Sequence record: NC_048204.1
DNA: 50,343 nucleotides
Origin: Escherichia phage vB_Eco_mar001J1
Strand: one strand, 5' to 3'
The position numbers were made by a program, and so were the translations under genes. Shown here piece after piece: positions 1 through 50,343 of this stretch; the stretch's first letter is position 1, and each line of letters starts with the position of its first letter. The notes under the pieces are model-generated. The model saw only the letters and a list, made by a program, of their open reading frames with translations. It had not been told where the DNA came from and ran no database searches.

Positions 1-127
1 AAAATTATGTCCAGCAAGTTTTTAGTAGTTCGCGTATATAATCATGACAACGAATCTTCTTCTGAAATCCCGACAATTTATGACAGGGATTTTGGATGGA
101 GTGAGCAATCGGCTGTTGAAAATGAGC
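1..127. repeat. Terminal direct duplication: 1-127 is identical to 50217-50343 (circular permutation or assembly overlap)
   Basis: Exact match of window start and end read directly from the sequence. Confidence 0.9.
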
Positions 128-231
128 GCAAGATTGCAGAACTGTACGGCGACACTTGCAGCATTGAAGTAAGGCAGTACGACGAATCGAACAAGCCAAC
201 AAACGAAACTTATATGTGGCCAGACGCATAA
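7..231 (+). CDS. Hypothetical protein (74 aa); its 5' end is duplicated at 50223-50343
   Basis: ATG with AAGG spacer upstream; cassette promoter 50143-50186 lies upstream across the circular junction. Confidence 0.6.
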   Translation: MSSKFLVVRVYNHDNESSSEIPTIYDRDFGWSEQSAVENERKIAELYGDTCSIEVRQYDESNKPTNETYMWPDA

Positions 232-234
232 AAA

Positions 235-266
235 TAAAGGAGGCATTAAGCCTCCTTTTTCTTTTC
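235..266. terminator. Bidirectional stem-loop terminator (AGGAGGC/GCCTCCT stem, T-run)
   Basis: 7-bp GC stem 238-256 followed by TTTT; sits between convergent genes. Confidence 0.6.
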
Positions 267-641
267 TCTCCAGTAAAGACAAATCAGCACAATTAACACA
301 ACCACGCATATGATTATTGGATCGTACCATCTGCCGTTATTACCCTGCACAACCTGAATTTTGTCTGCCTTGATGGTATTGGCCTGAATGGTTGATGTTG
401 TGAAATCCTTCTTGCTTGAAGTGTCCACCTTGTCAACCGCAGATTCCTTTATTGTGGTTTCCTGTTTTGTGCTGACGTCCTGCTTTGCTGTAATGCCAAC
501 TGTCTGCTTCACGTTCTCAGCGCCAGCCTGGGCTGTTATTTCCGGCTTACTGCCGATTAATCCGGTCAGTGGCGTAACGCTTGAACATCCAGACAAGATC
601 ACCGCCATTGCGATTGGTGTAAGTAAAAATTTCTTCATCAT
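246..641 (-). CDS. Unimolecular spanin (lipoprotein signal with lipobox LSGC plus C-terminal transmembrane domain)
   Basis: N-terminal [19 protein letters not shown] and C-terminal [15 protein letters not shown]; same architecture as T1 gp11 u-spanin; start overlaps endolysin stop. Confidence 0.7.
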
Positions 642-1129
642 TTCAGATCCATTGTGCAATATTTGTATTCGACCTTGCGCCTGTTAAGTAAGCCTTTAGA
701 CTTCTCGCGCTTTCCTGTTTTGGGGTTATGGTAATACGTCCAACGATAAAGCTGATCGCAAGCCTCGTTTAATTTCCCCTGGTTGATGAGTTTCAGCATT
801 GTTGAATTTCTGAAAGCTCCCACACCTGCATTGTAAGTGAATGAGTACATTGCTGCACGCATACTATCAGGAATGTCAACCTTAACTTGCTTGTCAACTT
901 CCTTTTTAGCAACCTGGATATGCTTAGCCAACAAAGCATCACACTCTTTTTTAGTGTACGTTTTCCCCAGGATAACATCTGGTCCGGTGATTCCTGCGCA
1001 AACCGTCCATACTCCCGCAATATCTTTGTATGGCTTGTATCTTACCCCTTCGATCTCTTCAAGAAGTGGAGAAGTCAAGGCAACCGCAACGCCAAAGGCC
1101 GCAGCCGCTACCCTGTTCTTTATGCTCAT
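638..1129 (-). CDS. SAR endolysin (phage P21 R-type lysozyme)
   Basis: N-terminal signal-anchor [13 protein letters not shown] then [23 protein letters not shown] and CDQLYRWTY, closely matching P21 R. Confidence 0.85.
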
Positions 1130-1344
1130 TACTTGCCCCTGATCTCAATAGCTTTTTGAATATCACCTTTTTCGATCGCCTCGTGGAATTTTTTACTATC
1201 ACGCCAGCGAAGGTAAGCACCCCACGCACCGAATGCAGCCATTAAAACAAAGCTGGCAATAGCAATGGTTAACTGACCTGTAGCGGCGCTTGCGATAGAT
1301 GAACCGCCAGATCCGGCTGTAGCTGCGTTAATAAAATCTTTCAT
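1129..1344 (-). CDS. Holin (pinholin-like, two transmembrane segments)
   Basis: 71 aa, two hydrophobic helices and charged C-terminus; stop overlaps endolysin start; GGAG RBS. Confidence 0.7.
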
Positions 1345-1419
1345 TTTTAATGCTCCATATTAATTAAAGTCAATATATTAACCGCATAATAAACGCACAT
1401 GATAAAAATTTAAACAAAA

Positions 1420-1447
1420 AAAAGAGGCGACAAACGCCGCCCCTTTG
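1420..1447 (-). terminator. Possible terminator between phosphoesterase gene and lysis cassette
   Basis: Short GC stem followed by a 9-nt T-run on the minus strand. Confidence 0.35.
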
Positions 1448-1490
1448 CAAGTTTTTGATTTAATTTGTCATTGATTTAAATAAAAATTCA

Positions 1491-2606
1491 TCAATTCATC
1501 ATTTCTGGATAGTGAACAAATCGCCCAACTTCTCCATGCTCTTTGTCGTAAATGATAACCGCTGCACGGCGTCGAGATCTCCAGCCACCGCGCGCGGCGT
1601 ATGCGTCTTTTGCCGCCAGGGTGCTATGCACCTCAACGATGCCAAGCGACGTTTCCGTCACGGTCTGGTGATGCCAGTGCCCTACGTGCGCATACATAGT
1701 TTTTGAGTTTCCGAAGTCCTCCCGCCAATCTGACGCGCACATCATTAGCAAAGTCTCCGGTTTACGCACTGTGTGCCCGTGATGGTACGCAAGGAAAGTT
1801 TTTCCGTATTGCGTGTGGTGAACAACGCGAGGAGAAACATCAACGTAAACGCGCGGCTCGTTCTCATATGCTGCCGCCATTGCTGCGCGTAGCCAAATCA
1901 TTCCTGATTGGTCGTGATTGCCCTCTACGATCTGGACCTCAACATGTTTATGCTTTAACAGCATTTTATCAATTGCGCGACGCATTGCACGGATTGCAAC
2001 GTAAACCAATTTTGCATATCGGCTATCTTGATCAAGTACGTGACCGCTTGCAGGTGTCACAGCCTCCAGGCCATCGCTATGAAGCATATCGCCACCAATC
2101 AGGATAACAGCCTTTTCGCTGTCCGGCGCGCACATCAAAGCATAGTCGATAAAGTTATTCATAACGCGCTCTGCCGTCGCAGTATCCCAATTTTCGCCGC
2201 ATTCGTGCTTATGGGCCATAGCGCCTAAGTGCATGTCAAAGATCGGATACAATGAAAGCGTTTCATTATAATTACGCTCCTGCAATGGAACTGGATCTAA
2301 TCGCGGCACTTCCTCGCTAAACGCCTCCATAGCTGCGCGCATCAGTGCCTCTAATTGCTCTTTATCCTTGCTGGTTTTGGTCCACTTGAGGATTATATTT
2401 CCTTCTTTGTCAGTCATTACTGACTCACCATGAACACCAAAACCAGGCGCTCCGATGGTCGATAACTGTCCTTGCTTTGCAAGACGCGCCGCGCGACGCT
2501 CGACGCTTCTCACATTCATTCCGTACTCTTGAGCGATCTGTTTATATGTCTTACCTGCCGCCCGTTCGATCTTGAATTGCTCATCTGTAATTTTTACATT
2601 TTTCAT
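1491..2606 (-). CDS. Helix-turn-helix domain fused to calcineurin-like metallophosphoesterase
   Basis: N-terminal KTYKQIAQEYGMNVRSVERRAARLAKQ; phosphoesterase motifs GGDMLHSDG, EGNHD, HHGH; start chosen at Met28 of the track ORF. Confidence 0.65.
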   Translation of the reverse strand: MKNVKITDEQFKIERAAGKTYKQIAQEYGMNVRSVERRAARLAKQGQLSTIGAPGFGVHGESVMTDKEGNIILKWTKTSKDKEQLEALMRAAMEAFSEEVPRLDPVPLQERNYNETLSLYPIFDMHLGAMAHKHECGENWDTATAERVMNNFIDYALMCAPDSEKAVILIGGDMLHSDGLEAVTPASGHVLDQDSRYAKLVYVAIRAMRRAIDKMLLKHKHVEVQIVEGNHDQSGMIWLRAAMAAAYENEPRVYVDVSPRVVHHTQYGKTFLAYHHGHTVRKPETLLMMCASDWREDFGNSKTMYAHVGHWHHQTVTETSLGIVEVHSTLAAKDAYAARGGWRSRRRAAVIIYDKEHGEVGRFVHYPEMMN

Positions 2607-2700
2607 TCTGCTACCTATCTCATCACTATATGGTACATAACTGTAACAGCGATGATAACGGGTAACGGTAGAACAAACAAGCGCCACATGATAACTATCC

Positions 2701-3186
2701 TCATTTTATGTATTCTGATTCCCAAATCATCCTCTGATTTATAGCATCATCCATTGATTTGAATGATTTTGATATTCTATTTGAGTTTACGCATATTGAA
2801 GCTACCCATAGATCATCTCTTTTATTATACATAACGCCAGTTATTCCGCTTGTATTGCTTTTTCTAACTCTACCGCAACCTTTTCTAAGGTTGTCTGAAT
2901 GACGTATTATTCTAAGGTTGTCGATATTGTCATTAGCCTCCTCGCCATCACAAACTGGGTTTTTATGATCTATGACAAATCCTTCTGGAATCTTACCGTT
3001 GTGCATTTCCCAAACTATTGAATGTCTGTAGTGCAGTTTTCCATTAAATCCTATTAAAACATATCCATATTCATTTTTGCACCCTGCAAAGTCTCCAGGT
3101 TTGACTCCTCCATTTCTCCCATTTCTCCTTACTTTCCAGTAAAGTATTCCATTTCTATATTCAAAATAATCACTCCAATTTATCAT
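2701..3186 (-). CDS. HNH homing endonuclease with AP2-like DNA-binding domain
   Basis: IDHKNPVCDGEEANDNIDNLR HNH motif and C-terminal SGITGV...W AP2-like segment. Confidence 0.8.
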   Translation of the reverse strand: MINWSDYFEYRNGILYWKVRRNGRNGGVKPGDFAGCKNEYGYVLIGFNGKLHYRHSIVWEMHNGKIPEGFVIDHKNPVCDGEEANDNIDNLRIIRHSDNLRKGCGRVRKSNTSGITGVMYNKRDDLWVASICVNSNRISKSFKSMDDAINQRMIWESEYIK

Positions 3187-3425
3187 TTAAATCTTTTTCT
3201 TTGCTCTCTGCTGCTGTCGATTACAGATTTGAAATCAATTTTTGTTGGAACTGCTGGAACTCTTACCATTTTTCGCGGCCTTTCCTTGAGGAAAGTCATC
3301 TTGTCGCCGCTAATTATGCTCACATCTGCAATATCAAAGTATTGCGCGATCTTCTTTATATCGTCGGCAATACCGCATTCTTTAGCGTGATTCCATACCG
3401 CATCTCTTCCTTGCTCAACCTTCAT
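3183..3425 (-). CDS. Hypothetical protein (80 aa)
   Basis: GGAGG RBS before ATG at 3425; 4-nt overlap with downstream HNH gene. Confidence 0.5.
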   Translation of the reverse strand: MKVEQGRDAVWNHAKECGIADDIKKIAQYFDIADVSIISGDKMTFLKERPRKMVRVPAVPTKIDFKSVIDSSREQRKRFK

Positions 3426-3594
3426 GCTTATAATATGCCTCCGCTTGTTCAATTGGTGCGTGACCGTATGCAACTTTCAGTAAAAACATTGCGATCTCCC
3501 AATCAAACTGGAATCCTTCCTTTGAACCGCCATCCACTGAACCTTTTGCTACTTCTTGAGCAAGATTAAAAGCGCGTTTATCGAATACCACCAT
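3415..3594 (-). CDS. Hypothetical small protein (59 aa, below the ORF-track cutoff)
   Basis: Manual translation MVVFDKRAFNLAQEV...; GAGGA RBS 9 nt upstream; stop overlaps next gene start. Confidence 0.5.
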   Translation of the reverse strand: MVVFDKRAFNLAQEVAKGSVDGGSKEGFQFDWEIAMFLLKVAYGHAPIEQAEAYYKHEG

Positions 3595-3626
3595 TTTTAT
3601 TTCCTCATGTTTGCTTCGTTGAAATA

Positions 3627-3670
3627 ATTATGCCCGACACTAGGCCGGGCGTTTTAACAAAAAGTGCTAT
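3627..3670 (-). promoter_or_regulatory. Cassette promoter candidate: 20-mer ATAGCACTTTTTGTTAAAAC + 18 bp (GC hairpin) + CATAAT
   Basis: Motif overlaps stop of 3670..3927; 22 bp from TTGTTA to the hexamer; almost identical to inverted copy at 50143-50186. Confidence 0.55.
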
Positions 3671-3927
3671 TAGTGGATCATTCCGTGCTGAAAATTCCAC
3701 GAATCGACAAACTCTTGCATGTCATTTCTGATTTGTTCGTGCCATTTTTCAAGCGGGAGTTTTCTTGTCTCCTCAAAGCTCATATCTAATGCGCTTGAAA
3801 ATTCCCACGGATCGCAATCAATCATCTTTTTCACGTTAGGATTTTTATCAAGTGCATCGCACACCATAGAGCGAAATAACAACCATTCGCCAGTTTCATT
3901 TAAATAAACGCTTCTCTCTTTTTTCAT
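3670..3927 (-). CDS. Hypothetical protein (85 aa)
   Basis: Track ORF with ATG start; compact spacing to Dam gene. Confidence 0.55.
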   Translation of the reverse strand: MKKERSVYLNETGEWLLFRSMVCDALDKNPNVKKMIDCDPWEFSSALDMSFEETRKLPLEKWHEQIRNDMQEFVDSWNFQHGMIH

Positions 3928-3931
3928 CGTG

Positions 3932-4657
3932 TTAGCTCCGTTTGCGTGCGCGACGTTCGGTTACAGAAGGGCAAATATCGCTGATCTTAACGTATCGCGT
4001 TTTCTGCTCCTCGCCTTCTTTAAGTTTGCGCATGACAAAAATCACGCTTCCCTTGTTGTTGCCCTGCACAGGCTCACCAGTCAATCCAGACACAAAGGCA
4101 ATTCTTCCGGTGCGGGAGTATTCTACTCCACCCTCTTCGTAAACCTCACCAGTGATCCAGATGATTTCAGCCGCGTTTTTCTGCGCCTCATAAAACCATG
4201 CTGTAGAGTTGTCGGCTGGCAACAAAACATCAATTTGGTTGTTGTGCTCCATTTGCTCAATTGCTTTCTTGATAAATGGAGTTGGGTTGCTGTACGGCGG
4301 GTTAAGCCATACGTGCTTGTTGCTACCCCACCAACGCTTTAAGCAGTTTGTTTCCTTGCTATAGAACTTCTCGCAAACTGCGTTTTCCTGGCTTGCTGCC
4401 GCGTCTAGATCGTATTCACCAAATTCTGATTCCATCCACTCCACGATCTCTTGAGGCGTGCTCCACATATCTCGCACAACGTCCGGCGTAGTGCTTCCAG
4501 CGTATCGGTTTCCGCTTACCTTATAATATTGATTTGGCTTTACTGCCTGGTAATGGCCTCCAGTTGCAAGGGCATTCCCTATAAACGTTTCTCTCTCCAA
4601 CTGCTCAAAGCTAACGAATGCGTCATGGGTGTCTTTATCTAAAATATCTTTAGCCAT
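3932..4657 (-). CDS. dam: DNA N6-adenine methyltransferase (phage Dam-like)
   Basis: NPPY catalytic motif (WLNPPYSNP); start placed at MAKDIL after GGAGA RBS, alternative ATG at 4684. Confidence 0.8.
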   Translation of the reverse strand: MAKDILDKDTHDAFVSFEQLERETFIGNALATGGHYQAVKPNQYYKVSGNRYAGSTTPDVVRDMWSTPQEIVEWMESEFGEYDLDAAASQENAVCEKFYSKETNCLKRWWGSNKHVWLNPPYSNPTPFIKKAIEQMEHNNQIDVLLPADNSTAWFYEAQKNAAEIIWITGEVYEEGGVEYSRTGRIAFVSGLTGEPVQGNNKGSVIFVMRKLKEGEEQKTRYVKISDICPSVTERRARKRS

Positions 4658-4697
4658 TTTCATTTCTCCGCTATTAAAAGCCATCTCGTGTTATTGA

Positions 4698-4741
4698 ATT
4701 ATGGCGCAATCCATCGCGCCAGTTTTAACAAAAAGTGCTAT
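4698..4741 (-). promoter_or_regulatory. Cassette promoter candidate (20-mer, hairpin GGCGCGATGGATTGCGCC, CATAAT)
   Basis: Same geometry as other copies; overlaps stop of 4738..5157. Confidence 0.55.
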
Positions 4742-5157
4742 TTAAGCATGTATTCAATAGCCAACTTAAACTGATTGAATCCGTAGGCTACCGCAGCGAA
4801 TCCTCCTAAGCTGCGAACGCGACGCAAAAAAGCCTTTTGTTCATCGCTGACTGGTGATGCTTTCCCCTTGCCTGATTTATTCACTCGTTTGATCTCAATC
4901 GCTGCAAAGGGGTATTTTCCGTTTAAACCAATCAGGATGATGAAATCGCTTACTCCCTTAACCAAGCCGGACTGCTGATCAATCATCGCCGTTGCTTTAG
5001 ACTTCTCATTCTCGTTTACCGTATGCCACGCCAGCAAATAAGGATGAGCATAAGTCAACCACTGAAAACTATCTATCTGGTGATTAACTTCCCTTCTCGT
5101 GTCGGTTGGATCCCTTTCGTAAAACTCAAGATAATCGCCTTTATCAGTTATAGCCAT
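4738..5157 (-). CDS. VRR-NUC domain nuclease
   Basis: PD-(D/E)XK-like segment GVSDFIILIG...AAIEIK in a 139-aa protein. Confidence 0.6.
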   Translation of the reverse strand: MAITDKGDYLEFYERDPTDTRREVNHQIDSFQWLTYAHPYLLAWHTVNENEKSKATAMIDQQSGLVKGVSDFIILIGLNGKYPFAAIEIKRVNKSGKGKASPVSDEQKAFLRRVRSLGGFAAVAYGFNQFKLAIEYMLK

Positions 5158-7154
5158 TAAACAAACTCCCGTTTTGCAATGTTATCCTCACCTTTGCCGT
5201 TTTTGCGATGCGTTACGCGTACAGGAGGCATGATGTGATGAGCGTATGACATTATTTTACGCGCATTTCTATAGCTCGCCACCATACCAGCAATCTTGCG
5301 ATCCGGTATGTGCTGCAATGCTATTTTTCTCCATATCGTCCGGCAAATGTTGCTTTCTGACTCAGGGAAAAATCTTTCGTATGCCTTGAATGTGTCGCCG
5401 TTGGCCTCAAGCTCATAGCAAAAAACAATTCCTTTCTGGTTTTTCGTCATATCAACGCGGAAAGATTTAACGTTGCACCAATCGTTTTTGGTGTAGTGCT
5501 TGCCGCTTAACTTCTCGTTAGGATCGACAAGAGAAATATCGCAACAACGGCATACTCTCGCCACTACGTCGTTTTTTGTTCCGCAACCGCGCTTGATTAT
5601 CTTTTTCGTTCTCGGATCTACATGGTCCTCGCAAATTCTGTAAGTCCAAAAATGCTCGCATCTCTTTCCGTTATCGTCTACGTGCATACATCGGCGAGCG
5701 TAAAAGCTGTTTAGCGTTCCACATATCGGGCAAGTCTTAGGCTCTTTCCCGTTTGTAAATCTCTTTTGAAATTGCGCTTGCTCAAGAATTGGATCGAAAT
5801 ACAAATCCCCTAACTCATCCATAGTACCTGCAAAATCCAATACAAGATGATCTTTTTTCTTGAATCCCTGCTCAATGTGCCATTGCTTAAGCAGTCGCAT
5901 ACCGCGCCCCAAAAGCTGGATAAGCAATGTTAGAGATCCTATCTTTCTCAGTATTACCGAAGTATCCCAAAACGGAACGTTAACGCCAGTGGTAAGCGCC
6001 TGTACCTGGAAGATGTATTTTACTTTTCCCTCGTATGCCTCCCTCAGCCACTCTTTACGCTGATTGTCTCCAGTCTTGCCAGTTATGATCCTGTATTCGA
6101 CGCCTGGCGGAAGTGCGGCGGCGGCCTCCTTGCAGTGTCTTTCCCCTGCGCATGTAACTAAAACTCCGTTCCTGTCTTTGCATATCTCATGGACTTTAGC
6201 CATGATTTTCTGTGTCATTGTTGCGTCTTGATGGATCTTTTCTTCCATCTTGCGCAATGTTTTAGCGTCAAAGTCTGAAACGCCATCCTCGCTACTTGCT
6301 TCGAACTCTGAAAGGTCATACCCCAGGTCGCCTACGTCGCCGAAATTTGTTGGCACTACAGAACCGAATTTGATTAAGTAGTTTGTGTCTATGTTAGTCA
6401 CCTGCTCACGCCAGAATCCCTTTTTGTTCTTATCTTCAACCAGTATTGGAACCACGCCGCGAAACTCAGATCCAGTCATACCGAATATTCGCAATTCGTG
6501 CCCGTATGCCTCGCGACACCTGCGCATCATTTCCATGATTATTACGGTGTACTGTGTGCGCCCTGTTCCGAACATTGGATCGCCATTGGAATCAAATTGC
6601 TGTTCTTCTCCAATCAGTACAGGCAAATCCTTCTTAGTGGTCATCTGCTGGTAAGATTCATTATTTTCTATCGCATCAGCGAGATCCTCCCAATCCACCT
6701 GGTGACATTCATCAATACCGATAACGTGCGGAACATAATCACCTAACGACTTAAACAATCCGTTTACTACAGTGCCCTCAGAACCGACTACGATCGGAAA
6801 GTATGCGCTTTTTGTTTTCAGTCCGGCGCAATAGATTGAGTTTGGCACGCCAAGATTGCTGATCTCTTCCGAATCCTGATCAACAATTTCAGCCTGGCGA
6901 GCAAGGACCATCATTTTCAATCCCATTTTGCGGCATTGCGCAGCAACCATCGCAAACATCAAAGTTTTGCCAGCCGACACAGAAGCCTTAACGAAGAAAG
7001 GATGCTCATATTTTTTCATGCGCTTTGCGATCTCGGCATACGCAACGCACTGATAAGGATAAGGCACTATATTGCCAACCGTGAATCGCTCTTGGATGCT
7101 TTTTATTACTGCCTCGCCTAACGCTGATATTTGTTTTTCGATATTTGGGATCAT
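5157..7154 (-). CDS. SF2 ATP-dependent DNA helicase with C-terminal zinc-ribbon region
   Basis: Walker A SVSAGKTLMFAMVAA, DECH box, C-terminal CPICG...CRCC cysteine cluster. Confidence 0.8.
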   Translation of the reverse strand: MIPNIEKQISALGEAVIKSIQERFTVGNIVPYPYQCVAYAEIAKRMKKYEHPFFVKASVSAGKTLMFAMVAAQCRKMGLKMMVLARQAEIVDQDSEEISNLGVPNSIYCAGLKTKSAYFPIVVGSEGTVVNGLFKSLGDYVPHVIGIDECHQVDWEDLADAIENNESYQQMTTKKDLPVLIGEEQQFDSNGDPMFGTGRTQYTVIIMEMMRRCREAYGHELRIFGMTGSEFRGVVPILVEDKNKKGFWREQVTNIDTNYLIKFGSVVPTNFGDVGDLGYDLSEFEASSEDGVSDFDAKTLRKMEEKIHQDATMTQKIMAKVHEICKDRNGVLVTCAGERHCKEAAAALPPGVEYRIITGKTGDNQRKEWLREAYEGKVKYIFQVQALTTGVNVPFWDTSVILRKIGSLTLLIQLLGRGMRLLKQWHIEQGFKKKDHLVLDFAGTMDELGDLYFDPILEQAQFQKRFTNGKEPKTCPICGTLNSFYARRCMHVDDNGKRCEHFWTYRICEDHVDPRTKKIIKRGCGTKNDVVARVCRCCDISLVDPNEKLSGKHYTKNDWCNVKSFRVDMTKNQKGIVFCYELEANGDTFKAYERFFPESESNICRTIWRKIALQHIPDRKIAGMVASYRNARKIMSYAHHIMPPVRVTHRKNGKGEDNIAKREFV

Positions 7155-7186
7155 CTTAAACCTTTAAAAAATGCCATTTAGAGTAT

Positions 7187-7230
7187 ATAATAGACTCATT
7201 ACAATAAACTGTTTTAACAAAAAATGCTAT
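7187..7230 (-). promoter_or_regulatory. Cassette promoter candidate upstream of helicase gene (20-mer + 18 bp + TATTAT)
   Basis: ATAGCATTTTTTGTTAAAAC on coding strand, 22 bp from TTGTTA to TATTAT; divergent region also holds a plus-strand TATAAT at 7186-7191. Confidence 0.5.
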
Positions 7231-7241
7231 GAGGTGACTAG

Positions 7242-7718
7242 ATGAAAGATGCACGAATTGCAGTGTCTACGGGTGAGATCGACAAGCGCACTATTAACGG
7301 TAACAACGGAACGCGACGAGGTAAAGACAAAAAGCCACGAAAACACCGAACCGGATTTCTTATCCTGCGAGATGAGGTAAAAGCAAGCCTGAAATCTCGC
7401 CTTGACATTCTGATCGAGTATTACGGCGGTGTTCCTGCTATGGCTCGACGTCTACGCGTATCTCAGCAAGTCGTTAACCAGTGGCGAAAGCGTGGCATGA
7501 TTTCAGCCGCTGGAGCACAAAAGGTGCATAACGACTACAAATATAATGGGTGCAAAGGATACCGCGCATCATTTTGTCGTCCAGATCTGCGGTTTGATTC
7601 TAACGGCAAGCCTCTTACTACCCGTTGCGACAAATACGAAATGTTGCGCGTAGTCAAAAATTCAGACTACGAACCAGGCGGACGATTCTACAAAGGTGAT
7701 AACAGCACGAATAGCTAA
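7242..7718 (+). CDS. Cro/YdaS-family helix-turn-helix DNA-binding protein
   Basis: YGGVPAMARRLRVSQQVVNQWRKRGMIS segment; GAGGTGA RBS. Confidence 0.55.
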   Translation: MKDARIAVSTGEIDKRTINGNNGTRRGKDKKPRKHRTGFLILRDEVKASLKSRLDILIEYYGGVPAMARRLRVSQQVVNQWRKRGMISAAGAQKVHNDYKYNGCKGYRASFCRPDLRFDSNGKPLTTRCDKYEMLRVVKNSDYEPGGRFYKGDNSTNS

Positions 7719-7725
7719 TGATAAG

Positions 7726-7761
7726 GCCCAGCGAAATGATAATATTTGCTGGGCTTTTTTA
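7726..7761 (+). terminator. Rho-independent terminator
   Basis: GCCCAGC...GCTGGGC stem followed by TTTTTT. Confidence 0.7.
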
Positions 7762-7773
7762 TTGAGGTTTGCC

Positions 7774-8703
7774 ATGAATACTGAAAACTTTATGACCTAT
7801 CAGAAAGAAGATGTTTTGCCATATATGAAGGGGTTATGGCGTGAAGCACTACAAAGCATTTGCGGGCTGCATAGCGATGTTTTCAACAAAAAGCATCAGC
7901 CTTGCCCACACTGCGGCGGTAAGGATCGTTTTAGGTGGACTGATAAGCTAAATGAAGAGGGCGACGGCGGCGCTATCTGCAACGTGTGCGGTAACGACAC
8001 GGGGATCGGTTGGTTAATGAAATTAACTGGCGAACCTTACAGCGAGTCCATCAACATTTTGGGCCGCTTCCTCGGAAAAGTTCCACAGGATTACAGGATC
8101 AGAGCAAACAAACGCGCTTCACGTTCTTCTGGCTACTCGTTCGGGAAACAGGCAAGTCATGAATGCTGCGAAAAAGTGATGGCAAAAACATTAAAATTCG
8201 ATCGCACACCTTTAAGCGTTTTTGAGGGGATATATCCGCCGGAAGGTTGTCATTATGATTGCGGCGTCAATGATGGTCGATACATTCACGCGCTACCTTG
8301 TCACCTGGTGCATGATGACGGGCTTGATGATGAAATGTGTAACGTGCTTTTCATTGATGAGGATGGAAAGGATTGGTTTTTAGCTCGCGACTACACGCGC
8401 GGATCTGTTGTTAAAACAGGTAGCACAGATAAGACGATCTATTTGTGCCTTGATTGGGTTGATTCCCAGCATGTTCATTTATCAACTGGTCAAGAAGTGT
8501 GGGCTTGCTTTACTCCTTCAAATCTTGAAATGGTTGCGCATAGATATAAAGGAGAAAGAAGAATGCGCGTAATCTGCCGGAAAGATGATCGTGATGTGAT
8601 AATCGCGGCAGAGGAAAGAGGTCTTGACATAATGATGCCTGTTAACGATAATTTTAAACAGGGCGTAGAAAGAAAACTCTACAAGCCCGAATCACTGCTA
8701 TAA
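7774..8703 (+). CDS. Primase-like protein with zinc-binding motif
   Basis: CPHCGGKDRFRW...CNVCGN zinc finger; lies next to helicase in the replication region; start at Met27 after terminator. Confidence 0.5.
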   Translation: MNTENFMTYQKEDVLPYMKGLWREALQSICGLHSDVFNKKHQPCPHCGGKDRFRWTDKLNEEGDGGAICNVCGNDTGIGWLMKLTGEPYSESINILGRFLGKVPQDYRIRANKRASRSSGYSFGKQASHECCEKVMAKTLKFDRTPLSVFEGIYPPEGCHYDCGVNDGRYIHALPCHLVHDDGLDDEMCNVLFIDEDGKDWFLARDYTRGSVVKTGSTDKTIYLCLDWVDSQHVHLSTGQEVWACFTPSNLEMVAHRYKGERRMRVICRKDDRDVIIAAEERGLDIMMPVNDNFKQGVERKLYKPESLL

Positions 8704-8719
8704 AACTCCGCTAGTATTG

Positions 8720-8744
8720 CCCCGCTTATGCGGGGTTTTTTTTT
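8720..8744 (+). terminator. Rho-independent terminator
   Basis: CCCCGC ttat GCGGGG followed by a 9-nt T-run. Confidence 0.8.
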
Positions 8745-8777
8745 GCATTTGAAAATGCTATTATCTGCATTGTCATT

Positions 8778-8792
8778 AGCAAAAAGTGCTAT
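8778..8792 (+). repeat. Partial inverted copy of cassette 20-mer (AGCAAAAAGTGCTAT) directly 5' of tail-fibre RBS
   Basis: Reverse complement of the ATAGCACTTTTTG core, abutting AGGAGG. Confidence 0.45.
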
Positions 8793-8809
8793 TTAGGAGG
8801 ATTTTACAA

Positions 8810-11419
8810 ATGGCAATTTACAGACAAGGCCAAGCGTCTATGGACGCGCAAGGTTATGTAACTGGTTACGACACAAAATGGCGTGAGCAATTAACCTTGA
8901 TTCGCCCAGGTGCGACAATATTTTTTATTGACGCCCCTTTTCAGGCGGCGGTAATCAGTGAGGTTATTAGTGATACGCAAATCCGCGCCATCACAACTGG
9001 CGGATCTGAAATTGCGCGAAGCAATTACATCATTTTACTGCATGACTCGATCACTGTTGACGGTCTGGCGCAAGATGTAGCTGAAACGCTGCGCTACTAT
9101 CAAAGCAAGGAAACGCAGATAGAGGAAGCAATTGAATTTTTCAGGAACTTTGATCTGCAAAAGCTGATTGACTTACGTGATGAAACAGTGAGAAATGCGG
9201 CATCAGCAGCACAAAGCGAACAAAACGCGCAAACATGGGCTGGTCAATCTTTTAATCATGCTGAATCAGCAAAAGGCTACATGCAACAAACGCAACAGAT
9301 CAAAGATTCAGCGGTAGCTGAAATTAACTCGGCGCGAGATAAGGGTGTGCTGACTGTAAACCAGACTAAAGATCAAGCTGTTGTTGAAATGAATCAGATT
9401 AAAAGCGACACATCGTCGCTAAAAAATCAGGCGATTGAGGCTAAAACAGGCGCAGAAAGTGCGCGAGATCAGGCTGCTAACCATTCAGCCAACGCATTGC
9501 AGCAAGCAAACCGCGCCGAAATGGAAGCTGATAGAGCGCATCAAGCGGTTGTAGGTTATCAGGGCTGGAAATACGAAAGAACTGTAAACGCTCCAGCGGG
9601 TGCGGAAGATGCAAAATATTACCCTGTGATCTTCCAAGAAAAGAACGTTGGTGATATGACTAAATTAGGCGTTTTCTTCCAGATCTCAACTAGTAATAGG
9701 AATGGTGATTATCCTTATAATTCAGCGTCATTTGCTGGCTATGCTCGTACTTCTGGATGGTCTGACGGCGTTGATAGCGTTTATGGTAATTTCACCATCT
9801 ATCAGAAAGATGAAAGAACTATTGATTCTATTTTGATGCCAGCGAAAGCAACACAAAAGGCGTTTGCAGTTTACATTCGAGGCGGCGCATTTCCTGTTAG
9901 CATTCACTGTGAAAGCAATGTTGATGTTGTTGTCCCAACATCAGATTATGCGCCAGATGGTTTTGTTGAAAACGCAACAGTTTTTAAGTTTGGTGCGACA
10001 GATCCTGCCGCTGAATGTACAGAAGTAAGGGCAATGGTTTTAACTAACACAGGATTCTATGCGATTAATGATTATGTTATCCGCGATATTCTTTTGTTTA
10101 GGGATGGTCTTGGATTGGGTGAGAGACAAACACCAAGATTTTCCGAACTAGATCTTGTTCGTCAATATGCTGGAGCTGCTGAGCTTAGTGGAATCTTGAA
10201 TTTACACGCAAAGGGTGATGATGGTGTTTCTCGGGGTTATTCTCGGGTATACGCTGAAAAGCAAGGCGGATTATGGAAAACAATAATACATACAGCAAAC
10301 AATGAAGGAGACAAGCACGGATACCTGCAATTTGATGAAAACTCAAAGTTATCAGGTCTAAATCATGTTGAAATCAATGGAACTGGTGGGCTTTACTCTA
10401 ACGGGTGGATTACTGCAAAACAGGCAATGCGAGTTGGCTGCGGAACTGCCGAAGGAGGTAATAAAGATATTTACCTGACAAACGCATCAGGAGATGGTGG
10501 AGCTTATGGATGGGTAAACCTTCTACAAGGCAACTGGTACGGTGGATTCTGGCAATTTGGCGCTGTAAGAGGCGGCGCTGCTGATATAGCCCATGTAAAA
10601 GTATTGATTAATAATCAAGGATCTGACGTTAAAGAGTTTAGATTCCACAATGATTACGGTGGATACATGACTGCGCAGCGTGGTTTTAATGGTCAGTGTG
10701 TACAAGGCGCATGGGGTCTTGAATGGGATCACATGGGGGCGCCATACTACGCAAACTCAGTTACAAACAATGACTCTGGTTGGAGTCCTGTTGTTTCTGG
10801 TGGCTCTTTATCAACTGGCGGTTATCATATGCGAGTTGGGCTTGGTGTTGCATCAAACGGAAATGCCGCGTGGCCTGATGTAGCGCTAAAGTTAAATGGT
10901 GATGGTCGTTCTCATCGTGCTTATCATTTTACATATGATGGTGACATTACTACATGGGAGCAAGGTTTCGGCGGAGGTGCTTTTATTTTCGCAAAAAACC
11001 CAACGTCCGATCGTGATTTGAAACACGACATTAAATACACAGACGGAAAGGAAAGCTACGATCGCGTAATGCAATGGTTGCCTGCTATGTTTAAATATAA
11101 CGGATCTGATGTTCAACGTTTTGGCCTGATAGCTCAAGATCTGTTAAAAATCGATCCACAATATGTAAAGCTAGTTCCAGGCTCGCCGGTATTTGAGGAT
11201 GTGATTGGAGTTGATGAAAATGGTGAGGAATACATTGATCGTCAGATTGAAACTGACAGAAATGATGACACATTGGCGCTAGATAGCAATGTTATGCTAA
11301 CAGATATGGCTTGCGCTATGGTCTACATGGGGGGAAAAATTGAGAAAATGGAGAAAGAGATAGATGATCTAAGAAAAGCGGTAGCGAAATTAATCAACAA
11401 TCCAACAGATACAGACTAA
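8810..11419 (+). CDS. Side tail fibre with C-terminal intramolecular chaperone (peptidase S74-like) domain
   Basis: Gln/Ala-rich coiled N-terminal region, long fibre-like body, C-terminal segment typical of autocleaving chaperone domains; AGGAGG RBS. Confidence 0.7.
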   Translation: MAIYRQGQASMDAQGYVTGYDTKWREQLTLIRPGATIFFIDAPFQAAVISEVISDTQIRAITTGGSEIARSNYIILLHDSITVDGLAQDVAETLRYYQSKETQIEEAIEFFRNFDLQKLIDLRDETVRNAASAAQSEQNAQTWAGQSFNHAESAKGYMQQTQQIKDSAVAEINSARDKGVLTVNQTKDQAVVEMNQIKSDTSSLKNQAIEAKTGAESARDQAANHSANALQQANRAEMEADRAHQAVVGYQGWKYERTVNAPAGAEDAKYYPVIFQEKNVGDMTKLGVFFQISTSNRNGDYPYNSASFAGYARTSGWSDGVDSVYGNFTIYQKDERTIDSILMPAKATQKAFAVYIRGGAFPVSIHCESNVDVVVPTSDYAPDGFVENATVFKFGATDPAAECTEVRAMVLTNTGFYAINDYVIRDILLFRDGLGLGERQTPRFSELDLVRQYAGAAELSGILNLHAKGDDGVSRGYSRVYAEKQGGLWKTIIHTANNEGDKHGYLQFDENSKLSGLNHVEINGTGGLYSNGWITAKQAMRVGCGTAEGGNKDIYLTNASGDGGAYGWVNLLQGNWYGGFWQFGAVRGGAADIAHVKVLINNQGSDVKEFRFHNDYGGYMTAQRGFNGQCVQGAWGLEWDHMGAPYYANSVTNNDSGWSPVVSGGSLSTGGYHMRVGLGVASNGNAAWPDVALKLNGDGRSHRAYHFTYDGDITTWEQGFGGGAFIFAKNPTSDRDLKHDIKYTDGKESYDRVMQWLPAMFKYNGSDVQRFGLIAQDLLKIDPQYVKLVPGSPVFEDVIGVDENGEEYIDRQIETDRNDDTLALDSNVMLTDMACAMVYMGGKIEKMEKEIDDLRKAVAKLINNPTDTD

Positions 11420-11450
11420 AAAAAAAGCCCCGCACATGCGGGGCTTTTTA
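11419..11450. terminator. Bidirectional terminator between convergent tail-fibre and SSB genes
   Basis: AGCCCCGC acat GCGGGGCT flanked by A-run and T-run. Confidence 0.8.
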
Positions 11451-11897
11451 TCAGAAAGGTATATCATCATCAAAGTCAATCGGCGGCTGATTGCTTTGCT
11501 GTGGTTGCTGTTGAGGGATTTGTTGCTGTTGTGGCTGCCCCCATCCACCTTGAGTGCGCTGCTGATATTGTTGCTGGCTTTCCCCACGCTGGCTAAATAG
11601 CAAATTTGCAAATCCGACAGGCTGCACGGTGCTGTAAATCTTTCCGTTGTATTCTCGCGTTTCAACTCGCAAGGTATCGCAGGAAACAGAAATAACCTTG
11701 CCTACCTGGAACGCATCAGCATACCAACCATTCAGGCCGTCTGTTTTCGCGTTAAAGAAAAATACATAGTTTGTATACTGCCAATTGCCTTCACGGTCTT
11801 TATATCGTTCGGAAAGCTCAACAACATATAGCGTGCTTCCGTTAGGCATTTGCTTTACTTTTGGCTCTTTTCGAATCTCACCTGTAATAACGTGCAT
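11451..11897 (-). CDS. ssb: Single-stranded DNA-binding protein
   Basis: Gln/Pro-rich linker and acidic tail DFDDDIPF identical in type to E. coli SSB tip; AGGAGA RBS. Confidence 0.85.
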   Translation of the reverse strand: MHVITGEIRKEPKVKQMPNGSTLYVVELSERYKDREGNWQYTNYVFFFNAKTDGLNGWYADAFQVGKVISVSCDTLRVETREYNGKIYSTVQPVGFANLLFSQRGESQQQYQQRTQGGWGQPQQQQIPQQQPQQSNQPPIDFDDDIPF

Positions 11898-11911
11898 TTT
11901 GTTTTCTCCTA

Positions 11912-11939
11912 TGACAAAAGGGGCGCAAGCGCCCCGTTT
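11912..11939 (-). terminator. Stem-loop or attenuator between erf and ssb
   Basis: GGGGCGC aa GCGCCCC followed by TTTT on minus strand. Confidence 0.5.
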
Positions 11940-11940
11940 A

Positions 11941-12609
<669 letters not shown>

Positions 12610-12639
12610 TTATCTGGTTGGCGAATTATATCACCAACC

Positions 12640-12662
12640 ATTATAAAAGTTTAGCTATTTGT
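12640..12662 (-). repeat. Degenerate cassette copy (AAATAGCTAAACTTTTATAATGG) upstream of erf
   Basis: Shares the AAATAGC head and contains TATAAT; spacing differs from the canonical cassette. Confidence 0.35.
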
Positions 12663-12670
12663 TTAGTTTG

Positions 12671-13726
12671 TCATAGATACTGCCTGAATTGAGCGCGCAC
12701 CCAATCAGGAGTATCAAGATCAATTTCTGGTTGCCCGTTTGCATACGAAGGCCATTCATCTAACTGTTGGCAAACGTTGAACTTGTTGATCACGCTCATG
12801 TACTGGATGCGCCCGATCTTCAATTGCTCAATGTTCATGCGGAATGCGAGCGGCAAGTAAGGCTCTTTCTTCTCTTGAGCAAGCAATCTCACAATTACTG
12901 GCCTTTCCTCGTCTGGATACGCCTTTTTGAATAAATCATGCTGCAAAGCCATTTTGAGATAATAGCCGTGATTGTAAGCCAGGCGCTGGAAGTCAACCGG
13001 ATTTGCGCTAACCGTTGTTTTATAGTCAGTGATAATCACAGCTTCTGGATAGATGACTTCTTCATAAATCGGTCTGCCTTTTTCGTCGTAACCGTTAATG
13101 ATTGTGGCCTTTACATCCTTGTTTACGTCAACGTGATCAAGGCGCACTTTAACTTTTACGCCATTGATGATCCCGAATATTGACATTTCACGCTGCGCGG
13201 TTGGGCTATTCATGCAAGCATTATGCTCAGGTATTGCCTCAAGTACGCGCCGCATCGCTACACAGGCATCGTAATCTTTCGCGTCGATTAACTGCACTCC
13301 GTCCGCTGCGGCCTGGCATTCTGCCATCATTTCGATAAGCCACCATACATTGAGATCCTCACCGCACTTGTACAGCATTTCCAGCAATTCAGGGTACTGC
13401 TTACCAGTCGTACCTTTCAGGCCAAAAGATTTCAGCTTTGAGGCCAACGCCGTTTGACTTGTGATCAGATCTTTAAAGTCATCCTGCGACGGTGCGCGGC
13501 GATATGTTTTTTCGAATAACTCCTTGCTTTCAAAATTGGTATGCGACTGCGTACCGAAAACAAGTGCCTTAGTTTCCTGGCGAGGCTTGTACTTCCAGTA
13601 CGCCGGGCAAGTGCTGTAAATCTCCGCCAAGCTGGAACCGCTGACGTATTCAGCCGTCCACGCGTTAGGATCATGATAAAGCTCATTGCTCATTTCTTCG
13701 CTAGTGTAGGCGTTAAAATCACTCAT
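12671..13726 (-). CDS. PD-(D/E)XK recombination exonuclease (RecB/Cas4-like fold)
   Basis: ITDYKTT and QRLAYNHGYYLK motifs; AAGGAG RBS. Confidence 0.65.
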   Translation of the reverse strand: MSDFNAYTSEEMSNELYHDPNAWTAEYVSGSSLAEIYSTCPAYWKYKPRQETKALVFGTQSHTNFESKELFEKTYRRAPSQDDFKDLITSQTALASKLKSFGLKGTTGKQYPELLEMLYKCGEDLNVWWLIEMMAECQAAADGVQLIDAKDYDACVAMRRVLEAIPEHNACMNSPTAQREMSIFGIINGVKVKVRLDHVDVNKDVKATIINGYDEKGRPIYEEVIYPEAVIITDYKTTVSANPVDFQRLAYNHGYYLKMALQHDLFKKAYPDEERPVIVRLLAQEKKEPYLPLAFRMNIEQLKIGRIQYMSVINKFNVCQQLDEWPSYANGQPEIDLDTPDWVRAQFRQYL

Positions 13727-13756
13727 CTTTGATGCTCCTTGTTGCTTTGTGTGTGC

Positions 13757-13784
13757 ATTGTAGCCATTTGGTTGATTTAGTCAA
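13757..13784 (-). promoter_or_regulatory. Sigma70-type promoter for the exo-erf-ssb operon (TTGACT, 16-bp spacer, TACAAT)
   Basis: Near-consensus hexamers read on minus strand about 30 bp upstream of exonuclease ATG. Confidence 0.55.
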
Positions 13785-14070
13785 TAGTTGTTTTGTTTTT
13801 TCTGTTTTCTAAACGTTCTTAGATTGCAAGAAAACAAATTTGAAACGTAAGTCAATGATTAATATGTGTTATTTTTCTTGCTCCCTTGTTCTCTCAGATA
13901 CGCCGGATTATATACATACACATGAATGATGGCACATACAGATGCTCATAAAGAAAATCACCACAAACAACCAAAACCACAAGAAACACAGATAACAAGA
14001 AAAAACAAATATACATACATAAATAAATAAACTATTGATTTTATATGTATATATCTATTTTATTGATTGC
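13757..14070. repeat. Divergent control region A, homologous to 42893-43200
   Basis: Shared blocks in the same order: AGCYATTTGGT..GTCAAT, CGCCGGA..TATATACATA, CAACCA..AACA..TAAATAAATAA..TTTTAT. Confidence 0.6.
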
Positions 14071-14152
14071 TTATTGCCCTTATTTTGGCTAAAATTTGCG
14101 CTAAATTTACGCCGTCTTAAATTCGATAACACCGAAAAACAAAAAATAACAA

Positions 14153-14195
14153 GTAGCACTTTTTGCTAAACGCCGCTTGTCGGATCGTGTATAGT
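14153..14195 (+). promoter_or_regulatory. Cassette promoter variant (TAGCACTTTTTGCTAAAC, TATAGT)
   Basis: One-base shorter A-run; TATAGT 21 bp after TTGCTA; upstream of lipoprotein gene. Confidence 0.45.
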
Positions 14196-14226
14196 TACAG
14201 GCAACGACAACTAAGGAGTATTGAAG

Positions 14227-14496
14227 ATGAAAAAATTAATCGCAGTTATCGCCACCGTAGCCGCTCTGACCGGGTGCGCAGCGTCTCCTACTGGCAACTT
14301 CAATGAGATCGACTGCACGGCAAAATTTAACGTTAAAACATTCCCTGTTAACGGATTCCATGAAGTTAAAATTAATGCAGTACGCGAAAACAGATTCAGC
14401 CAAAAGCAATACAGGTTGAGCGTTGACAATAAAGAAGTTAAATTTATCAACCGTTGGCAAAATGAAAGTAAATTTATTGATTTGAGGTGTAATTAA
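14227..14496 (+). CDS. Small lipoprotein, candidate Cor/Llp-type superinfection-exclusion protein
   Basis: Signal peptide with lipobox ALTGC; AAGGAG RBS; locus is convergent with tail gene J. Confidence 0.5.
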   Translation: MKKLIAVIATVAALTGCAASPTGNFNEIDCTAKFNVKTFPVNGFHEVKINAVRENRFSQKQYRLSVDNKEVKFINRWQNESKFIDLRCN

Positions 14497-14774
14497 TGGC
14501 GCAATATGGTTATGCAATATATGACGATCGAGGAAGGGAAGTTACAGGACTTTTAACGCCTGTTTTCTTCCTTGATAAATTCACTCAGCCATCAGGTAGC
14601 AAGACTTACCAAAACAGGCCGCCAGGTAAATCATTGAAAGCAATATATGTTGGCATGAATTCCTGGCGTGGTGGCGACCCTGGAGCACCAAACTTAGGGG
14701 TAAGTGGCGACACCGTTACATGGAGTGGGCTTTATGGATCTGATTCAAGATATATATATACTTTTTGGGGGTGA
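14496..14774 (+). CDS. Hypothetical protein (92 aa), possible receptor-binding locus component
   Basis: GAGGTG RBS, start overlaps lipoprotein stop. Confidence 0.45.
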   Translation: MAQYGYAIYDDRGREVTGLLTPVFFLDKFTQPSGSKTYQNRPPGKSLKAIYVGMNSWRGGDPGAPNLGVSGDTVTWSGLYGSDSRYIYTFWG

Positions 14775-14776
14775 TA

Positions 14777-15391
14777 ATGTACGGGATGAGTATAAAAAAA
14801 TCAGACGGATCGTTATGGTTAAGTCCAGATTTCACTCCAGTTAATCTAATTGATCGGGCAGTAATATCTGCTAATACCGGAACCGTTTTTACTTCGTCAA
14901 TTCCTGTTGATAGGGTATGTTTTTTCTTTGTTAGATTGACTGCTAAATCATACATATCATTTACGCAATTTAACAATGGTGGAAGGCACGCAATAAGAAT
15001 TGATAGATCTGATAATCAAGGGGAGGTTATTGTTTATGCTTTTAGTAACATGGTGACTCCTCCAGGTAGTCACGGCATAGCGTTTTATAACGCTCATGGT
15101 GAAATGGTTTATCATGGAAAAATGAGGCCGCTTGATGCAAAGCAAGTTGGTGTGAGCGGGATCGCGTTTGATGTTAACCTGGGCTACCCTTGCGCAATAA
15201 TGCCATCACTAACAGCGTTAAACTCTGTACCTAATCCGGCTTTAGGTGGATTTATGATTTTTGAGTCTCAAGCTGCCGCGTATGGTAACGGGATCTACTC
15301 TTTTTCCAGGCAGGTTGCACAAACCCCTGGACCTGTTGGTATTTACACCGCCTCATCTGTTTTGGTTATAAATGCATCACACTATGATTAA
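14777..15391 (+). CDS. Hypothetical protein (204 aa), possible receptor-binding protein
   Basis: Track ORF starts at TTG; first ATG is 14777; position next to J and lipoprotein. Confidence 0.4.
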   Translation: MYGMSIKKSDGSLWLSPDFTPVNLIDRAVISANTGTVFTSSIPVDRVCFFFVRLTAKSYISFTQFNNGGRHAIRIDRSDNQGEVIVYAFSNMVTPPGSHGIAFYNAHGEMVYHGKMRPLDAKQVGVSGIAFDVNLGYPCAIMPSLTALNSVPNPALGGFMIFESQAAAYGNGIYSFSRQVAQTPGPVGIYTASSVLVINASHYD

Positions 15392-15424
15392 AATTAAAGG
15401 GGGCTATGCCCCCCCTTTTTTTTA
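15392..15424. terminator. Bidirectional terminator between convergent genes
   Basis: GGGGGC tat GCCCCC followed by an 8-nt T-run. Confidence 0.8.
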
Positions 15425-18400
15425 CCAGCTTCCCGTAATCCTTCCGACTTCAACCCTCAATACTCCGTTTGCATCTTTTACCTTCAATCCTTCGTTGGTG
15501 AATTTAGTAGCTCCCTCTCCTGGAGTTGATCCGTAGTTTTCAAATATTCCGTTTTTATCAAGCCTCCAACCTTGCTGATTTTGAACAAAATTGTTTGACT
15601 GAATAACATTTCCAATCATGGCATTCGTTATGGACCCGTTTTTCACTAACAAGCTGTTAATGAAAACTTGGTTGTTTTCAACAACGAAAGGCAATGTAAA
15701 CGTACCGCCCGTAGAGCTAGTCATGATCGCGAACCTGTTAGCATCGAACAAGATTTGCGAGATCAGGCCTTGAGAAGATTGCGACAACTGCATGATCATG
15801 CCTGCGCTGTACTTCTGCCCCTTGTAAGTAAGGCCCAATTTCATAGCGTACTTAGCGCCAACCGAATCAACGTTGGCCCACGAATCAAGTTTTTGAGCTA
15901 ATGCAGATTCAACGTCTCCAAATTTGGCTGTTAAAGCCTGGTCAGCCTGAACCCTTGCCTCTGTCTCATTGGCGATCGCCTGTTTCACTTCTGAGATGTC
16001 AGCCTCGACTTCTGTTTTGATAACTCCGTCAAGGTCGTTTATCTCTTTCGTGAACTTAGCGTCAAGCTGCTGAACGGCCTGAGCGCGCGCTTCTGATTCA
16101 TTGGCAATGGTTTGCCTTACCTCGCCAATACTTGCAGCCGTATCTCGTTTTACGCCGTCTATTTCCTTCGTAAATTTAGAATCAAGCTGCTGAACTTGAG
16201 TAGCTCGCGTCTCTGATTCGTTGGCAATCGCTTCCTGAACGGTTTTGATACTTGAAACTATATCTTCATCAATTGACGCCCTTAACTCTTCGATTTGAGT
16301 TACGCGCGCCTCCGTTTCGGTAGCAATAAGCTCCAGTGCATGACCATATTCAGCCTTACGCTTTCCGTTTTGTACTCGCGTCCACTTCACATCAGCATCG
16401 TTTGCCAATGCGTTCTGGATGATTGATTGCGCCTGGTCTTTGATTTTGTTTGCACTGTCTATGGCGTTCTCTTTGATTTCTTGGCCCGCTTCGGTATCAA
16501 AAATCTTGTCCAGAATGTCGCCTAAAACAGATTCAACATCATCTGACGCCATGCCGCGAACAAAGTCAGTCCAGCCGGAAACGTTGCCGATCCTGTCAAC
16601 GCTACGGATTCTATACCATACAACTTGACCAGCTGGTAACGTGCTATGCCAATACTCATATTGAGGATATGGAATCAGCGTAAGCAGGCTTGAGTTTTCA
16701 ACCGTTCCGTCTGGAGATTGGTGAAGCTCAATGTAAGCCGTATCGCCTGATCCTTCCGGCATACCCCATTTGACACGAATGCCAAAAACTTCATTATCAG
16801 AAGCTGTAAGATTAATCGGCGCTCCTGGCTCGCCAACTTTACCTGTCAAGGTGGCGGTTGCAATCTTTGACCACGGGGAGGTGTTACCGCTTGCAGAAAC
16901 AGATCTAACCCTTACTTGATAGTTCCCTGAATAAATTCCTTCTACCTCTATCTCTTTGTTAGCTGTCTGCGGCGTATTCAGCCAGTTGCCATCACCTTTT
17001 CGCCACTGCATTTCATAAAGAGATGCGTAAGGAACCTTATCCCATGAAACAACCATAGTCTCAACGCTAACGCCCTGCACGACGCGAGAATAAGATGAGA
17101 TCTGCACGTTCTCAGGCGCTACCATCATGTCAGGCTGAACAATTGAAGTTGGTCTGTCATCAATGTTTACGCCATAATCAATCTCGTCGTATTTGTTCGG
17201 ATCGTACTCTACAGCCGTGATTGAATAGGTAAACTCGTTTTCGTCATCACCCTTGCTGATAGTTGTCACAACGTATTGCTGCAACGCAAGGTCAGTACGG
17301 TCAATCGCAAAAACAGTGTCAGGCTTAACATCAAAACCAAATCCAATATTTAACTCAATGGTTTTTCCGTCTGCGCTAACCTTTGAGATCGTGCGCTTAA
17401 CTGGCTTGCCGTCCGGCTTGTTGATGATAATAAAATCACCAGGACGAGCATCAACCTTAAACGGAACGAAAACCTGCAATCCTGAAACTTCCATCACTCG
17501 GCCCGATAGGTTTAACGTTAGGTTGCTGCTCTGAAAATTATCAGCGATAGCAATCACATCACCTATTGATGGAATCATCCCCTCTAGTCCGGTAGCAAAG
17601 TTTACAGTAGTGCTTCTAAGGTTTGTTTTCAAAACCCACCTACCGCGACGATTCGCTTCGCTCCTGCGTGTGCACCCGATCGCTGTAATGCTTGTTGGAT
17701 TGTATCCAAATCGTAATGCAGCCTCAGTATCAAAAACCCCCTCTACGTCCTGCTGATACATGTTTTGTTCGTCGTCAAACGTCACGTTACACTGCGTGTA
17801 CATGCTTTTTTCGCTTGCGGTTGTGTACTGAAAATCACCGTTGATGACGTTTTCATTAGTAAACACGTATGATGGATCGCGCGGCTTATCAATCACGATT
17901 GATAAACTCTCACCATTCCAAAAGCTCATTCCGCGAAAGATTGAGCAAATGTCACGGATTAGCTGATAAGCCTCAACCTGATTCTGGATCACCACATCGC
18001 ATAGGTAGCGAGGCTCTGTACCGCCCTTACCGTCTGGAACTTTCTGATCACAGTAAACGCCTGCTTCGTATAAGCTCCACTTGTCGATCTGTATTCCTAA
18101 CTCTCGCTGGTCAAGCCCATAACGCTGATTCGTCACCAGATCATAAAGAACCCATGCAGGATTATTTGACCACGCTTTTTTAAAAGTCCCATCCCATGAC
18201 CCGTGATATTCTCTTGATATTGGATCATAGTTGCTTGGCACATTAATAATCTTCCATTTCTTTTTTATAGAAATGTTAGGGATTTGTGTAGGAAACAATT
18301 CGCTGTCAAATTCTACAAATACAAGGCCAGTCAGAGGATAACGGAATTTTGCATCCACAACCTCAGCGTAACTTTGCAGTTTGATTTTATCAGTCACCTT

Positions 18401-19000
18401 TGAAGATGTGCTATCTGGAGTCAGTCGCTTGACTCTGATTAAAACGCGCTCCTCAAACTTAGGAAGATCAATCCTTCTGCTGCGGTCATATCCTGATCTC
18501 GTCTTGCCGTCAATTACATCTCTCATAACCTCGTTATAAGAACCGCCATCAACAGCCATATCTACGGCATATTGAACCCTTACGCCAACAAGATCGCCGT
18601 TATCCTCCTGCTTCATGCCAACTGGCATCAGAATCTTGATTCTGATTGCAGAAAGATTTTTGTTTGTCACAGATATAACATAAGGATTGTCTGCTGTAAT
18701 ATCTCGCGAAACTGTCACCTCGCTTGATGTGTCAGTAAACCCCTGGATGTAATCTTGCGTCTGCGTACCTGGTCGATATTCAGCCGTAACTCCCTCGTAG
18801 TTAACAGTGCCATCGCTGGCAATAACCGGAACATCATCAAGATAAAGATCGCGCAACGTGAAATTTGGATCGCACTCGCCATCAGATACAGCAAGCAAAA
18901 CTTTAATCTTATTTATCGAGATCAGGTTATCTTCCATCTCTTTTGGCACGTAGGGCTTTTGACCGCCCCCTTTACTGCCACTTATCATATATTTAGCCAT
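15422..19000 (-). CDS. J: Central tail fibre / host specificity protein J
   Basis: N-terminal and body similarity to lambda gpJ (SGSKGGG..., VPSNYDP...SWDGTFK), fibronectin-like region; start set at MAKY. Confidence 0.85.
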   Translation of the reverse strand: MAKYMISGSKGGGQKPYVPKEMEDNLISINKIKVLLAVSDGECDPNFTLRDLYLDDVPVIASDGTVNYEGVTAEYRPGTQTQDYIQGFTDTSSEVTVSRDITADNPYVISVTNKNLSAIRIKILMPVGMKQEDNGDLVGVRVQYAVDMAVDGGSYNEVMRDVIDGKTRSGYDRSRRIDLPKFEERVLIRVKRLTPDSTSSKVTDKIKLQSYAEVVDAKFRYPLTGLVFVEFDSELFPTQIPNISIKKKWKIINVPSNYDPISREYHGSWDGTFKKAWSNNPAWVLYDLVTNQRYGLDQRELGIQIDKWSLYEAGVYCDQKVPDGKGGTEPRYLCDVVIQNQVEAYQLIRDICSIFRGMSFWNGESLSIVIDKPRDPSYVFTNENVINGDFQYTTASEKSMYTQCNVTFDDEQNMYQQDVEGVFDTEAALRFGYNPTSITAIGCTRRSEANRRGRWVLKTNLRSTTVNFATGLEGMIPSIGDVIAIADNFQSSNLTLNLSGRVMEVSGLQVFVPFKVDARPGDFIIINKPDGKPVKRTISKVSADGKTIELNIGFGFDVKPDTVFAIDRTDLALQQYVVTTISKGDDENEFTYSITAVEYDPNKYDEIDYGVNIDDRPTSIVQPDMMVAPENVQISSYSRVVQGVSVETMVVSWDKVPYASLYEMQWRKGDGNWLNTPQTANKEIEVEGIYSGNYQVRVRSVSASGNTSPWSKIATATLTGKVGEPGAPINLTASDNEVFGIRVKWGMPEGSGDTAYIELHQSPDGTVENSSLLTLIPYPQYEYWHSTLPAGQVVWYRIRSVDRIGNVSGWTDFVRGMASDDVESVLGDILDKIFDTEAGQEIKENAIDSANKIKDQAQSIIQNALANDADVKWTRVQNGKRKAEYGHALELIATETEARVTQIEELRASIDEDIVSSIKTVQEAIANESETRATQVQQLDSKFTKEIDGVKRDTAASIGEVRQTIANESEARAQAVQQLDAKFTKEINDLDGVIKTEVEADISEVKQAIANETEARVQADQALTAKFGDVESALAQKLDSWANVDSVGAKYAMKLGLTYKGQKYSAGMIMQLSQSSQGLISQILFDANRFAIMTSSTGGTFTLPFVVENNQVFINSLLVKNGSITNAMIGNVIQSNNFVQNQQGWRLDKNGIFENYGSTPGEGATKFTNEGLKVKDANGVLRVEVGRITGSW

Positions 19001-19036
19001 GACTTTTAACCTTTTGTGCTGTTTCTTGGTTTGCAC

Positions 19037-19065
19037 ATTATAAAGGCACAAAAAAACCAGCGCAA
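19037..19065 (-). promoter_or_regulatory. Sigma70-type promoter candidate for J (TTGCGC, 17-bp spacer, TATAAT)
   Basis: Perfect TATAAT; -35 lies in the 3' arm of the upstream terminator hairpin. Confidence 0.4.
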
Positions 19066-19071
19066 TGCTGG
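19049..19071 (-). terminator. Rho-independent terminator between HNH gene and J
   Basis: CCAGC...GCTGG stem followed by a 7-nt T-run on minus strand. Confidence 0.65.
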
Positions 19072-19077
19072 TTAAAT

Positions 19078-19554
19078 CTACTTTCCGTGGTTTATGTGGA
19101 ATTTGTTTAAAACTTCAATCTCTATCCTCTTTTCTGCCGCATCCTGAAATGAATCAAAGTAAAATTCATGCCTAACACCATCAATCTTTGCTCTTGCAAT
19201 CCATTTTCCGCGACTAAAGTTTACCCCAGTAATTCCCGTCTTGCTGTTCCTGTAAAGCGACTTATTCTTGTTGTTAACACTCATTCTAACAAGTCTTAAG
19301 TTTGAAATATTGTCGTTCATTGTGTTGTGATCTATGTGATCAACTTGCATTCCATGCGGTATTTCTCCATTATGAATTTCCCAAACTATCCTGCTCCTGT
19401 AGTATCTTTCTACATCAATTGATATTCTAACCCTTTCTCCACTCTTCTTGCTTTTGCTTACGCTTCCTGCCTCACTTCCTTTCTTTATCCTTCTTCCTAC
19501 GTCTACAGCCCAAAATAACTTACCGTCATTATAATAAAAAATATCACGCCACAT
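19078..19554 (-). CDS. HNH-AP2 homing endonuclease inserted between tail genes I and J
   Basis: HNH motif MQVDHIDHNTMNDNISNLR; AP2-like TGITGV..W; start at MWRDIFYY with AAGGA RBS. Confidence 0.75.
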   Translation of the reverse strand: MWRDIFYYNDGKLFWAVDVGRRIKKGSEAGSVSKSKKSGERVRISIDVERYYRSRIVWEIHNGEIPHGMQVDHIDHNTMNDNISNLRLVRMSVNNKNKSLYRNSKTGITGVNFSRGKWIARAKIDGVRHEFYFDSFQDAAEKRIEIEVLNKFHINHGK

Positions 19555-19571
19555 GATCACATCCTTAATTA

Positions 19572-19615
19572 ATTGTAAAGCGAAAATCCGTTTTCGCTTT
19601 AACATATTGTGCTAT
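19572..19615 (-). promoter_or_regulatory. Cassette promoter variant (AAATAGCACAATATGTTAAAG, TACAAT)
   Basis: 22 bp between ATGTTA and TACAAT; overlaps stop of tail gene I. Confidence 0.45.
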
Positions 19616-20212
19616 TTATGCTTTGTCCTCTGCGTAGCTGCCAGCCGACCAGATCGCTCCGCCTACTGTCCTATATCCATATGGCAAAGGAACCGGATAA
19701 CCTGCCGCCGTGGTATTTACTGCGCCGCCGAAAGCGTAAGAAGGCTTGTTTTCTGCTGATTGGCTTTGTAGTTTCATTCCGCCATGCTGCGGCGAGATCA
19801 TTTGCATGACACCGCCAAGCGCGATAGCACCACCCATCATAAATGCGGAAGATGCAAAAGCGCCCATAGCCGCCAGGCTTGCACCGCCAGTAATGAACGC
19901 AGTAGCCATAATTACAGCACCAAAAACAACATTGAACAGGCCGCCGGACTTAGAACCAGTTGGAACAGGAACTATTCTAACCTCTCGCGCGCACTTCCAT
20001 GATTTTTCATCATGCTGACCAATGTTTTTACCGTCAACGAATATAGCATACTTCATGCGCGATCCTACTTCGCTTTGCATGTAGTCTTTGAACCCTTCAA
20101 CCTGGGAAGACAACGCGCGTATTGCTTCTGGGTATGAGTCAACCGCCATTTTGTGAAAGACGCCAAATCTACGCCCCAGGGAACCAGATAGCTTAATTAC
20201 TTTCAATGTCAT
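19616..20212 (-). CDS. Tail assembly protein I-like
   Basis: Gly/Ala-rich C-terminal hydrophobic region; lambda order K-I-J. Confidence 0.7.
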   Translation of the reverse strand: MTLKVIKLSGSLGRRFGVFHKMAVDSYPEAIRALSSQVEGFKDYMQSEVGSRMKYAIFVDGKNIGQHDEKSWKCAREVRIVPVPTGSKSGGLFNVVFGAVIMATAFITGGASLAAMGAFASSAFMMGGAIALGGVMQMISPQHGGMKLQSQSAENKPSYAFGGAVNTTAAGYPVPLPYGYRTVGGAIWSAGSYAEDKA

Positions 20213-20924
20213 ATTTCAGATCCTTATGTCGGCAAATTTTTACAGTGTGCTCCTGATACCATCCAGAATACAAGTCAATGCGAGATAGCTTTCCAAACGC
20301 ATGATGTAATAGCTGATTGTTACCCAAATAAATCCCCGCATGATTCCAGACTGGCGATGATAGCTGCATAATCACCATATCACCAGGTTTTGGAGGCTCG
20401 TTAGTTTCAACAAATCCCTCTTTCAAATAATTATCCTGGTAAAGATTTTCACCATATTCTGACTTCCACCACTCGTAAGGCTTTCGGAAGTCATTCAATA
20501 CTACTCCGTGCTGTTTATGCCACGCCATGATAAGACCCCAGCAATCGAACGACCCCAGCGACCACGGGCGACCGATAAGCGGCCTCTCCTGCGGCTCGAC
20601 AATTCTCATATCACCTTCGGGCCATGAAACTATAATCCACGATACACCCATTTCATCGCACATACATGAGTCGTGCGCGCTCGGTATCGTACTAGCACCA
20701 TCCCCGCAATGGGAATGCACCACAGCGATTAATTCGCCTTTGTCGAGCGATTCAGCGTATTCTACGGCGTCCATTTCAAAATGATTTTCTGGATCGTCAT
20801 GCACGTTGGTTATGCGGTGATATTTCTGTACCCGTGACTTTTGAGTTATGACGCCGCAAGCCTCTTTAGGGTATTCCTCTTTAACGTGCTGCATTATTTC
20901 AAGTTTAATTTTTGCACTAATCAT
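20193..20924 (-). CDS. Tail protein K-like (JAB/MPN metalloprotease plus NlpC/P60 domain)
   Basis: EACG...HSHCGDGASTIPSAHD JAMM motif; start at MISAKIKL with GGAGG RBS. Confidence 0.8.
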   Translation of the reverse strand: MISAKIKLEIMQHVKEEYPKEACGVITQKSRVQKYHRITNVHDDPENHFEMDAVEYAESLDKGELIAVVHSHCGDGASTIPSAHDSCMCDEMGVSWIIVSWPEGDMRIVEPQERPLIGRPWSLGSFDCWGLIMAWHKQHGVVLNDFRKPYEWWKSEYGENLYQDNYLKEGFVETNEPPKPGDMVIMQLSSPVWNHAGIYLGNNQLLHHAFGKLSRIDLYSGWYQEHTVKICRHKDLKYDIESN

Positions 20925-21685
20925 TATTGATTCCTCCGTAGCAGTGACGCCACCGCGCAACCGCCGAAATCCAACTCGTTTTGCTGACCGAATCTCAATT
21001 TGCAAGCCGTTACAGTTCCTGCGCAATAGTCTTGCGATGGATCTGTTACTGGCTTATTGTCTTTATCGAACATTGCCGATCCGTTATAAGAGCAACCCTT
21101 TCCGCTCCTGTACCACCCCCTTTGCGCCCAATAGCAAACGCTTTGAGTGATGCGCGGCGGGATCATCAGTCCATCCATATCGTAAGGCGACGTCAGATCA
21201 AATTTCGCCACCTCTCTATTATACTGGCTTGGGCGCTCAATGTAATAAACCAATTTTCTGTAAGCGCCATCTTTGATTGCCCCGCCTTCTCCGATAAATT
21301 CCTTTGCCGTGATCCAGAAAGTCACCTTTGCTTGCATCATGCCATTGTAATTTCTGATCATGGCGCTAACCCTGCTGTCAAGGTTTGACACTATAAGCTG
21401 AGGCTTATCTGCCCTGCCGTTACTTGTGAAGTTAATCCCGCTCACACCGAAAGGCCGCGCTCCGTAAACCTCACCCTGGAAAATAATATCTTTCGGCGGC
21501 AAGATTCCAGTTTGCTGCGCTTGCATTAATTCTTCGGCAGTATAAGAGATGTTTTCATTGTGAAATCGGTAAATATTTGCTCCGAACTTCGTCCCGTCAA
21601 TCTCTACAAGCGTTATAATTTCGCCTGGGTACAAACTTTGTAGGCAGTTCTCAAACTCAACTCTACCTGATTCTTTATTAGCCAT
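20924..21685 (-). CDS. Minor tail protein L-like
   Basis: Synteny and C-terminal cysteine cluster as in lambda gpL; AGGAGG RBS. Confidence 0.75.
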   Translation of the reverse strand: MANKESGRVEFENCLQSLYPGEIITLVEIDGTKFGANIYRFHNENISYTAEELMQAQQTGILPPKDIIFQGEVYGARPFGVSGINFTSNGRADKPQLIVSNLDSRVSAMIRNYNGMMQAKVTFWITAKEFIGEGGAIKDGAYRKLVYYIERPSQYNREVAKFDLTSPYDMDGLMIPPRITQSVCYWAQRGWYRSGKGCSYNGSAMFDKDNKPVTDPSQDYCAGTVTACKLRFGQQNELDFGGCAVASLLRRNQ

Positions 21686-21714
21686 TTTCTACCTCCTTTT
21701 TGCTCATTGTAACA

Positions 21715-21742
21715 TCAATAAAAAAGCCGCACAAAGGCGGCT
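21715..21742 (-). terminator. Intra-operon terminator/attenuator between M and L
   Basis: AGCCGC...GCGGCT stem followed by TTTTTATT. Confidence 0.6.
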
Positions 21743-21747
21743 TTAAA

Positions 21748-22098
21748 TTACTGCATTGATGTAAATTGCTCCGTAAAAGTGGCTTTTACTTCCTGAACGG
21801 TTGGCGACAATGGGGTAAGCCCGACGCTACCGCTTTTAACCCTAAACAATCCAGGGCTTCCATCTGGCATGATCCACAAGAAAGGTTTTAGCCTGTGCTC
21901 ATTCAGGAACTTGACAACATCTCTGTAATCAAGCCCAGCGTAAACAATGCTAAACTCTCGCCGGATTGTGTTAAAACCTCCAGATGCTACCTGTGTGTAT
22001 CCGTTACCGAATGCAATCTCTCGATCGTTATTCGATGACGTCATGGCCCCGCCGCCATTCTGAACCTGCGTACACCACTTAAACTGATCCAGCTTCAT
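21748..22098 (-). CDS. Minor tail protein M-like
   Basis: Size and position after tape measure gene; GAGGT RBS; start overlaps tape measure stop. Confidence 0.65.
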   Translation of the reverse strand: MKLDQFKWCTQVQNGGGAMTSSNNDREIAFGNGYTQVASGGFNTIRREFSIVYAGLDYRDVVKFLNEHRLKPFLWIMPDGSPGLFRVKSGSVGLTPLSPTVQEVKATFTEQFTSMQ

Positions 22099-22100
22099 TA

Positions 22101-24782
22101 TCAACCTCGCTTGCTCATAACAAATTCGTAAACCTCCCCACCCTGCATACAGGAACGTTTAATCATATCAGTAAAGATCATCTTAACGCCAGTTTCGATG
22201 CCCTTCGGATCGTTGCCGTTAGTGATGCTAACATCAATCCCGCCGATGTTAAATTGAGGTGCTCCACCAGTTACAGCGCCACCGCCAGTATAGCCGGAAC
22301 TACCAACAACGCCGCCGTTAGCATAGCCTCGCATCATGCGGTACAAGTTGCCTACCCCGATACGCTGCGTCGCCTCCTTCGTCATGACAAATTCACCTTT
22401 ATGGACAATTCCGGCTGGCTCATACTTCCCGCCGTCGCCAGTGTATCCACCGCCAGCAAATCCGCCAATGTTCTTAAGCAAGCTCCCCATCGTCCAGGTT
22501 TGACCACCCATCAGGCCAGATAACGCATTAAAGACAACCATTTTCGTGATCATCTGAATAATCATTTTGATGATAGCCGTCGAGAAGTCTTTAAAGTTTG
22601 CCTTGCCAGTAGCGATAAAATTCGCTAATTGGTTTGTAAGGCCGTTTAACGCCTCGCTTGCGATCTGCTGAACATTGCCATAGGCATTGTTTGCATCTTC
22701 CGCGAATAGCTCCCATGCGTTTTTTGCTCCTGCCAACCAGTTGCCTTGAACCTCATCCTGTGTCTGATAATACTGCTTAAGTTTCGCCTCCATTTGCTGA
22801 AAAACTTCATCGCTAACGCTTCCTCCTTGCGCCTCGTAGTCGGTGCGCAGCTTGCGTAACTCTAGCTCACGCTCGATCTGCTTTTCAGTGTAGCCAAGTT
22901 GCTTAAGGCCAAGCACATCAATAGCCGCCTGCGTTTCACGGATAAACTTAATGCTATCTTGCTCCAGCTTGTTTTTGCGCTCCTGCAAAACAATCTGATC
23001 CCCTAATTCAGCCTTTTGCCTTGCCATTTCCAAAACGGATTTTTGCTCATTTAGTAGCGCCTGTTCCGCTCCGGTCAATTTACGCTTGCTCTGCGCATCC
23101 TCCAGGATCTCGATCTGCTTTTCGATGCTCCATAAAGATTTACGCTGGCGAGAAATAACATCATTAACAGTGCGATGCTCTTTAAGCGTTTCCAGTTGCG
23201 CTTTTAAAACGTACAACTCTTTATCAAGCTGCTCAGTCGGGCCGCGAACTATTCCGCCTTTAGCCTCTTTCTTTTTCTGCTCCTGCTTCTTGATCTCCTC
23301 AAGCTCTTTGCGTCTGAACTCCACGTTTTCAGCCGCACGCTTTTTCAGTTCTTCATCAGCCGAACGCGCCACGCCCTTCTGATCTTCAATGGCTTTGTTT
23401 AAAGCCTCCTGTGCTGCTCTCACTCTGTTCAAGGCCAGGTTTTCTTTGTCGATGCGCTCCGCTCGTTCAGCCATGTCCTTATTAGCATCTTTTACGACCT
23501 TTCCAATGTCTTCATAAGTGTTAAGTGCAAACTTAAGCATAGGATTAACATAGCCAAGCTCTTTACCTAACAGGCCGCCGGACGGGGAAGCGTAATCACG
23601 CTTCGCTTTCAAAACTTCATACCACGACTCGCCCAACTCAAGGATTTTATTTTTGTGGTTTGCAATGTCGTTATTCAGGCCAACAAAGCTAGATGCGCCT
23701 TTGTACTCGTTGACTTTCTTTTTTGCGTCATCATAAGTCATGCCAACGTCAACCAGTTTTTTAATCGCCTCGCTCGCGCCGTCTTTCGTGGTGATGTAAG
23801 CCTTTGCCAGATCTTCGGCGCTTTCGCCTGTCTTGTCGGAAAGCTCCTGGATTCCGGTAGCAATCTTTTCGGCAAAATCACCAGTCAAGCCAGTTGTTTC
23901 CTGAATGGTTTTTTTAATTGCCTCAAACTCTGTCTGTGTTTTGTAGGCATTATATGCAGCAATTGCCAGCGTGCCGGAAAGCAAGCCAAACGCAACGTTT
24001 ACCGGATTAAGGAAAGATAGCAACGCTTTTAAAGCATTGGATGCGCCACCAAAAGAATCCTTAATCTGTCCGCCCTGCTGGATTGCAACCAGCCAAACAG
24101 GCATACCAGAAGCAAGTGAAGTCACCACGTCTGTGATCTGCATTGGCAATAGCTTCATTGCTTGATTGTATTGGCCTGTAGAAATCCCAAGTTTTTGGAT
24201 CTGCTTTTCCTGCTCTTTCAGTCTTGCGATGTAAGGTGCTGCCTCCTGGCTAACTCCAAGCTGTGCCGCTTTCATTTCCAGCAATTCAGACTTGCTTTTT
24301 CCGGCTGCTTCTTCCTGCTCACGCAAAGCCTGGATGAATTTTTTAGCCTCTTCCGCTGCACGCGCTTTGTTCTTTGATTCCTCAAGCGCCGCGCGGCCTT
24401 CCTCTGTCATCGCTTTTTTGGTTGCGATCAGCTTGTTTTGCTGTGTCTCAAGAATTGCCCCAAGCTCAAAAAAAGTCTCATCAGGAACAATGCCCTTTTT
24501 CCATAGCGCATCAAGCTGTGTCGCTGCCTTTCGCAGCTTATCCATCTTTGATGCGGTGGGATCAATTGACTCCTGGATTTTCTTAAATTCTGCTTTCTGG
24601 CGCGCCAATTCTTCGGCAAACTGTTTAGCTTGCTGTCGCGCCACAACCTCAGAATCAACAAATTCATTAACGCTTTTTTTTGCGTCGTCGTTTGCCTTCT
24701 TGAATTGCTGCAATGATTTAACAGCATTATTGACCTGCGACACGTCAACGCCTAGCGTTAGGCCAGCGTATTTCTCAGCCAT
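22101..24782 (-). CDS. Tail tape measure protein
   Basis: 893 aa, extended coiled-coil (Ala/Glu/Lys/Gln-rich), Gly-rich C-terminal segment; GGAGG RBS. Confidence 0.85.
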   Translation of the reverse strand: MAEKYAGLTLGVDVSQVNNAVKSLQQFKKANDDAKKSVNEFVDSEVVARQQAKQFAEELARQKAEFKKIQESIDPTASKMDKLRKAATQLDALWKKGIVPDETFFELGAILETQQNKLIATKKAMTEEGRAALEESKNKARAAEEAKKFIQALREQEEAAGKSKSELLEMKAAQLGVSQEAAPYIARLKEQEKQIQKLGISTGQYNQAMKLLPMQITDVVTSLASGMPVWLVAIQQGGQIKDSFGGASNALKALLSFLNPVNVAFGLLSGTLAIAAYNAYKTQTEFEAIKKTIQETTGLTGDFAEKIATGIQELSDKTGESAEDLAKAYITTKDGASEAIKKLVDVGMTYDDAKKKVNEYKGASSFVGLNNDIANHKNKILELGESWYEVLKAKRDYASPSGGLLGKELGYVNPMLKFALNTYEDIGKVVKDANKDMAERAERIDKENLALNRVRAAQEALNKAIEDQKGVARSADEELKKRAAENVEFRRKELEEIKKQEQKKKEAKGGIVRGPTEQLDKELYVLKAQLETLKEHRTVNDVISRQRKSLWSIEKQIEILEDAQSKRKLTGAEQALLNEQKSVLEMARQKAELGDQIVLQERKNKLEQDSIKFIRETQAAIDVLGLKQLGYTEKQIERELELRKLRTDYEAQGGSVSDEVFQQMEAKLKQYYQTQDEVQGNWLAGAKNAWELFAEDANNAYGNVQQIASEALNGLTNQLANFIATGKANFKDFSTAIIKMIIQMITKMVVFNALSGLMGGQTWTMGSLLKNIGGFAGGGYTGDGGKYEPAGIVHKGEFVMTKEATQRIGVGNLYRMMRGYANGGVVGSSGYTGGGAVTGGAPQFNIGGIDVSITNGNDPKGIETGVKMIFTDMIKRSCMQGGEVYEFVMSKRG

Positions 24783-24799
24783 TTTAAAACCTCCAGATA

Positions 24800-24822
24800 T
24801 TAAAAAAGCGCCTTTCGGCGCT
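24800..24822 (-). terminator. Stem-loop terminator/attenuator directly upstream of tape measure RBS
   Basis: AGCGCC tttc GGCGCT followed by TTTTTT. Confidence 0.6.
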
Positions 24823-25456
24823 TATGTTTTGTTTGAATGAATCATTTCTAGCGCCTTTTGTTCCATGATGCGCAAATCATTTAGCGCCATCTCCCGATCC
24901 TCAATCTTGTAAATGTCAAAAAGCATAGGCAAAACGTTATAGTCGAACCCATACACGCTGCCGCTAGTCGATCTCCATTGCGTCTGCATAGCGCAAAACA
25001 GATCCCAAGATTGAAACATTGATTCATCAAAAATTACCTCCGGCGGATCCTCCCCTTCGTAGTCTGAACGGGATAGGCCGACGGCCTCTAATTGTGCGTC
25101 AGTTGGCGGCTTGAGGTAAAACAGGTAAACCGCCCGCTTTAGTTTTTTACCCGCTGCCCCGCAAGTGCTTTCATATAATGACCAGTCAGCGATAATGACG
25201 CAGAAGGGTAATAATCCAGCAATTTAGCAACGTTTTCCTCGTTAAATTCATCTTCCAGATCCCAACCGGAAGCAAGGAAGGTGATCATTTCTACGTCGCT
25301 CATCGGCTTTTCTGCCGTGTATCGTTCGTGAATCTCGCTTGCCTTCTTGTGGCGCACGGTAAAAACAATAACTTGCTCATCACCATTTGGAAGCACAAAA
25401 GAAACAGGTAGCTTAAAATCAGGCAGTGGGCCTAACGTTAGTTTCATCTTTGCCAT
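24822..25456 (-). CDS. Tail assembly chaperone GT fusion made by -1 ribosomal frameshift
   Basis: Downstream -1 frame is open from the slippery site to 24822; standard G/GT arrangement before the tape measure gene. Confidence 0.6.
25139..25456 (-). CDS. Tail assembly chaperone G
   Basis: 105 aa, acidic; AAGGAG RBS; ends at the slippery site. Confidence 0.7.
   Translation of the reverse strand: MAKMKLTLGPLPDFKLPVSFVLPNGDEQVIVFTVRHKKASEIHERYTAEKPMSDVEMITFLASGWDLEDEFNEENVAKLLDYYPSASLSLTGHYMKALAGQRVKN
25142..25148 (-). other. Programmed -1 frameshift slippery heptamer A AAA AAC
   Basis: Heptamer sits immediately before the G stop codon. Confidence 0.6.
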
Positions 25457-25470
25457 CTCAAGATCTCCTT

Positions 25471-25490
25471 ATAGCACTTTTTGTTAAAAG
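25471..25490 (+). repeat. Inverted cassette 20-mer immediately 5' of the chaperone G RBS
   Basis: ATAGCACTTTTTGTTAAAAG reads on plus strand while flanking genes are on minus; TAGATT lies 22 bp downstream on plus. Confidence 0.5.
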
Positions 25491-25532
25491 TGGAATTGAT
25501 TTATTTGATAGATTGATTTTACAGGAATGAAA

Positions 25533-25557
25533 AAAGGGGCGCAACGCCCCTTGTTTT
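25533..25557. terminator. Bidirectional stem-loop after the tail tube gene
   Basis: GGGGCGC a ACGCCCC flanked by A-run and T-run. Confidence 0.65.
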
Positions 25558-26218
25558 AATTGATGTCGGAAGATAAGAACGTAAATCGACCTTTCAGAGA
25601 TACGGAAAGGGAAACAGTTTCCATTTCGTTCATAGTGGTTTGCGGAATGTCATTAAAAGACAATACGCCAGCCCAGCAACGCATCTCTTTAGCTTTCGGC
25701 ACGTACATACGCAAAGCGGTTACGTCGCCGGATTCCTCAGCCTCGCGCAAGATCGGATAAATCGGATTATCATATTCATGTGCGAAAGTATAGGTAAGAG
25801 AAACGGCGCTCTTGTAGGTCGGCAACTGCTGCTCCTGGTCATCAGCCAAACACTGATAAGTGTAATACTGTTGCTCGCCGCCGTCCTGCGCAAGATCCTG
25901 TACGCAAGGAATCTCTACCCATGATTTTACTTCTCGGAAGGTTGCTGTATTTTCGCCAACAGGAAACACGTTAGTATCAGTAGTATCAACCCCTTCAAGG
26001 GTAACATTTTCATTATCGGTAACAGCCTTAACGCGCAACACACGGCTAACCAACTTACCCCACGAAGACGTCTCAATCAGAACATAAGCGCCCTTCTTGA
26101 TATTTTTTGTGTCGCTCGCTGTAAATACAGGCTCCTTAGCGTTAGTGATAGCCGTAGCCTGAATCGGATCGCCCATATTAACGCCGATGAAAATTTGAGA
26201 ACCATTAGGCAAGTGCAT
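25556..26218 (-). CDS. Major tail (tube) protein
   Basis: Position immediately upstream of G/GT; 220 aa. Confidence 0.6.
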   Translation of the reverse strand: MHLPNGSQIFIGVNMGDPIQATAITNAKEPVFTASDTKNIKKGAYVLIETSSWGKLVSRVLRVKAVTDNENVTLEGVDTTDTNVFPVGENTATFREVKSWVEIPCVQDLAQDGGEQQYYTYQCLADDQEQQLPTYKSAVSLTYTFAHEYDNPIYPILREAEESGDVTALRMYVPKAKEMRCWAGVLSFNDIPQTTMNEMETVSLSVSLKGRFTFLSSDIN

Positions 26219-26220
26219 GA

Positions 26221-26622
26221 TTATTCCTCCTTTGTATCAAGCCTAACACTGAAACGGATCGGCAATAACCAACCTGTTTCACTTTTTAGTAACGTGTGGA
26301 CGTTTGCCCCCTCGCTAATATAGCCAGTTTCAAGCATTCTACCATCATAGAAAAATCTCGCAATCTCTTTAGCCAGCAAACGCGCTTTATCAGTGCCACC
26401 GCCAGGAGGAATGACAATTCCAACCTGAACCAAACCGATATAAGAAACACATTTTCTATCAAGAGATATGCGATCCGTGTCTGCTTCCATGTAGTTAAAT
26501 TTTAACCACATAGAACCATCTCCAGGCGGCACAAAATCAACGTTTTCATAGGCTATCTTAAATCGTGATTCATATTCAGCCGCCAGCGCCTTTCTTGCCG
26601 CCAACATTAAATCATAGTGCAT
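26221..26622 (-). CDS. Putative tail terminator/completion protein
   Basis: Synteny only. Confidence 0.4.
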   Translation of the reverse strand: MHYDLMLAARKALAAEYESRFKIAYENVDFVPPGDGSMWLKFNYMEADTDRISLDRKCVSYIGLVQVGIVIPPGGGTDKARLLAKEIARFFYDGRMLETGYISEGANVHTLLKSETGWLLPIRFSVRLDTKEE

Positions 26623-27064
26623 TTTTTGCCCTCGAATCCTTTATTGCCTTAGCCATATAAGATCGCAGCTTTACCGCCACGATTCCAAGTACGCCGGACG
26701 GCGCTTGTTTTGAATGCCCGTATTCAAGCGCGTTGGCGTAAATGAGCATGTTTGAAAAATAGATTGACCGCACCGCGCCACCGCCACGCATGATTGCATA
26801 TATTGCTCGCTTACCTTCTGCAATGGTTTTACCACCATCGCGATCGTATTGGTTGAGCGCATATAGCGGCGGCTTGTTTGCTGTTATCTGCCAGTTTGCT
26901 TTATATCGGCCCGTATCAACTGGCGAGCGATTTACAAGATCCTCGTGGACGTTTGTCGCGAACATTTCAACGCAATCAACAAGGCCGCTGCTTACTGAAT
27001 CAATCCACCTGCTTATATCACCGTGAAATTCCCTGATCTTATAATTATCAGCCATGCACAGCAA
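26612..27064 (-). CDS. Putative neck protein (HK97 gp10-like)
   Basis: YANALEYGHS segment and synteny. Confidence 0.4.
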   Translation of the reverse strand: MLCMADNYKIREFHGDISRWIDSVSSGLVDCVEMFATNVHEDLVNRSPVDTGRYKANWQITANKPPLYALNQYDRDGGKTIAEGKRAIYAIMRGGGAVRSIYFSNMLIYANALEYGHSKQAPSGVLGIVAVKLRSYMAKAIKDSRAKNAL

Positions 27065-27428
27065 TCCTCCTTAATATCGGACGATAAGCCGCCGTGATGT
27101 TAGTCTGCCTGACTGGCCTTGCTTCAACGACAACATAACGTTCGCCATCAATTTCAATCTGATAACCATTTTTGATCTCAGTTTCATTAGTGAATATCCC
27201 CAGCTTGTCGGTTACTCGGATTGTTTCACCGTCAACCTCTCTAGTCTTCGGAGATCTAACAAGCCCCTTTATCATCACTGAAATCTCCGGCTTGGTAACT
27301 TCCTCTCCGCCGATAATCTCAACCCCTCCCTGCTGCGTGATGCACTTAAACATACCGTTAGCGTCGCTGAAAAAGTTAATCCCAGCCGTAGCCATTCTTG
27401 CAATCTCATTGTAGTTCATCGGCAGCAT
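27048..27428 (-). CDS. Putative head closure protein
   Basis: Synteny and size. Confidence 0.4.
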
Positions 27429-27835
27429 CTCCGGCGCAATCCAGTCACAAGGCCAAAGCCGCCACCGTGCTTACGGTTTAACACTTCGTACATTTTGCCC
27501 CACGGCGTTTGTCGGATCTGCTTTCCGCTTGTATCGGAAGAAATTCGATCAAACGTCTGACTAAACTCACCAGTCAGAGTGAACGAGGCAACGCGGCGGG
27601 AGTAGTTTTCTACGCTTTCACCTTCCTGTTTCATTGCCCCGTCTAAGGTCATAAGGTGAAGAGTGTAAAGCGCAACCGCTTTCGGGTATGAGTTTTTAAA
27701 CCGCTTTTTGCAAACAAACTCTTTAGCAAGCTCAATCCATGCCACAATTAAATCGGGATCAACTTGTTGCATTGGCGGCGCTAACTTTACGATTTGCTGA
27801 ACGATTTCAGCGTCTGTGTAAAATTCATCTACCAT
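27416..27835 (-). CDS. Putative head-tail connector protein
   Basis: Synteny; preceded by stem-loop 27859-27876. Confidence 0.4.
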
Positions 27836-27881
27836 TTTGTTTTCTCCAGATGCGACAAGGGGCGCATAAGCGCCCCAATTA

Positions 27882-28148
27882 TTAATATTCGCCGCCGTCC
27901 TCTAGCTCTTTGCGGCTCTTACCCTCGGTAGGATCTTTTTTGCGCTTCTTCTCCGCTTTCGCCTTGATTTGCTCGTTAATTTCGGAATTGTCTTTAACTT
28001 CCACATCACCGCGAGCGATCAGGTATTCAACTGCGGAATCATTAATGCGATCGGATTCAATTTCAATTTCATCACCAGGATGATAACGCTTACCGTCCAT
28101 AATAATCATGCAAACGCCAGTTACTTTAAGTTTTAAAGTTTTGCTCAT
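27882..28148 (-). CDS. Hypothetical protein (88 aa) downstream of capsid gene
   Basis: Track ORF with Lys/Glu-rich C-terminus. Confidence 0.45.
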
Positions 28149-28160
28149 TTTGTGTACTCC

Positions 28161-28195
28161 ATAAATAAAAAAAAGGGGAACCCTTAAGGCTCCCC
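28161..28195 (-). terminator. Strong terminator directly after the major capsid gene
   Basis: GGGGAGCC ttaa GGGTTCCCC followed by an 8-nt T-run. Confidence 0.65.
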
Positions 28196-28206
28196 ATGTT
28201 ATCTAA

Positions 28207-29178
28207 TTACTCAGCTTTTTTCAAGCCGGTAATGAGCACCATCGTAAACGGACGATAAATCGTAAGGCCAGTACACTTGGAAGTGCAAGGAACCTTGAAA
28301 TGTAGGTCTTTTGGCTGCGCCGGAAGCATGTTAAACGCTTCTGGAATCTCAATGCTCATGTTCATTGGATCTTTTTCGTAAACCAAGCAACCTTTCGTAC
28401 CTTTGCCGTCAATATCCTCAAGCTCTGCGATAGAGTCGATAGTGATACCGCCGTTTTGCTTCTGGAAGTATTCCAGATAACTTTCAGTGGTATTTTCCAT
28501 TCGAACCGTCAGGACTTTGCGCATGGACGGCGGGATCAGGATGTTAGTCGCGCGGTGCTGGCCTTTGGTCACTTCCTCGATCGTTTCGATTGCAGCCTCC
28601 AGTTCATCGCTTGCTACCTGCGGGAATTTGGTATTGCCGTCATTGCTCATCCAGCCTTTAGAAACAATTTTCGTAAGGTTAGGATGATCGAAAACGGAAA
28701 CGATCTTGTGAGGCTTGGAACCCTTGAACACCAGGAAGTTAATCAACTGATCATGTGCATTTTGCGCAGCGTTAGCCTTGCGAGTTGACAGGCTCTTGCC
28801 AGTTCGCTGACCTGTTTTAATCTCATCAATGGAGATCAGATAAGCGTTACCCAGGCGGAACACTTTGCCAAACTCAGAAGTCATCAACGCGTCCACAGTC
28901 GGCAGATCATCGGTGTAGTCGGCGATAATTTTCGCATAGCCAACCTTATCAAAAGTCTGATATTCGAAAGTCTTGTCAGTATCAGAAAGCTCGTTTGTTA
29001 CAGGGAATACACGAAGCGCGGAACCTGCCGGATACTCTTTCTCGTATGCGTTAGAGCGGATCTTGTGTAGCTCTTGAGCGGTCCAAATACCCATATCAGA
29101 AGCGTCGGACTTAACACCCTGAATCTGCAAATGATTTGCTACAATAGTAGCATCTAATTCATCATATTTTTTAGCCAT
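28207..29178 (-). CDS. Major capsid protein
   Basis: 323 aa in the expected position; strong GGAGG RBS; own promoter and downstream terminator. Confidence 0.7.
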   Translation of the reverse strand: MAKKYDELDATIVANHLQIQGVKSDASDMGIWTAQELHKIRSNAYEKEYPAGSALRVFPVTNELSDTDKTFEYQTFDKVGYAKIIADYTDDLPTVDALMTSEFGKVFRLGNAYLISIDEIKTGQRTGKSLSTRKANAAQNAHDQLINFLVFKGSKPHKIVSVFDHPNLTKIVSKGWMSNDGNTKFPQVASDELEAAIETIEEVTKGQHRATNILIPPSMRKVLTVRMENTTESYLEYFQKQNGGITIDSIAELEDIDGKGTKGCLVYEKDPMNMSIEIPEAFNMLPAQPKDLHFKVPCTSKCTGLTIYRPFTMVLITGLKKAE

Positions 29179-29219
29179 TTTGTTTCCTCCATAAAAGGCC
29201 GTTACATTTAACGGCCTAG

Positions 29220-29247
29220 ATGATAGCACTTTTTGTTAAAGCGTCAA
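29220..29247 (-). promoter_or_regulatory. Sigma70-type promoter for capsid gene (TTGACG, 16-bp spacer, extended -10 TGcTATCAT)
   Basis: The spacer and extended -10 are the inverted cassette 20-mer (plus 29223-29241); 5'-UTR hairpin GGCCGTTAAATGTAACGGCC follows. Confidence 0.55.
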
Positions 29248-29259
29248 AGCGTTTTTATG

Positions 29260-30273
29260 TTATTCAGGATCGGTGATGGTTAGTCTTTGCTGACCTTTAA
29301 CGCCAGAACCATCAGCAGCGGTCCAGATAACATCAACCTCGCCAGCGGCGATAGTAGTTACTAGTCCAGTACCAGGATCTACAGATGCAAAATCACCACT
29401 TGACAAAGACCAAGAACCGGATTTATTTGTAGCACCTTCTGGAGCAACGACAACGCTCGCCTGAACGGCTTCACCAACAAGTGCAGAATTTTTCTCAAGG
29501 CTTACGGTTGCACTAGCGACGCTAACAACAGCTTTTTCGAATTGATAAACAATCGTGGCCTTAGTCTTGCTTCCATCGTTAGCAGTCCAATTTACGTTTA
29601 CACTACCGAATGCATCACTACCAACAGGAGTTAGAATACCTGTATCGGCATCAATAGTCGCAATGTTTACAGCATCAACAGACCAAACACCAGTTTTATC
29701 GGTGGCGTTGCCAGGCTCTACTGTGATACTGCATTTTACAGGAGCATTGTTTGGCTGCGGACTCTCCTTGTCAGTGTTAATTGTTGCAGACTCTACCAGC
29801 ACCACAGGAGGCGGAGGGGGTGGAACGATGAGAGCATTTTGCTTCACCTGAACCTCAATAATGTGACCGTCTTCGTGCTTAACAAAGCCACCAGCAAAGG
29901 TCCAGCCAACATAATCATCTACGCCAGTTACTACTCCTCCAACACCGATTTTTAGTTTTGAGAATGATTTCGGGGCTTCACTAAGAGAAGTAAGCGCCCA
30001 CACCCGACCGTGAGAAACGACGTTACACACCTCTCCGTCGAGAATTTTACCGCTCAGGTGCTCATATTGGGAACGAAAAGCGATGCCGTAAGGAGTTTCA
30101 CCATCAGAAATCGCCGTCACAACCCTCATTCCATCCACTATTCCGACAACCCGAACCGCTGATCCAAACTCAATATCACCTTGAGCAACACAAGCGCCAT
30201 CAATGTTATAGGTTGAAGTATCAGAGAGATTGCCAGGACATGCATAGTGCAGCATTAAATTTTCATAAGCCAT
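29260..30273 (-). CDS. Head decoration protein paralogue with C-terminal Ig-like extension
   Basis: N-terminal region paralogous to 30334..30813 (TYNIDGACV, PYGIAFRS, HGRVWALTS, AGGFVKH), then PPPPPP linker and beta-rich repeats. Confidence 0.55.
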   Translation of the reverse strand: MAYENLMLHYACPGNLSDTSTYNIDGACVAQGDIEFGSAVRVVGIVDGMRVVTAISDGETPYGIAFRSQYEHLSGKILDGEVCNVVSHGRVWALTSLSEAPKSFSKLKIGVGGVVTGVDDYVGWTFAGGFVKHEDGHIIEVQVKQNALIVPPPPPPVVLVESATINTDKESPQPNNAPVKCSITVEPGNATDKTGVWSVDAVNIATIDADTGILTPVGSDAFGSVNVNWTANDGSKTKATIVYQFEKAVVSVASATVSLEKNSALVGEAVQASVVVAPEGATNKSGSWSLSSGDFASVDPGTGLVTTIAAGEVDVIWTAADGSGVKGQQRLTITDPE

Positions 30274-30282
30274 AATAATTTC

Positions 30283-30318
30283 TCCATAAAAAAAAGGACC
30301 ATCCAAAAGGATGGCCCC
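30283..30318 (-). terminator. Terminator/attenuator between the two decoration paralogues
   Basis: GGCCATCC tttt GGATGGTCC followed by a 9-nt T-run. Confidence 0.65.
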
Positions 30319-30333
30319 AATATTAAACTCTAA

Positions 30334-30813
30334 TTACAGTTGCTGCAACTGAACTTCTACAAGCTTAATATCTTTATATTTGACAAAGCCGCCAGCGTAG
30401 GTCCAGTTAGTAGTGATTGCGCCGTCTGATTTTTCATGACCATCAACATCAAGCTTGACAGCAGTGCCGAAGACTGGTGCTGCGCTGGACTTTGAAAGAA
30501 TCCAAACTCTGCCAGATGTCATTACGTTGATTGCGCTTCCTTCTTCATAAACCATCTGTCCTTGAGAGTTAACAGTTTGCCAGTGAGAACGAATTGCCAC
30601 ACCGTAAGGATATTTTCCTGTTTCCATGCGCTTAATAAGTTTATGACCTTCAACCGCTTGCACTGCGACAACCTGCACGGCAGTACCAACAAGAATTTCT
30701 CCACCTTCACTAACGACGCAAGCGCCGTCAATGTTGTATTTAGAAGTGTCAGCAACCATGCCAGGTAGTGCGATCGCCATAGTGTCAAAATAACTTGCTC
30801 CAATTTTAGCCAT
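30334..30813 (-). CDS. Head decoration protein (lambda gpD-like)
   Basis: 159 aa; DTSKYNIDGACVV resembles gpD; AAGGAG RBS. Confidence 0.5.
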   Translation of the reverse strand: MAKIGASYFDTMAIALPGMVADTSKYNIDGACVVSEGGEILVGTAVQVVAVQAVEGHKLIKRMETGKYPYGVAIRSHWQTVNSQGQMVYEEGSAINVMTSGRVWILSKSSAAPVFGTAVKLDVDGHEKSDGAITTNWTYAGGFVKYKDIKLVEVQLQQL

Positions 30814-30825
30814 TTTAATTACTCC

Positions 30826-31941
30826 TTATTTCAGTTTCTCAAAACGAGCGTTAGGATTCAGCTTAGAACCTGCGTCATCCTGTTTTTCATTAGCGAAAGA
30901 GTCACCTTTAATGCTCTTACGCTGCGCCGCCATTTTATCAGAGTTTTTGGCGATGTCGAAAGCTGTTTCGATATAGGCATCAGTTTTATCGGAAACGTCA
31001 TTGCCCATAACTTCTTTGATGTATGCAACCTTGATTGCTTTAGCATCCAGGCCGTCGCACTTGATGCCTAACTCTTTAGCGTCTGCCACTAATTGAGCAT
31101 ATTGCTCGGCATCTTCTTTGGCCTTCTTGACTGCGGCATCAATCTGATCCTGAATGCCATCTACTTTGGATTGCAGCGCATCGCGCTCAGCTTCCAAGCC
31201 GTCCGCCTTTTCTTTCTGTGCTTTGGCATCAGCTTTCAGTGATTCAATGTGATCCGCAACTGCTTTCGGAACATCAAATTCTACAGCGCCATCCAGTTTA
31301 ATTTTTACAGTCATGATTTGATCCTCTTTGTTGTTAATAACTTCGTCACTATACGGAAAATCTTGCTGACTATCAAGGTTTAATTTTGCGATACCAGCAC
31401 GGCCTCTGAAAACTAACGCGATGTGGTTTACCTTGATTTCAGTCTGGATTGCATCAAACTTAACCCAATCAGGAGAATCAGGTTTCCAGTCTTCGCTAAC
31501 ATCCTCATCGAAAACGTACTCACCAGTTTTATTATTGCCCCAGCCTGGTTTATCAATATCAACCGATGTATAACCAACTGAAATTTCCGCCGTGTCTCGC
31601 TTCTTCGCGCTTTCGATTGCTCGTTTTGAGTAAATGCTTAACGGAACCTCTACGCCGATCCCGTTCGGCACGCCAGCGCCAGCACAAGAACCAACCACAA
31701 CCTTTTCGGCGTTTTCTGGCGTTACCGTGACGTGACCAACCGTGACTGGCTTACCTGCGAAGGTGGCGAGCGAGTCGGCCTTGAATACTTCGGACGCCGG
31801 ACGAAATTCTCTGCGCTCACCGAAAGGAGTCTGATAGACTTGTAAACCAATTCGCGCCACGATAGGGCGATCAACTAAAAACCCGTTATCATCAAAGTGC
31901 GCCTTTACTTTGGCGCTATCAAATCTTTGTTTTGCCTTCAT
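30826..31941 (-). CDS. Putative scaffolding protein / prohead protease
   Basis: Position between head morphogenesis and decoration genes; C-terminal coiled-coil (KADAKAQKEKADGLEAERDALQSK). Confidence 0.4.
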   Translation of the reverse strand: MKAKQRFDSAKVKAHFDDNGFLVDRPIVARIGLQVYQTPFGERREFRPASEVFKADSLATFAGKPVTVGHVTVTPENAEKVVVGSCAGAGVPNGIGVEVPLSIYSKRAIESAKKRDTAEISVGYTSVDIDKPGWGNNKTGEYVFDEDVSEDWKPDSPDWVKFDAIQTEIKVNHIALVFRGRAGIAKLNLDSQQDFPYSDEVINNKEDQIMTVKIKLDGAVEFDVPKAVADHIESLKADAKAQKEKADGLEAERDALQSKVDGIQDQIDAAVKKAKEDAEQYAQLVADAKELGIKCDGLDAKAIKVAYIKEVMGNDVSDKTDAYIETAFDIAKNSDKMAAQRKSIKGDSFANEKQDDAGSKLNPNARFEKLK

Positions 31942-31951
31942 TTAACACCTC

Positions 31952-32707
31952 TTAACTGTTCCAATCTGGTATGGCCCAACAACGACAACCGAAAGGCTCA
32001 CCAGGAAAATCATGTTCAGAATCTAGCGCAATGCGCTTACCCTCCCATTGTACATGCTGCAATCGTTCTCTGTCATCAAGCATACCATGCCAAAAATAAT
32101 GAGTTACTTTTGCATCATAAAGACGCTGGCGCATGAGTCTACTATTCCAAGCGCCTATGATATTTTCAGCCCTTGTCTTACCCCAAGAGCTATACACTGC
32201 AAATCTCTTACCAGCCAATTCATTAACCTGACTATCTCTCATTCCGCGAAAGTTTGCCGATCTAATATTGGTTGACCAGTCAGACACGATGTTTCCAAAT
32301 AGCTTTTGAAGAGATGCGATCGTCATGTCATGCCATTGACCGTATAGCGTCCTATACCAACTCTCATTCGCATTGGCCCCAATAGCCATAAGAATGATAA
32401 CAGCGGAATTTGACTTACCTCCCGTTGATTTCGCTACGTTAATAAATTGCTTTGCGTTGAATTTATAAACAGCAAGGCCGATAGCCGGAAGTGATGCGGC
32501 GATGCCAGCTATTAGCTTTAACGCGAAGCTACTAATCTCATCCTCTGCGGCGTTGATTTCTTCGGTGTCCGCGTCAAATTTCATTTCCTTTGTTTTGCTG
32601 CGCATCAGCACAACAAGATCCCTTATCGCCTCCTGAATTGAGCGGCGCAATTGCCGCTCGCTTGCTTCAGGAAAGCGCCATTGTTTAACGACGCCTTTCA
32701 CTATCAT
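31952..32707 (-). CDS. Head morphogenesis protein (minor capsid, SPP1 gp7-like)
   Basis: Position immediately after portal, start overlapping portal stop. Confidence 0.5.
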   Translation of the reverse strand: MIVKGVVKQWRFPEASERQLRRSIQEAIRDLVVLMRSKTKEMKFDADTEEINAAEDEISSFALKLIAGIAASLPAIGLAVYKFNAKQFINVAKSTGGKSNSAVIILMAIGANANESWYRTLYGQWHDMTIASLQKLFGNIVSDWSTNIRSANFRGMRDSQVNELAGKRFAVYSSWGKTRAENIIGAWNSRLMRQRLYDAKVTHYFWHGMLDDRERLQHVQWEGKRIALDSEHDFPGEPFGCRCWAIPDWNS

Positions 32708-33996
32708 TGATTGCTACCCTCGGTTGTTCCTGGCTCCGGCTCTACGTCCTGCTCAGGTAATTTAATGTTATTGCCGTCTTTTAGTTTAACGTTAGGCGCA
32801 ATGGCTCGCAATGTGTCGCGCGCCTCCTCTGTATCCATGAATTGACCGTCAATAGCCTTGCTCAAAGAATCAATATTCTTGTTCAAGATCTCGGCCTGGT
32901 CCTTTTCGCTGGGAACGCTTAACGGCGCAAAGTGAATACTCCATTCTTCCTCTTGAATCAGGAACGGGATCAGAAATTCAAGGATTGGTTTGTATTCTTC
33001 CTTTCGCTTTCTGTCGATCAGCTTGTAGAAGGTTTCAAGCGCCGTGTTTTGGCTCGCGCTAACACCGCCAACGTTCTTGTTTTTGAGGATGATTTCATGG
33101 ATGCCGGAAAGAGATACAATGCGATCCATCTTCTTTTCCAGAAATGAATCGACGCCGGAAATATCAGAATTTAAAACATCATATTCCTCATCTTCCGCAT
33201 CAATGCCGATCGCACGGCCAACTCCACCCTCATCATCAACTTGAGCAAGGCGCAAACGTGCGGCGTTAACACCATCATCATCATCACAAAGATCGGCAAG
33301 TCCTTTAGCTTTCCATACTGCCTGTTGCTTACGTCGCAACAATTGAGTTGCTAAGTTTTCGCAGTAGTTGTAATCACAAATAGCCTCAACCAATCGCTTA
33401 TTCAGGATTGACTCACCCCAACCATCATTTGACTGACGTCGCTGATTTGGTAGCCGCTCACCGTCGATAATACAGACTCGCGAATAGTGAACCTGATATT
33501 CTGGCAAGTCCGCACCAGGTGAAATGGTGTAAATTAATGGCTCACCATATCGCACCTTACGTGGATTAGTTTCGCGCTTTTCTACGCGAACCTGAAAGCG
33601 ATCGTAAACGCGAACATCTTCAAGGATTGCACCAAGCGCTACAGGTGACTTTAATGCCCTGCCATCCTGAACGATTGCCACGATTGCAGCGCCACCAAAA
33701 AGACGCGACCAGCAAAGCGCATCAATGATTTTATCGTTTAGTCGCTTCTCATCCCACAAAGATCTAAAACTCTCCTCATCTTCCACGCCATCAATATTAA
33801 ATCCAGGTGTCACCATTTCTTCTGGAACAACGTCGATAATTCGTTTTGCTAGGCCGTCGCGAATGTAAAAATCAGCGTGCGTGGTGTATTCGAACCCTTG
33901 CATAAAGAAAGGCAACTCCACACGCCCATTGCCCTTGCTGCCCTTGAAAATCTCGTTGTATCCATCGGCCTTAACTAGCCTTGTTTTTTCACTCAT
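32704..33996 (-). CDS. Portal protein
   Basis: 430 aa directly downstream of large terminase; acidic C-terminus; start at MSEKTRL. Confidence 0.7.
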   Translation of the reverse strand: MSEKTRLVKADGYNEIFKGSKGNGRVELPFFMQGFEYTTHADFYIRDGLAKRIIDVVPEEMVTPGFNIDGVEDEESFRSLWDEKRLNDKIIDALCWSRLFGGAAIVAIVQDGRALKSPVALGAILEDVRVYDRFQVRVEKRETNPRKVRYGEPLIYTISPGADLPEYQVHYSRVCIIDGERLPNQRRQSNDGWGESILNKRLVEAICDYNYCENLATQLLRRKQQAVWKAKGLADLCDDDDGVNAARLRLAQVDDEGGVGRAIGIDAEDEEYDVLNSDISGVDSFLEKKMDRIVSLSGIHEIILKNKNVGGVSASQNTALETFYKLIDRKRKEEYKPILEFLIPFLIQEEEWSIHFAPLSVPSEKDQAEILNKNIDSLSKAIDGQFMDTEEARDTLRAIAPNVKLKDGNNIKLPEQDVEPEPGTTEGSNQ

Positions 33997-34007
33997 CGTC
34001 AAATCTC

Positions 34008-34037
34008 CATAATAAAAAGGCTGGAAAAATCCAGCCT
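34008..34037 (-). terminator. Stem-loop between large terminase and portal genes
   Basis: AAGGCTGGA...TCCAGCCTT followed by TTTTATT. Confidence 0.55.
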
Positions 34038-34047
34038 TGATTATATA

Positions 34048-34069
34048 ACTTTTTAGCAATTAGTGCTAT
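34048..34069 (-). repeat. Degenerate cassette copy (TAAATAGCACTAATTGCTAAAAAG) with adjacent TATAAT
   Basis: Overlaps the large terminase stop codon; spacing unlike the canonical cassette. Confidence 0.35.
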
Positions 34070-35637
34070 TTATTGCGTAGACCAGCCAGCTTTTTCATCC
34101 TTGCCACCGGATCATCTGCCAAGTTCATTTCGACGTTAACAGCATCAACTATATTATCGACAATATCATCATGGGGATGAGAATCATCAAAAGTGAATGC
34201 TGCAACCTCTGCCAGTATCTCAGGCAGCATGGGGTGATTTTCTGGCAGCGCCACACGTCCGGCCCTCATTACTGGCGCGGCGTCCATTGCTCGCGTCACC
34301 TTGTCATTGCTTCGCTGAACGGGATTTATATCAATCGGGATCTTCTTTTTGGCCCCCTGAATCAAACCCGTGCCGCTGGCCTTATCCTCAATATGGATAC
34401 GTCGCAAGCTGCCACACTCCTTATTGCGCTTCCAGCACTGGTTAACGAAGGCAATAAAATTTAATTCAAGATCCGGCGCTTCCCACTTTCCGCGAATGCC
34501 ATCAATGAAGTAAACGCGATTCTTATACATACCCCAATAACAAAAAACTGAATAGTCATTAAGCTCTCCGGCCTTCTGCGCGGTATCTCCAGTGATAAAT
34601 GTGTATTCAAAGCGATCCGGTTTAGGAAGTGCGCATTTTTCGCCGCTGCCGTAATACTGGAACCACTCTGTTTTAAACACATTCCCGCCCAGCGCGATTG
34701 GTTGCTGTTGGTATTGGCTGGCGAACGTGTAAGGATCTGCATTGCGCAATGCAAGCAATTCCTCCGCGCTTTCCTTTGCAGGCCAAAATGAATAATGAGC
34801 AACGCCATCTATCATCACTGGCTTACTGGACAAAACATCGCGATCAAACTCTGGCTTTAACCAATCAGGAAGCGTTTCCCGATAATCCTCGGTAACGAGC
34901 GCCGGAATGCTCACGACCTTAAATTTGATGCCGCCCATACCGCCATTCGTCATAAACCAAGTCGAATCATTGACGTGTAGCCGCTGCTGAACCATTACAA
35001 TGGGCGTGGTGTCTTTCATTCGACGAGATCGCACGGTGTTTTTTAGGCGCATGTGTCCGGCTTCGCGCTTCGTCTTTGATAGCTGATCGTCTGGTTTGTC
35101 TGGATCGTCGAGAACCAGCATACCAGTGAAGCCATCATCCATGTAACCACCACGTAATCCCGTTACCTGTCCGCCAATGGATCGTGAATTGAGTTGCAGC
35201 CAGACTTTACCATCACGATTAAGCACAGCTATATCTTTTGCGCTGGCCTTTGCCATCTTGCAAGGCCATAGCTCTTGCCATTCCGGCGAACCGATAATCT
35301 CCCTTACTCGAATGCTGTTTTGCTGCACAAGTCCATCACTAAACGAAAGGTTTAAATTTCGCACCTTCTTGCTTTTCAGCATTGCGTAAACTGGCATGTG
35401 GATCGAGAATATTTCCGTTTTTGACGAACCAGGAGCAACGTTGAAAATCACGTTCTGCTCCTTGCCACTAATCACATCCTCAAGGCATCGGCAGATATAT
35501 GATAAATGCCAGTTACCTAAAAACTTTTGCCCCTGTAGCAAGCTAAACCAAATGCGGATCATCTTTTCGAATGAGTGGGCGCTCATTTCTTTAATGGCGC
35601 GTTTCTGCGCCGCTGTTAAGTCCTCCCAAATAATCAT
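34066..35637 (-). CDS. Terminase large subunit
   Basis: 523 aa with ATPase-like N-terminal region; position between small terminase and portal. Confidence 0.75.
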   Translation of the reverse strand: MIIWEDLTAAQKRAIKEMSAHSFEKMIRIWFSLLQGQKFLGNWHLSYICRCLEDVISGKEQNVIFNVAPGSSKTEIFSIHMPVYAMLKSKKVRNLNLSFSDGLVQQNSIRVREIIGSPEWQELWPCKMAKASAKDIAVLNRDGKVWLQLNSRSIGGQVTGLRGGYMDDGFTGMLVLDDPDKPDDQLSKTKREAGHMRLKNTVRSRRMKDTTPIVMVQQRLHVNDSTWFMTNGGMGGIKFKVVSIPALVTEDYRETLPDWLKPEFDRDVLSSKPVMIDGVAHYSFWPAKESAEELLALRNADPYTFASQYQQQPIALGGNVFKTEWFQYYGSGEKCALPKPDRFEYTFITGDTAQKAGELNDYSVFCYWGMYKNRVYFIDGIRGKWEAPDLELNFIAFVNQCWKRNKECGSLRRIHIEDKASGTGLIQGAKKKIPIDINPVQRSNDKVTRAMDAAPVMRAGRVALPENHPMLPEILAEVAAFTFDDSHPHDDIVDNIVDAVNVEMNLADDPVARMKKLAGLRNK

Positions 35638-36179
35638 TGTAATAACCTCTCTATTTCATCTTTTGAAAAACTACGATCTACACAATGGGTATGCAGCTTA
35701 ACTTTTGCTTTTGCGTATGCTGCGCGGCATTCCTCCTTCGTGTCGAAAAATCCAAGAAAGAAAACCATCCCGTTAACCTTGATTCGCGAATGCCATTTAC
35801 CCACTCTCTTCTCAAAGTATCCGCCAGTTATTTCGCTATATTCCCTGTTTTGCTGATTCTCAGATCCTGAAACATCGCTTAAGTTATCGGCCTTATTGTT
35901 TAGCTTATTGCCATCATTGTGATCTACAAATTCAGGCCAATAGCCATACACCAAAAACCAAACAACACTATGCGCCATAAATCGCCTACCGCCTTTTAAC
36001 TGGCCTCGGAAGTATCCATCTTTTGTTATTTCAACAAAAGCCTCTTTTCCGTTCTTTTTGGCGTGATACATGTTCTTAAATCTAAGGCATGTTGACGATG
36101 ACTCATCGTAATAAACATGCTTTAAAATCAGTTCTTCTTCCTCTTTCGTGACTGGTTTTGCTTTTCCGTTTACATGCAT
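35634..36179 (-). CDS. HNH-AP2 homing endonuclease inserted between the terminase subunit genes
   Basis: VDHNDGNKLNNKADNL HNH motif; C-terminal AP2-like segment; start at MHVNGK. Confidence 0.75.
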   Translation of the reverse strand: MHVNGKAKPVTKEEEELILKHVYYDESSSTCLRFKNMYHAKKNGKEAFVEITKDGYFRGQLKGGRRFMAHSVVWFLVYGYWPEFVDHNDGNKLNNKADNLSDVSGSENQQNREYSEITGGYFEKRVGKWHSRIKVNGMVFFLGFFDTKEECRAAYAKAKVKLHTHCVDRSFSKDEIERLLQ

Positions 36180-36220
36180 AATAAAAACCCCCAACATTAC
36201 GCCAGGGGTAAATTTTAGAG

Positions 36221-36754
36221 TTATTGGTTTAGCATGTCCAGAACATCATGCACAGCCTCTTTCACCTCATCGGCAGTTACTGCGTCAATGCTTGCATTAG
36301 CTGCCGCGCTCGCTTCAACGCTCACTGTTGCTGGCTTCTCTACTCCGATCTCTTTACCGATAAATCCAGCATTAATCATGTTATTTGCCGCAAGCTGGAA
36401 TTTTTGCTCGTAAATTACTTTATCAACAAACTCCATCACATCGCAGAATCCAGGCTCTTTACGCCATTTGCTTACAGCAGCCTCAGTCACGCCGAGATAC
36501 AAGCTGAATCCGTTAACCGTGAAAACGCGAGGCTTGTAAACTCTGCTCTCGTACACGTCACCCTGAAAGGAAGCAGTTTCAGCCGCCTGGATGTGATTCT
36601 CTTCGGCCCAAGTGAAATAGCGGATCGCCATATCAAAAACCTGTTCCGGCGTGTACTTGTGGCGGTTGTTTAGCGTAACAATATCGCCATAGGTTTTATT
36701 ATATAACTCTTTGAAATTTAATGCCTTTACAGCAGGCTCAACGTTTTTAGCCAT
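36221..36754 (-). CDS. Terminase small subunit (putative)
   Basis: Position upstream of large terminase; strong AGGAGG RBS at MAKNVEP. Confidence 0.5.
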   Translation of the reverse strand: MAKNVEPAVKALNFKELYNKTYGDIVTLNNRHKYTPEQVFDMAIRYFTWAEENHIQAAETASFQGDVYESRVYKPRVFTVNGFSLYLGVTEAAVSKWRKEPGFCDVMEFVDKVIYEQKFQLAANNMINAGFIGKEIGVEKPATVSVEASAAANASIDAVTADEVKEAVHDVLDMLNQ

Positions 36755-36800
36755 TGTTAATCCTCCTTTGGTTAGATGCCTGATTATACCAAACAACGGG

Positions 36801-36833
36801 CAATAAAAAACCCGCCGTGCGGCGGGTGATTTT
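36801..36833. terminator. Stem-loop upstream of the packaging genes
   Basis: CCCGCCG tgc GGCGGG flanked by A-run and T-run. Confidence 0.6.
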
Positions 36834-37057
36834 TAAGCTGTATATTTTACTTTCCCATCTTTGGCTCGAATGGAATTTAGGATCTTGCTACCGATCATCA
36901 GGTATTGACCACGTACAAGCCATTTCTTTTGTTTTTCGCTCCAGATTGCAGAAGCGCACCAACCTTTATTAATCACGAACTTATAAGCAAAGCGCATGAC
37001 AACGGAAAAGATAATGATAGCCATGATAAAACCAATGCAGAAAGATAATGCGATCAT
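36833..37057 (-). CDS. Small membrane protein
   Basis: Hydrophobic N-terminal helix; GAGGG RBS. Confidence 0.5.
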   Translation of the reverse strand: MIALSFCIGFIMAIIIFSVVMRFAYKFVINKGWCASAIWSEKQKKWLVRGQYLMIGSKILNSIRAKDGKVKYTA

Positions 37058-37221
37058 TGTAAAGCCCTCACAAGGTTAATCGAAAATTGATGTGTTTCAG
37101 GATTAGCGCCCGATTGCTCTTTTGCTTTTGCTACTGCTTCCAGTTCATCAAGAGCATCAACTACGCATTCATATTCCTGTTTGCATGATTGGCAATTACG
37201 CCCCATTCTCCGGATCGTCAT
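37054..37221 (-). CDS. Small Cys-containing protein (55 aa)
   Basis: Stop overlaps start of next gene (ATGA); start codon uncertain. Confidence 0.35.
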   Translation of the reverse strand: MTIRRMGRNCQSCKQEYECVVDALDELEAVAKAKEQSGANPETHQFSINLVRALQ

Positions 37222-37429
37222 CTTCACTTTGTAATTCATCAGCGACAACCTCACGCTTAATGCTGGTAATATTGTGAATCGGGTAAGCAACATTTCCAAT
37301 AGAAATGTAAGTTTCGTCACCGTCCAGCTGATCCTCTGTCGCTTCTACTGTAAAGCATTTAACAAAGCTCTTGAGAAAAGGATGGATAACGGTATCACGG
37401 AAAGAAACGGTTAATTTGTATTTAATCAT
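37196..37429 (-). CDS. Hypothetical acidic protein (77 aa)
   Basis: Track ORF; acidic C-terminus DDDPENGA. Confidence 0.5.
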   Translation of the reverse strand: MIKYKLTVSFRDTVIHPFLKSFVKCFTVEATEDQLDGDETYISIGNVAYPIHNITSIKREVVADELQSEDDDPENGA

Positions 37430-37591
37430 TTTGGATCTCCATTAAAAAAGGCGATACGTCTTACGGATTATTTTGCATTGCAAAAACCTCCTGCATATCG
37501 CCGTTGTTGTGTGACTATCGCGTCACGCGTTCGGGCTAAGCCGCTCTTATGTAAACGACGCCATGCTAACCAATCAGGAAACAGTTGTCAA

Positions 37592-37822
37592 TCATTCCCT
37601 GTCGAAAGCGTTCCCCCACCGTCCACGCAAGTAACCACATAGCCAAATGAATTGAGTGATCGTCAACATTGGCGCGATTGGCTGGTAGTGTTCTGCAATG
37701 ATGCCCTTCATTACTTCATCAACATACTTCCCGCGCTTTTCCACATCCGCTTTCATCGCCTCGCCGCACTTTTTAGCCTGGCGTTTAGCTGCGTTGAATT
37801 GCGCCTCATTCATGCCGAACAT
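37592..37822 (-). CDS. Hypothetical protein (76 aa)
   Basis: Start at MFGMNEAQF overlapping stop of the preceding small ORF. Confidence 0.4.
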   Translation of the reverse strand: MFGMNEAQFNAAKRQAKKCGEAMKADVEKRGKYVDEVMKGIIAEHYQPIAPMLTITQFIWLCGYLRGRWGNAFDRE

Positions 37823-37950
37823 CAGTACCCTCTCCCCTTCCATTCTTCCGCAAGTTTGAAATAGTTCATAGCTTCTTCCACATCTCCGCGCTCCAGTGCC
37901 TCTTCTTGCTTCTCTTTGCACCACTGCGAAGGTTGTTTGCACTCATCCAT
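37822..37950 (-). CDS. Hypothetical small protein (42 aa)
   Basis: Manual translation MDECKQPSQWCKEK...; AAGGTGA RBS. Confidence 0.35.
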   Translation of the reverse strand: MDECKQPSQWCKEKQEEALERGDVEEAMNYFKLAEEWKGRGY

Positions 37951-38020
37951 TAAATCACCTTACCAGAAAAATAGCTAGTTAGAATGCGATTGAGGCGCTC
38001 TAACGGCTATGAGTTTTTAA

Positions 38021-38335
38021 TTAAAAACCGTCGAGAATCTCTCGAAAGTTGTTTAGCGTCTTAACTTTGGCCTTATCCCACGTTACAGATCCTGCATCTT
38101 CCCACGGGGAACCAGGGGCGTGATTTGTCATATCATCAATCAAGCAAGAGATCTCATCAATAACAACATCTTTTAAATGCTCGCGGTACTCAATATCTTC
38201 CACAGGCTCAAAAGCCTGAATGACGCCTCCTAAAACCTGTTGCTGGGCATTTGCCTTGTCCAAATCATCGTGGATGAAACGATGCTCTTTTTTGTTCTCG
38301 TTAGTTCCGATTTGGTAGTAGTGAATGTAAATCAT
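38021..38335 (-). CDS. Hypothetical acidic protein (104 aa)
   Basis: Start at MIYIHYYQ overlapping upstream stop; strongly acidic. Confidence 0.5.
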   Translation of the reverse strand: MIYIHYYQIGTNENKKEHRFIHDDLDKANAQQQVLGGVIQAFEPVEDIEYREHLKDVVIDEISCLIDDMTNHAPGSPWEDAGSVTWDKAKVKTLNNFREILDGF

Positions 38336-38595
38336 AAACCTGATTCCTCCATAGTCTCGTTTATGCGCTTCCAGTTTTCGACTTGCTGATCTCTGTATCC
38401 GTTCTCTCCGAACCATGCGGCAGTTTCCGATTGCTCAGTCACAACAGGATCAAATGCGTGTTCTAGCTGGCTGAAAACTTCACGCGCCACTGGCTCAGGA
38501 ATTTTAACCGTTGCCTGGATGCCGTCATCATCTCGCCATCCAAAGGCCGCTAACATAATGCGCGCTTGCTGCTCTGACAGGTTAATCGTGATCAT
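38332..38595 (-). CDS. Hypothetical protein (87 aa)
   Basis: GAGGTAG RBS; ATGA overlap with upstream gene. Confidence 0.5.
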   Translation of the reverse strand: MITINLSEQQARIMLAAFGWRDDDGIQATVKIPEPVAREVFSQLEHAFDPVVTEQSETAAWFGENGYRDQQVENWKRINETMEESGL

Positions 38596-38804
38596 TCTTC
38601 CACTACCTCGCATTCGTCATGGTTAACACTAATATTGTCGCCAGCCTTGATAAACTCGCTGTTACGCTGCGCAATAACACAATAAGATCCGTCGCTGAAA
38701 TGTCCGTCAACTTCCAGCACATCACCAACAACCAAACCGCATTGCTCAAGAGTTATTGATCCGTCGCCGTTGATAGTGTCGATTTTGGTGATTTTGATTT
38801 TCAT
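38592..38804 (-). CDS. Hypothetical acidic protein (70 aa)
   Basis: First gene after cassette promoter 38837-38880. Confidence 0.55.
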   Translation of the reverse strand: MKIKITKIDTINGDGSITLEQCGLVVGDVLEVDGHFSDGSYCVIAQRNSEFIKAGDNISVNHDECEVVEE

Positions 38805-38836
38805 TGCGCTTTCCTCTGTTTCGCTTCAATAAGGGC

Positions 38837-38880
38837 ACTTTATCAAATGCCCTTGCGGAAGTTTTAACAAAAAGTGCTAT
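38837..38880 (-). promoter_or_regulatory. Cassette promoter candidate (20-mer, hairpin, TAAAGT)
   Basis: Overlaps stop of 38880..39170; 22-bp spacing. Confidence 0.5.
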
Positions 38881-39170
38881 TAGCTCAGATAGTAAAGCTC
38901 ATCGCGCGCGAAGTCATCAAAATCTCGCTGTGTCAACGGTCGATCCTCTCGCGCAGCCTCCTCTATCATGTTGATCAAAAAGTCGTTCATCGCTCCTAGT
39001 CCACCATCCGGCATATAGAAAGCTGCGAAAGCCCGCGCCCATGAACGAGCATTTTTGAATCCGACGCGCTTCATTGTGACTGGCGAGTGTTTAGAGTCGT
39101 TCCACTTGTTAGACTGCGCGATGTTTTCAAAAGCGTTAACCAGTAGTTTGCGGTAAGTTTTGTTTGCCAT
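38880..39170 (-). CDS. Hypothetical protein (96 aa)
   Basis: AAGGGGA RBS. Confidence 0.55.
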   Translation of the reverse strand: MANKTYRKLLVNAFENIAQSNKWNDSKHSPVTMKRVGFKNARSWARAFAAFYMPDGGLGAMNDFLINMIEEAAREDRPLTQRDFDDFARDELYYLS

Positions 39171-39181
39171 TTCAGATCCCC

Positions 39182-39364
39182 TTATTTTTGTTTAAGTCCC
39201 ATCAGCATCTTGCGAACGCCGTCCTTTTTCCCGTCAGAGTAGCCAGTAATTGAACCAGCGGCAAAAACCATCAAGTTACCCCAAAAGGCCATAATGCCCT
39301 CATAGTTAATGGTTAAATGGCTGCCGAAAAGGATCAGGAAAAGAACAATAATACCAGTTTTCAT
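39182..39364 (-). CDS. Small membrane protein (60 aa)
   Basis: Two hydrophobic helices; start at MKTGIIVL with GAGGTG RBS. Confidence 0.5.
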   Translation of the reverse strand: MKTGIIVLFLILFGSHLTINYEGIMAFWGNLMVFAAGSITGYSDGKKDGVRKMLMGLKQK

Positions 39365-39371
39365 TTTCACC

Positions 39372-39620
39372 TCAGTAACAATCATTAACGTGAATCAGTA
39401 CGGAAAAACGACACTTGCGTAAGCGGTGGCGCTTCTTGACGTACATATAAGCATCACTGTAATACTTAAATTCAGTGGCAATGATGACGAAAAAGTCGTC
39501 TGTAACATAGCGCCAATTGCCGCCTAAGCTGCGTCGCTGCACATGATAAGTAGAACAGTCGCGGCAAAATACGATCCGGTATTCCGGCTTAAACAGTCGT
39601 TTCAATGCGTTAAAAACCAT
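39372..39620 (-). CDS. Hypothetical basic Cys-containing protein (82 aa)
   Basis: GAGGG RBS. Confidence 0.5.
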   Translation of the reverse strand: MVFNALKRLFKPEYRIVFCRDCSTYHVQRRSLGGNWRYVTDDFFVIIATEFKYYSDAYMYVKKRHRLRKCRFSVLIHVNDCY

Positions 39621-39719
39621 AGTAGCGCCCTCATGCTATAAAGAAAAAGTAGCATTGATAATACCGCAATCATTGCGGAATGAAAATCAAAAGGTGGCTT
39701 AGGATTCGTTGCGTTATTG

Positions 39720-40100
39720 TTATTTCCCAGCATTGCGCGCAATCCTCTTGTATCCATAGTAGAAATCATCGCCTACGCCACGGAATTTTAACGCGTTACG
39801 CGCCAGGCGGCGGATTCGACGATTATCCAGTTTGCCGTAATTTACTGGCGCTTTAATCGTCTTGATTGGGCAGCCGCGATGATTAGTGATTCGTTTAAGA
39901 GTGGCAACAATACCCTCAAGCGCACGGATAGCGAATCCGTCGAATCCAAGATCTCTATTGATTAGATAGCCATTGATACCATGGATTCCGAACCTTTTGC
40001 TATCAACCTTAACAATCTGGCCCTTCTTCATTCCGCTCTCTGGAATTGCGTAAGTAACTAAGAATTTAGTGCCGACGCGGATTTTTCTGATGTTAACCAT
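39720..40100 (-). CDS. Hypothetical basic protein (126 aa)
   Basis: First gene after cassette promoter 40131-40174. Confidence 0.55.
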   Translation of the reverse strand: MVNIRKIRVGTKFLVTYAIPESGMKKGQIVKVDSKRFGIHGINGYLINRDLGFDGFAIRALEGIVATLKRITNHRGCPIKTIKAPVNYGKLDNRRIRRLARNALKFRGVGDDFYYGYKRIARNAGK

Positions 40101-40130
40101 TGCGATTTCCTATTGCTTGTTGATGTGAGC

Positions 40131-40174
40131 ATTATAGCGGGGCCGATAACCCCGCGTTTAGCAATTCGTGCTAT
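40131..40174 (-). promoter_or_regulatory. Cassette promoter variant (AAATAGCACGAATTGCTAAAC, hairpin, perfect TATAAT)
   Basis: 22 bp between TTGCTA and TATAAT; overlaps stop of kinase-like gene. Confidence 0.5.
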
Positions 40175-40761
40175 TTAATCTGTGTGTGTTTCCATTTGAC
40201 AGTATTGACGATCTCGTTTACAGCAAGTTCCTGCTTGCCGTCCTGCAAGTGGAAATCATAGTGATGGATTCGATAGTGATAACCGCTCAGGTCAATATAG
40301 TTTCGCGAATCGCCAGCAAACGTGAAGCCGTCGCGATGCAATCGGCAAATATGCACTTCATGCCCTGCCTTAACAAGCGGCTTGATTTCTTCGGGGAATC
40401 CGCCATCACTGATCACAACCGCCAAATCTCGGTACATATCGTGAATCTCTTCAACCATTCGACGCCCGAAATAGTGATCCCCAAAAACTGGCTTCATTAC
40501 ATCCTCGCTAATCCAGATCATGAATTGTCGAGGTGACTTGCCGCCTAAGATAACTTGAGGCTTTTCTTTTTGCTCTCTGTCGTTGTACAGGTCCATAAAT
40601 TCATCGTATCGAGTCGGGCCAAGCATAGAAAAAGCAATGTCGAACATAGGTTGCTTGAATGATGCCTTAACCGCTGGGTAACGATGGCCCGTTAGGTAAG
40701 CTGCAATAGTGTCCTTCCCGCAACCTGGAGGCCCATTAAGGATGATAATGTCTCGTTTCAT
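40171..40761 (-). CDS. P-loop nucleotide kinase-like protein
   Basis: Walker A ILNGPPGCGKDT near N-terminus; 196 aa. Confidence 0.55.
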   Translation of the reverse strand: MKRDIIILNGPPGCGKDTIAAYLTGHRYPAVKASFKQPMFDIAFSMLGPTRYDEFMDLYNDREQKEKPQVILGGKSPRQFMIWISEDVMKPVFGDHYFGRRMVEEIHDMYRDLAVVISDGGFPEEIKPLVKAGHEVHICRLHRDGFTFAGDSRNYIDLSGYHYRIHHYDFHLQDGKQELAVNEIVNTVKWKHTQIK

Positions 40762-40933
40762 GATTACTCTCCCCTTGCTTTCAAGACGGTAATTTCTGTT
40801 GTCTCGCTTAAAACCTTGAAATTTCTATTCTCGCTTTTGATCGTCATATTGACAATCATAACCTTACCGCGCTCTATCATGTCGGCAAGCTCTCGAAGGT
40901 GACATGCAGTTTTGGCAATCTCTTCGCTTTTTT

Positions 40934-41098
40934 GTCAAATGGTGGCAATTGCATTTATTTTTCTCCATAGTGTGAGTTGATATTATGCAGCATTTCGCGT
41001 CTATGGCGCTTCTTGCGTTGCTTGTTCACAAACTCTACATGCTCATCGTATCCGCGACGCTTCTTTTTGGTAACGATTTTTTCAAAGTTACGCATCAT
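40934..41098 (-). CDS. Small basic protein (54 aa)
   Basis: Manual translation MMRNFEKIVTKKKRRGY...; AAGGGGGA RBS. Confidence 0.35.
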
Positions 41099-41154
41099 TT
41101 CCCCCTTTAGGTTTTCTCAACATGGCGCACTGCATGAATGCGCCATAGCAAGAA

Positions 41155-41337
41155 TCACCAATCAAATTTCTGTTTGTCTCTGATGATCTCGTAAATTGCT
41201 AACCACACCCAAACAAACCAGAAAGCGAGAACTATTTTATCGTCCTTGTCTGTCGCGTCAGAATATTTCACCAATGCTCGGAACGCAAACAGGCCTGAAA
41301 TGTAAAGAAAAACAACCAAAAAAAAGCAAGTAACCAA
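41155..41337 (-). CDS. Small membrane protein (60 aa), apparent TTG start
   Basis: Two hydrophobic helices; no in-frame ATG; a 24-codon ATG ORF with better RBS spacing overlaps in another frame. Confidence 0.35.
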   Translation of the reverse strand: MVTCFFLVVFLYISGLFAFRALVKYSDATDKDDKIVLAFWFVWVWLAIYEIIRDKQKFDW

Positions 41338-41338
41338 A

Positions 41339-41602
41339 TCATTTATTTTCTCCTTCTACTACCAGCGTGTAAAGCAGAACAGGCTCTACCATGTCGCGGC
41401 GGCGTGGCTCTCGTGGCGAATCGCGACACATACATTTAACGTTTGCCACAATAACACGCACAAGATCGCTAAGTTTTAAGATTCCTTTACATCTAATAAC
41501 TTTGTATGCAACGTCTTCACCGTCGATGGAATGGATGGCAAAGTAACTTTGCGTGCCATCAATAATGTCTACAGCTTTAAAAAACTCGATCTTGTTAGCC
41601 AT
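41339..41602 (-). CDS. Hypothetical protein (87 aa)
   Basis: First gene after cassette promoter 41634-41677; GAGGA RBS. Confidence 0.55.
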   Translation of the reverse strand: MANKIEFFKAVDIIDGTQSYFAIHSIDGEDVAYKVIRCKGILKLSDLVRVIVANVKCMCRDSPREPRRRDMVEPVLLYTLVVEGENK

Positions 41603-41633
41603 AATTTAATCCTCGTTTGTTGTTGATGGGCTT

Positions 41634-41677
41634 ACTATACCGCAAGCCCGTTGAGACGTTTTAACAAAAAGTGCTAT
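41634..41677 (-). promoter_or_regulatory. Cassette promoter candidate (20-mer, hairpin GGGCTTGCGGTATAGTAAGCCC, TATAGT)
   Basis: 22-bp spacing; overlaps stop of 41678..41863. Confidence 0.5.
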
Positions 41678-41863
41678 TTAGAATTTTACCTCTTCCACAA
41701 GCTCAACCATCTTGTAACCAAGACGATAAGAGTCACCGAACAACAAGATCCCCATAAATTCATCGTGGCTTATTGACTCTTTGCCAACCGTTCTAAGCTC
41801 TCCGTTGTGAATCACAGTATCGCCGATCTTGATTTCTGATTTATGGACTAATTTCGTTTTCAT
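41678..41863 (-). CDS. Hypothetical protein (61 aa)
   Basis: AGGTGA RBS. Confidence 0.5.
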   Translation of the reverse strand: MKTKLVHKSEIKIGDTVIHNGELRTVGKESISHDEFMGILLFGDSYRLGYKMVELVEEVKF

Positions 41864-41878
41864 TTATTCACCTGCTAA

Positions 41879-42064
41879 TTAAAAGAAAGCTACATAGTTT
41901 GCAATGCCTTTGGCGTCGTCGTTTGGCATTGCTTTTACAGCCAAGTCATAACCCGCCTCTACCTTCTGCTTTGCTGTTTCTTCGTTGTAGCCCCAGATAA
42001 CCAGGATTTTAACTACGTTTTCTTTGTTCAGGACTTTAAGGTCTTTGGTGATGCGACGTGCCAT
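41879..42064 (-). CDS. Hypothetical protein (61 aa)
   Basis: First gene after cassette promoter 42097-42140; GAGGAAA RBS. Confidence 0.55.
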   Translation of the reverse strand: MARRITKDLKVLNKENVVKILVIWGYNEETAKQKVEAGYDLAVKAMPNDDAKGIANYVAFF

Positions 42065-42096
42065 TTTTGTTTCCTCAATCTCGTTTCGATGAGGCT

Positions 42097-42140
42097 ATTA
42101 TGCCAGGCTTTGCGCCTGGCGTTTTAACAAAAAGTGCTAT
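42097..42140 (-). promoter_or_regulatory. Cassette promoter candidate (20-mer, hairpin CCAGGCGCAAAGCCTGG, CATAAT, TCGAAACGA leader)
   Basis: Consensus copy; overlaps stop of lipoprotein gene. Confidence 0.55.
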
Positions 42141-42397
42141 TTAATATCTGTTGTGACTTGCTGGTGCATTACGTTCTTTCCGCTGTTGTACGTGCTATCC
42201 GTTGCGCCTTTGCAATTGGTGTAATAGATCGCGCGACCGTTATCATAGAATCTGTATGCTGTGCATCCGTCAACAGTGAACAGGCGACCGACTTTGAAAT
42301 CTGACTCCACGCCTACGACAACCGTTGATTCTGATGCCTTTTCGCATCCGGTCAGGAGTGTCATTGCCGCCAAAACGCCTATTAATGCCTTTTTCAT
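42137..42397 (-). CDS. Small lipoprotein (second Cor/Llp-like candidate)
   Basis: Signal peptide with lipobox LLTGC; strong GAGGAGG RBS. Confidence 0.55.
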   Translation of the reverse strand: MKKALIGVLAAMTLLTGCEKASESTVVVGVESDFKVGRLFTVDGCTAYRFYDNGRAIYYTNCKGATDSTYNSGKNVMHQQVTTDIK

Positions 42398-42861
42398 TAT
42401 TGCTCCTCCTCTTTGATGATTTCGCGGATCATATCCTGGTAGCGGCTTACGCCCTCACAAGCCCCAGCCAGCTTATCCCCTTCCAGGTCCACGATATTCG
42501 GGATTGTTGCCAGTAAGCGATCGGCAAGCTTTTTGATCGCCCTTGCCTTGATGGCTGGCAATTCTTCGGGCGTGATGATTTTCCTTTTCGATTCGCGGAC
42601 CATGCGGAAAACGTAAAATTTATCATCTTCCGTTTCCTCTACCTTGATGCTTACCCGACCTGCGGCCCTTACTTCTGGAACGCGGTTGATAATGGTCCGG
42701 CTGTAGGATGAACTGCGCGTGATCTTGTAACAGTCGTCACCGCTTAACATTCCGGCCAGGTCAATTAGTGACATTTTATACTCTTCAATATCGCCACTGG
42801 CCAGGCGGCGACCAAGCTCGCGAAGCCAATCGCAATAGTCCTTAGTGGTCTTCTGTTCCAT
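42397..42861 (-). CDS. Hypothetical protein (154 aa), first gene of the leftward early operon
   Basis: Start at MEQKTTKDY with GGAGG RBS; consensus promoter upstream. Confidence 0.55.
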   Translation of the reverse strand: MEQKTTKDYCDWLRELGRRLASGDIEEYKMSLIDLAGMLSGDDCYKITRSSSYSRTIINRVPEVRAAGRVSIKVEETEDDKFYVFRMVRESKRKIITPEELPAIKARAIKKLADRLLATIPNIVDLEGDKLAGACEGVSRYQDMIREIIKEEEQ

Positions 42862-42892
42862 TTCCTTTCCTCCAGTTGTTGACTGTTGGCGC

Positions 42893-42920
42893 ATTATAAA
42901 AGCTATTTGGTGCGTGTCAA
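42893..42920 (-). promoter_or_regulatory. Consensus sigma70 promoter (TTGACA, 16-bp spacer, TATAAT) for the leftward early operon
   Basis: Both hexamers match consensus exactly, about 30 bp upstream of the 42861 start. Confidence 0.65.
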
Positions 42921-43200
42921 TGTTTTTGTTGTATTCAAAACGTTACCAATATCGAAAAACTACAAAATCATGCGCAAGTTGTTGATTTCAGGGCTGTTAT
43001 TTTTCTGTTCACGCTGTTAACGCAATCCGCCGGAAAAAGTATATATACATATGCAATCCGCCGCGCGCGCAACTATCCATATATGCCCACACACAACCAC
43101 ACCATAGCCAACAAAAAGCACTGTAACAGTGAGAACAAAAAGAAAACATTATAGATATATATAAATAAATAATCTTTATTTTCAATGTATTATAGAGGAT
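42893..43200. repeat. Divergent control region B, homologous to 13757-14070
   Basis: Same ordered blocks as region A, including the AT-rich TATAGATATATATAAATAAATAAT tract. Confidence 0.6.
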
Positions 43201-43408
43201 TTTCTTTGTTTTTTCCGTTTTCGCTACACCGGAAAACCGCGCGGAAACACGCCGCCTGAAATCGGTAACAGGGGTGAACAAAAGACAACAACCACTGACA
43301 GCCAGGCGGAAAAGTGAGGCAAGAGGGGAAGGTTTCACTATCTCCCCTGCAACCAATGATTAAGCGTGATTACTTTTCTCATCAAATTTGCAAAGGCAAT
43401 CATCATTT

Positions 43409-43448
43409 TGACGTGATTTGATTACGAATGATTACTTCTGATTATTTC
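43409..43448. repeat. Tandem 10-bp direct repeats TGATTAC(N3), iteron-like
   Basis: TGATTACGAA, TGATTACTTC, TGATTATTTC in register, partial copy upstream and another GTGATTAC at 43365. Confidence 0.5.
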
Positions 43449-43475
43449 GATCACAATCCTGGCGCTAACCGTCAA

Positions 43476-43519
43476 ATAGCACTTTTTGTTAAAACTCAGG
43501 CCGTCTGATCGGGTACATT
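43476..43519 (+). promoter_or_regulatory. Cassette promoter candidate for the rightward early operon (20-mer, TACATT, TCGAAACGAA leader)
   Basis: 22 bp between TTGTTA and TACATT. Confidence 0.55.
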
Positions 43520-43553
43520 ACACACATCGAAACGAACCGCTCAGGAGATAGCA

Positions 43554-43826
43554 ATGAACATCAGCAAAACCACTTTCAACTTCTCTAAGCGTCACGGTCT
43601 GGATCTGACTGTTGAAGATTTTGGCGATGTTCTGCAACTCTGCATTTGGGAAGCAGATAACGATTGCGAGTGGCTTTGCTCTTATCGTATCAACTACGAT
43701 TGCTTGACCTGGCACGGCAATATCTATCTGCCGCAAGAAGTGAAGGAAGAATTGCCAGCGACTATCAACAACGAGGTTTTCTTGCGTCAGGTGCTGAAAT
43801 TTATCAGTGAGGAGATCAAGAAGTAA
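43554..43826 (+). CDS. Hypothetical protein (90 aa)
   Basis: GGAG RBS. Confidence 0.55.
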   Translation: MNISKTTFNFSKRHGLDLTVEDFGDVLQLCIWEADNDCEWLCSYRINYDCLTWHGNIYLPQEVKEELPATINNEVFLRQVLKFISEEIKK

Positions 43827-44092
43827 TGGCGGTGATTACCGAAAATGATTTGGATCTGGCGGAGGCATTTTGCAGGGCCGCCAGGGCTAACCTGGATGTG
43901 GCTACTAAATTTCTTCCGGTGCGCCCACTCTTTTCGTGTGCGCCCGTGAATAAACCGACTCGCGTAATGATCGTGATTGAAGGTGATGGCCTGTACGCTG
44001 AAAAGACGTTCCACATCAGCAACATTAAGGGTCGTGCTGATTTTATCAATGATGTTTGCTTATTGCAGGAGAAGAAAAAATGTTGGATGTGA
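43826..44092 (+). CDS. Hypothetical protein (88 aa)
   Basis: TAATG start/stop overlap. Confidence 0.5.
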   Translation: MAVITENDLDLAEAFCRAARANLDVATKFLPVRPLFSCAPVNKPTRVMIVIEGDGLYAEKTFHISNIKGRADFINDVCLLQEKKKCWM

Positions 44093-44289
44093 TCAAGAAA
44101 GCACATGAGATGGGTATGGATGTTTCAATCTGCGACGCTTCCGCGCGTCACCCGTCAGCACCTGAAAATATGGTTGTTGTCATCGTGCATAATCACCGCT
44201 ATGAGTGCCGTGCGATGTTTGAGAAGCAGGATAAAGAGTCTCAACGCCGCTTTATCAACGAAGCCTGTGAACTGTATGGGCGTATCTGA
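44080..44289 (+). CDS. Hypothetical protein (69 aa)
   Basis: Start at MLDVIKK with AGGAGAAG RBS. Confidence 0.5.
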   Translation: MLDVIKKAHEMGMDVSICDASARHPSAPENMVVVIVHNHRYECRAMFEKQDKESQRRFINEACELYGRI

Positions 44290-44503
44290 AATGTTCAAGA
44301 AATTGTTATGGCTGTACCGTTCCAGGCGCAACAAGGGATATTGCAGGGGCACGGAAAGTAATCTTGATCGCGCTTATAAATACTGCCTGTTGTTGCTCGC
44401 CAGTCTGCCGGAAAACAGGAAGGAATATATTGCACTGCGAGAAATAACAATGCGGATATATAGTTACCGCAATAAACTATACGTCTTTAAATCTTTACGA
44501 TAA
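44276..44503 (+). CDS. Hypothetical basic protein (about 70 aa), start uncertain (44276 or 44291)
   Basis: Track ORF 44105..44503 trimmed to the first ATG beyond the upstream gene; weak RBS. Confidence 0.35.
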   Translation: MGVSEMFKKLLWLYRSRRNKGYCRGTESNLDRAYKYCLLLLASLPENRKEYIALREITMRIYSYRNKLYVFKSLR

Positions 44504-44515
44504 GGAGTAATAACC

Positions 44516-44779
44516 ATGAAAATTAATGCACCTATTCCAGTTAAGCGCAAAGCACGTTTGCTCAACAACGGATGTTACGCCCTGCGGCCTGCATTTAAGG
44601 ATCGCACATTTCCGGTTATCGTTAACGTGTCTCACGTAAGCCGTAGCGGAAATCTGGTATTCGTTAAAGGTGAAGATCTGGCGGAGCTTGTATTCTATGG
44701 CGGTGCTAACGGCGAACCGCTCGGATTCTGGCTTGTAGATCCGTTAACTGGAGAGCGTGAAATCGAATTTCTGGACTAA
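44516..44779 (+). CDS. Hypothetical protein (87 aa)
   Basis: AAGGAG RBS. Confidence 0.55.
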   Translation: MKINAPIPVKRKARLLNNGCYALRPAFKDRTFPVIVNVSHVSRSGNLVFVKGEDLAELVFYGGANGEPLGFWLVDPLTGEREIEFLD

Positions 44780-44823
44780 ATAGCACTTTTTGTTAAAAAC
44801 GATGCGCTGCTGATTGTTATAGT
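44780..44823 (+). promoter_or_regulatory. Cassette promoter candidate (20-mer + TGtTATAGT)
   Basis: 22-bp spacing; the TATAGT has an upstream TG (extended -10). Confidence 0.5.
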
Positions 44824-44854
44824 TATCGCATCTACAACAAACGAGTATTTAAAA

Positions 44855-45052
44855 ATGGAAAATCAGGTTGATGTTAAAGTTGTTAAGCGCGACAAGTCTC
44901 ACGAAAAAGGTTTGTTTAAGAAAGGTGCTGAAATCACAATTGACCTTGATGATATGGAGGCGTACCACTCAGGGCTAACTTGGAACGTGCGCAAATGTGA
45001 AAACGGACTGTTCAAGTTAAATGGCTTTGAAACATACATGGAGATCATTTAA
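44855..45052 (+). CDS. Hypothetical protein (65 aa)
   Basis: Track ORF, ATG start. Confidence 0.5.
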   Translation: MENQVDVKVVKRDKSHEKGLFKKGAEITIDLDDMEAYHSGLTWNVRKCENGLFKLNGFETYMEII

Positions 45053-45333
45053 TGGCATACGAAAAGAATGATTTCAATAGCGCAAGAGAAAAAATCAAGG
45101 CGGCGCGAATTAAACAGCGCGCCTTTAGATTCTGGCTTGACTATCGCGATCTAAGAAAAGAGATGGATATGCTTATTAAGACTGGTAGCGCATTCTGCTC
45201 TAATAGAACGGTTTGGCGAAATATGAATGCGCAGTACGGCCAGGGTAAAATTCGTGTATTTGGCGGCGCTGTTGATGCTTATGTATTTAGCGCAACAAGG
45301 GCTGTAAGTTTTAACGTAACTGGGATCGCATAA
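45052..45333 (+). CDS. Hypothetical protein (93 aa)
   Basis: TAATG overlap. Confidence 0.5.
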   Translation: MAYEKNDFNSAREKIKAARIKQRAFRFWLDYRDLRKEMDMLIKTGSAFCSNRTVWRNMNAQYGQGKIRVFGGAVDAYVFSATRAVSFNVTGIA

Positions 45334-45545
45334 TGGCAAAGCAATTAAAACTTAAATGCGTAGAAACCTATAACTCAACATGGACATTTACGCCAGGAAA
45401 AGAATATCCGCTAATGGGTTATCTCAAAGACGACCCTCATGTAATTTCAGATAATGGCTTTTACCTTTATTTAAAGAAATACAAAGATGGATATGTTGGT
45501 ACTGGTTTTCCAGGCCATAAATTCAAGATGAAAAATAAGAAATGA
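45333..45545 (+). CDS. Hypothetical protein (70 aa)
   Basis: TAATG overlap. Confidence 0.5.
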   Translation: MAKQLKLKCVETYNSTWTFTPGKEYPLMGYLKDDPHVISDNGFYLYLKKYKDGYVGTGFPGHKFKMKNKK

Positions 45546-45653
45546 GGCTTTTTATATTCAAAAATGCCTGGATGGTGGCGGTTGCAAATGACCATTACGG
45601 CGGCGACGGAAAAAGAGCGCCACGACACTCTTACTTTAACTGAGGAATATAGA

Positions 45654-45890
45654 ATGACTGCAAAATCAATCAAAGTTGAAAATATTATGGCGGCTGTTAC
45701 GGCACATCACCGCGTTATTGTTCGACTTGATAAATCTAGCGGAATCAACCAGTTAACCATCACAGAATGTAAGGGCGGTTACACTGTCGGTATTCATCCT
45801 GGCGGTAAGTTGCGTAAATTCAGCGAGGCTGGATTAAAAGAAATGCTGAATGAATACTCATTCTATATTCAAAATTGGAAGGCTGCATAA
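45654..45890 (+). CDS. Hypothetical protein (78 aa)
   Basis: Start at MTAKSIKV with GAGGA RBS. Confidence 0.45.
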   Translation: MTAKSIKVENIMAAVTAHHRVIVRLDKSSGINQLTITECKGGYTVGIHPGGKLRKFSEAGLKEMLNEYSFYIQNWKAA

Positions 45891-45936
45891 TAAATTGATG
45901 GGCGCTAATGCGCGCCCTTAAATATAGGAATGAACG

Positions 45937-46047
45937 ATGAATAAAATTACTTATATTACTCTTTCTGTTGTTGTTTTTATGCTTGGAGTCACTATTGCGG
46001 CGTCATGTGTGGCATTAATTTATATTATGTTTAAGGTGATGATCTGA
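45937..46047 (+). CDS. Small membrane peptide (36 aa, below the ORF-track cutoff)
   Basis: Manual translation MNKITYITLSVVVFMLGVTIAASCVALIYIMFKVMI; AGGAATGA RBS. Confidence 0.4.
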   Translation: MNKITYITLSVVVFMLGVTIAASCVALIYIMFKVMI

Positions 46048-46271
46048 TGAGTCAAGACGGTTTTTTTGAGCGCCTTCAAATGGCAGAAGATTCCGGACTA
46101 AATAAAGAGGCGGCGCTTGAAGTTGCATATAAAATTAAGACTCTTGATGAGGCTTTAGGTGATATGGATATGGATCTTGAATCAAGCGCAATATTTGCAG
46201 ATCCCACTATGATTGTTAATGATTGTGGATGCGATTTCGATCCTGGTTGTCCGCGCTGTTTTCCGTTTTGA
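46047..46271 (+). CDS. Acidic protein with C-terminal Cys cluster (CGCDFDPGCPRC)
   Basis: Track ORF; directly upstream of the methyltransferase-like gene. Confidence 0.5.
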   Translation: MSQDGFFERLQMAEDSGLNKEAALEVAYKIKTLDEALGDMDMDLESSAIFADPTMIVNDCGCDFDPGCPRCFPF

Positions 46272-46281
46272 GGTAATGACG

Positions 46282-46992
46282 ATGTATAAAGGTTTAATAT
46301 TCTCACTATTTGATGGATCTGGTAAGGCCGTTAAAGACTGGGCTGATAATGGCTATAAGTGCATTTGCTTTAATGCTGACGGTGGCGATCACGGTGATTA
46401 CCAGTCAGTGCGCATACAGCATGAGAATATCGAATACGTTAACGTCTGGATTGATGATGCTTTTTATGTTAAGGCAATCAATAATGAGTGGGGCAATCCT
46501 GATTTTATTATGGCCTTCCCACCATGCACCGACCTTGCAAATAGCGGATCTCGCCATTGGGCCAAAAAACGCCTTGAGAATCCATCGTTCCAGGATGAGG
46601 CCGCCGACACTTGCAGAATAGCGGCTGATATAGGTGATTATTTCGGTGTTCCTTACATGATCGAAAATCCGGTTGGCAAGTTGTCAACGTTATGGCGTAA
46701 GCCTAATTATACGTTCCATCCGTGCGATTACGCTGGCTATCTGCCGGAAGATGATAAACACCCCGACTTCCCTGATATTATTCCGGCGCGGGATCGCTAC
46801 TTTAAGAAAACGTGTCTCTGGACTGGCAACGGCTTTGTTATTCCTCCACGCGCTTTAATCCTGCCGAAAGAGGAAGACAAAGATAATCCAGGCTGGGCCA
46901 AAACTGGCGGCAAGTCATCGCGCACAAAGATGATCCGCTCCCTCACTCCGCGCGGCTTTGCTCGCGCCGTCTTTGAGTCAAACTCAAAATAG
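46282..46992 (+). CDS. DNA cytosine-C5 methyltransferase-like protein, unusually short with PCT in place of PCQ
   Basis: Motif I LFDGSG, motif IV AFPPCTDLA, motif VI ENPVGK; only 236 aa, no obvious target-recognition domain. Confidence 0.55.
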   Translation: MYKGLIFSLFDGSGKAVKDWADNGYKCICFNADGGDHGDYQSVRIQHENIEYVNVWIDDAFYVKAINNEWGNPDFIMAFPPCTDLANSGSRHWAKKRLENPSFQDEAADTCRIAADIGDYFGVPYMIENPVGKLSTLWRKPNYTFHPCDYAGYLPEDDKHPDFPDIIPARDRYFKKTCLWTGNGFVIPPRALILPKEEDKDNPGWAKTGGKSSRTKMIRSLTPRGFARAVFESNSK

Positions 46993-47032
46993 CACTTTTT
47001 GTTAAAAGCCAGGTGTAAAAACCTGGCATAAT
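46989..47032 (+). promoter_or_regulatory. Cassette promoter candidate (20-mer, hairpin CCAGGTGTAAAAACCTGG, CATAAT, CCGAAACGAAAGGAG leader)
   Basis: 22-bp spacing; overlaps TAG stop of the methyltransferase-like gene. Confidence 0.55.
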
Positions 47033-47063
47033 CACTTCACCGAAACGAAAGGAGAAATAAACG

Positions 47064-47291
47064 ATGACAAAGAAGAGAACAATAAAATGCACAAAAGTTT
47101 ACCACCACATGAACAGCGTAAAGCCAGGTCAGCATTTTAAGGAAGGGAAACGCTATGAGATAATTATGGGAAGGGTTTTAGGCGCTGTAGCTGGTTACGT
47201 TGTTGATGCTCAAGGTGAGCAATGGACTCTTGAAAGACGCGAGGTGGGATTTAAATGTGCAATAGCGGAATTTCAAGGCAAGTACTTCTAA
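47064..47291 (+). CDS. Hypothetical protein (75 aa)
   Basis: AAGGAGA RBS. Confidence 0.55.
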   Translation: MTKKRTIKCTKVYHHMNSVKPGQHFKEGKRYEIIMGRVLGAVAGYVVDAQGEQWTLERREVGFKCAIAEFQGKYF

Positions 47292-47776
47292 ATTTATTTA
47301 TATATGAAAATGGTCGTCTATTATGGAAAAGCCCATCAGGAAGACGGGCAAAAATTGGCGATGAGGCAGGTTATATAACTAAAAACGGATATAGACGTAT
47401 AGGTATTGGTGGCAGAGAGTATCCGGCGCATTGGATTGTTTGGTGGATGCATGGAAAAACAATACCAAAAGGAATGGAGATAGATCACGTGAATCACATA
47501 AGAGATGACAATAGAATCGAAAACCTCCGGCTTGTCACAAGAAAACAAAACTCACAAAACCACACAAGGAGATCGACAAATAAATCTGGTTATACTGGCG
47601 TGATGTGGAATAAGAGGGTGTCTAAATGGTGCGTACAAGTAACTGTTGATGGCAGGTGTATTTCTGGTGGTTATCATGCATCAATTGATAGCGCTGTATC
47701 ATCAAGAGATGCTATTTGGAAAAAGTACGGATTCCACGAAAACCACGGAAGCGAGAAGCCTTATGATCAAGACTGA
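47255..47776 (+). CDS. HNH-AP2 homing endonuclease
   Basis: MEIDHVNHIRDDNRIENLR HNH motif; SGYTGV...W AP2-like segment. Confidence 0.75.
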   Translation: MCNSGISRQVLLNLFIYENGRLLWKSPSGRRAKIGDEAGYITKNGYRRIGIGGREYPAHWIVWWMHGKTIPKGMEIDHVNHIRDDNRIENLRLVTRKQNSQNHTRRSTNKSGYTGVMWNKRVSKWCVQVTVDGRCISGGYHASIDSAVSSRDAIWKKYGFHENHGSEKPYDQD

Positions 47777-47984
47777 ATATCGCTATAAGGTTACTAATTC
47801 AGCAACAAAAACCTTCAAGCCTGGCGATATAGTCAGGCCCATCAAAAAAACTGCGGTAGGTTGGCTGATTGGTTTTTCATATCATAAGGCGCTTTACTTT
47901 ACGTTTAAGGATGGGATTGCAGGAGAATGCTACAGCGACAGCCAGCCTGATCGACTTCTGGTTGCAATAGAGCGGATCAAATAG
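47763..47984 (+). CDS. Hypothetical protein (73 aa)
   Basis: Start at MIKTEYRYK overlapping the HNH gene stop. Confidence 0.45.
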   Translation: MIKTEYRYKVTNSATKTFKPGDIVRPIKKTAVGWLIGFSYHKALYFTFKDGIAGECYSDSQPDRLLVAIERIK

Positions 47985-48024
47985 CACTTTTTGACAAAAC
48001 GGGGTAGTATTGGGCAGTTAAAAT
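47981..48024 (+). promoter_or_regulatory. Cassette promoter variant (ATAGCACTTTTTGACAAAAC, TAAAAT)
   Basis: TTGACA replaces TTGTTA; same 22-bp spacing. Confidence 0.5.
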
Positions 48025-48052
48025 TTACGGCCCACAAAGGAGAAGCTAACGA

Positions 48053-49633
48053 ATGTTTTCATTAGAAACGAACAAATTAACTCCACAGCAAATAATCGCT
48101 ATGGCTGAAAGCCAGAACCTTTCGCCAGTTCGCGTATCAATTCAGGCTAACGGCTATCGCCAGTCGTCAAGCTTTTGGGGCGACGTGAAGGATGTAAATA
48201 GCGGTCACGATCGCTACCCCGTAATTTCTCTTGGTAATGATATTGATGTTGTCGGCAAGTTATCACGCAGTATTGCGCGATCAGTTCAATTCCCTGAATC
48301 ATCGGCTTACATGCACTTTATCGGCTGCATTTCTGCCTCTATGCTTGGACGCTTTACAGTTGACTATCACGGAACCGATCAGCCGACTGCGCTTTACGTC
48401 GTTACAAGCCAGCCGCCGTCAACTGGTAAATCTGCGATCAACAGTATGGCTATTGCTCCGATGATTGCGGAAGTTGAGAAGATCAACGAGCAACGCCGCA
48501 AGGAAAGAAAGAAAATACAGGCAAAGTTGGCAGGTCTTGCAAAGGAGATGAAAAGCGAAAGATCAGGCGCTGATATGGAATCTCTATACCAGGAAAAAGA
48601 GGATCTGGAGGAGAAGCTGGAAAAGATGTGTGATATAACTTTCCCTGTTTCAGATACCACTCCAGAAGGATTGGCGAAAATCAACAACAAGCAAGGTAAC
48701 TTTGCCGTAATATCTGACGAAGCAACAAGTATTAACAGCCTGTTAGGCTTGACCTATGCCAATAGCGAAAGGAAGACTAACAGCGAGCTAGTGCTTAAGG
48801 CGTGGGATAATGGTCACGTATCAATTGCCCGTGCTAATGCTGACAATAACATGAGTTTTCGCGCGCTTGGATGTATGAGCGTTATAGCCCAGGATGAAAC
48901 GATAAGCGGAATCATGGACGCTGGATCGCGCGGTATCGGTGTGAGTGAGCGCTTTTTGTTGGTCCGCGAAGAATCATTCTTAGGCCGTCGCTCATTCATT
49001 GATGAAAATGGTGATTCTACCTATGAGGCGGTGGATTCTGAATTGAAAGCCCAATATTATCAATTGGTGCATAACATCATGAGCGAATCAAATATATCGC
49101 TGAAAATAAGCCGTTCAGCTATGCGAGTGCTCAACATTGCTCGTCAGGATATGGAACCGCATCTTGCAGACGGCGGAAAGTATTCTCATACAATGTTGCG
49201 CGGTGCGCTGGGTAAAATGGATAAACAGGTGATCAGGCTTGCTTCCGTCCTGCATGTTATCCGTAACTGGTTTAATCCTGCCGGATACCCGCAGAAGTCG
49301 AAAGAGATCGGCGTGGAAACAATGCAAGAGGCGTTGATAATGTTTCAGGAATTGAGCAAAACATACATTAGCGCCGCCAATGCTTCTGGTTATGCTGGTG
49401 ATGATGCTGAAATGGGTAAATTGATTGAATTGATCACGAGGCACGGCAAGGCTAACAAAGGGATCCTGAATATTCGCGCCCTGTACGAATCAGCGAGAAA
49501 GGTAAAACCTTTCGTTGGTCAGGCTGGCGTAATGAAGAGGATAGAAGGGCACTTGCTGCCAATGCTGGAAGAAAGAAATTATGTTTGTGTGATTAATGGT
49601 GTTATTTTTGTCAATCCAATACTGCTGGGATGA
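48053..49633 (+). CDS. P-loop NTPase of unknown role (possibly replication-associated)
   Basis: Walker A-like SQPPSTGKSA and Walker B-like AVISDEAT; 526 aa; central coiled-coil. Confidence 0.4.
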   Translation: MFSLETNKLTPQQIIAMAESQNLSPVRVSIQANGYRQSSSFWGDVKDVNSGHDRYPVISLGNDIDVVGKLSRSIARSVQFPESSAYMHFIGCISASMLGRFTVDYHGTDQPTALYVVTSQPPSTGKSAINSMAIAPMIAEVEKINEQRRKERKKIQAKLAGLAKEMKSERSGADMESLYQEKEDLEEKLEKMCDITFPVSDTTPEGLAKINNKQGNFAVISDEATSINSLLGLTYANSERKTNSELVLKAWDNGHVSIARANADNNMSFRALGCMSVIAQDETISGIMDAGSRGIGVSERFLLVREESFLGRRSFIDENGDSTYEAVDSELKAQYYQLVHNIMSESNISLKISRSAMRVLNIARQDMEPHLADGGKYSHTMLRGALGKMDKQVIRLASVLHVIRNWFNPAGYPQKSKEIGVETMQEALIMFQELSKTYISAANASGYAGDDAEMGKLIELITRHGKANKGILNIRALYESARKVKPFVGQAGVMKRIEGHLLPMLEERNYVCVINGVIFVNPILLG

Positions 49634-50025
49634 TTATGTTTTTGCTTGATCTGTATAAATGGTGTGAGTCATACGACTGGTTTAACAGGCAGCACATAGC
49701 CAAATTTATCTATAAGCATAGAGAATGTGAGCGGCTCGCACGGGCCGCCGGACTTACGCCGCGAATGTTCGCCAGCCTTACATCTAAGGAATTTTGCGCA
49801 AGAATGATGACGGCTGGCTATATAGATGGGGTCTGCGGTAAATACTGGTCCAAAGGATCGTCAAAGCGGCCTTTCGGATTCGAGTTGTATAGCTTGGATG
49901 GTATGCGCAACGACTGGATCAGGGATATGGCTAGAATAGGGGAGATGGGCGATGATGAATTGTTCCAGGCAAAAGCTAATAGACAAGTTCTTGAAGCACT
50001 GCGCCGTAAATTCAATATCACATGA
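49630..50025 (+). CDS. Hypothetical protein (131 aa)
   Basis: ATGA overlap with upstream gene. Confidence 0.5.
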   Translation: MIMFLLDLYKWCESYDWFNRQHIAKFIYKHRECERLARAAGLTPRMFASLTSKEFCARMMTAGYIDGVCGKYWSKGSSKRPFGFELYSLDGMRNDWIRDMARIGEMGDDELFQAKANRQVLEALRRKFNIT

Positions 50026-50146
50026 GGATTTTATTCATGCTTTACTTACGCTACTTTATTCAGATATGCGCGCTTTTAGCACCACTGAACATGTTTTATG
50101 CAATGATGATGGTGTATTACTGGTTACGGTAAAGCGTATGGAATAG
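49952..50146 (+). CDS. Hypothetical protein (64 aa) overlapping the preceding gene in another frame
   Basis: TAG stop is embedded in the cassette 20-mer like other cassette-preceding genes. Confidence 0.4.
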   Translation: MMNCSRQKLIDKFLKHCAVNSISHEDFIHALLTLLYSDMRAFSTTEHVLCNDDGVLLVTVKRME

Positions 50147-50186
50147 CATTTTTTGTTAAAACGCCCGGCCTAGTGTCGGGTATATT
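50143..50186 (+). promoter_or_regulatory. Cassette promoter candidate (20-mer, hairpin GCCCGGCCTAGTGTCGGG, TATATT, TCGAAACGAAAC leader)
   Basis: Drives the gene at 7..231 across the circular junction; near-identical to the inverted copy at 3627-3670. Confidence 0.55.
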
Positions 50187-50343
50187 TGTTTCATCGAAAC
50201 GAAACAACCAAAAGGTAAAATTATGTCCAGCAAGTTTTTAGTAGTTCGCGTATATAATCATGACAACGAATCTTCTTCTGAAATCCCGACAATTTATGAC
50301 AGGGATTTTGGATGGAGTGAGCAATCGGCTGTTGAAAATGAGC

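Follow-up and report, generated by a model that had tools for sequence, protein, structure and literature searches.

Genes and signals of the locus

The window analysed here, namely the whole stretch of 50,343 bp that makes up the complete genome of phage vB_Eco_mar001J1, carries its host-recognition genes at 14227-15391, as three coupled open reading frames on the plus strand. The first (14227-14496) encodes a lipoprotein of 89 residues, a candidate Cor/Llp-like exclusion factor for BtuB. Its ATG is preceded by an AAGGAG ribosome-binding site at 14214-14219, and its N-terminus, MKKLIAVIATVAALTG followed by a cysteine, contains the lipobox L-T-G-C with Cys17, two further cysteines (Cys30 and Cys88) being conserved. 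The start codon of the second gene (14496-14774), which codes for an accessory protein of 92 residues, overlaps the stop of the lipoprotein gene (TAATG), and the ATG of the third (14777-15391), which codes for a protein of 204 residues, lies 2 nt past the TGA of the second. The GC skew is positive over 14250-15300, consistent with plus-strand coding, and the three-gene unit that an earlier note on this DNA had described (a lipoprotein with its lipobox, a 92-residue and a 204-residue protein) is present as claimed. The third gene adjoins the homologue of J, the central tail fibre or tip attachment protein, on the minus strand (15422-19003; 1193 residues from the ATG at 19003), the stop codons of the two ending at 15391 and 15422 with a shared terminator alone between them. 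J was identified through its Pfam matches (FNIII-A_GpJ, 1e-41; Phage-tail_3, 1e-22; Phage_Tail_Tip, 4e-40), and none of the three cassette proteins gives a significant Pfam family. A search for tandem repeats in J found none.

Upstream of the lipoprotein gene, at 14154-14195 on the plus strand, lies a promoter-like element composed of gTAGCACTTTTTGCTAAA, 19 nt and TATAGT. The same motif recurs throughout the genome: TAGCACTTTTTGYTAAA is followed, after about 19-22 nt, by a -10-like hexamer, and then come a leader, a ribosome-binding site and the ATG; the aligned copies have the hexamer and the leader in common. With at most one mismatch, CTTTTTGYTAAA occurs 15 times in the genome, against 1.8 copies expected, and the promoter-like block is kept in phage SLUR29 and in Bas06, the latter despite an overall identity of only about 75%. 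Because of this excess of copies and of the conservation in Bas06, the repeated motif is a real sequence feature. TTGYTA stands 21-22 nt away from the -10-like hexamer, a spacing that is odd for a promoter and counts against that reading; on the plus strand, a generic sigma-70 scan detected no promoter ahead of the lipoprotein gene, and a looser one reached 8/12 matches at best, the repeated motif being the informative signal. Of the "cassette-type promoter" of the earlier note, the motif thus stands, while its promoter activity is something that we infer. A MotA-box-like reading of TTTTTGCTAAA was ruled out by the spacing.

The intergenic space between the two convergent units is occupied by an intrinsic terminator (15396-15418) that is predicted in both directions by a scan of the two strands, and that would serve the cassette and J alike. 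Its stem, GGGGGC-TAT-GCCCCC at 15399-15413, is flanked by A- and T-runs and scores on both strands, with folding energies of -13.3 and -15.1 kcal/mol; there is a T-run on the plus strand, and the T-rich tail is weaker on the minus strand. A bidirectional terminator shared with J had been proposed before, and it lies where it should, between the stops at 15391 and 15422.

A probable receptor-specific allele beside J

The window matches LR027388 / NC_048206, the genome of phage vB_Eco_mar001J1, at 100% identity. The phage is a Warwickvirus-like member of the Drexlerviridae (Tempevirinae), and its nearest relatives are Warwickvirus phages. Bas04 (FritzSarasin) is 97.7% identical to it at the DNA level over 14000-15450, and the lipoprotein, the 92-residue and the 204-residue protein (the last over its full length) show 98, 98 and 100% identity to those of Bas04, 54, 73 and 65% to those of Bas06, and 54, 70 and 61% to those of the Dhillonvirus PTXU06. 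The layout, with the lipoprotein, the 92-residue and the 204-residue protein convergent with J, is common to these three phages; in position, gene order and orientation the BtuB loci of Bas04 and Bas06 are the same thing as the locus described here, with no difference of substance. According to the BASEL tables, the terminal receptor of Bas04 (Warwickvirus) is BtuB, as shown experimentally, and that of Bas06 (Hanrivervirus) is BtuB too, whereas Bas05 (Warwickvirus) and Bas07 (Hanrivervirus) use FhuA (PMC8594841); PTXU06 has been cited as BtuB-dependent (PMC10373560). The criterion for a BtuB allele was a receptor-binding protein (RBP) with 30% or more identity, along its whole length, to the RBPs of experimentally BtuB-dependent phages, and the identities given above place the 204-residue protein in this class. 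Since this protein is 100% identical to the RBP of Bas04, vB_Eco_mar001J1 is likely to need BtuB as well.

The locus and the exact BtuB allele have already been described, in the BASEL paper and in later work. In Drexlerviridae, Dhillonvirus and Queuovirinae, gpJ is directly followed by a "bona fide RBP locus", the alleles of which match the terminal receptor and have exclusion genes alongside (PMC8594841); genome-wide screens have confirmed this locus and distinguished four RBP families, for FhuA, BtuB, LptD and YncD (bioRxiv 10.64898/2026.04.02.716166). The literature, in short, reads the Drexlerviridae locus as one of receptor binding and superinfection exclusion (PMC8594841; bioRxiv 10.64898/2026.04.02.716166), and the individual functions of the proteins of the BtuB allele are predictions. 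We regard the locus, with a probability of roughly 0.78, as the BtuB-specific allele of an exchangeable host-recognition cassette that adjoins J in T1-like and related small siphoviruses.

Comparison of relatives by receptor agrees with this reading. Bas05, which uses FhuA, and SLUR29 of the same genus have the T1 layout, in which J is followed by proteins of about 103 and 197 residues, co-directional with J, and then by a 75-residue Cor on the opposite strand. Because these relatives carry a different cassette between closely matching flanks (93-96% identity to SLUR29), the observation that the earlier note had named as fatal to its proposal, identical loci despite different receptors, is not what is found. 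The proposal of a host-range and superinfection-exclusion locus is thus right in outline; it is supported by this difference, by the identity of the 204-residue protein to that of the BtuB-dependent Bas04, by the fold of a solved RBP discussed below, and by the place of the lipoprotein gene, which is that of cor in T1-type relatives. The FhuA cassette of T1, N15, HK022 and phi80, made of gp32 (101 residues), gp31 (229 residues) and cor, resembles the present one in matching PHROG 557, 425 and, weakly, 1119, in its site between J and a recE-type exonuclease gene, and in the orientation and signal peptide of cor. It differs in sequence (27-40% identity) and in receptor (FhuA rather than BtuB). 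In addition, the RBP pair of T1 is co-directional with J, whereas that of vB_Eco_mar001J1 is inverted, stands behind the lipoprotein gene in its operon and converges with J, and the mature lipoprotein has 72 residues here compared to 58 in Cor.

The 204-residue protein matches the PHROG 425 profile over its full length (residues 1-204, E 4e-49), as do, for the same profile, T1 gp31, 933W p65 and JenP1 gp21. By fold comparison, it is a structural homologue of an RBP solved bound to LptD, that of phage Oekolampad (Bas18; PDB 9RPT, 9RPS; PMC12685063). The fold comparison is the only link between them, as BLASTP of the 92- and 204-residue proteins against the Oekolampad RBP gave no significant similarity. 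Foldseek searches of viral models find the same fold in many uncharacterised proteins of 200-320 residues from diverse phages; similarity of the 204-residue protein to T5 pb5, in sequence or in fold, was not found. As in vB_Eco_mar001J1, an exclusion lipoprotein and then the RBP are encoded convergently with J in Oekolampad, but there the RBP is a single protein of 321 residues, with no separate small partner gene and no detectable sequence identity; the idea that it is a fusion of the 92- and 204-residue proteins found no sequence support. The receptor of Oekolampad and Rtp, LptD, is moreover not a TonB-dependent transporter, and the exclusion protein Rtp45 acts on it by steric displacement of loops. 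The earlier concern that the downstream proteins are too small for receptor binding can be dropped, the class being one of small proteins (321 residues in Oekolampad, 204 in gp54 of phage phi24B).

The second gene product matches PHROG 557 (7e-20), with T1 gp32, 933W p64 and JenP1 gp22 as homologues. Homologues of the two proteins occur together in 276-282 phage records, which makes the 92-residue protein a constant partner of the larger one. Such small partner proteins have been described as Ig-like and modelled at the tip of J (PMC12309495), and the homologue in phi24B was not detected in virions (bioRxiv 10.64898/2026.04.10.717836). The most likely place of the 92-residue protein would be the J tip, where it would serve, as a small Ig-like protein, as an adaptor or in assembly. 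There is also a hint that it could be a paralogue of the central part of the RBP (hhalign E 5e-4, at a probability of only 32%).

Stx-converting podoviruses also carry the pair, behind their central needle gene (933W p64/p65; phi24B gp55/gp54). The 933W proteins are 53% and 46% identical to those of vB_Eco_mar001J1, and the needle C-terminus, ...NGRLxVxIGRL, has the same motif as the end of J. These podoviruses differ in being temperate, in that the pair is read in the direction of the needle gene and has lom behind it, in the absence of a Cor-like lipoprotein, and in their reported receptor, which is BamA and not BtuB. For phi24B, gp54/gp55 have been proposed in a cryo-EM preprint to be the tip RBP that recognises BamA, with gp54 detected in the virion proteome and extra density seen at the needle tip (bioRxiv 10.64898/2026.04.10.717836). 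In the Nonagvirus JenP1, the pair converges with J, again with no lipoprotein.

A very different picture would arise if all three products were host-membrane "moron" or exclusion proteins rather than virion parts, with the downstream pair acting together with the lipoprotein. [quoted passage not shown] The two downstream proteins, however, lack signal peptides and hydrophobic segments (for the 204-residue protein, the Kyte-Doolittle maximum is 1.38 over 15 residues), and the names of PHROG 557 ("outer membrane protein") and PHROG 425 ("membrane associated protein") are old and wrong labels. A low membrane affinity has been calculated for these proteins (PMC12309495), in T1, SLUR29, Bas05 and 933W the pair points the same way as the tail fibre gene, and both the fold of a receptor-bound RBP and the presence of the phi24B homologue in virions (bioRxiv 10.64898/2026.04.10.717836) point to the particle, so that we consider a membrane role for the whole set very improbable.

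Within the virion, the 204-residue protein might still be a cap, a chaperone or a structural adaptor, leaving receptor contact to its partner, given the reported resemblance of the small proteins to the receptor-binding domain of lambda gpJ (PMC12309495) and the fact that the small protein varies with the allele too (27-30% identity to the T1 type). This seems improbable to us. It is the larger protein whose structural homologue has been seen bound to LptD and which AF2-Multimer models favour at the tip (PMC12309495), and RBP families have been assigned by receptor (bioRxiv 10.64898/2026.04.02.716166). Across BtuB-type and related loci, the larger protein is also the faster-diverging of the two (41-65% identity, against 53-73% for the small one), as expected for the part that contacts the receptor. 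We therefore take the 204-residue protein as the BtuB-binding RBP, which would be present in the virion and bind the receptor physically.

The lipoprotein as a candidate exclusion factor

Cys17 is invariant in 13 sequences of the lipoprotein, the mature part of which comprises 72 residues. The full-length protein matches the Cor profile PHROG 1119 (1e-7), but the mature part alone does not, and the mature Bas06 homologue gives an E value of 0.028. In an hhalign comparison with Cor (97.5%), Cys30 and Cys88 align with Cys25 and Cys73 of Cor and a C-T-A motif is common to both; beyond the cysteine pair and this motif, the similarity lies mostly in the signal peptide. The match to the Llp fold is weak, and a PDB sequence search with the lipoprotein found nothing. 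A full-library HMM search with the mature part recovered 6 representatives among 1.84 billion proteins, two of them long unrelated proteins, and no wider family. The 88 records of the lipoprotein family are found only beside siphovirus RBPs of the BtuB type, except for SaltyDalty (43% identity) and Grimontviridae (weak, 30%).

The position of the gene is a stronger argument than its sequence likeness to Cor. The lipoprotein occupies the slot of cor in the T1-type relatives and shares promoter region and signal peptide with it, and its mature part varies with the RBP allele both in Warwickvirus and in Dhillonvirus. The systems with which it was compared include T5 pb5 and Llp on FhuA, BF23-type phages on BtuB (PDB 8A8C, 8A60; PMC9586334) and Rtp45 of phage Rtp, whose binding to LptDE, as seen by cryo-EM, precludes that of the RBP (PMC12685063); Rtp45 is 35% identical to the lipoprotein of Oekolampad. 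By analogy with these, the lipoprotein is likely to be a superinfection-exclusion factor acting on BtuB.

An outer-membrane role of another kind, for instance in lysis, as a spanin-like protein, or as a helper in RBP assembly or export, would fit the loss of the Cor match when the signal peptide is removed, the poor agreement with the Llp fold, the co-transcription with the RBP genes and a match to an Rz-like spanin (E 0.09), one of several weak PHROG matches. The helper role is hard to reconcile with Nonagvirus JenP1 and the Stx phages, which have the RBP pair alone and thus show that the RBP does not need the lipoprotein. The positional equivalence to cor, with its promoter region and signal peptide, the cysteine spacing and C-T-A motif in common with Cor, and the exchange of the mature part along with the RBP type in two genera all argue for exclusion instead, and the lipoprotein at the same position in LptD-type phages, Rtp45, is an exclusion factor supported by structure (PMC12685063). 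We hold a role other than exclusion to be unlikely.

Exchange of the cassette and proposed mechanism

Alignment with SLUR29 delimits the exchanged segment. DNA homology is lost only across 14281-15407, where the cassette is unalignable: identity is 95.7% up to 14280, one codon past the lipobox cysteine, and homology is back at 15408, inside the terminator, which is the right-hand breakpoint. The tip of J (15422-15529, minus strand; the last 35 codons and the stop) is linked to the allele as well, and is presumed to be the docking site of the RBP. The last 35 residues are 66% identical to those of SLUR29, compared to 96-97% elsewhere in J, and 100% identical to those of Bas04; the motif is NGVLRV..GRITG in BtuB-type and NG[RQ]LRVQIGRLTG in FhuA-type phages. 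The allele-linked J tip also appears in Fig. S12 of a recent preprint (bioRxiv 10.64898/2026.04.02.716166). Among dhillonviruses, PTXU06 (BtuB type) and Oekolampad (LptD type) agree in their promoter region and in their signal peptide, MKTLIMICAVLLSGC; they split right after the cysteine codon, and homology is back about 42 codons before the end of J. The left joint has thus been seen twice, independently: between the BtuB and FhuA types in Warwickvirus, and between the BtuB and LptD types in Dhillonvirus.

Given that the joints are observed in the comparisons of both genera, the exchanged unit, as far as alignments define it, runs from the mature part of the lipoprotein through one or more RBP genes and the terminator to the J tip. 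A small new point is that in two genera the allele swaps have one break exactly at the lipobox cysteine and the other close to the 3' end of J. Whether the cassette is a plug-in unit with fixed joints, in which the mature lipoprotein, the small partner, the RBP and about 35 last codons of J move together, with the left joint at the lipobox cysteine, is a further proposal to which we give even odds.

All together, these data allow us to propose a mechanism for the BtuB-specific cassette. The three genes would be transcribed from the promoter-like element of the lipoprotein gene up to the terminator shared with J. The 204-residue protein, soluble and all-beta, would be a component of the virion, sitting on the C-terminal tip of the J trimer, where its obligate genetic partner, the 92-residue protein, would most likely act as an Ig-like adaptor or assembly factor. 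Binding of the 204-residue protein to the extracellular face of BtuB, the TonB-dependent transporter of vitamin B12, as the terminal receptor would then lead to irreversible adsorption and DNA ejection. The lipoprotein would be exported, lipidated at Cys17 and presumably attached to the outer membrane on its periplasmic side, and probably binds the periplasmic face of BtuB, by analogy with Llp on FhuA and Rtp45 on LptD; infected cells and lysis debris would then no longer adsorb BtuB-dependent phages. A single operon would co-transcribe an early exclusion factor and a late structural protein, a point against this scheme, and Oekolampad is arranged alike.

In practical terms, the terminal receptor BtuB can be read from the genome at the cassette locus, and the segment of about 14281-15529 is the DNA to swap for retargeting a T1-like phage. 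Both are of use in phage engineering and receptor prediction, points already made by the BASEL papers and later work; the remaining interest of the locus lies in the candidate lipoprotein directed at BtuB, in the part played by the 92-residue partner of the RBP and in the precise recombination joints. If the plug-in reading is true, each phage backbone would keep its own promoter and signal peptide, the lipoprotein would be the first Cor-like factor aimed at BtuB, and one RBP pair would serve both siphoviruses and Stx-converting podoviruses.

Upstream sequences and a repeated promoter-like motif

The lipoprotein gene (14227-14496, plus strand) is separated from the divergent exonuclease VIII operon by an AT-rich intergenic stretch of 500 bp (13727-14226; GC ~0.29-0.30), which contains two good sigma-70-like sites on the minus strand, at 13935-13907 and 13784-13757. 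T1 has an equally long gap between cor and recE.

A promoter-like motif recurs throughout the genome, with 15 copies found in the window against 1.8 expected. In this motif aTAGCACTTTTTGTTAAAa is separated by ~19-22 nt, often holding a GC-rich inverted repeat, from a -10-like hexamer; next come a leader that contains CGAAACGA and a ribosome-binding site, and the ATG is last. Copies start at 3653, 4724, 7213, 8775, 38863, 41660 and 42123 on the minus strand, and at 14159, 25477, 29229, 43482, 44786, 46995 and 50149 on the plus strand. The distance from TTGTTA to the -10-like hexamer, 21-22 nt, is greater than a normal sigma-70 -35/-10 pair allows and points to a factor-dependent promoter or to an upstream element of an unusual kind. 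The plus-strand copies at 25477 and 29229 are oriented against the tail and structural genes, and a GC hairpin and a T-run come within ~40-60 nt after the copy at 25477 and after the minus-strand copy at 8775. These three copies could give rise to very short or antisense transcripts.

Variation in and around gene J

The coiled-coil part of the tail-tip protein J (~15979-16230 within the minus-strand gene at 15422-19003) contains repeated ...ANESE[TA]RA.QVQQLD.KFTKEI... units and varies in length among relatives. In the BtuB-dependent relative Bas04, homology with J of the window is interrupted at 15979-16200 and the annotated protein is shorter by 51 aa. In the comparison with SLUR29, a relative with a T1-type (FhuA) cassette, 73-nt segments of this part pair with one another out of register. 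Tandem Repeats Finder made no call for the J coiled-coil repeats at ~15979-16230. An HNH_3 endonuclease gene (19078-19605, minus strand; Pfam 1.3e-15) separates J from the tail assembly gene. It looks like a homing-endonuclease insertion, since the matching interval of Bas04 is a gap with no annotated gene.

Distribution and kinship of the cassette proteins

A lipoprotein that shares 30% identity with that of the window is found in podoviruses of ~90 kb: Cronobacter phage vB_CsaP_009, of the Grimontviridae, and Proteus phages 3H10_20 and PmiP-P59. In vB_CsaP_009 its gene (3001-3267 of locus L010) is surrounded by early genes, and a weak match to the 204-aa protein, the proposed BtuB receptor-binding protein (RBP; 14777-15391), is located at a distant site of the same genome. 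The second-best Foldseek match to the RBP model is a protein of Proteus phage 3H10_20.

About 18 records labelled as Campylobacter jejuni phages (MG0656xx; 'Campylobacter phage E6, C4, A139, A16a ...') are T1-like genomes of ~47-50 kb. They carry a J gene of the window type, and some of them also have the cassette, with 51-72% protein identity; these records look like coliphage contaminants or mislabelled entries.

The RBP and its constant genetic partner, the 92-aa protein (14496-14774), also occur as a pair in Stx-converting podoviruses, directly 3' of the central needle gene and 5' of lom (933W, L002 4434-6618), and, with no lipoprotein at all, in the Nonagvirus JenP1 (L003 4717-5615). The C-terminus of the 933W needle bears the J-tip motif in the form NGRLAVRIGRL. 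In RefSeq, p64 of 933W is given as 75 aa from an internal start, and the tblastn alignment spans the full 92 aa.

The two proteins of the pair have a similar N-terminal motif, M-x-YG-x-x-I-x(3-5)-G...TPV. The 92-aa protein aligns weakly with RBP residues 98-174 (hhalign E 5e-4, probability 32%), a comparable alignment is found between T1 gp32 and residues 111-169 of gp31 (BLASTP E 0.013), and part of the RBP model is matched by viral proteins of ~95 aa. The 92-aa protein and a domain of the RBP may be paralogues.

What the first reader, a model, noticed from the sequence alone, without database searches (positions are those of the whole stretch)
24822..25456. Programmed -1 frameshift site for the tail chaperone G/GT pair
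The slippery heptamer A AAA AAC (minus strand, 25142-25148) sits immediately before the G stop codon, and the -1 frame stays open for about 107 codons to 24822, ending just before the hairpin that precedes the tape measure gene. This is the conserved G/GT strategy of long-tailed phages.
Basis: partly seen in the sequence, partly recalled or inferred. Interest (0 to 1): 0.4.

Follow-up and report, generated by a model that had tools for sequence, protein, structure and literature searches.

The report
Tail chaperone G/GT frameshift site
This is the ordinary, already documented programmed -1 ribosomal frameshift that lets a T1-like coliphage make a short and a long tail-assembly chaperone from one gene pair; the public record of this phage simply does not annotate it.

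Summary
On the minus strand a 105-codon ORF (25456-25139) ends GTA AAA AAC TAA. The heptamer A_AAA_AAC (25148-25142) is in the correct register and abuts the stop. The -1 frame stays open for 108 codons to the TAA at 24824-24822.

The window is Escherichia phage vB_Eco_mar001J1 (Drexlerviridae, Warwickvirus). The pair lies between the major tail and tape measure genes.

- G is Pfam Phage_TAC_4, the -1 part is DUF1799, and the fused 211-aa protein matches one PHROG end to end.
- In every intact homologous locus examined, down to about 25% identity, the second part is in the -1 frame.
- The heptamer is invariant at synonymous sites, or is replaced by G_GGA_AAC.
- In Dhillonvirus a -1-frame stop abuts the heptamer, so the shift can only occur there.
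- The 40 codons before the first in-frame ATG evolve as coding sequence in the -1 frame only.
- A hairpin 7 nt downstream is common but not universal.

It is not new: phage TLS (tfmS) and OzMSK annotate the same fusion, and the papers on phages Stevie and U136B report it. The fusion protein has not been demonstrated for this phage. Interest is low.

The parts
25139..25456 (-). Gene G (annotated tfmA): short tail assembly / tape measure chaperone, 105 aa, 11.9 kDa
   Evidence: ORF; PF08748 Phage_TAC_4 E 5e-31; annotated tfmA in NC_048206; mass
25465..25470 (-). Shine-Dalgarno AAGGAG of G; the best 9-nt anti-SD duplex segment ends 7 nt before the ATG
   Evidence: sequence; anti-SD duplex -9.3 kcal/mol
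25142..25148 (-). Slippery heptamer A_AAA_AAC in the zero-frame register X_XXY_YYZ
   Evidence: Identical in all intact Tempevirinae, T1, Dhillonvirus and OzMSK loci. Synonymous-site diversity is 0.0 at its three third positions against 0.4-0.75 at neighbouring ones
25139..25141 (-). TAA stop of G, immediately 3' of the heptamer
   Evidence: The stop is 0-1 codon after the shift motif in all homologues examined
24822..25141 (-). T segment read in the -1 frame (codons continue from 25142 CTA). 106 aa are added to G, giving GT of 211 aa and 24.3 kDa. The stop is TAA at 24824-24822
   Evidence: PF08809 DUF1799 E 1.5e-12, starting at T residue 25, upstream of the first Met. phrog_680 and phrog_17368. 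Synonymous:non-synonymous 2680:453 in this frame only
25105..25134 (-). Candidate stimulatory hairpin: GGCGGUUU (25134-25127) pairs with AAGCCGCC (25112-25105), 14-nt loop, 7-nt spacer after the heptamer
   Evidence: Part of the minimum-free-energy fold, -13.2 kcal/mol for the 64-nt segment, but z-score only -0.69. The same helix appears in 14 of 19 unique homologues. 91% of cells are paired against 31-54% when slid, with 2 compensatory pairs. Reduced synonymous diversity lies over its 5' arm. It is absent in the L027-L029 clade
25017..25019 (-). First canonical start codon in the -1 frame (Met44 of the T part), used by some annotators for a 65-aa ORF
   Evidence: The GGAGG segment ends 15 nt upstream, against 5-7 nt for real genes here. 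This Met is not conserved in Webervirus or Dhillonvirus
24806..24823 (-). Terminator-like hairpin plus T run, overlapping the T stop and preceding the tape measure gene
   Evidence: T1 and Sip records annotate a terminator at the same place
25534..25552 (-). Terminator-like hairpin between the major tail gene and G
   Evidence: Annotated in T1 and Sip at the same place
25556..26218 (-). Major tail protein gene (upstream neighbour)
22101..24782 (-). Tape measure protein gene (downstream neighbour)

Best explanation
Most ribosomes translating G (25456-25139, minus strand) terminate at TAA and release the 105-aa chaperone. A small fraction slip back one nucleotide on A_AAA_AAC (25148-25142). In the tandem-slip model, tRNA-Lys on AAA and tRNA-Asn on AAC re-pair with AAA AAA. 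Reading then continues with CUA in the -1 frame for 106 more codons to the TAA at 24824-24822. The product is a 211-aa GT fusion (predicted junction ...GQRVKN-LKRAVYL...). By analogy with lambda, the G part binds the tape measure protein and the T part recruits the major tail protein, and neither ends up in the virion. The heptamer is a weak one in E. coli, which fits a low GT:G ratio. A hairpin 7 nt downstream, and possibly the adjacent stop codon, may raise the rate. What is shown: the sequence anatomy, the family memberships, and the conservation and coding signature. What is inferred: the shift itself, its efficiency, the role of the hairpin, and the protein functions.
For: Anatomy.
Gene order major tail, G, T, TMP.
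Families: G is PF08748 (E 5e-31) and T is PF08809 (E 1.5e-12). The fused protein matches phrog_17368 over positions 1-211 of 213 (E 2.5e-99).
Breadth: tblastn of the fusion finds 1123 phage records; 1081 have one place covering at least 80% of the query, and every listed full-length match is in two pieces.
Frame: in all intact loci fetched, T is in the -1 frame.
Shift motif: A_AAA_AAC in Tempevirinae, T1, Dhillonvirus and OzMSK. A different heptamer of the same form, G_GGA_AAC, occurs in Ralstonia phage YO005_1, in L032 and in Pseudomonas PseuP_222.
Shift window: in Dhillonvirus the -1-frame stop TGA abuts the heptamer, so only the heptamer is available for the shift.
No own start: there is no ATG, GTG or TTG in the -1 frame before Met44.
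Coding signature: codons 3-43 have third-position diversity 0.43 against 0.14 and 0.09 at positions 1 and 2. Synonymous:non-synonymous counts are 2680:453 in the -1 frame against 154:3245 and 471:2946 in the other frames.
Site selection: synonymous diversity is zero at the heptamer.
Prior annotation: TLS tfmS and an OzMSK CDS are annotated as two-piece joins over the homologous site.
Literature: the frameshift is stated for T1-like Stevie and U136B. The lambda model is summarised in PMC5009743. A_AAA_AAC and G_GGA_AAC are low-efficiency but used motifs in E. coli (PMC4066793).
Against: No protein-level evidence exists for this phage. Its own record annotates only G, and the paper describing it does not contain the words frameshift or chaperone. 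A_AAA_AAC is a poor shifter in E. coli. The hairpin is not thermodynamically unusual (z -0.69), and one clade lacks it. Webervirus, Taid and MUC-5 homologues lack any heptamer and have only A_AAA_G or A_AAG, so tandem slippage is not the universal mode in this family.
Confidence: 0.9

Rival explanations
1. T is an independent small gene translated from its own ATG at 25019 (65 aa, 7.8 kDa), as several relatives' records annotate it, and there is no fusion.
For: The ATG at 25019 is the first canonical start in that frame. A 65-aa CDS is annotated in Sip and JLBYU07. A GGAGG lies upstream. The OzMSK annotators note an independent RBS in addition to the frameshift.
Against: The 40 codons upstream of this ATG show a clear coding signature in the same frame. 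The Pfam DUF1799 and phrog_680 matches begin at T residues 25 and 11, upstream of Met44. The GGAGG segment ends 15 nt from the ATG, against 5-7 nt for G, TMP and the major tail gene. The Met is replaced by Thr in Webervirus and is absent in Dhillonvirus, where the first start is 200 nt past the G stop.
Confidence: 0.05
2. The same GT protein arises by transcriptional slippage. RNA polymerase adds one A in the A6 run, so a minority of mRNAs carry G and T in one frame.
For: The site is a run of six A. A one-base insertion would give a fusion of the same length, with junction ...VKK-LKR. Homopolymer length differs (A5) in two low-quality contigs.
Against: From general knowledge of E. coli RNA polymerase, six A is shorter than the runs that give appreciable slippage. 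Homologues replace the run with G_GGA_AAC, which keeps the tandem-tRNA pattern but is not a homopolymer. The register of the motif relative to the G frame is strictly conserved, which matters for ribosomes and not for polymerase. The two A5 contigs carry other frame breaks as well, so they are sequencing errors.
Confidence: 0.04
3. Chance or artefact: a random heptamer next to a random open frame, or an assembly indel splitting a single gene.
For: In-frame heptamers are common in this window: 77 in ORFs of at least 80 aa.
Against: The same two-frame arrangement is found in independent genomes: 83 records cover at least 80% of the 901-bp region by megablast, and 1081 records cover at least 80% of the fused protein by tblastn. 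Synonymous sites at the heptamer are invariant. The coding signature is in the -1 frame.
Confidence: 0.01

Closest known systems
Phage TLS tfmA/tfmS (AY308796) and other T1-like phages (OzMSK, Stevie, U136B)
   Same: Orthologous cassette: the same Pfam families, the same A_AAA_AAC TAA site and the same -1 frame, about 70% nucleotide identity. TLS and OzMSK annotate the fusion as a joined CDS. The Stevie and U136B papers mention the frameshifted chaperone.
   Different: The mar001J1 record annotates only tfmA. Its hairpin lacks the inner CUG/CAG extension seen in TLS and T1: -13.2 kcal/mol against about -15 to -20.
Bacteriophage lambda G / GT (Levin et al. 1993; Xu, Hendrix and Duda 2004, 2013, 2014, as summarised in PMC5009743)
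   Same: Position between the major tail and tape measure genes. A -1 shift near the 3' end of G on an X_XXY_YYZ heptamer. A longer fusion made at a low level. Presumed roles are G binding the tape measure and T recruiting the tail tube protein.
   Different: Lambda uses G_GGA_AAG (from memory), while this site has A_AAA_AAC directly abutting the stop. There is no detectable sequence relation to the lambda G and T families: the Pfam scan at E up to 1 returned only PF08748 and PF08809.
IS element -1 frameshift sites using A_AAA_AAC or G_GGA_AAC (PMC4066793)
   Same: The same weak heptamers used for a low-level fusion product in enterobacteria.
   Different: Transposase genes, unrelated proteins.

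Membership tests
G/GT-type tail assembly chaperone pair with programmed -1 frameshift (Xu, Hendrix and Duda 2004) | Pair of ORFs located between the major tail (tube) gene and the tape measure gene | tested here: met
   Major tail 25556-26218, G 25139-25456, T 24822-25141, TMP 22101-24782, all on the minus strand
G/GT-type tail assembly chaperone pair with programmed -1 frameshift (Xu, Hendrix and Duda 2004) | Downstream ORF in the -1 frame relative to G, overlapping its 3' end, without a start codon of its own at its 5' end | tested here: met
   The -1 frame is open from 27 codons before the G stop. There is no ATG, GTG or TTG until 122 nt after the G stop
G/GT-type tail assembly chaperone pair with programmed -1 frameshift (Xu, Hendrix and Duda 2004) | Slippery X_XXY_YYZ heptamer in the zero-frame register inside the overlap | tested here: met
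   A_AAA_AAC at 25148-25142. Invariant at synonymous sites. Replaced by G_GGA_AAC in distant homologues
G/GT-type tail assembly chaperone pair with programmed -1 frameshift (Xu, Hendrix and Duda 2004) | Arrangement conserved among relatives, and the start-less part under protein-coding selection | tested here: met
   The -1 frame in all intact loci. Synonymous:non-synonymous 2680:453 in the -1 frame only
G/GT-type tail assembly chaperone pair with programmed -1 frameshift (Xu, Hendrix and Duda 2004) | Fusion protein made at a few per cent of G and required for tail assembly | not testable with these tools
   Needs western blot or mass spectrometry, plus genetics
Pfam PF08748 Phage_TAC_4 | Score above the gathering cut-off (21.1 bits) | tested here: met
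   107.9 bits, residues 1-105 on profile positions 1-124
Pfam PF08809 DUF1799 (the T-type extension in this lineage) | Score above the gathering cut-off (26 bits) | tested here: met
   48 bits, T residues 25-103 on profile positions 3-80
Lambda gpG and gpT sequence families | Detectable sequence similarity to the lambda G and T Pfam families | tested here: not met
   The Pfam scan at E up to 1 returned only PF08748 and PF08809. No solved homologue was found by sequence. A fold comparison was impossible because the AlphaFold2 model had pLDDT 45
Stimulated -1 PRF cassette (heptamer, 5-9 nt spacer, downstream structure) | Conserved downstream RNA structure with covariation | tested here: inconclusive
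   An 8-bp hairpin lies 7 nt downstream. The same helix occurs in 14 of 19 unique homologues, with 2 compensatory pairs and 91% of cells paired. Against it: z-score -0.69, and the helix is absent in the L027-L029 clade

The most novel reading that the evidence does not exclude
In the Phage_TAC_4/DUF1799 chaperone family the shift cassette may be a fixed three-part unit: a deliberately weak heptamer (A_AAA_AAC or G_GGA_AAC), a stop codon 0-1 codon downstream, and a hairpin starting 6-7 nt downstream. Slippage might then be helped by the pause at the stop, for example P-site slippage of tRNA-Asn with the stop in the A site, giving VKN-L. Some lineages (Webervirus, Taid, MUC-5) would have moved to single-tRNA slippage on A_AAA_G or A_AAG. 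That would be a natural series for studying how GT:G ratios are tuned.
Probability: 0.2. Interest if true: 0.3.

Novelty: already known. Interest (0 to 1): 0.1.

Why it matters
The main value is to annotation. The public record of this phage (NC_048206/LR027388), like those of T1 and most other related records inspected here, lacks the 211-aa GT product or instead lists a truncated 65-aa ORF. The chaperone's N-terminal core is also the reported target of a bacterial immune sensor (Avs17; bioRxiv 10.64898/2026.01.04.697583), so having both isoforms correct is useful. Nothing here changes the understanding of frameshifting or of tail assembly.

Tried and rejected
- The search for homologous proteins with the fused protein returned only three T-frame ORFs of 123-136 aa. 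It gave no fused or naturally in-frame GT proteins, so it was uninformative.
- A single-sequence AlphaFold2 model of GT had mean pLDDT 45. I therefore ran no fold search. Alignments built from fetched loci cannot be submitted to that tool.
- A PDB sequence search gave no meaningful hit. NCBIfam gave none either.
- Xu et al. 2004 (PMID 15469818) is not in the held library, so I could not check whether T1 is in their table.
- I looked for an SD-like stimulator upstream of the heptamer and found only weak matches, about -5 kcal/mol.
- Hairpin stability against shuffled sequences was not significant.
- Two loci with T apparently in the +1 frame (L015, L031) turned out to be contigs with an A5 run and other frame breaks, so they are sequencing errors.
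- I rejected independent initiation at ATG 25019, transcriptional slippage and chance, for the reasons given under the rival explanations.

Full report
**What is in the sequence**

On the minus strand an ORF starts at the ATG at 25456, preceded by AAGGAG (the best anti-SD duplex segment ends 7 nt before the ATG). It ends ...CGG GTA AAA AAC TAA. The TAA is at 25141-25139 and the ORF has 105 codons.

The seven bases 25148-25142 are A AAA AAC in the X_XXY_YYZ register of that ORF. Read from 25148 in the -1 frame, there are 108 sense codons and a TAA at 24824-24822. This frame is open from 27 codons upstream of the G stop. It contains no ATG, GTG or TTG until the ATG at 25019, which is Met44 of the -1 part.

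The T stop overlaps a terminator-like hairpin at 24823-24806. The tape measure ATG follows at 24782.

**Is it more than chance?**

A heptamer alone is not. The window holds 77 in-frame X_XXY_YYZ heptamers in ORFs of at least 80 aa. This one is different in three ways. It sits directly at the stop. It opens into more than 100 codons. No other listed ORF of 50 aa or more lies on that strand there, apart from the 3' part of this same frame. The few other long -1 extensions run into other ORFs listed in the window.

**Identity of the locus**

The window is Escherichia phage vB_Eco_mar001J1 (LR027388 / NC_048206; Drexlerviridae, Tempevirinae, Warwickvirus), matched at 100% identity. The gene order is major tail protein (25556-26218), G (annotated tfmA), an unannotated gap, then tape measure protein (22101-24782).

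- G matches Pfam PF08748 Phage_TAC_4 (E 5e-31).
- The -1 part matches PF08809 DUF1799 (E 1.5e-12) from its residue 25, which is upstream of Met44.
- The conceptual fusion matches phrog_17368 over positions 1-211 of 213 (E 2.5e-99). That profile can only exist if fused proteins have been deposited.

**Comparative evidence**

tblastn of the fusion finds 1123 phage records. In 1081 of them one place covers at least 80% of the query, and every listed full-length match is in two pieces, that is, in two frames. I fetched about 40 loci, from Warwickvirus down to roughly 25% identity, including phages of Ralstonia, Pseudomonas and Pectobacterium.

- In every intact locus T is in the -1 frame relative to G.
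- The two exceptions (L015, L031) have five A instead of six plus other frame breaks. They are sequencing errors.
- A_AAA_AAC followed at once by TAA is identical in Tempevirinae, T1, Dhillonvirus and OzMSK.
- Ralstonia phage YO005_1, the metagenomic locus L032 and Pseudomonas phage PseuP_222 carry a different heptamer of the same form, G_GGA_AAC, at the same place.
- In Dhillonvirus the -1-frame stop TGA directly abuts the heptamer, so the only place where a ribosome can change frame productively is the heptamer itself.

Among 25 unique Drexlerviridae sequences, third-position diversity is 0.0 at the three zero-frame codons that make up the heptamer. This includes the silent third base of the Val or Ala codon that supplies the first A. 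Neighbouring synonymous sites show 0.4-0.75.

The 40 codons between the G stop and Met44 show third-position diversity of 0.43, against 0.14 and 0.09 at positions 1 and 2. Their synonymous:non-synonymous ratio is 2680:453 in the -1 frame, but 154:3245 and 471:2946 in the other two frames. Those other frames also contain stops in most sequences. This start-less stretch is therefore translated in the -1 frame. Met44 itself is Thr in Webervirus and absent in Dhillonvirus.

**Mechanism**

The best explanation is -1 programmed ribosomal frameshifting on A_AAA_AAC. It yields G (105 aa, 11.9 kDa) and a minor GT fusion (211 aa, 24.3 kDa).

With tandem slippage after Asn decoding the junction would read ...VKN-LKR.... 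If slippage precedes Asn decoding, it would read ...VKK-LKR.

Sharma et al. (PMC4066793) classify A_AAA_AAC and G_GGA_AAC as low-efficiency heptamers in E. coli that IS elements nevertheless use. This fits the low GT:G ratio (about 1:30) reported for lambda (PMC5009743).

A hairpin (GGCGGUUU 25134-25127 paired with AAGCCGCC 25112-25105, 14-nt loop) starts 7 nt after the heptamer. The evidence for it as a stimulator is mixed.

- It is in the minimum-free-energy fold, but is no more stable than shuffled sequence (z -0.69).
- The same helix is predicted in 14 of 19 unique homologous sequences, often extended by an inner CUG/CAG stem.
- Dhillonvirus has it with a different sequence (GGCGGCG/CGCCGCC), which gives two compensatory pairs.
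- 91% of cells are paired, against 31-54% when the partner is slid.
- Synonymous diversity is reduced over its 5' arm.
- The L027-L029 clade lacks it, and L024 uses a different 3' arm.

I treat it as a plausible but unproven stimulator. No convincing SD-like element lies upstream of the heptamer.

The protein functions (G binding the tape measure, T recruiting the tail tube protein, both absent from virions) are inferred from lambda.

**Rivals**

- *Independent initiation at ATG 25019*, as annotated in Sip and JLBYU07. It cannot explain the coding signature and domain matches upstream of that ATG. Its GGAGG segment ends 15 nt away, against 5-7 nt for real genes here. It may coexist with the frameshift, but it is not the main route.
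- *Transcriptional slippage on the A6 run.* It would give a fusion of the same length. The G_GGA_AAC homologues and the strict register of the motif argue for ribosomal slippage.
- *Chance or an assembly artefact.* Excluded by the number of independent genomes that share the arrangement.

**Comparison with what is known**

The orthologous site is already annotated as a joined CDS in phage TLS (tfmS) and in OzMSK, whose note reads "frameshifted product of tail assembly chaperone". The genome papers for the T1-like phages Stevie and U136B mention the frameshifted chaperone and cite Xu et al. 2004.

The mechanism class is that of lambda G/GT. The proteins belong to different sequence families (PF08748 and PF08809, not the lambda G/T families).

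The mar001J1 record, like those of T1 and most other related records inspected, omits the fusion or lists a truncated 55-65-aa ORF. The practical outcome is an annotation correction.

**Verdict**

The feature is already known, and interest is low (0.1).

Noticed in passing
L004, L005, L039 (Webervirus); L036 (Pectobacterium phage Taid); L040 (Klebsiella phage MUC-5): The homologous G/T pairs are still in the 0 and -1 frames but have no X_XXY_YYZ heptamer. Only A_AAA_G (GCA AAA GTT TAA) or A_AAG lies 0-1 codon from the G stop. This suggests single-tRNA slippage in these lineages.
   Followed up: partly
window 25534-25552 and 24806-24823 (minus strand): The G/GT cassette is bracketed by two terminator-like hairpins with T runs. 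The T1 and Sip records annotate terminators at both equivalent places. This suggests stepwise transcriptional attenuation from the major tail gene to the chaperones to the tape measure gene.
   Followed up: partly
window 19078-19554 (minus strand): An HNH endonuclease gene is inserted between the I-like tail gene (19616-20212) and tspJ. T_TTA_AAC lies 8 codons before its stop, and the -1 frame there runs into the tspJ frame across a terminator-like hairpin. This is probably chance.
   Followed up: no
window 21242-21368: This 127-bp stretch matches both record positions 1-127 and 50217-50343 of NC_048206. The deposited linear record therefore has identical 127-bp ends, and the window is a re-joined permutation of it.
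   Followed up: partly
window 25027 (minus strand): A zero-frame ATG has a GGAGG segment ending 7 nt upstream and heads a 48-codon ORF inside the T region. The GGAGG encodes the conserved Pro-Glu-Val of T, so this is probably a by-product and not a gene. In the neighbouring upstream codons (3-43), substitutions in that frame look non-coding.
   Followed up: partly
T versus G across loci L006-L035: The frameshift-only T part is consistently more conserved than G: for example 86% against 75%, 81% against 70%, and 66% against 56% in T1.
   Followed up: no
hits H34, H99, H100, H103 (records named Campylobacter phage A13a, A14b, C4, A121): Records labelled as Campylobacter jejuni phages carry this Drexlerviridae-type cassette at 72-74% nucleotide identity. 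This is unexpected for that host and may reflect mislabelling or contamination.
   Followed up: no

What the first reader, a model, noticed from the sequence alone, without database searches (positions are those of the whole stretch)
25471..25557. Inverted cassette copy in front of tail chaperone G, with a possible tiny antisense transcription unit
Within the minus-strand late operon the 20-mer ATAGCACTTTTTGTTAAAAG reads on the plus strand (25471-25490). On the minus strand it lies directly 5' of the AAGGAG RBS of gene G, so it would be in the G mRNA leader. On the plus strand it keeps the cassette geometry (22 bp, then TAGATT at 25509-25514) and is followed after about 20 nt by the hairpin GGGGCGCAACGCCCC plus a T-tract (25536-25557). 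That could give a roughly 35-nt plus-strand RNA antisense to the 3' end of the tail tube gene, or a protein-binding site that modulates late expression.
Basis: partly seen in the sequence, partly recalled or inferred. Interest (0 to 1): 0.55.

Follow-up and report, generated by a model that had tools for sequence, protein, structure and literature searches.

The report
Backward promoter cassette before tail chaperone gene
A complete copy of the T1-like phages' repeated promoter cassette sits backwards between the tail tube and tail chaperone genes, back to back with a predicted late promoter, and it has been kept across distant relatives, so it probably helps control late gene expression rather than being a leftover.

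Summary
The window is Escherichia phage vB_Eco_mar001J1 (Drexlerviridae). The 20-mer is at 25471-25490 (+), TAGATT follows at the cassette spacing, then a two-way terminator hairpin.

The 20-mer is the known 21-nt repeat of T1-like phages, whose function is unknown (PMC11447400). In four genomes about 60 copies share one layout: 20-mer, 18 nt, -10 hexamer, start codon about 75 nt on.

The copy before G is a full cassette facing backwards.
- All 24 distinct relatives that carry it keep TG-n-TAnnnT at offset 18; 10 sequences without the 20-mer have none.
- 20-mer identity is 0.95; spacer identity is 0.42.
- Its promoter score is the median of gene-driving cassettes.

It abuts a conserved sense promoter. 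That promoter's -35 (TTGC) lies in the tube terminator loop, 17 bp from TAAAAT. Predicted start sites are 12 bp apart and diverge.

Best reading: a two-way promoter whose antisense arm competes with, or blocks, late sense transcription. The ~37-nt RNA is plausible here, but the plus-strand T-tract is missing in T1-like relatives.

The repeat core is the inverted repeat TAGCA-N5-TG(C/T)TA, centred at -42, which suggests a dimeric regulator. No transcript data exist.

The parts
25471..25490 (+). 20-mer repeat ATAGCACTTTTTGTTAAAAG, an inverted copy of the Drexlerviridae 21-nt repeat. It spans -50..-31 of the predicted plus-strand promoter.
   Evidence: Searches give the copy number. One search gives mean pairwise identity 0.95 across 24 distinct homologous sequences. 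One search gives the consensus published for TLS.
25472..25486 (.). Pseudo-palindromic core TAGCA-N5-TGTTA, a candidate operator for a dimeric DNA-binding protein. Its centre, 25479, is at -42 of the plus promoter and about +31 of the sense promoter.
   Evidence: in 62 gene-driving cassettes the half-sites match 5/5 in 25 and 4/5 in 32. The binding protein is inferred, not shown.
25491..25505 (+). Variable part of the spacer. Its length is fixed but its sequence is free.
   Evidence: mean pairwise identity 0.42 and no indels among the 24 unique sequences.
25506..25514 (+). Extended -10 element TGaTAGATT of the antisense (plus-strand) cassette promoter.
   Evidence: TAnnnT at offset 18 in all 24 distinct 20-mer-bearing sequences aligned with no requirement on that hexamer (9 different hexamers), TG at -15/-14 in most, and absent from all 10 unique sequences that lack the 20-mer. 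The independent IMG/VR scan gives 19 of 19, with 10 hexamers.
25521..25523 (+). Predicted plus-strand transcription start (A at 25521, 7 nt after the -10, or A at 25523).
   Evidence: Inferred from the -10 position. Not mapped experimentally.
25516..25521 (-). -10 hexamer TAAAAT of the predicted sense promoter P_G.
   Evidence: TAnnnT (TAAAAT, TACAAT, TAATAT, TAGAAT or TATAAT) in every relative analysed, with or without the 20-mer.
25539..25544 (-). -35-like TTGCGC of P_G. It lies in the loop and descending stem of the tube terminator, 17 bp upstream of TAAAAT.
   Evidence: 17-bp spacing in 30 of the 36 relatives in which the hairpin was found (16 in four, 15 in one, none called in one); the same design at two more late terminators in this phage (near 21734 and 19065), and in T1 and TLS.
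25509..25509 (-). Predicted sense transcription start of P_G, 12 bp from the plus start. The two starts diverge.
   Evidence: Inferred from the -10 position. Not mapped experimentally.
25534..25552 (.). GC-rich hairpin. It is the intrinsic terminator of the tail tube gene on the minus strand and terminator-like on the plus strand in this phage.
   Evidence: both strands.: -14.2 kcal/mol on +, z -3.0. T1 annotates the homologous terminator.
25551..25557 (+). Plus-strand T-tract TTGTTTT. It would end the antisense RNA at about 37 nt.
   Evidence: among 20-mer-bearing sequences it is present only in this phage and in L002 and L003.
25454..25470 (-). Shine-Dalgarno AAGGAG (25470..25465) and ATG (25456..25454) of tail assembly chaperone G.

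Best explanation
Positions 25471-25514 hold a complete, selectively maintained copy of the T1-like phages' repeated promoter cassette: the 20-mer, an 18-nt spacer, and an extended -10. It points away from gene G.

It lies back to back with a predicted sigma-70 late promoter for G, called P_G here. P_G's -35 (TTGCGC) sits in the loop of the tube-gene terminator. Its -10 (TAAAAT, 25521..25516) lies 1 bp from the cassette's -10. The two predicted start sites (25521 on +, 25509 on -) are 12 bp apart and diverge, so the pair forms a two-way promoter.

RNA polymerase can occupy only one orientation at a time. Whatever activates the cassettes would therefore load polymerase backwards here. That would occlude P_G. 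It would also put an obstacle in front of polymerases that read through the tube terminator, holding down G/GT and tape-measure expression relative to the tube protein, probably early in infection.

In this phage the backward transcript runs straight into the two-way terminator and would be a by-product of about 37 nt.

Shown: sequence anatomy, conservation pattern, and geometry. Inferred: that either promoter fires, the direction of the regulatory effect, its timing, and the identity of the factor that recognises the 20-mer.
For: (1) The cassette is a promoter-type unit.
- In the window, T1, TLS and Rtp, about 60 copies have a -10 hexamer at or within 1 nt of offset 18 (exactly 18 in nearly all). 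Most have an SD and start codon about 75 nt from the motif start.

(2) The G-site copy is kept as a promoter.
- All 24 distinct homologous sequences with the 20-mer have TAnnnT at offset 18, using 9 different hexamers.
- 21 of the 24 have TG at -15/-14; in the other 3 it lies one base nearer the hexamer (GTG).
- All 10 distinct sequences without the 20-mer lack TAnnnT there (Fisher p = 2e-8 on the 21 + 10 sequences tabulated there; the sequences are phylogenetically related).
- An independent IMG/VR scan that did not require the hexamer gave 19 of 19.
- 20-mer identity is 0.95 against 0.42 for the spacer, with no indels.
- Its PWM score over positions 1-44 is at the 48th percentile (window) and 50th percentile (T1) of gene-driving cassettes.

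(3) The sense promoter.
- TTGC in the terminator loop, then TAnnnT, is present in every relative analysed, including those without the cassette. The spacing is 17 bp in 30 of the 36 where the hairpin was found.
- The same terminator-loop design recurs at three late terminators each in this phage and T1, and at two in TLS. All 8 are at exactly 17 bp.

(4) A parallel inside the same genome.
- The helicase/regulator region (about 7150-7245) is a two-way promoter. There the 20-mer lies just 5' of the divergent gene's SD.

(5) Published work shows that activating one arm of an E. coli bidirectional promoter represses the other through polymerase competition. Divergent start sites 10, 18 and 23 bp apart are the common classes (PMC12825309).
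Against: - There are no transcript, start-site or binding data for any T1-like phage in the searchable literature. Promoter activity on either strand is therefore unproven.
- P_G has a weak -35 (3 of 6) and was not called by the consensus scanner.
- TTGC/GCAA loops are common in this family's terminators. Part of the -35 conservation could reflect hairpin preference rather than promoter function.
- About a third of the sampled lineages, including TLS, lack the cassette here. Rtp has a forward cassette plus an extra gene instead. The element is therefore dispensable in some backgrounds.
- The 12-bp start-site separation is between the published common classes.
- The cassette has no canonical -35, so how polymerase recognises it is unknown.
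Confidence: 0.5

Rival explanations
1. Pure operator or roadblock. The 20-mer is only a binding site for a phage (or host) dimeric DNA-binding protein. Bound at about +31 of P_G, it blocks or pauses sense transcription into G. The plus-strand -10 contributes nothing, and no antisense RNA matters.
For: - The repeat core is an inverted repeat, TAGCA-N5-TG(C/T)TA, with half-sites one helical turn apart.
- The phage encodes a conserved protein with a Cro-like HTH. That protein's own leader carries the repeat at about +26.
- Repeat-like sites also lie in or just downstream of other predicted late promoters, where no divergent -10 exists. These are the major-capsid site (centre about -18), the portal site (34070-34051) and the J leader (19021-19002).
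- The TLS authors raised a stoperator-like role.
Against: - It does not explain why TG-n-TAnnnT at offset 18 co-occurs perfectly with the 20-mer while the hexamer's inner bases vary.
- It does not explain why the spacer length never changes.
- No binding data exist.
Confidence: 0.2
2. The product matters. A small plus-strand RNA (about 37 nt here, longer elsewhere) is the effector. It is antisense to the 3' end and terminator of the tube mRNA and to read-through transcripts, and it changes their stability or termination, as lambda OOP and P22 sar RNAs do.
For: - Promoter features are conserved.
- In this phage the start site, A-rich 5' tail, stable hairpin and U-tract give a tidy sRNA-like molecule (-14.2 kcal/mol, z -3.0).
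- There is a weak, sub-threshold resemblance to Rfam STnc50 (35 bits against a gathering score of 55).
Against: - The plus-strand T-tract is absent from most lineages that carry the cassette, so RNA length and 3' end are not conserved.
- The RNA would not overlap transcripts that start at P_G.
- The transcribed segment is constrained anyway, as the sense terminator's U-tract and P_G's spacer. Its conservation therefore says nothing about an RNA.
- Rfam finds nothing at gathering thresholds.
Confidence: 0.12
3. An RNA-level leader element. The reverse complement of the 20-mer in the G mRNA 5' UTR (CACUUUUAACAAAAAGUG, a 7-bp hairpin here) tunes translation or stability of G/GT.
For: - It touches the SD in this phage, and the regulator gene has the same arrangement.
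- The fold shows a small hairpin.
Against: - The leader fold is no better than shuffled sequence (z -0.7 and +0.1).
- The 7-bp stem needs the two bases after the 20-mer, which are not conserved.
- In the T1 group the 20-mer is 9 nt from the SD.
- One lineage (L014) carries the GAA/TTGC subtype of the repeat. It varies at the same positions as the DNA-level cassettes.
Confidence: 0.06
4. A neutral relic. The cassette is a leftover of a mobile promoter module, or of a lost antisense gene, at a junction prone to insertions.
For: - Presence and absence vary between lineages as a clean block of about 30 bp.
- Rtp has a forward cassette plus an extra gene at the same junction.
- Cassettes flank many small accessory genes.
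Against: - The 20-mer is nearly invariant and the -10 signature is intact across genera whose spacers have diverged to 42% identity.
- A neutral relic would have decayed like the spacer.
Confidence: 0.05

Closest known systems
21-nt intergenic direct repeats of T1-like phages (aaATAGCACnnnTTGnTAAAA; TLS DR1-DR18; also noted in T1, Rtp and Rogue1)
   Same: The sequence is the same, matching every specified position, and the copy is intergenic. The function is unknown: the authors list it as an open question and mention stoperators, enhancer sites and UP elements (PMC11447400).
   Different: The published description says the repeats lie in the direction of transcription, about 76 nt upstream of start codons. 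This copy is inverted inside the late operon and has no gene downstream. TLS itself lacks it. TLS Table S1 does list the inverted capsid-site copy (DR7) but does not discuss it. The fixed 18-nt distance to a -10, the palindromic core and the -42 position are not in that paper.
Bacterial bidirectional promoters (pseudo-symmetric -10 regions driving divergent transcription; Grainger laboratory)
   Same: There are two -10 elements on opposite strands within one polymerase footprint, and the predicted start sites diverge by about 12 bp. Binding in the two orientations excludes each other. Activating one arm represses the other by polymerase competition (PMC12825309).
   Different: The common published spacings are 18, 10 and 23 bp. 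Here the two hexamers are adjacent rather than overlapping. One arm leads to a terminator rather than a gene. Activity is only predicted.
Class II activator-dependent promoters (CRP or FNR at -41.5; lambda CI at OR2, -42, activating PRM while repressing divergent PR). Cited from established knowledge.
   Same: A roughly 15-bp inverted-repeat site is centred at -42. It takes the place of a recognisable -35, and the -10 is good or extended. The same bound protein could activate one promoter and hinder the oppositely oriented one.
   Different: No protein has been shown to bind. The repeat has strongly conserved asymmetric flanks (A1, C7, T11, AAA17-19). Whether the site activates or represses is unknown.
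Short phage antisense RNAs: lambda OOP (antisense to the cII 3' end) and P22 sar (antisense to ant). Cited from established knowledge.
   Same: A small RNA would have its own promoter and a terminator, and would be transcribed against the 3' end of a neighbouring gene.
   Different: Here the RNA's 3' end is not conserved between lineages. Its overlap with the tube mRNA is only the stop codon and the terminator. Nothing shows that the RNA exists.
PeSL mobile promoter-stem-loop cassettes of T4-type phages. Cited from established knowledge.
   Same: Repeated promoter modules, often with a stem-loop between the repeat and the -10, flank small accessory genes and vary in presence between relatives.
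   Different: Sequence and geometry differ. Mobility or recombination at these repeats was not tested here.

Membership tests
Drexlerviridae 21-nt repeat (TLS DR family) | Match to the consensus aaATAGCACnnnTTGnTAAAA | tested here: met
   25471-25490 has 0 mismatches at the specified core positions. The consensus comes from PMC11447400.
Drexlerviridae 21-nt repeat (TLS DR family) | Intergenic, oriented with transcription, about 76 nt upstream of a start codon | tested here: not met
   The copy is intergenic but on the strand opposite the late operon. No SD-led ORF follows within 200 nt. The plus strand runs into the tube terminator and then the antisense of the tube gene.
Cassette promoter (20-mer, 18 nt, then -10) | -10 hexamer TAnnnT exactly 18 nt after the 20-mer, usually with TG at -15/-14 | tested here: met
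   TGaTAGATT is at 25506-25514. All 24 distinct homologues have TAnnnT at that offset, and so do all 19 in the independent scan. The PWM score is at the 48th percentile of gene-driving copies.
Cassette promoter (20-mer, 18 nt, then -10) | Leader (CATCGAAACGA-like), SD and gene downstream | tested here: not met
   No gene follows. The 10-codon ORF at 25527-25559 has no usable SD, and its ATG is not conserved.
Canonical sigma-70 promoter | -35 hexamer 16-18 bp upstream of the -10 | tested here: not met
   For the plus promoter the -35 position reads AAAAGt. TTGTTA is 22 bp from the -10, and the scanner finds no site. For sense P_G, TTGCGC-17-TAAAAT matches only 3 of 6 plus 5 of 6.
Bidirectional promoter | Opposed -10 elements giving divergent start sites about 10, 18 or 23 bp apart | tested here: inconclusive
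   The predicted start sites, 25521 (+) and 25509 (-), are 12 bp apart. Both TAnnnT elements are conserved. The published classes are in PMC12825309.
Bidirectional promoter | Divergent transcripts demonstrated | not testable with these tools
   No transcriptome or start-site data for T1-like phages were found.
Bidirectional intrinsic terminator | GC-rich hairpin flanked by an A-tract on one side and a T-tract on the other | tested here: met
   AAAAAA, hairpin, TTGTTTT; called on both strands. Among cassette carriers the plus-side T-tract is confined to this phage and two close relatives.
Rfam STnc50 (RF02059) | Score at or above the family's gathering threshold | tested here: not met
   35 bits against 55. 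There are no Rfam hits at gathering thresholds anywhere in the window. The consensus hits unrelated Salmonella loci.
Class II activator site | Inverted-repeat operator centred near -41.5 | tested here: met
   TAGCA-N5-TG(C/T)TA is centred at -42, measured from the start site implied by the -10. This is geometry only.
Class II activator site | A dimeric activator binds and contacts polymerase | not testable with these tools
   The candidate is the protein with a Cro-like HTH at 7242-7718. No binding evidence exists.

The most novel reading that the evidence does not exclude
The repeat may be the operator of one phage regulator, the candidate being the conserved 158-aa protein with a Cro-like HTH. 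That regulator would run the whole early-to-late programme of T1-like phages.

- Centred at -42, it would switch on about 15-20 early promoters that lack a -35.
- At late promoters it would sit in blocking positions: about -18 at the major capsid promoter, overlapping the portal promoter, about +24 in the J leader, and +31 at G.
- At G it would in addition recruit polymerase backwards onto a decoy promoter that fires into a terminator.

Late genes would come on when the regulator is diluted or titrated, for example by the rising number of operator copies on replicating genomes.
Probability: 0.2. Interest if true: 0.75.

Novelty: new variant of a known kind. Interest (0 to 1): 0.55.

Why it matters
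T1 was one of the first phages studied, yet how T1-like phages time their genes is unknown. They encode no polymerase or sigma factor, and only three ordinary sigma-70 promoters could be found in TLS. The 2024 TLS re-annotation lists the function of the 21-nt repeat as an open question.

This analysis turns the repeat into a defined promoter architecture: a palindromic core at -42 and a -10 exactly 18 nt downstream. The exceptional inverted copies sit precisely at predicted late promoters that are built into terminators.

That gives a concrete, cheap-to-test model for early/late control and for setting the tube-to-chaperone-to-tape-measure ratio. It also supplies natural controls, namely related phages that lack the G-site cassette.

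Tried and rejected
- Literature searches for the repeat sequence, and for T1-like transcriptomes or start-site maps, found only the TLS paper.
- Rfam found nothing at gathering thresholds. I followed the sub-threshold STnc50 hit. The literature hits were for STnc500. The consensus matches unrelated Salmonella loci. I rejected it as a family assignment.
- I considered a sigma-54 promoter, because TAGCAC...TTGC resembles TGGCAC-N5-TTGC. I rejected it. The two blocks are 2 bp too close, many copies have TTGTTA, and a sigma-70-type -10 sits at a fixed distance.
- I considered TTGTTA as a true -35. I rejected it because it is 22 bp from the -10 in every copy.
- I considered a sense-strand promoter that reuses the reverse complement of the 20-mer (TGCTAT...) at the G site, as happens at the capsid site. 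I rejected it. The hexamers there (TATAAG, TATCAA, TATTTA) lack the final T, and no TTG lies upstream.
- I considered a small plus-strand ORF (MKKGAQRPLF, 25527-25559). It has no usable SD and its ATG is not conserved.
- The long plus-strand hairpin 25490-25522 depends on the non-conserved spacer, so I ignored it.

Full report
**Identity and context.**
The window is the complete genome of Escherichia phage vB_Eco_mar001J1 (NC_048206/LR027388). It belongs to Drexlerviridae, Tempevirinae, Warwickvirus, and the sequence is 100% identical to the record but rotated. The late structural operon lies on the minus strand. ORF 25556-26218 (-) is the tail tube protein (PF08813, E 7e-65). ORF 25139-25456 (-) is a tail assembly chaperone of the G type (PF08748, E 5e-31).

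**Observation.**
- The 20-mer is at 25471-25490 (+) and directly abuts the AAGGAG of G on the other strand.
- TAGATT is at 25509-25514.
- The hairpin is at 25534-25552, with TTGTTTT after it.
- The 20-mer has 14 copies with <=3 mismatches, against 0 expected. A degenerate pattern finds 18 copies.

**What the repeat is.**
It is already in the literature. The 2024 TLS re-annotation reports 18 intergenic 21-nt repeats, aaATAGCACnnnTTGnTAAAA. It says they lie in the direction of transcription, about 76 nt before start codons. It notes them also in T1, Rtp and Rogue1. It lists their function as an open question and mentions stoperators, enhancer sites and UP elements (PMC11447400).

I fetched T1, TLS and Rtp and analysed all copies in the four genomes.
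- About 60 copies have a -10 hexamer (TATAGT, CATAAT, TATAAT and similar) at or within 1 nt of 18 nt after the 20-mer; it is exactly 18 in nearly all.
- Most have TG at -15/-14, a CATCGAAACGA-like leader, and an SD plus start codon about 75 nt from the motif start.
- The repeat is therefore the upstream half of a rigid promoter cassette and occupies -50..-31.
- TTG(C/T)TA lies 22 bp from the -10, so it is not a normal -35.
- The invariant positions form an inverted repeat, TAGCA-N5-TG(C/T)TA. It is perfect in 25 of 62 copies and has one mismatch in 32.
- That core is centred at -42. The flanks are conserved but asymmetric.
- This is the geometry of a class II activator site for a dimeric protein (established knowledge: CRP and FNR at -41.5, lambda CI at -42).
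- The only annotated regulator is a 158-aa protein with a Cro-like HTH at 7242-7718. That it binds the repeat is my inference.

**The G-site copy in relatives.**
A search with the tube protein returned 53 related loci from IMG/VR, with tube identity from 92% down to about 61%, T1 included, and two remote ones at 33%.
- The 20-mer never occurs in the sense orientation in these late regions.
- It occurs inverted at two fixed places: before G, and before the major capsid gene.
- At the G site, 24 distinct sequences carry the 20-mer.
- All 24 have TAnnnT at offset 18, using nine different hexamers.
- 21 of the 24 have TG at -15/-14; in the other three it lies one base nearer the hexamer.
- The spacer keeps its length but not its sequence. 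Mean pairwise identity is 0.42, against 0.95 for the 20-mer.
- Ten distinct sequences lack the 20-mer through a clean difference of about 30 bp. None of them has TAnnnT there.
- A second, independent scan of IMG/VR was anchored on the 20-mer and the sense -10 only. It gave 19 distinct sequences, all with TAnnnT, using ten hexamers.
- A leave-one-out weight matrix built from gene-driving cassettes puts the promoter part of the G-site copy at the 48th percentile (window) and the 50th percentile (T1). The capsid-site copies fall at the 5th to 18th percentile.
- One lineage (L014) carries the GAA/TTGC subtype of the repeat. The G-site copy therefore varies as the other cassettes do.

A neutral relic is thus excluded. 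The element is maintained as a promoter-type unit facing away from G.

On the late (minus) strand, every relative analysed, with or without the cassette, has TTGC in the loop of the tube terminator. It is followed by TAnnnT (TAAAAT, TACAAT, TAATAT, TAGAAT or TATAAT). The gap is 17 bp in 30 of the 36 relatives in which the hairpin was found.
- In the window the -35 is at 25544..25539 and the -10 at 25521..25516.
- The predicted start is at 25509.
- The same design, a terminator loop TTG.., then 17 bp, then TAnnnT, recurs near 21734 and 19065 in this phage. It also recurs at three late terminators in T1 and two in TLS.
- All eight cases are at exactly 17 bp and in the sense orientation.
- This fits the earlier description of the T1 late region as a series of modules bounded by terminators and containing RpoD promoters, as quoted in PMC11447400.

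The cassette's -10 (25509-25514) and the sense -10 (25516-25521) are 1 bp apart on opposite strands. Each predicted start site falls on the -12 position of the other promoter. The starts are 12 bp apart and diverge. This is the anatomy of a bacterial bidirectional promoter. For those promoters, start sites 10, 18 and 23 bp apart are common, and activating one arm represses the other by polymerase competition (PMC12825309).

The helicase/regulator intergenic region of this same phage (about 7150-7245) is a second example, of the 18-bp class. There the 20-mer again lies immediately 5' of the divergent gene's SD.

**Most likely mechanism.**
Whatever turns the cassettes on loads polymerase backwards at the G site. 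A polymerase at this promoter covers roughly 25466-25541. That span includes P_G's -10 and most of its spacer, and it faces polymerases that read through the tube terminator. The expected result is lower or delayed expression of G/GT and the tape-measure gene relative to the tube protein.

In this phage the backward transcript would be 37 nt, made of an A-rich 5' end, the hairpin and UUGUUUU (-14.2 kcal/mol, z -3.0). However, the plus-strand T-tract is absent from most lineages that carry the cassette. The T1 group has TGTGGAT. A defined tiny RNA is therefore not the conserved feature; the promoter is.

The steps from "conserved promoter-like unit" to "fires", "competes" and "early" are inferences.

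**Rivals.**
- A pure operator or roadblock role is plausible, given the palindromic core and the other late sites. It does not explain the perfectly co-occurring -10.
- An effector antisense RNA is possible in this phage but is poorly conserved.
- A leader-RNA role is unlikely. The leader folds no better than shuffled sequence, and the distance to the SD is not conserved.

**Related late sites (context).**
- Before the major capsid gene, the inverted repeat forms the spacer and the extended -10 of a near-consensus sense promoter. That promoter reads A-tract, TTGACG, 16 bp, TGcTATCAT. A hairpin follows at the 5' end of the transcript, then the SD. The arrangement is conserved in about 36 distinct sequences, with -10 variants TATCAT, TATATT and TATTAT.
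- A sense copy overlaps a TATAAT before the portal gene.
- A degenerate sense copy fills the J leader.

**Novelty.**
The repeat itself is known. The following are not in the literature I could search:
- the rigid distance to the -10;
- the palindromic core at -42;
- the inverted G-site cassette and its conservation;
- the terminator-embedded sense promoters;
- the two-way arrangement.

I rate this a new variant of known kinds (bidirectional promoter, antisense promoter, activator-site promoter). It is of moderate interest because it makes an acknowledged open question directly testable.

Noticed in passing
window 29178-29290 (minus strand); 20-mer copy at 29223-29242 (+): This is the second inverted copy. 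Its reverse complement forms the spacer and the extended -10 of a near-consensus sense promoter just before the major capsid gene: ATAACATAAAAA, TTGACG, 16 bp, TGcTATCAT. A hairpin then sits at the predicted 5' end of the mRNA (AGGCCGTTAAATGTAACGGCCT), followed by GGAGG and the ATG. The arrangement is conserved in about 36 distinct relatives, with -10 variants TATCAT, TATATT and TATTAT. In the plus orientation only TG-n-TA is kept and the final T of the hexamer is missing. TLS lists this copy as DR7 without comment.
   Followed up: partly
window about 25544, 21734 and 19065 (minus strand); T1 (L055) 18777, 22799, 24978; TLS (L056) 22725, 24865: Late-operon terminators carry TTG(C/T)(G/A)C in the hairpin loop, exactly 17 bp upstream of a TAnnnT hexamer. 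The terminator and the next promoter are therefore fused. All 8 cases found are at 17 bp, and all are in the sense orientation of the late operon.
   Followed up: partly
all repeat copies, for example window 40156 (-), and 34070-34051 (-): The repeat core is an inverted repeat, TAGCA-N5-TG(C/T)TA, with half-sites one helical turn apart. It is centred at -42 of the cassette promoters. The conserved flanks are asymmetric (A1, C7, T11, AAA17-19). This suggests a dimeric HTH protein acting from a class II activator position.
   Followed up: partly
window 7150-7245: The divergent helicase (5157-7154, -) and Cro-like HTH regulator (7242-7718, +) genes share a two-way promoter. Their -10 elements overlap (TATAAT at 7186-7191 on +; TATTAT at 7193..7188 on -). 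The 20-mer (7231..7212) lies directly 5' of the regulator's SD, at about +26 of its predicted transcript. This layout is consistent with autoregulation.
   Followed up: partly
window 34070-33995 (minus strand): A sense-oriented copy with a perfect palindrome (ATAGCACTAATTGCTAAAAA) lies right after the large terminase stop codon. It is followed 4 nt later by TATAAT, then by a hairpin with a T-tract, then the portal gene's SD. This geometry differs from the cassettes, and the repeat would overlap the promoter.
   Followed up: no
window 19021-19002 (minus strand): A degenerate sense-oriented copy (ACAGCACAAAAGGTTAAAAG) fills the leader of the tail-tip J gene, 2 nt before the ATG and downstream of a terminator-embedded TTGCGC-17-TATAAT. 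It corresponds to TLS DR8 and is also present in T1. No -10 can follow it, so any role there must come from binding or from the RNA.
   Followed up: no
spacers of gene-driving cassettes, for example window 42101..42084, 4702..4683, 47009-47026, 3631..3613: The 18-nt spacer between the 20-mer and the -10 often forms a GC-rich hairpin whose sequence differs between copies (gccaggcGCAAagcctggc, tggcgcgatggattgcgcca, ccaggtgtaaaaacctgg). In other copies the hairpin encloses the -10. These may be 3'-end hairpins of the upstream transcripts tucked inside the next promoter. The function is unexplained.
   Followed up: no
Rtp (L057) 16303-16380: At the same tube-to-chaperone junction, phage Rtp has a forward-oriented cassette (TATATT at offset 18) driving an extra gene, rtp34. 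The junction therefore accepts cassettes in either orientation. Other forward cassettes in late regions drive HNH endonuclease genes, for example window 19597 (-).
   Followed up: no
window 1-127 and 50217-50343: The first and last 127 bases of the window are identical. The deposited record likewise repeats its first 127 bases at its end. This is probably an assembly overlap of a circularly permuted genome, so the unique length would be 50,216 bp.
   Followed up: yes
window 25479-25562 (+): There is a sub-threshold Rfam match to STnc50 (RF02059): 35 bits against a gathering score of 55, full model length. The family consensus matches only unrelated Salmonella loci in the phage collection. The hit is most likely generic resemblance, AT-rich sequence followed by a terminator.
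   Followed up: yes
window 25527-25559 (+): A ten-codon ORF (MKKGAQRPLF) lies on the predicted antisense RNA, with AGGA directly against the ATG. The ATG is missing in several relatives (AATAAA), so the ORF is probably meaningless.
   Followed up: yes

What the first reader, a model, noticed from the sequence alone, without database searches (positions are those of the whole stretch)
29220..29247. Major capsid gene promoter built around an inverted cassette copy
On the minus strand TTGACG (29242-29247), a 16-bp spacer and TGcTATCAT (29220-29228) form a strong sigma70-like promoter with extended -10 about 40 bp upstream of the capsid start. A 5'-UTR hairpin and GGAGG RBS follow. The spacer and extended -10 are the reverse complement of the cassette 20-mer (plus 29223-29241). 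A similar partial inverted copy abuts the tail-fibre RBS (8778-8792). The same sequence therefore appears in opposite orientation at early versus late genes, which hints at a shared regulator with orientation-dependent output or sense/antisense RNA complementarity between early and late leaders.
Basis: partly seen in the sequence, partly recalled or inferred. Interest (0 to 1): 0.6.

Follow-up and report, generated by a model that had tools for sequence, protein, structure and literature searches.

The report
Conserved capsid promoter with embedded operator
The major capsid gene of this T1-like coliphage has its own host-type promoter, conserved across the phage family; its spacer is an inverted copy of the family's already-described intergenic repeat and its predicted start site lies inside the upstream gene's terminator hairpin, so this is largely ordinary phage gene control that points to a still unidentified regulator.

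Summary
The window is the whole genome of Escherichia phage vB_Eco_mar001J1 (Drexlerviridae, Warwickvirus). On the minus strand, TTGACG (29247-29242), a 16-nt spacer and TGcTATCAT (29228-29220) lie 41 nt before the capsid ATG. Plus-strand 29223-29241 is an inverted copy of the intergenic repeat ATAGCACnnnnnGYTAAAA.

The consensus match alone is weak evidence: 2 such sites in the genome against 0.8 expected. Conservation is the strong evidence. All 77 relatives with readable upstream sequence, down to 55% capsid identity, keep TTGnnn, a spacer of 16 nt in 73 (15 or 17 in 4), TGn and TATnnT, plus an upstream A-tract. The spacer is as constrained as the hexamers and varies at the same positions as the repeat elsewhere.

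The hairpin is probably not a 5'-UTR element. Its stem starts 1-4 nt after the -10 in every lineage, so the predicted start falls inside the 5' arm. It behaves as the upstream gene's terminator, which promoter-initiated RNA escapes.

The repeat was already published for phage TLS, where this copy is listed as DR7 and the hairpin as T35, but neither the inversion nor a capsid promoter was noted. The repeat is a near-palindrome sitting 19 bp upstream of -10 hexamers at about 15 promoters that lack a -35. I infer an operator for a phage regulator, possibly Cro-like gp66. Antisense-RNA pairing is unlikely for the capsid. No TSS data exist.

The parts
29251..29258 (-). A-tract (ATAAAAAC; the A5 run lies at about -43 to -39), a candidate UP-element proximal subsite
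   Evidence: Read, coordinates. The AAAAA run is at least 90% conserved in 45 distinct relatives' promoters. The UP-element function is inferred.
29242..29247 (-). -35 hexamer TTGACG (5 of 6 to consensus)
   Evidence: TTG is present in all 77 relatives; alleles are TTGACG, TTGCAC, TTGAAC and TTGACC, though the pattern used to find these promoters required TTG, so its invariance is not independent evidence.
29223..29241 (+). Inverted copy of the family repeat (ATAGCACTTTTTGTTAAAG). It fills the whole 16-nt spacer plus the TAT of the -10. Its core is the near-palindrome TAGCA-N5-TGTTA.
   Evidence: 0 mismatches to the query, 18 of 19 to the consensus. Spacer information is 1.53 bits per position, against about 0.7 in the flanks. 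Its variable positions mirror those of the cassette copies (Spearman 0.77; part of this is built into the search patterns).
29220..29228 (-). Extended -10: TG (29228-29227), c, TATCAT (29225-29220)
   Evidence: TG and TATnnT are found in all 77 relatives.
29212..29214 (-). Predicted transcription start, 6-8 nt after the -10, within a conserved YGT
   Evidence: Inferred from sigma70 geometry and not mapped. A conserved C/T-G-T lies at nt 6-8 after the -10 in 19 distinct relatives. CGTTAAG sits at the same position in Weberviruses, which have no hairpin.
29196..29217 (-). Hairpin aGGCCGTTA/aatg/TAACGGCCt with a U-tract (UUUUAU, 29196-29191). Likely the intrinsic terminator of upstream gene gp11, overlapping the capsid promoter's discriminator and +1.
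   Evidence: dG is -14.4 kcal/mol, z = -3.7. Compensatory CG-UA and GC-AU changes are seen. The orthologous hairpins are annotated as terminators in Sip and TLS T35.
29186..29190 (-). Shine-Dalgarno GGAGG, 7 nt before the ATG
28207..29178 (-). Major capsid protein gene (gp10, hsbB)
   Evidence: RefSeq annotation.
28175..28195 (-). Strong terminator directly after the capsid gene, making the capsid gene a promoter-gene-terminator unit
   Evidence: 9-bp stem followed by T8.
25471..25489 (+). Second inverted repeat copy (19 of 19), abutting the SD of the tail chaperone gene tfmA
   Evidence: Conserved at the same site in T1 (18832-18850).
8774..8792 (-). Third inverted repeat copy (17 of 19), abutting the SD of the tail-fibre gene
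   Evidence: An inverted copy occupies the same site in T1 (34902-34920).
7212..7230 (-). Repeat copy shared by two divergent promoters. It is in sense orientation, 19 bp upstream of the helicase -10 (7192-7187). Relative to the Cro-like regulator gene gp66 it is inverted and abuts the SD.
   Evidence: The arrangement is conserved upstream of the regulator gene in 31 of 32 relatives.

Best explanation
The site is the dedicated promoter of the major capsid gene, read by host sigma70 RNA polymerase. It consists of an A-tract, a -35 hexamer, a 16-bp spacer, TGn and a -10 hexamer.

The promoter is nested with the terminator of the upstream gene. The G+C-rich base of the terminator stem is encoded between the -10 and +1. 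RNA arriving from upstream therefore folds the full hairpin and stops at the U-tract. RNA initiated at the capsid promoter lacks most of the 5' arm and reads on into the capsid gene. Together with the strong terminator after the gene, this makes the capsid gene a self-contained, highly expressed unit.

The spacer is not arbitrary. It is a conserved, inverted copy of the family-wide repeat, whose core is the near-palindrome TAGCA-N5-TG(C/T)TA. The orientation places the GTGCTAT end so that it doubles as TGn plus the first half of the -10.

I infer that the repeat is the operator of a dimeric DNA-binding protein, most likely the phage's Cro-like HTH protein gp66. At about 15 early or middle promoters that lack a -35, the repeat sits centred near -42 and would help recruit polymerase. 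At the capsid promoter it is centred near -18, and in the leaders of gp66, the tail chaperone gene and the tail-fibre gene it lies downstream of the start. In those positions the same protein would hinder transcription.

What is shown: the sequence elements, their conservation, and the stem covariation. What is inferred: promoter activity, the start site, the terminator-escape logic, protein binding, and its sign.
For: **Promoter**
- The elements are verified.
- This is the only intergenic site in the genome with at least 10 of 12 plus TG.
- All 77 relatives whose capsid-upstream sequence was readable, including T1 and 55%-identity Weberviruses, have TTGnnn, TGn and TATnnT. The spacer is 16 nt in 73, 17 nt in 3 and 15 nt in 1. 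All have an upstream A-tract.

**Terminator nesting**
- The stem starts 1-4 nt after the -10 in all 19 distinct hairpin-bearing sequences.
- dG falls from about -11 to -16 kcal/mol to about -0.5 to -5 if RNA starts at nt 6-7.
- CG-UA (12 against 6) and GC-AU compensations occur.
- 17 of 19 hairpins are followed by at least 3 T.
- Weberviruses lack the hairpin and instead carry a terminator upstream of the same promoter, a complementary distribution.
- The orthologous hairpins were annotated as terminators by others.

**Spacer as a functional repeat copy**
- Spacer information is 1.53 bits (1.87 outside Webervirus), against 1.47 for the -35, 1.50 for the -10 and about 0.7 for the flanks.
- The same positions vary, with the same alternative bases, as in cassette copies (Spearman 0.77, though part of this is built into the search patterns).

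**Repeat as a promoter element elsewhere**
- 28 of 48 copies in three genomes have TAnnnT exactly 19 bp downstream, against a background of 1.5% per position. Most of the rest have CATAAT-like hexamers or spacings of 18 or 20 bp.

**Candidate protein**
- gp66 has a Cro/YdaS-like HTH.
- A repeat copy lies between its promoter and its SD in 31 of 32 relatives.
Against: - No transcription start, transcript-end or protein-binding data exist for any T1-like phage in the literature I could search.
- The genome-wide consensus statistic is weak: 2 sites against 0.8 expected.
- Two hairpin lineages have a poor or absent U-tract (the L025 and L038 types), so termination cannot be the hairpin's only conserved role.
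- In some Weberviruses the half-site nearest the -10 is TGATAT rather than TGCTAT. This keeps the extended -10 but breaks the repeat arm, which suggests that promoter function rather than the operator is the stronger constraint there.
- Repression of a capsid promoter by a factor that activates earlier genes needs an unexplained late relief step.
- The link to gp66 is circumstantial.
Confidence: 0.55

Rival explanations
1. The hairpin is a 5'-UTR stabiliser of the capsid mRNA, and the inverted and sense repeat copies act as RNA, pairing between early and late transcripts.
For: The hairpin is stable and conserved in structure, and it persists in two lineages without a U-tract. In three other places (gp66, tail chaperone, tail fibre) the inverted copy lies immediately 5' of the SD and would be transcribed. 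19-nt perfect complements exist among the copies.
Against: The stem starts 1-4 nt after the -10 in every lineage, so an intact hairpin would need a start inside or directly after the -10. At the capsid gene and in the sense cassettes the repeat lies upstream of the predicted start, so it is not in the local primary transcript. Conserved arms with a variable A+T-rich centre in discrete classes fit a protein site better than a duplex (PMC11447400).
Confidence: 0.08
2. There is no functional promoter. The repeat copy is present for another reason, and its built-in TGCTAT plus a nearby TTG merely look like a promoter. The capsid gene is transcribed by read-through of a leaky hairpin.
For: The repeat intrinsically contains TGCTAT, so any inverted copy resembles an extended -10. 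The consensus match is not significant genome-wide. The TLS authors, using strict criteria, called no promoter here.
Against: Only the capsid copy combines TTG at exactly 16 bp, a T at -7 and an upstream A-tract. It does so in all 77 relatives, including Weberviruses in which the flanks and the repeat arm have changed. The other inverted copies lack a -35 and the -7 T in both T1 and this phage. A gene needed in hundreds of copies sits directly behind a terminator.
Confidence: 0.1
3. The promoter is real, but the repeat in its spacer has no protein partner. It is kept because it makes a good A+T-rich spacer and extended -10, and because recombination or gene conversion among repeat copies homogenises it. 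Under this view the repeats are recombination modules like T4-type PeSLs.
For: The cassettes sit at gene boundaries, often overlap stop codons and flank small or HNH genes. They combine a conserved motif, a stem-loop and a promoter, as PeSLs do (PMC4122927). The central 5 nt of the capsid copies fall into the same discrete classes (TTTTT or GAATY) as cassette copies, as gene conversion would produce.
Against: The fixed 19-bp distance to -10 hexamers at dozens of promoters lacking a -35 argues that the motif itself works in transcription. The arms are invariant while the centres drift. The copy in the regulator's leader is conserved in 31 of 32 relatives.
Confidence: 0.17
4. The repeat is bound by a host protein rather than a phage one, for example Lrp. 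Lrp's SELEX consensus YAGHAWATTWTDCTR matches TAGCACTTTTTGCTA at 13 of 15 positions, including both arms.
For: The consensus string is confirmed in PMC5554404. The match count is my own by-eye comparison. Early promoters must work before phage proteins exist.
Against: The GAATT-class copies match only 11 of 15. The consensus is degenerate. By my own recollection (not checked here), classical T1-resistance genetics point to fhuA and tonB, not lrp, and Lrp is scarce in rich medium, where T1 grows well. No test was run here.
Confidence: 0.07

Closest known systems
21-nt direct repeats of phage TLS, aaATAGCACnnnTTGnTAAAA (German, Kropinski et al., Phage 2024, PMC11447400). The authors also report them in T1, Rtp and Rogue1.
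   Same: It is the same sequence family. TLS DR7 (neg 15044..15024, atatagcattttttgttaaac) followed by T35 (15049..15069) is the ortholog of this exact site. The function was left open, with stoperators, enhancer sites and UP elements suggested.
   Different: The paper states that the repeats lie in the direction of transcription. It does not remark that DR7 is inverted, calls no capsid promoter, and does not report the 19-bp spacing to -10 hexamers, the palindromic core or the nesting with the terminator.
Extended -10 (TGnTATAAT) sigma70 promoters with UP-like A-tracts
   Same: TG at -15/-14, A at -11, T at -7, a 16-bp spacer, a TTG -35 and an A5 tract near -41.
   Different: The whole spacer is sequence-constrained, which is unusual for this class. 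The discriminator and +1 region form the base of a terminator stem.
Regulators whose output depends on operator position: lambda CI at OR (activates PRM from about -42, represses PR) and phi29 p4 (activates late A3, represses early A2b/A2c). This comparison rests on my own knowledge.
   Same: One operator sequence is placed either near -42 of promoters lacking a -35, or over or downstream of canonical promoters. A divergent pair (gp66 and helicase) shares one operator and has overlapping -10 regions.
   Different: No binding or activity data exist. The sites are single rather than cooperative arrays. The phage is virulent. The expected sign at the capsid promoter (repression) is hard to reconcile with a late gene.
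PeSLs, composite promoter/terminator cassettes of T4-like phages (PMC2839356, PMC4122927)
   Same: Short conserved intergenic modules combining a stem-loop terminator with a promoter, repeated many times and flanking small variable genes.
   Different: The sequence and layout differ: here the hairpin occupies the -35 position. A role in recombination was not tested. The capsid site is a different arrangement of the parts, with the repeat inside the promoter and the hairpin after the -10.
Mycobacteriophage L5 stoperators (Brown et al. 1997, cited in PMC11447400)
   Same: Many copies of a short asymmetric site in intergenic regions, with a consistent orientation relative to transcription.
   Different: Stoperators block elongation for a lysogenic repressor, whereas T1-like phages are virulent. 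Most copies here are positioned as promoter elements at a fixed distance from a -10 hexamer.

Membership tests
sigma70 promoter with extended -10 | -35 hexamer resembling TTGACA | tested here: met
   TTGACG, 5 of 6. TTG is present in all 77 relatives, but the pattern used to find their promoters required TTG.
sigma70 promoter with extended -10 | Spacer of 16-18 bp | tested here: met
   16 bp here. Among the 77 relatives it is 16 bp in 73, 17 bp in 3 and 15 bp in 1.
sigma70 promoter with extended -10 | TG at -15/-14, and a -10 hexamer with A at -11 and T at -7 | tested here: met
   TGcTATCAT. TG and TATnnT are present in all relatives.
sigma70 promoter with extended -10 | A primary transcript 5' end 6-8 nt downstream, or activity with sigma70 holoenzyme | not testable with these tools
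   No TSS or in-vitro data were found for any Drexlerviridae phage.
Intrinsic (rho-independent) terminator | G+C-rich stem-loop more stable than expected from composition | tested here: met
   A 9-bp stem, dG -14.4 kcal/mol, z = -3.7.
Intrinsic (rho-independent) terminator | U-tract immediately 3' of the stem | tested here: inconclusive
   UUUUAU here, which just missed the scan's rule of 5 T in 8. 17 of 19 relatives have at least 3 T, and 2 have a poor tract or none.
Intrinsic (rho-independent) terminator | Structure maintained by compensatory changes | tested here: met
   CG 12, UA 6, UG 1 at one pair; GC 12, AU 4 at another.
Intrinsic (rho-independent) terminator | Transcript 3' ends at the U-tract | not testable with these tools
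   No term-seq or equivalent data were found.
TLS-type 21-nt direct repeat (PMC11447400) | Match to aaATAGCACnnnTTGnTAAAA | tested here: met
   ATAGCACTTTTTGTTAAAG, 18 of 19 over the core. It corresponds to TLS DR7.
TLS-type 21-nt direct repeat (PMC11447400) | Oriented in the direction of transcription, about 76 nt upstream of a start codon | tested here: not met
   This copy is inverted relative to the capsid gene and lies 45-63 nt from its ATG. TLS DR7 is likewise on the opposite strand.
Repeat-type promoter cassette lacking a -35 (defined here) | A -10-like TAnnnT 19 bp downstream of the repeat, in the repeat's own orientation | tested here: not met
   The capsid copy has TATTCA (T1: TATACA; Sweeny: GTGCAA) at that position, with no T at -7. 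It is therefore not an antisense cassette promoter.
Operator of a dimeric HTH regulator | Dyad-symmetric core with conserved arms and a less conserved centre | tested here: met
   TAGCA-N5-TG(C/T)TA. The arms are invariant and the centre is A+T-rich and variable across three genomes.
Operator of a dimeric HTH regulator | Demonstrated specific protein binding | not testable with these tools
   Only circumstantial: the Cro-like gp66 carries a copy in its own leader in 31 of 32 relatives.

The most novel reading that the evidence does not exclude
One repeat-binding protein, perhaps the Cro-like gp66, runs the whole T1-family transcription programme through a single operator. From about -42 it switches on roughly 15 compact promoters whose -35 position is occupied by the previous gene's terminator hairpin. 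From positions over or just downstream of canonical promoters it throttles its own gene, the capsid gene, the tail chaperone and tape-measure unit, and the tail-fibre gene. At two places (gp66/helicase and the chaperone site) the operator sits between face-to-face promoters with overlapping or adjacent -10 regions and would act as a direction switch.
Probability: 0.25. Interest if true: 0.65.

Novelty: new member of a known kind. Interest (0 to 1): 0.4.

Why it matters
T1 is one of the classical coliphages, yet how it orders early and late transcription without its own polymerase or sigma factor is still unknown. The latest re-annotation of a relative found only three convincing sigma70 promoters and left the 21-nt repeat unexplained.

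This analysis adds three things:
- The repeat sits at a fixed 19 bp from -10 hexamers at promoters lacking a -35.
- It is a near-palindrome.
- It also forms the constrained spacer of a deeply conserved capsid promoter.

Together these turn a descriptive repeat into a concrete, testable hypothesis of a regulator and its operator, with a named candidate protein. The promoter-inside-terminator layout is also a compact insulation design that may be useful for annotating phage genomes and for engineering them.

Tried and rejected
- **sigma54 promoter.** TAGCAC-N5-GTTA superficially resembles TGGCAC-N5-TTGC. By my own reading, the GG/GC register is off by 2 and the conserved -10 hexamer lies 19 bp further on. 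Rejected.
- **OxyR, NAC, Fis, IHF, DnaA, ArcA, CRP and FNR consensus sequences.** Compared from memory only. None fits in spacing or arms. Not pursued.
- **Lrp.** The arms fit, and the consensus string was confirmed. No test was possible and the biology is unfavourable, so it is kept only as a low-probability rival.
- **Known RNA family for the hairpin.** Rfam gives only a sub-threshold RyhB hit (21 bits against a gathering score of 55, E = 0.24). Rejected.
- **The capsid repeat copy as an antisense cassette promoter.** There is no TAnnnT at 19 bp in any of three genomes. Rejected, although the chaperone copy does have one.
- **TTGTTA or TTGCTA inside the sense repeat as a -35.** The spacer would be 22 bp. 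Rejected.
- **Cruciform shortening of that spacer.** Not all cassettes have a dyad. Rejected.
- **MAFFT/RNAalifold on the hairpins.** Loops of different length were mis-aligned. I replaced this with an anchor-based pair count, whose script stopped with an index error after the four innermost pairs.
- **Literature.** Searches for the motif string, for Drexlerviridae promoters and for Drexlerviridae transcriptomes found only the TLS paper. The 2004 T1 genome paper is not held, so I could not check whether it predicted this promoter.
- **Distant gp66 relatives.** The search for relatives of gp66 with diverged operators returned only close Drexlerviridae, so no protein-operator co-variation test was possible.
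Full report
**Identity of the window**

A 3-kb query around the finding is 100% identical to Escherichia phage vB_Eco_mar001J1 (LR027388 / NC_048206; 50,343 bp; Drexlerviridae, Tempevirinae, Warwickvirus). The window is that genome rotated, and its first 127 nt equal its last 127 nt. The gene after the finding is the annotated major head protein (window 28207-29178, minus strand). The gene before it (29260-30273 as annotated) is a virion protein confirmed by mass spectrometry in the RefSeq record.

**Checking the observation**

Reading the minus strand and a pattern check confirm every element at the stated coordinates:
- TTGACG at 29247-29242.
- A 16-nt spacer.
- TG at 29228-29227.
- TATCAT at 29225-29220.
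- The hairpin aGGCCGTTA/aatg/TAACGGCCt at 29217-29196, followed by TTTAT.
- GGAGG at 29190-29186.
- ATG at 29178.

Plus-strand 29223-29241 is ATAGCACTTTTTGTTAAAG. This 19-mer family has 16 matches with up to 3 mismatches in the window, against 0.02 expected. A profile and a degenerate pattern add two more.

As a bare consensus match the promoter is not impressive. Promoter-like sites in the 8-kb neighbourhood are no more frequent than in shuffles. Genome-wide, 2 sites reach at least 10 of 12 plus TG, against 0.8 in random sequence. This one, however, is the only intergenic site of the two.

**Conservation is the real evidence for the promoter**

I fetched the capsid locus from 79 IMG/VR relatives and from phage T1.

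All 77 sequences with readable upstream DNA carry TTGnnn, TGn and TATnnT at the same place. The spacer is 16 nt in 73, 17 nt in 3 and 15 nt in 1. An A5 tract lies about 4 nt upstream of the -35. The set includes T1, which reads TTGACG-ctttaacaaaaagtgc-TATTAT. It also includes Klebsiella Weberviruses, whose capsid protein is only about 55% identical.

Across 45 distinct sequences, information per position is 1.47 bits for the -35, 1.50 for the -10, and about 0.7 for the 25 nt upstream and 20 nt downstream. The pattern used to find the promoters required TTG, TG and most of the -10, so those elements could not appear variable. The unconstrained evidence is their fixed position in every relative, the A-tract, and the spacer sequence. 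A dedicated sigma70-type capsid promoter is therefore well supported, although no start site has been mapped. I found no transcript mapping for any Drexlerviridae phage.

**The spacer is constrained like the repeat**

The spacer carries 1.53 bits per position (1.87 outside Webervirus), which is as much as the hexamers. Promoter spacers are normally free to vary.

Turned into repeat orientation, the capsid copies vary at the same positions and with the same alternative bases as the cassette copies:
- Position 7: C or T.
- Positions 8-10: TTT or GAA.
- Position 14: C or T.

The arms are invariant. The Spearman correlation of per-position information is 0.77. One caveat is that the cassette set was collected with a pattern that fixes several positions.

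One exception points the other way. Many Weberviruses have TGATAT instead of TGCTAT. This keeps the extended -10 but breaks the repeat arm.

**What the repeat is elsewhere**

In its own orientation, the repeat is followed at a fixed distance by a -10-like hexamer. Of 48 copies in this phage, T1 and Klebsiella phage Sweeny, 28 have TAnnnT exactly 19 bp downstream, against a background of 1.5% per position. Most others have CATAAT-type hexamers or spacings of 18 or 20 bp.

Seven nucleotides further on lies a conserved cATCGAAACGA-like sequence, followed by the RBS. No -35 is possible, because the 19 bp between the repeat and the -10 are variable, G+C-rich and usually form a hairpin. The T1 annotators called several of these hairpins terminators.

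The repeat is therefore centred near -42 of about 15 promoters that lack a -35 and serve early and replication genes. Its core is the near-palindrome TAGCA-N5-TG(C/T)TA, with an A+T-rich centre. This is the look of an operator for a dimeric protein, at the position typical of class II activators. That comparison rests on my own knowledge and is an inference.

**The hairpin**

The stem is stable (-14.4 kcal/mol, z = -3.7). It is maintained by compensatory changes: CG 12, UA 6 and UG 1 at one pair, and GC 12 and AU 4 at another.

In all 19 distinct hairpin-bearing relatives, the stem begins 1-4 nt after the -10. A conserved C/T-G-T lies at nt 6-8, where sigma70 polymerase would start. RNA starting there keeps only 4-5 weak pairs. 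The energy drops to -4.3 or -2.3 kcal/mol here, and to between -0.5 and -5 in relatives.

Several further observations fit a terminator:
- 17 of 19 hairpins are followed by at least 3 T.
- Weberviruses have no hairpin after the -10, but carry a classical terminator (GGGGCTTCGGCCCC followed by a T-run) just upstream of the same promoter. The two arrangements are complementary.
- The orthologous hairpins are annotated as terminators in phage Sip and in TLS (T35).

I conclude that the hairpin is the upstream gene's terminator, nested so that capsid-promoter transcripts escape it. It is not a 5'-UTR hairpin.

Two points count against a pure terminator role. Two lineages have lost the U-tract but kept the stem. 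The tract here is only UUUUAU, and the simple scan did not call it.

**The other inverted copies**

These are conserved at the same three late sites in T1: 15068-15086, 18832-18850 and 34902-34920. However, they are not good promoters themselves. They have no conserved -35, their hexamers are TATAAG or TATCAA and TATTTA (no T at -7), and a start from them would fall on or after the SD.

Instead, each lies in the leader of a nearby promoter-like site:
- **Tail fibre:** TGCTATTAT at 8756-8764, just after a terminator. This sequence is identical in Sweeny.
- **Chaperone:** TTGCGC (25544-25539, inside the terminator loop), 17 nt, TAAAAT (25521-25516). T1 has TTGCAC, 17 nt, TAAAAT at the same place.
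- **Cro-like regulator gp66:** TTTAAA, 17 nt, TATAAT (7163-7191), with the repeat at about +15 to +33, abutting the SD. This holds in 31 of 32 relatives.

The chaperone copy also has TAGATT (T1: TAAGAT) exactly 19 bp away in the antisense direction.

Every non-cassette copy therefore overlaps or follows a canonical-looking promoter, which is where a bound protein would hinder transcription. This unifies the data at the DNA level. An RNA-pairing model cannot include the capsid copy, which lies upstream of its own predicted start.

**Candidate protein**

gp66 (window 7242-7718) is the only annotated transcriptional regulator in the genome. It has a Cro/YdaS-type helix-turn-helix. The Pfam matches are below threshold (E = 1e-6 and 6e-4), PHROG 2856 is 'transcriptional regulator', and there are weak matches to two solved Cro-type proteins. 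It shares one repeat copy with the divergent helicase promoter, and the two -10 regions overlap. This evidence is circumstantial.

A host alternative is Lrp. Its consensus YAGHAWATTWTDCTR (confirmed) matches the T-class core at 13 of 15 positions. I consider this unlikely, and it is untested.

**Comparison with what is known**

The repeat itself is published. The 2024 TLS re-annotation (PMC11447400) reports a 21-nt direct repeat, aaATAGCACnnnTTGnTAAAA, with 18 intergenic copies. It describes them as lying 'in the direction of transcription' about 76 nt before start codons, notes them also in T1, Rtp and Rogue1, and leaves the function unknown.

Its supplementary table lists the ortholog of this very site as DR7, on the opposite strand, followed by terminator T35. 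The text does not note the inversion. Only three sigma70 promoters were called, and none of them is at the capsid gene.

The same paper says the T1 genome paper proposed late 'transcriptons' with RpoD promoters and perhaps enhancers. I could not read that paper, so a capsid promoter may already have been predicted for T1.

The closest functional analogues are:
- Extended -10 promoters.
- Regulators whose output depends on operator position (lambda CI, phi29 p4; my own knowledge).
- For the cassettes, the composite promoter/terminator PeSLs of T4-like phages.

**Verdict**

The promoter reading is supported by deep conservation. The hairpin is re-interpreted as a nested terminator. The 'shared regulator' idea is plausible and sharpened into a near-palindromic operator with a class II-like position elsewhere and gp66 as the candidate. 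The antisense-RNA idea is unlikely for this site.

The element is an orthologous member of features already catalogued in TLS and T1, with new connections between them. Interest is moderate, at 0.4.

My confidence in the separate claims is:

| Claim | Confidence |
|---|---|
| Functional capsid promoter | about 0.8 |
| Hairpin acts as a terminator that promoter transcripts bypass | about 0.6 |
| Repeat is a protein operator | about 0.55 |
| The protein is gp66 | about 0.3 |
| Binding at the capsid promoter is repressive | about 0.3 |

Noticed in passing
window repeat copies at 3652-3670(-), 4723-4741(-), 7212-7230(-), 14153-14171(+), 19597-19615(-), 38862-38880(-), 40156-40174(-), 41659-41677(-), 42122-42140(-), 43476-43494(+), 44780-44798(+), 46989-47007(+), 47981-47999(+), 50143-50161(+): Sense repeat copies form a compact promoter cassette. 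The order is: repeat, 19 bp of variable G+C-rich sequence (usually a hairpin, sitting where a -35 would be), a TAnnnT or CATAAT hexamer, then 7 nt on a conserved cATCGAAACGA-like start region and the RBS. The upstream gene's stop codon often overlaps the repeat (TAA-ATAG). The same architecture is present in T1 and in Klebsiella phage Sweeny.
   Followed up: partly
window 25509-25544 (with repeat 25471-25489): Two face-to-face promoter-like sites lie next to the bidirectional terminator after the major tail gene. One is a sense site with its -35 (TTGCGC, 25544-25539) inside the terminator loop and TAAAAT at 25521-25516. The other is an antisense cassette-type -10 (TAGATT, 25509-25514) exactly 19 bp from the repeat. 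Both are conserved in T1. They could make a short antisense RNA or act as a direction switch.
   Followed up: partly
window 8719-8810: The tail-fibre gene is preceded by, in order: a terminator (8719-8735 plus a T9 run), an extended -10 TGCTATTAT (8756-8764, which is itself a half-copy of the repeat and is identical in Sweeny), the inverted repeat (8774-8792, about +4 to +22 of the predicted transcript), and the SD (8796-8800).
   Followed up: partly
window 7155-7241: This is the divergent control region between the helicase gene (minus strand) and the Cro-like regulator gene gp66 (plus strand). The regulator's promoter-like site TTTAAA-17-TATAAT (7163-7191) and the helicase cassette -10 (7192-7187) overlap, and one repeat copy (7212-7230) serves both. 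The layout is conserved in 31 of 32 relatives, in T1 and in Sweeny. In TLS, one of only three called promoters (P57) sits next to repeat DR11, in what looks like the same layout.
   Followed up: partly
window 34051-34069 (-): A sense-oriented repeat copy (ATAGCACTAATTGCTAAAA) lies between the large terminase and portal genes. It has no -10 at 19 bp and is followed instead by a terminator (GGCTGGAtttttCCAGCC plus a T-run). It is a partial or decayed cassette in the late region.
   Followed up: no
window 19597-19615 (-): A diverged repeat copy (ATAGCACAATATGTTAAAG) with TACAAT exactly 19 bp downstream precedes an HNH endonuclease gene inserted in the tail operon. This suggests the cassette travels with mobile genes.
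   Followed up: no
window 1-127 and 50217-50343: The first 127 nt of the window are identical to the last 127 nt. Gene coordinates imply that about 127 nt fewer lie between the minor tail genes than in the GenBank record. This looks like a rotation or terminal-overlap artefact of how the sequence was laid out, not biology.
   Followed up: partly
repeat core, e.g. window 14154-14168: The 15-bp core TAGCACTTTTTGCTA matches the E. coli Lrp SELEX consensus YAGHAWATTWTDCTR at 13 of 15 positions, including both arms. The consensus was confirmed in PMC5554404. This is a resemblance only and was not tested.
   Followed up: no
window 3652-3700 (-) and 50143-50190 (+): Two cassettes on opposite strands near the two ends of the window share the same variable hairpin (cgcccggcctagtgtcggg) as well as the repeat. 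They are recent duplicates of one another in inverted orientation.
   Followed up: no

Follow-up and report, generated by a model that had tools for sequence, protein, structure and literature searches.

The stretch of DNA analysed here, referred to as the window, comprises the 50,343 nucleotides of sequence record NC_048204.1 from Escherichia phage vB_Eco_mar001J1, which belongs to Warwickvirus (Drexlerviridae, Tempevirinae). A 3.75-kb region surrounding A and B has 100% identity to LR027388 / NC_048206, of which the window is a rotated copy. On its minus strand the head genes are arranged in the order portal, Mu-F-like head morphogenesis protein, DUF2213 protease/scaffold, gene A, gene B and major capsid protein. 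The features from the protease/scaffold gene to the capsid gene are as follows.

30826..31941, minus strand: gene for the DUF2213 head maturation protease/scaffold (Pfam DUF2213; phrog_530); its stop lies 12 nt before A
30334..30813, minus strand: gene A (gp12 in records LR027388 / NC_048206), 159 aa, predicted main trimeric capsid cement/decoration protein, T1 gp49 orthologue
30288..30318, minus strand: terminator-like element (consensus scan, RNA fold), with a stem-loop at 30318..30296 (10+4+9 nt) and a run of eight T's at 30295..30288
30271..30285, minus strand: ribosome-binding site of B, GGAG at 30285..30282, and ATG at 30273..30271 (read off the sequence)
29260..30273, minus strand: gene B (gp11 in the record), 337 aa
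29836..30273, minus strand: B residues 1-146, predicted cement domain that binds the capsid, a paralogue of A and an orthologue of the N-terminal domain of T1 gp48 (Phage_cement 58.5 bits; Foldseek)
29794..29835, minus strand: B residues 147-160, proline-rich linker (sequence; pLDDT <50 at residues 150-153)
29533..29793, minus strand: B residues 161-247, Ig-like domain 1 (Big_2), orthologue of the single T1 gp48 Ig domain (25.0 bits against 22.8)
29260..29532, minus strand: B residues 248-337 and the stop codon, Ig-like domain 2 (Big_2), absent from T1 gp48 (45.5 bits)
29220..29247, minus strand: promoter-like site TTGACG, 16-nt spacer, TATCAT with a TG-extended -10, ahead of the major capsid gene (scan, 10/12 consensus matches)
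29196..29217, minus strand: second hairpin, AGGCCGTTA-AATG-TAACGGCCT, followed by TTTTAT, a ribosome-binding site and the capsid ATG at 29178 (RNA fold)
28207..29178, minus strand: major capsid protein gene (Pfam Major_capside 179.8 bits; phrog_264)

A preliminary description of this DNA had placed two related open reading frames at 30334-30813 and 29260-30273, and both are present there on the minus strand. The program-made frame of B reaches a TTG at 30306, inside the hairpin. The start of B is the ATG at 30273, which has GGAG 8 nt upstream and agrees with the T1 gp48 start, MAYENL. The position of the cement genes between the prohead protease/scaffold and major capsid genes is common to 12 annotated relatives, and the order from A to the capsid gene is also kept in the surveyed IMG/VR loci. 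In the public records of mar001J1 and most of its relatives, A and B are listed as 'hypothetical protein'.

The proposal that A and B are tandem paralogous head decoration genes was borne out. Both proteins match Pfam Phage_cement (PF22758; E217 gp24 / Pam3 gp6), A with 98.8 bits and B with 58.5 bits at a cut-off of 27, and both match the Pfam profile XM1_gp53_minor_capsid. They are close homologues of the cement proteins of T1 and FCWL1 seen by cryo-EM. Comparison with solved structures paired A with the 158-aa 'decoration protein / cement protein II' of FCWL1 and T1 (E-value 2.4e-77) and residues 1-247 of B with the 255-aa T1 'BIG2 domain-containing protein' (9KZJ chain H; E-value 5e-130); in Foldseek the N-terminal domain of B gave a TM score of 0.90 and 87% identity to 9kzj_H. 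A and B are the orthologues of T1 gp49 and gp48, respectively. A and the first 145 residues of B are 40% identical over 144 aa (E 8e-30), and the four motifs that had been read as their common signature, YNIDGACV, PYG(V/I)A(I/F)RS, GRVW and AGGFVK, all occur in both proteins. A tblastn search of the whole window found neither a third copy of the cement domain nor a further Ig domain. The labels 'zonula occludens toxin', 'HtjA' and 'SbcC-like scaffolding protein' carried by related records were rejected on the basis of the T1 and FCWL1 structures.

The shared domain had also been called gpD-like, and this name is probably appropriate only in part. The cement fold of solved capsid structures is present in the A/B domain, and the structure comparison gave the following figures.

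FCWL1 chains: 21.6 and 19.3
XM1 gp53: 15.4
Pam3 cement protein: 13.9
HFTV1 stabilization protein: 12.1
E217 gp24: 12.0
TW1 stabilizing protein: 11.1
Lambda gpD: 4.8

Because the figure for gpD is 4.8 against 11.1-21.6 for the other proteins, 'gpD-like' is probably a statement only of distant likeness at the level of the fold. Neither A nor B matched the lambda gpD profile (Pfam PF02924) at E <= 0.1, and the family to which they belong is the XM1 / Pam3 / E217 / TW1 / T1 cement family. In a neighbour-joining tree of cement domains, T1-type B proteins shared 38-42% with A proteins and 28-33% with other B types. That T1-type B is as near to A as to other B could reflect two duplications, gene conversion or fast evolution.

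Orthologues of both paralogues have been detected in virions, and an Ig fold is predicted for B, contrary to the outcome (one paralogue only, no Ig-like fold) that the preliminary description had named as its refutation. ESI-MS/MS of CsCl-purified virions of vB_Eco_swan01 detected only five proteins, with SWAN_00026 as well as SWAN_00027 among them (PMC6563131). SWAN_00026 is 96% identical to B and SWAN_00027 is 96% identical to A; this mass spectrometry was qualitative and was done on swan01, not on mar001J1, and the remark 'confirmed structural protein by MS' that GenBank gives for gp11 and gp12 was transferred by orthology. The arrangement of the pair on the head is known from cryo-EM of T1 (PDB 9KZJ), in which 80 gp49 homotrimers and 60 gp48·gp49₂ heterotrimers cover the T=7 head, corresponding to about 360 copies of gp49, 60 of gp48 and 415 of the capsid protein per head (PMC11945409). 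Of the two T1 proteins, gp49 (158 aa) was modelled into the map, and gp48 (255 aa) was modelled over its N-terminal 153 residues; the gp49 N-terminus reaches the inner surface, and gp48 lies on the outside only (PMC11945409).

By homology with T1 gp49 and gp48, A of mar001J1 would form homotrimers and also A2B heterotrimers with one copy of B, and these trimers would clamp the threefold and quasi-threefold junctions of a T=7 HK97-fold capsid. B would be anchored by its N-terminal cement domain, and the proline linker would hold two Big_2 domains off the shell, one more than in T1. The trimer composition and copy number proposed here for mar001J1 follow by analogy, the numbers being transferred from T1, whose gp48 is 76% identical to B over the shared 246 aa and is without the second Ig domain.

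The preliminary description had given B a poly-proline linker followed by about 200 aa of beta-rich, Ig-like repeats. The linker and the Ig-like character stand, and the length is about 177 aa. The linker contains IVPPPPPPVV, with six prolines at residues 150-155, and the PPPPPP stretch is kept in T1-type homologues. Big_2 (Pfam PF02368) was found twice: whole B matches it over two stretches with an E-value of 4.1e-14, and each domain taken alone exceeds the gathering score of 22.8 bits (25.0 for Ig1, residues 161-247, and 45.5 for Ig2, residues 248-337). An AlphaFold2 model of B, built from 42 homologues, has a mean pLDDT of 87 and a pTM of 0.44. In the model a beta domain at the N-terminus is joined by a low-confidence linker to two seven-strand beta-sandwiches of the Ig fold, with a pLDDT of about 90 over residues 161-337. 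Foldseek matched the C-terminal part to LigA Big_2, Big_2-CBM56, the T5 pb6 Ig domain and cadherin repeats, and the N4 capsid decoration chain 9e99_K was also among the matches to the Ig part.

The two Ig domains are 42% identical to each other (E 1e-15). The Ig domains of JMPW2 and ISF001 share 62-66% identity with Ig1. Ig2 is present only in the homologues of 336-346 aa, and outside these two-Ig proteins its nearest relatives are only about 42-45% identical. The lack of a near relative beyond the two-Ig proteins fits an old internal duplication.

As for the function of the extension, the preliminary description had pointed to adhesion to mucus or cell surfaces. An adhesion role is what we infer for B: its Ig domains would form about 60 flexible tethers per head, most likely making weak contacts with carbohydrates or cell surfaces. 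In T1 the C-terminal domain of gp48 appears as weak, flexible, protruding density that is not packed on the shell, and the authors suggested that it may aid adsorption, citing T5 and crAss001 (PMC11945409). The Ig domains might instead serve the capsid itself, by extra stabilisation on neighbouring capsomers or by assembly fidelity, or might be neutral passengers. Relatives with a bare B of 130-170 aa or without B are viable, which speaks for such a reading: the Ig part is dispensable for heads of this type, and the module is thus accessory. We consider a non-adhesive role improbable, since it agrees poorly with the flexible T1 density, with the disordered proline linker and independent domains of the model (pTM 0.44 despite a pLDDT of 87), and with the variability of the C-terminal module, which is the most variable part among relatives (none, one Ig, two Ig or collagen). 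These same observations point indirectly to an outward-facing, adaptive role.

A terminator-like hairpin had been noticed between A and B, and it is real. It consists of GGGGCCATCC-TTTT-GGATGGTCC, which form a stem of 10 pairs, 6 of them G-C, followed by eight T's. The 71-nt hairpin region folds at -20.1 kcal/mol (z = -2.9), only 2 of 200 shuffles fold as well, and the centroid keeps the 10-pair stem. With its G+C-rich stem and U-tract, its intergenic position and its location on the coding strand, the element has the form of an intrinsic terminator, and the equivalent hairpin after A is annotated as a terminator in phage Sip. A hairpin with a T-run within 90 nt past the A stop was found in 66 of 68 distinct related regions, against 33 of 340 shuffles and 6 of 86 coding controls. 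The stems in these regions comprise at least 15 unrelated sequences, which speaks for selection on structure rather than on sequence. After the eight T's come AT and then the GGAG of B, two bases past the T-run, and in two-gene loci the ribosome-binding site of B likewise lies directly past the U-tract. Sequestration of this site by the hairpin was considered and rejected, because GGAG comes 3' to the U-tract and is left unpaired by the centroid fold.

The promoter-like site ahead of the capsid gene includes one copy of a repeated motif, TTAACAAAAAGTGCTAT, of which the window has 17 occurrences where 0.3 are expected. The second hairpin, whose equivalent is also annotated as a terminator in phage Sip, begins 0-4 nt past the -10 hexamer in 47 of 59 distinct loci. 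When B is present, it always lies between the hairpin of A (55 of 56 two-gene loci) and the capsid promoter-like site (49 of 56), tallies that include Rogue1-type collagen-repeat proteins of 481-491 aa, which are non-paralogues by Pfam. Single-gene relatives have A, hairpin, promoter and capsid gene, with nothing between.

B thus occupies a slot between a terminator-like hairpin and the next strong promoter-like site, which would make it a low-transcription slot. In the simplest reading, the hairpin would end transcription right after A, the strong promoter-like site would restart it only past B, ahead of the capsid gene, and B would receive read-through transcription only. Such a slot would fit the 1:6 ratio of B to A in T1 (60:360:415 for gp48, gp49 and capsid protein). 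The earlier suggestion that A and B differ in expression level gains indirect support from the conservation of the terminator-like element and from the 360:60 copies in T1; the attenuation of B itself is deduced from these. A literature search for transcript maps of Drexlerviridae gave nothing useful.

B may also be independent of read-through, since the hairpin shares its position with a weak promoter-like element that overlaps it. In this arrangement B would be driven by its own weak sigma-70 promoter, in which a -35 TTGCAG (30348..30343) within the final codons of A is separated by 17 nt from a -10 TAATAT (30325..30320) ending 1 nt before the hairpin, and the low amount of B would be due to promoter weakness. 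The start would lie in the 5' arm of the hairpin, so that such transcripts would be without the full terminator. With 7-8 of 12 consensus positions in the window the match is poor, and the standard scan does not report it. Across loci, at least 8 of 12 consensus matches are found in 30 of 52 two-gene loci, while single-gene loci reach this level in 3 of 28 cases and shuffles in 11%; Hanrivervirus-type loci reach only 6 of 12, and the loci are phylogenetically related, so these counts are not independent. Of 29 distinct two-gene loci, 28 have TTG as the Leu codon four codons before the A stop, a codon used for only 10% of the other Leu residues of A, and neighbouring synonymous sites vary; TTG could nevertheless be constrained for another reason. 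In several clades the hairpin is preceded, at a distance of 0-3 nt, by a -10-like hexamer (TAATAT, TAAAAT, TACAAT, TATAAT or TATCCT), and the layout of a -10 followed by a hairpin also occurs ahead of the capsid gene and the portal gene. We regard a promoter of B's own as somewhat unlikely. Both mechanisms predict less B than A, and we rank read-through first and the weak promoter second.

It is also conceivable, and in our judgement unlikely, that the hairpins are mainly elements of mRNA stability or processing, such as 3'-end protection and 5' stem-loops, and that the ratio of A to B is fixed by the capsid sites that accept heterotrimers, with surplus B being discarded. T1 heterotrimers do stand at symmetry-defined positions (PMC11945409), and the 60 heterotrimer sites could be set by capsid geometry whatever the amount of B. 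Terminator-like hairpins separate many late genes of the window, standing ahead of the portal gene and behind each of A, B and the capsid gene, and a published description of T1-like late regions presents them as chains of 'transcriptons' (PMC11447400). The element between A and B, however, has the full form of an intrinsic terminator, with a G+C-rich stem and eight U's; it is kept in 66 of 68 regions despite complete turnover of the stem sequence, and the promoter-like site is kept precisely after B, not before it. Attenuation of B by the terminator-like element remains our preferred reading.

Relatives of A were found by tblastn in 839 phage records, essentially all of Drexlerviridae, and 12 annotated relatives and 80 IMG/VR loci were examined. 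The slot between A and the capsid gene is filled as follows.

Empty: Webervirus, KL3, LF82-40
Bare B of 129-173 aa: Hanrivervirus, Tlsvirus and others
B of 250-273 aa with one Ig domain: T1, K50 and MikeNSara types
B of 336-346 aa with two Ig domains, rare: mar001J1, L014 and clusters P0001-P0004, P0032 and P0033
A 481-aa collagen-repeat protein, a non-paralogue: Rogue1

Our own HMM had drawn the 481-491 aa proteins of the B slot among the paralogues because it was contaminated by the first 175 aa of the Rogue1 protein; this was rejected, as Pfam finds in them collagen repeats without a cement domain.

Comparison with MikeNSara, a phage of the same genus, indicates that the pair has been exchanged as a unit. 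The two genomes share 97.6% identity as far down as 30716, and 97.2% again from 29264 on. The stretch between these points, which covers most of A, the hairpin and all of B, is essentially unalignable, A being 52% and B 30% identical. Identities to phages of other genera run in opposite patterns: A and B are 77% and 76% identical to those of Tunavirus JMPW2 and 56% and 35% to those of Hanrivervirus aalborv, whereas the protease and the capsid protein are 62% and 76% identical to those of JMPW2 and 83% and 86% to those of aalborv. The MikeNSara breakpoints and these opposite patterns argue that A and B travel as one recombination unit. Such joint exchange is expected for partners that must co-assemble.

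Taken together, these observations allow a broader reading, which we put forward tentatively. Throughout Drexlerviridae, an attenuated B slot, running from the terminator to the strong capsid promoter-like site and possibly including a deliberately weak overlapping promoter, may set the ratio of B to A at about 1:6 for 60 A2B and 80 A3 trimers, and most of A, the terminator and B (29265-30715) may swap between subfamilies as a cassette. If this is true, the length and type of the capsid display module (no, one or two Ig domains) could be swapped without touching the rest of the head.

The explanation as a whole, in which A and B are a T1-like cement pair, B carries Ig tethers and less is made of B than of A and of the capsid protein, is in our view probably correct. 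The A-B system is largely explained already by the structures of T1 (2025) and FCWL1 and by mass spectrometry within the genus (2019), and current understanding is not overturned. What is new is modest: a minor cement protein with two Ig domains, the exchange of the A-B cassette, and a conserved arrangement of terminator and promoter by which the unequal stoichiometry is plausibly set. The two genes, listed as 'hypothetical protein' or mislabelled in relatives, can be given a functional name. The T1 design of two cement proteins has a two-Ig version, and its display module is exchangeable. The regulatory layout provides a simple example of how a phage could match expression to unequal capsid stoichiometry. 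In addition, B, at about 60 flexibly tethered copies, may suit phage display.

The nearest known systems are T1 gp49/gp48 (PDB 9KZJ; Chen et al., Viruses 2025, PMC11945409) and the FCWL1 decoration protein/gp29 (PDB 9KMG/9KMH), which have the same two-gene tandem between the protease/scaffold and the capsid gene. The likeness to the T1 type extends to the cement fold, the PPPPPP linker, the first Big_2 domain and the position of the hairpin between the genes. It ends at the C-terminus, where gp48 has 255 aa with one Big_2 domain and B of mar001J1 has 337 aa with two, and at the edges of the cassette: the A-B cassette of mar001J1 is T1-like, whereas its neighbouring head genes are those of another subfamily (Tempevirinae, Warwickvirus) and are nearer to Hanrivervirus than to Tunavirus. 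Other Drexlerviridae have the same A, hairpin and capsid promoter-like site and differ in what accompanies A. In Hanrivervirus and Tlsvirus this is a bare B of 129-170 aa, Rogunavirus Rogue1 has the 481-aa collagen-repeat non-paralogue in the B slot, and in Webervirus Sushi the cement gene is single and includes a collagen-repeat tail.

The same fold (PF22758 / PF23982) is found in trimeric cement proteins that are encoded by a single gene, those of Vibrio phage XM1 (gp53), cyanophage Pam3 (gp6), Pseudomonas phage E217 (gp24) and the marine siphophage TW1 (capsid-stabilizing protein). Lambda gpD (PF02924), which the T1 authors grouped under a beta-tulip-type fold (PMC11945409), resembles A and B as a trimeric decoration protein at threefold sites. 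T4 Hoc, T5 pb10 and the N4 decoration protein resemble B in having flexible, head-exposed Ig-like domains. These proteins bind the centres of hexamers through unrelated anchor domains. Unlike them, the Ig domains of B are carried by one subunit of a cement trimer.

On sequence comparison, the segment at 29265-30715 of the window is a recombination cassette relative to the locus of MikeNSara, a phage of the same genus: the flanks of the two are ~97% identical, and most of the capsid cement protein gene A, the hairpin behind it and all of its paralogue B have been exchanged. The cassette of the window resembles Tunavirus, and the head genes flanking it resemble Hanrivervirus. For the origin of B, B-versus-A similarities and an NJ tree were drawn from the cement domains of 13 phages. 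The T1-type B domains, that of the window included, stood as close to A proteins (38-42%) as they did to the B proteins found in other clades (28-33%). Possible readings are that B originated more than once, that it was homogenised against A, or that it simply evolves faster. Other display modules are found at the same locus:

L008:3062-4507, Rogue1: 481-aa collagen-repeat protein in the slot between A and the capsid gene, not a cement paralogue
L009:2501-3163, Sushi (Webervirus): single cement protein with a collagen triple-helix tail

Such a tail on the Webervirus cement protein would suit a homotrimer.

A and B are both labelled 'hypothetical protein' in the mar001J1 record, a GenBank record of which the window is a circular permutation (in the A-B region, record coordinate + 21241 = window coordinate). 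Public-record labels on their homologues include 'putative zonula occludens toxin', 'HtjA' and 'scaffolding protein SbcC like'. These three labels are very likely wrong because of the T1 and FCWL1 structures.

Promoter-like sites and hairpins lie at several points in the head gene region:

30320-30348 (-): candidate weak promoter, TTGCAG-17-TAATAT, overlapping the terminator-like hairpin between A and B
29196-29247 (-): upstream of the capsid gene, promoter-like site, 3 nt, hairpin, U-run, RBS and ATG, in that order
28175-28195 (-): strong terminator-like hairpin GGGGAGCCTTAAGGGTTCCCC, then T8, directly 3' of the capsid gene
34017-34075 (-): upstream of the portal gene, a similar layout with an inverted copy of the motif TTAACAAAAAGTGCTAT, a perfect TATAAT, hairpin, U-run, RBS and ATG

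The first of these is possibly a weak promoter, judged from its sequence; its TTG is a Leu codon of A and is present in 28/29 two-gene loci, versus 10% TTG usage elsewhere in A. The layout upstream of the capsid gene is kept in 47 of 59 distinct loci, with stems that are many and different. A transcript from the promoter-like site there would begin within the hairpin's 5' arm; the hairpin could then end transcripts coming from upstream and spare those of its own promoter. In the window, the portal gene hairpin is AAGGCTGGA-TTTT-TCCAGCCTT and begins 2 nt past TATAAT.

The 17-nt motif TTAACAAAAAGTGCTAT occurs in 17 copies on both strands of the window (≤3 mismatches), versus 0.3 expected. Examples are:

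3654-3670 (+): motif copy
25471-25487 (-): motif copy
29223-29239 (-): motif copy
38864-38880 (+): motif copy
46989-47005 (-): motif copy

Among the window copies, a good -35 accompanies only the one in front of the capsid gene, and several are immediately followed by an RBS. The motif may be an extended -10 promoter or a regulator binding site, and its counterpart in phage TLS is a reported 21-nt direct repeat (PMC11447400).
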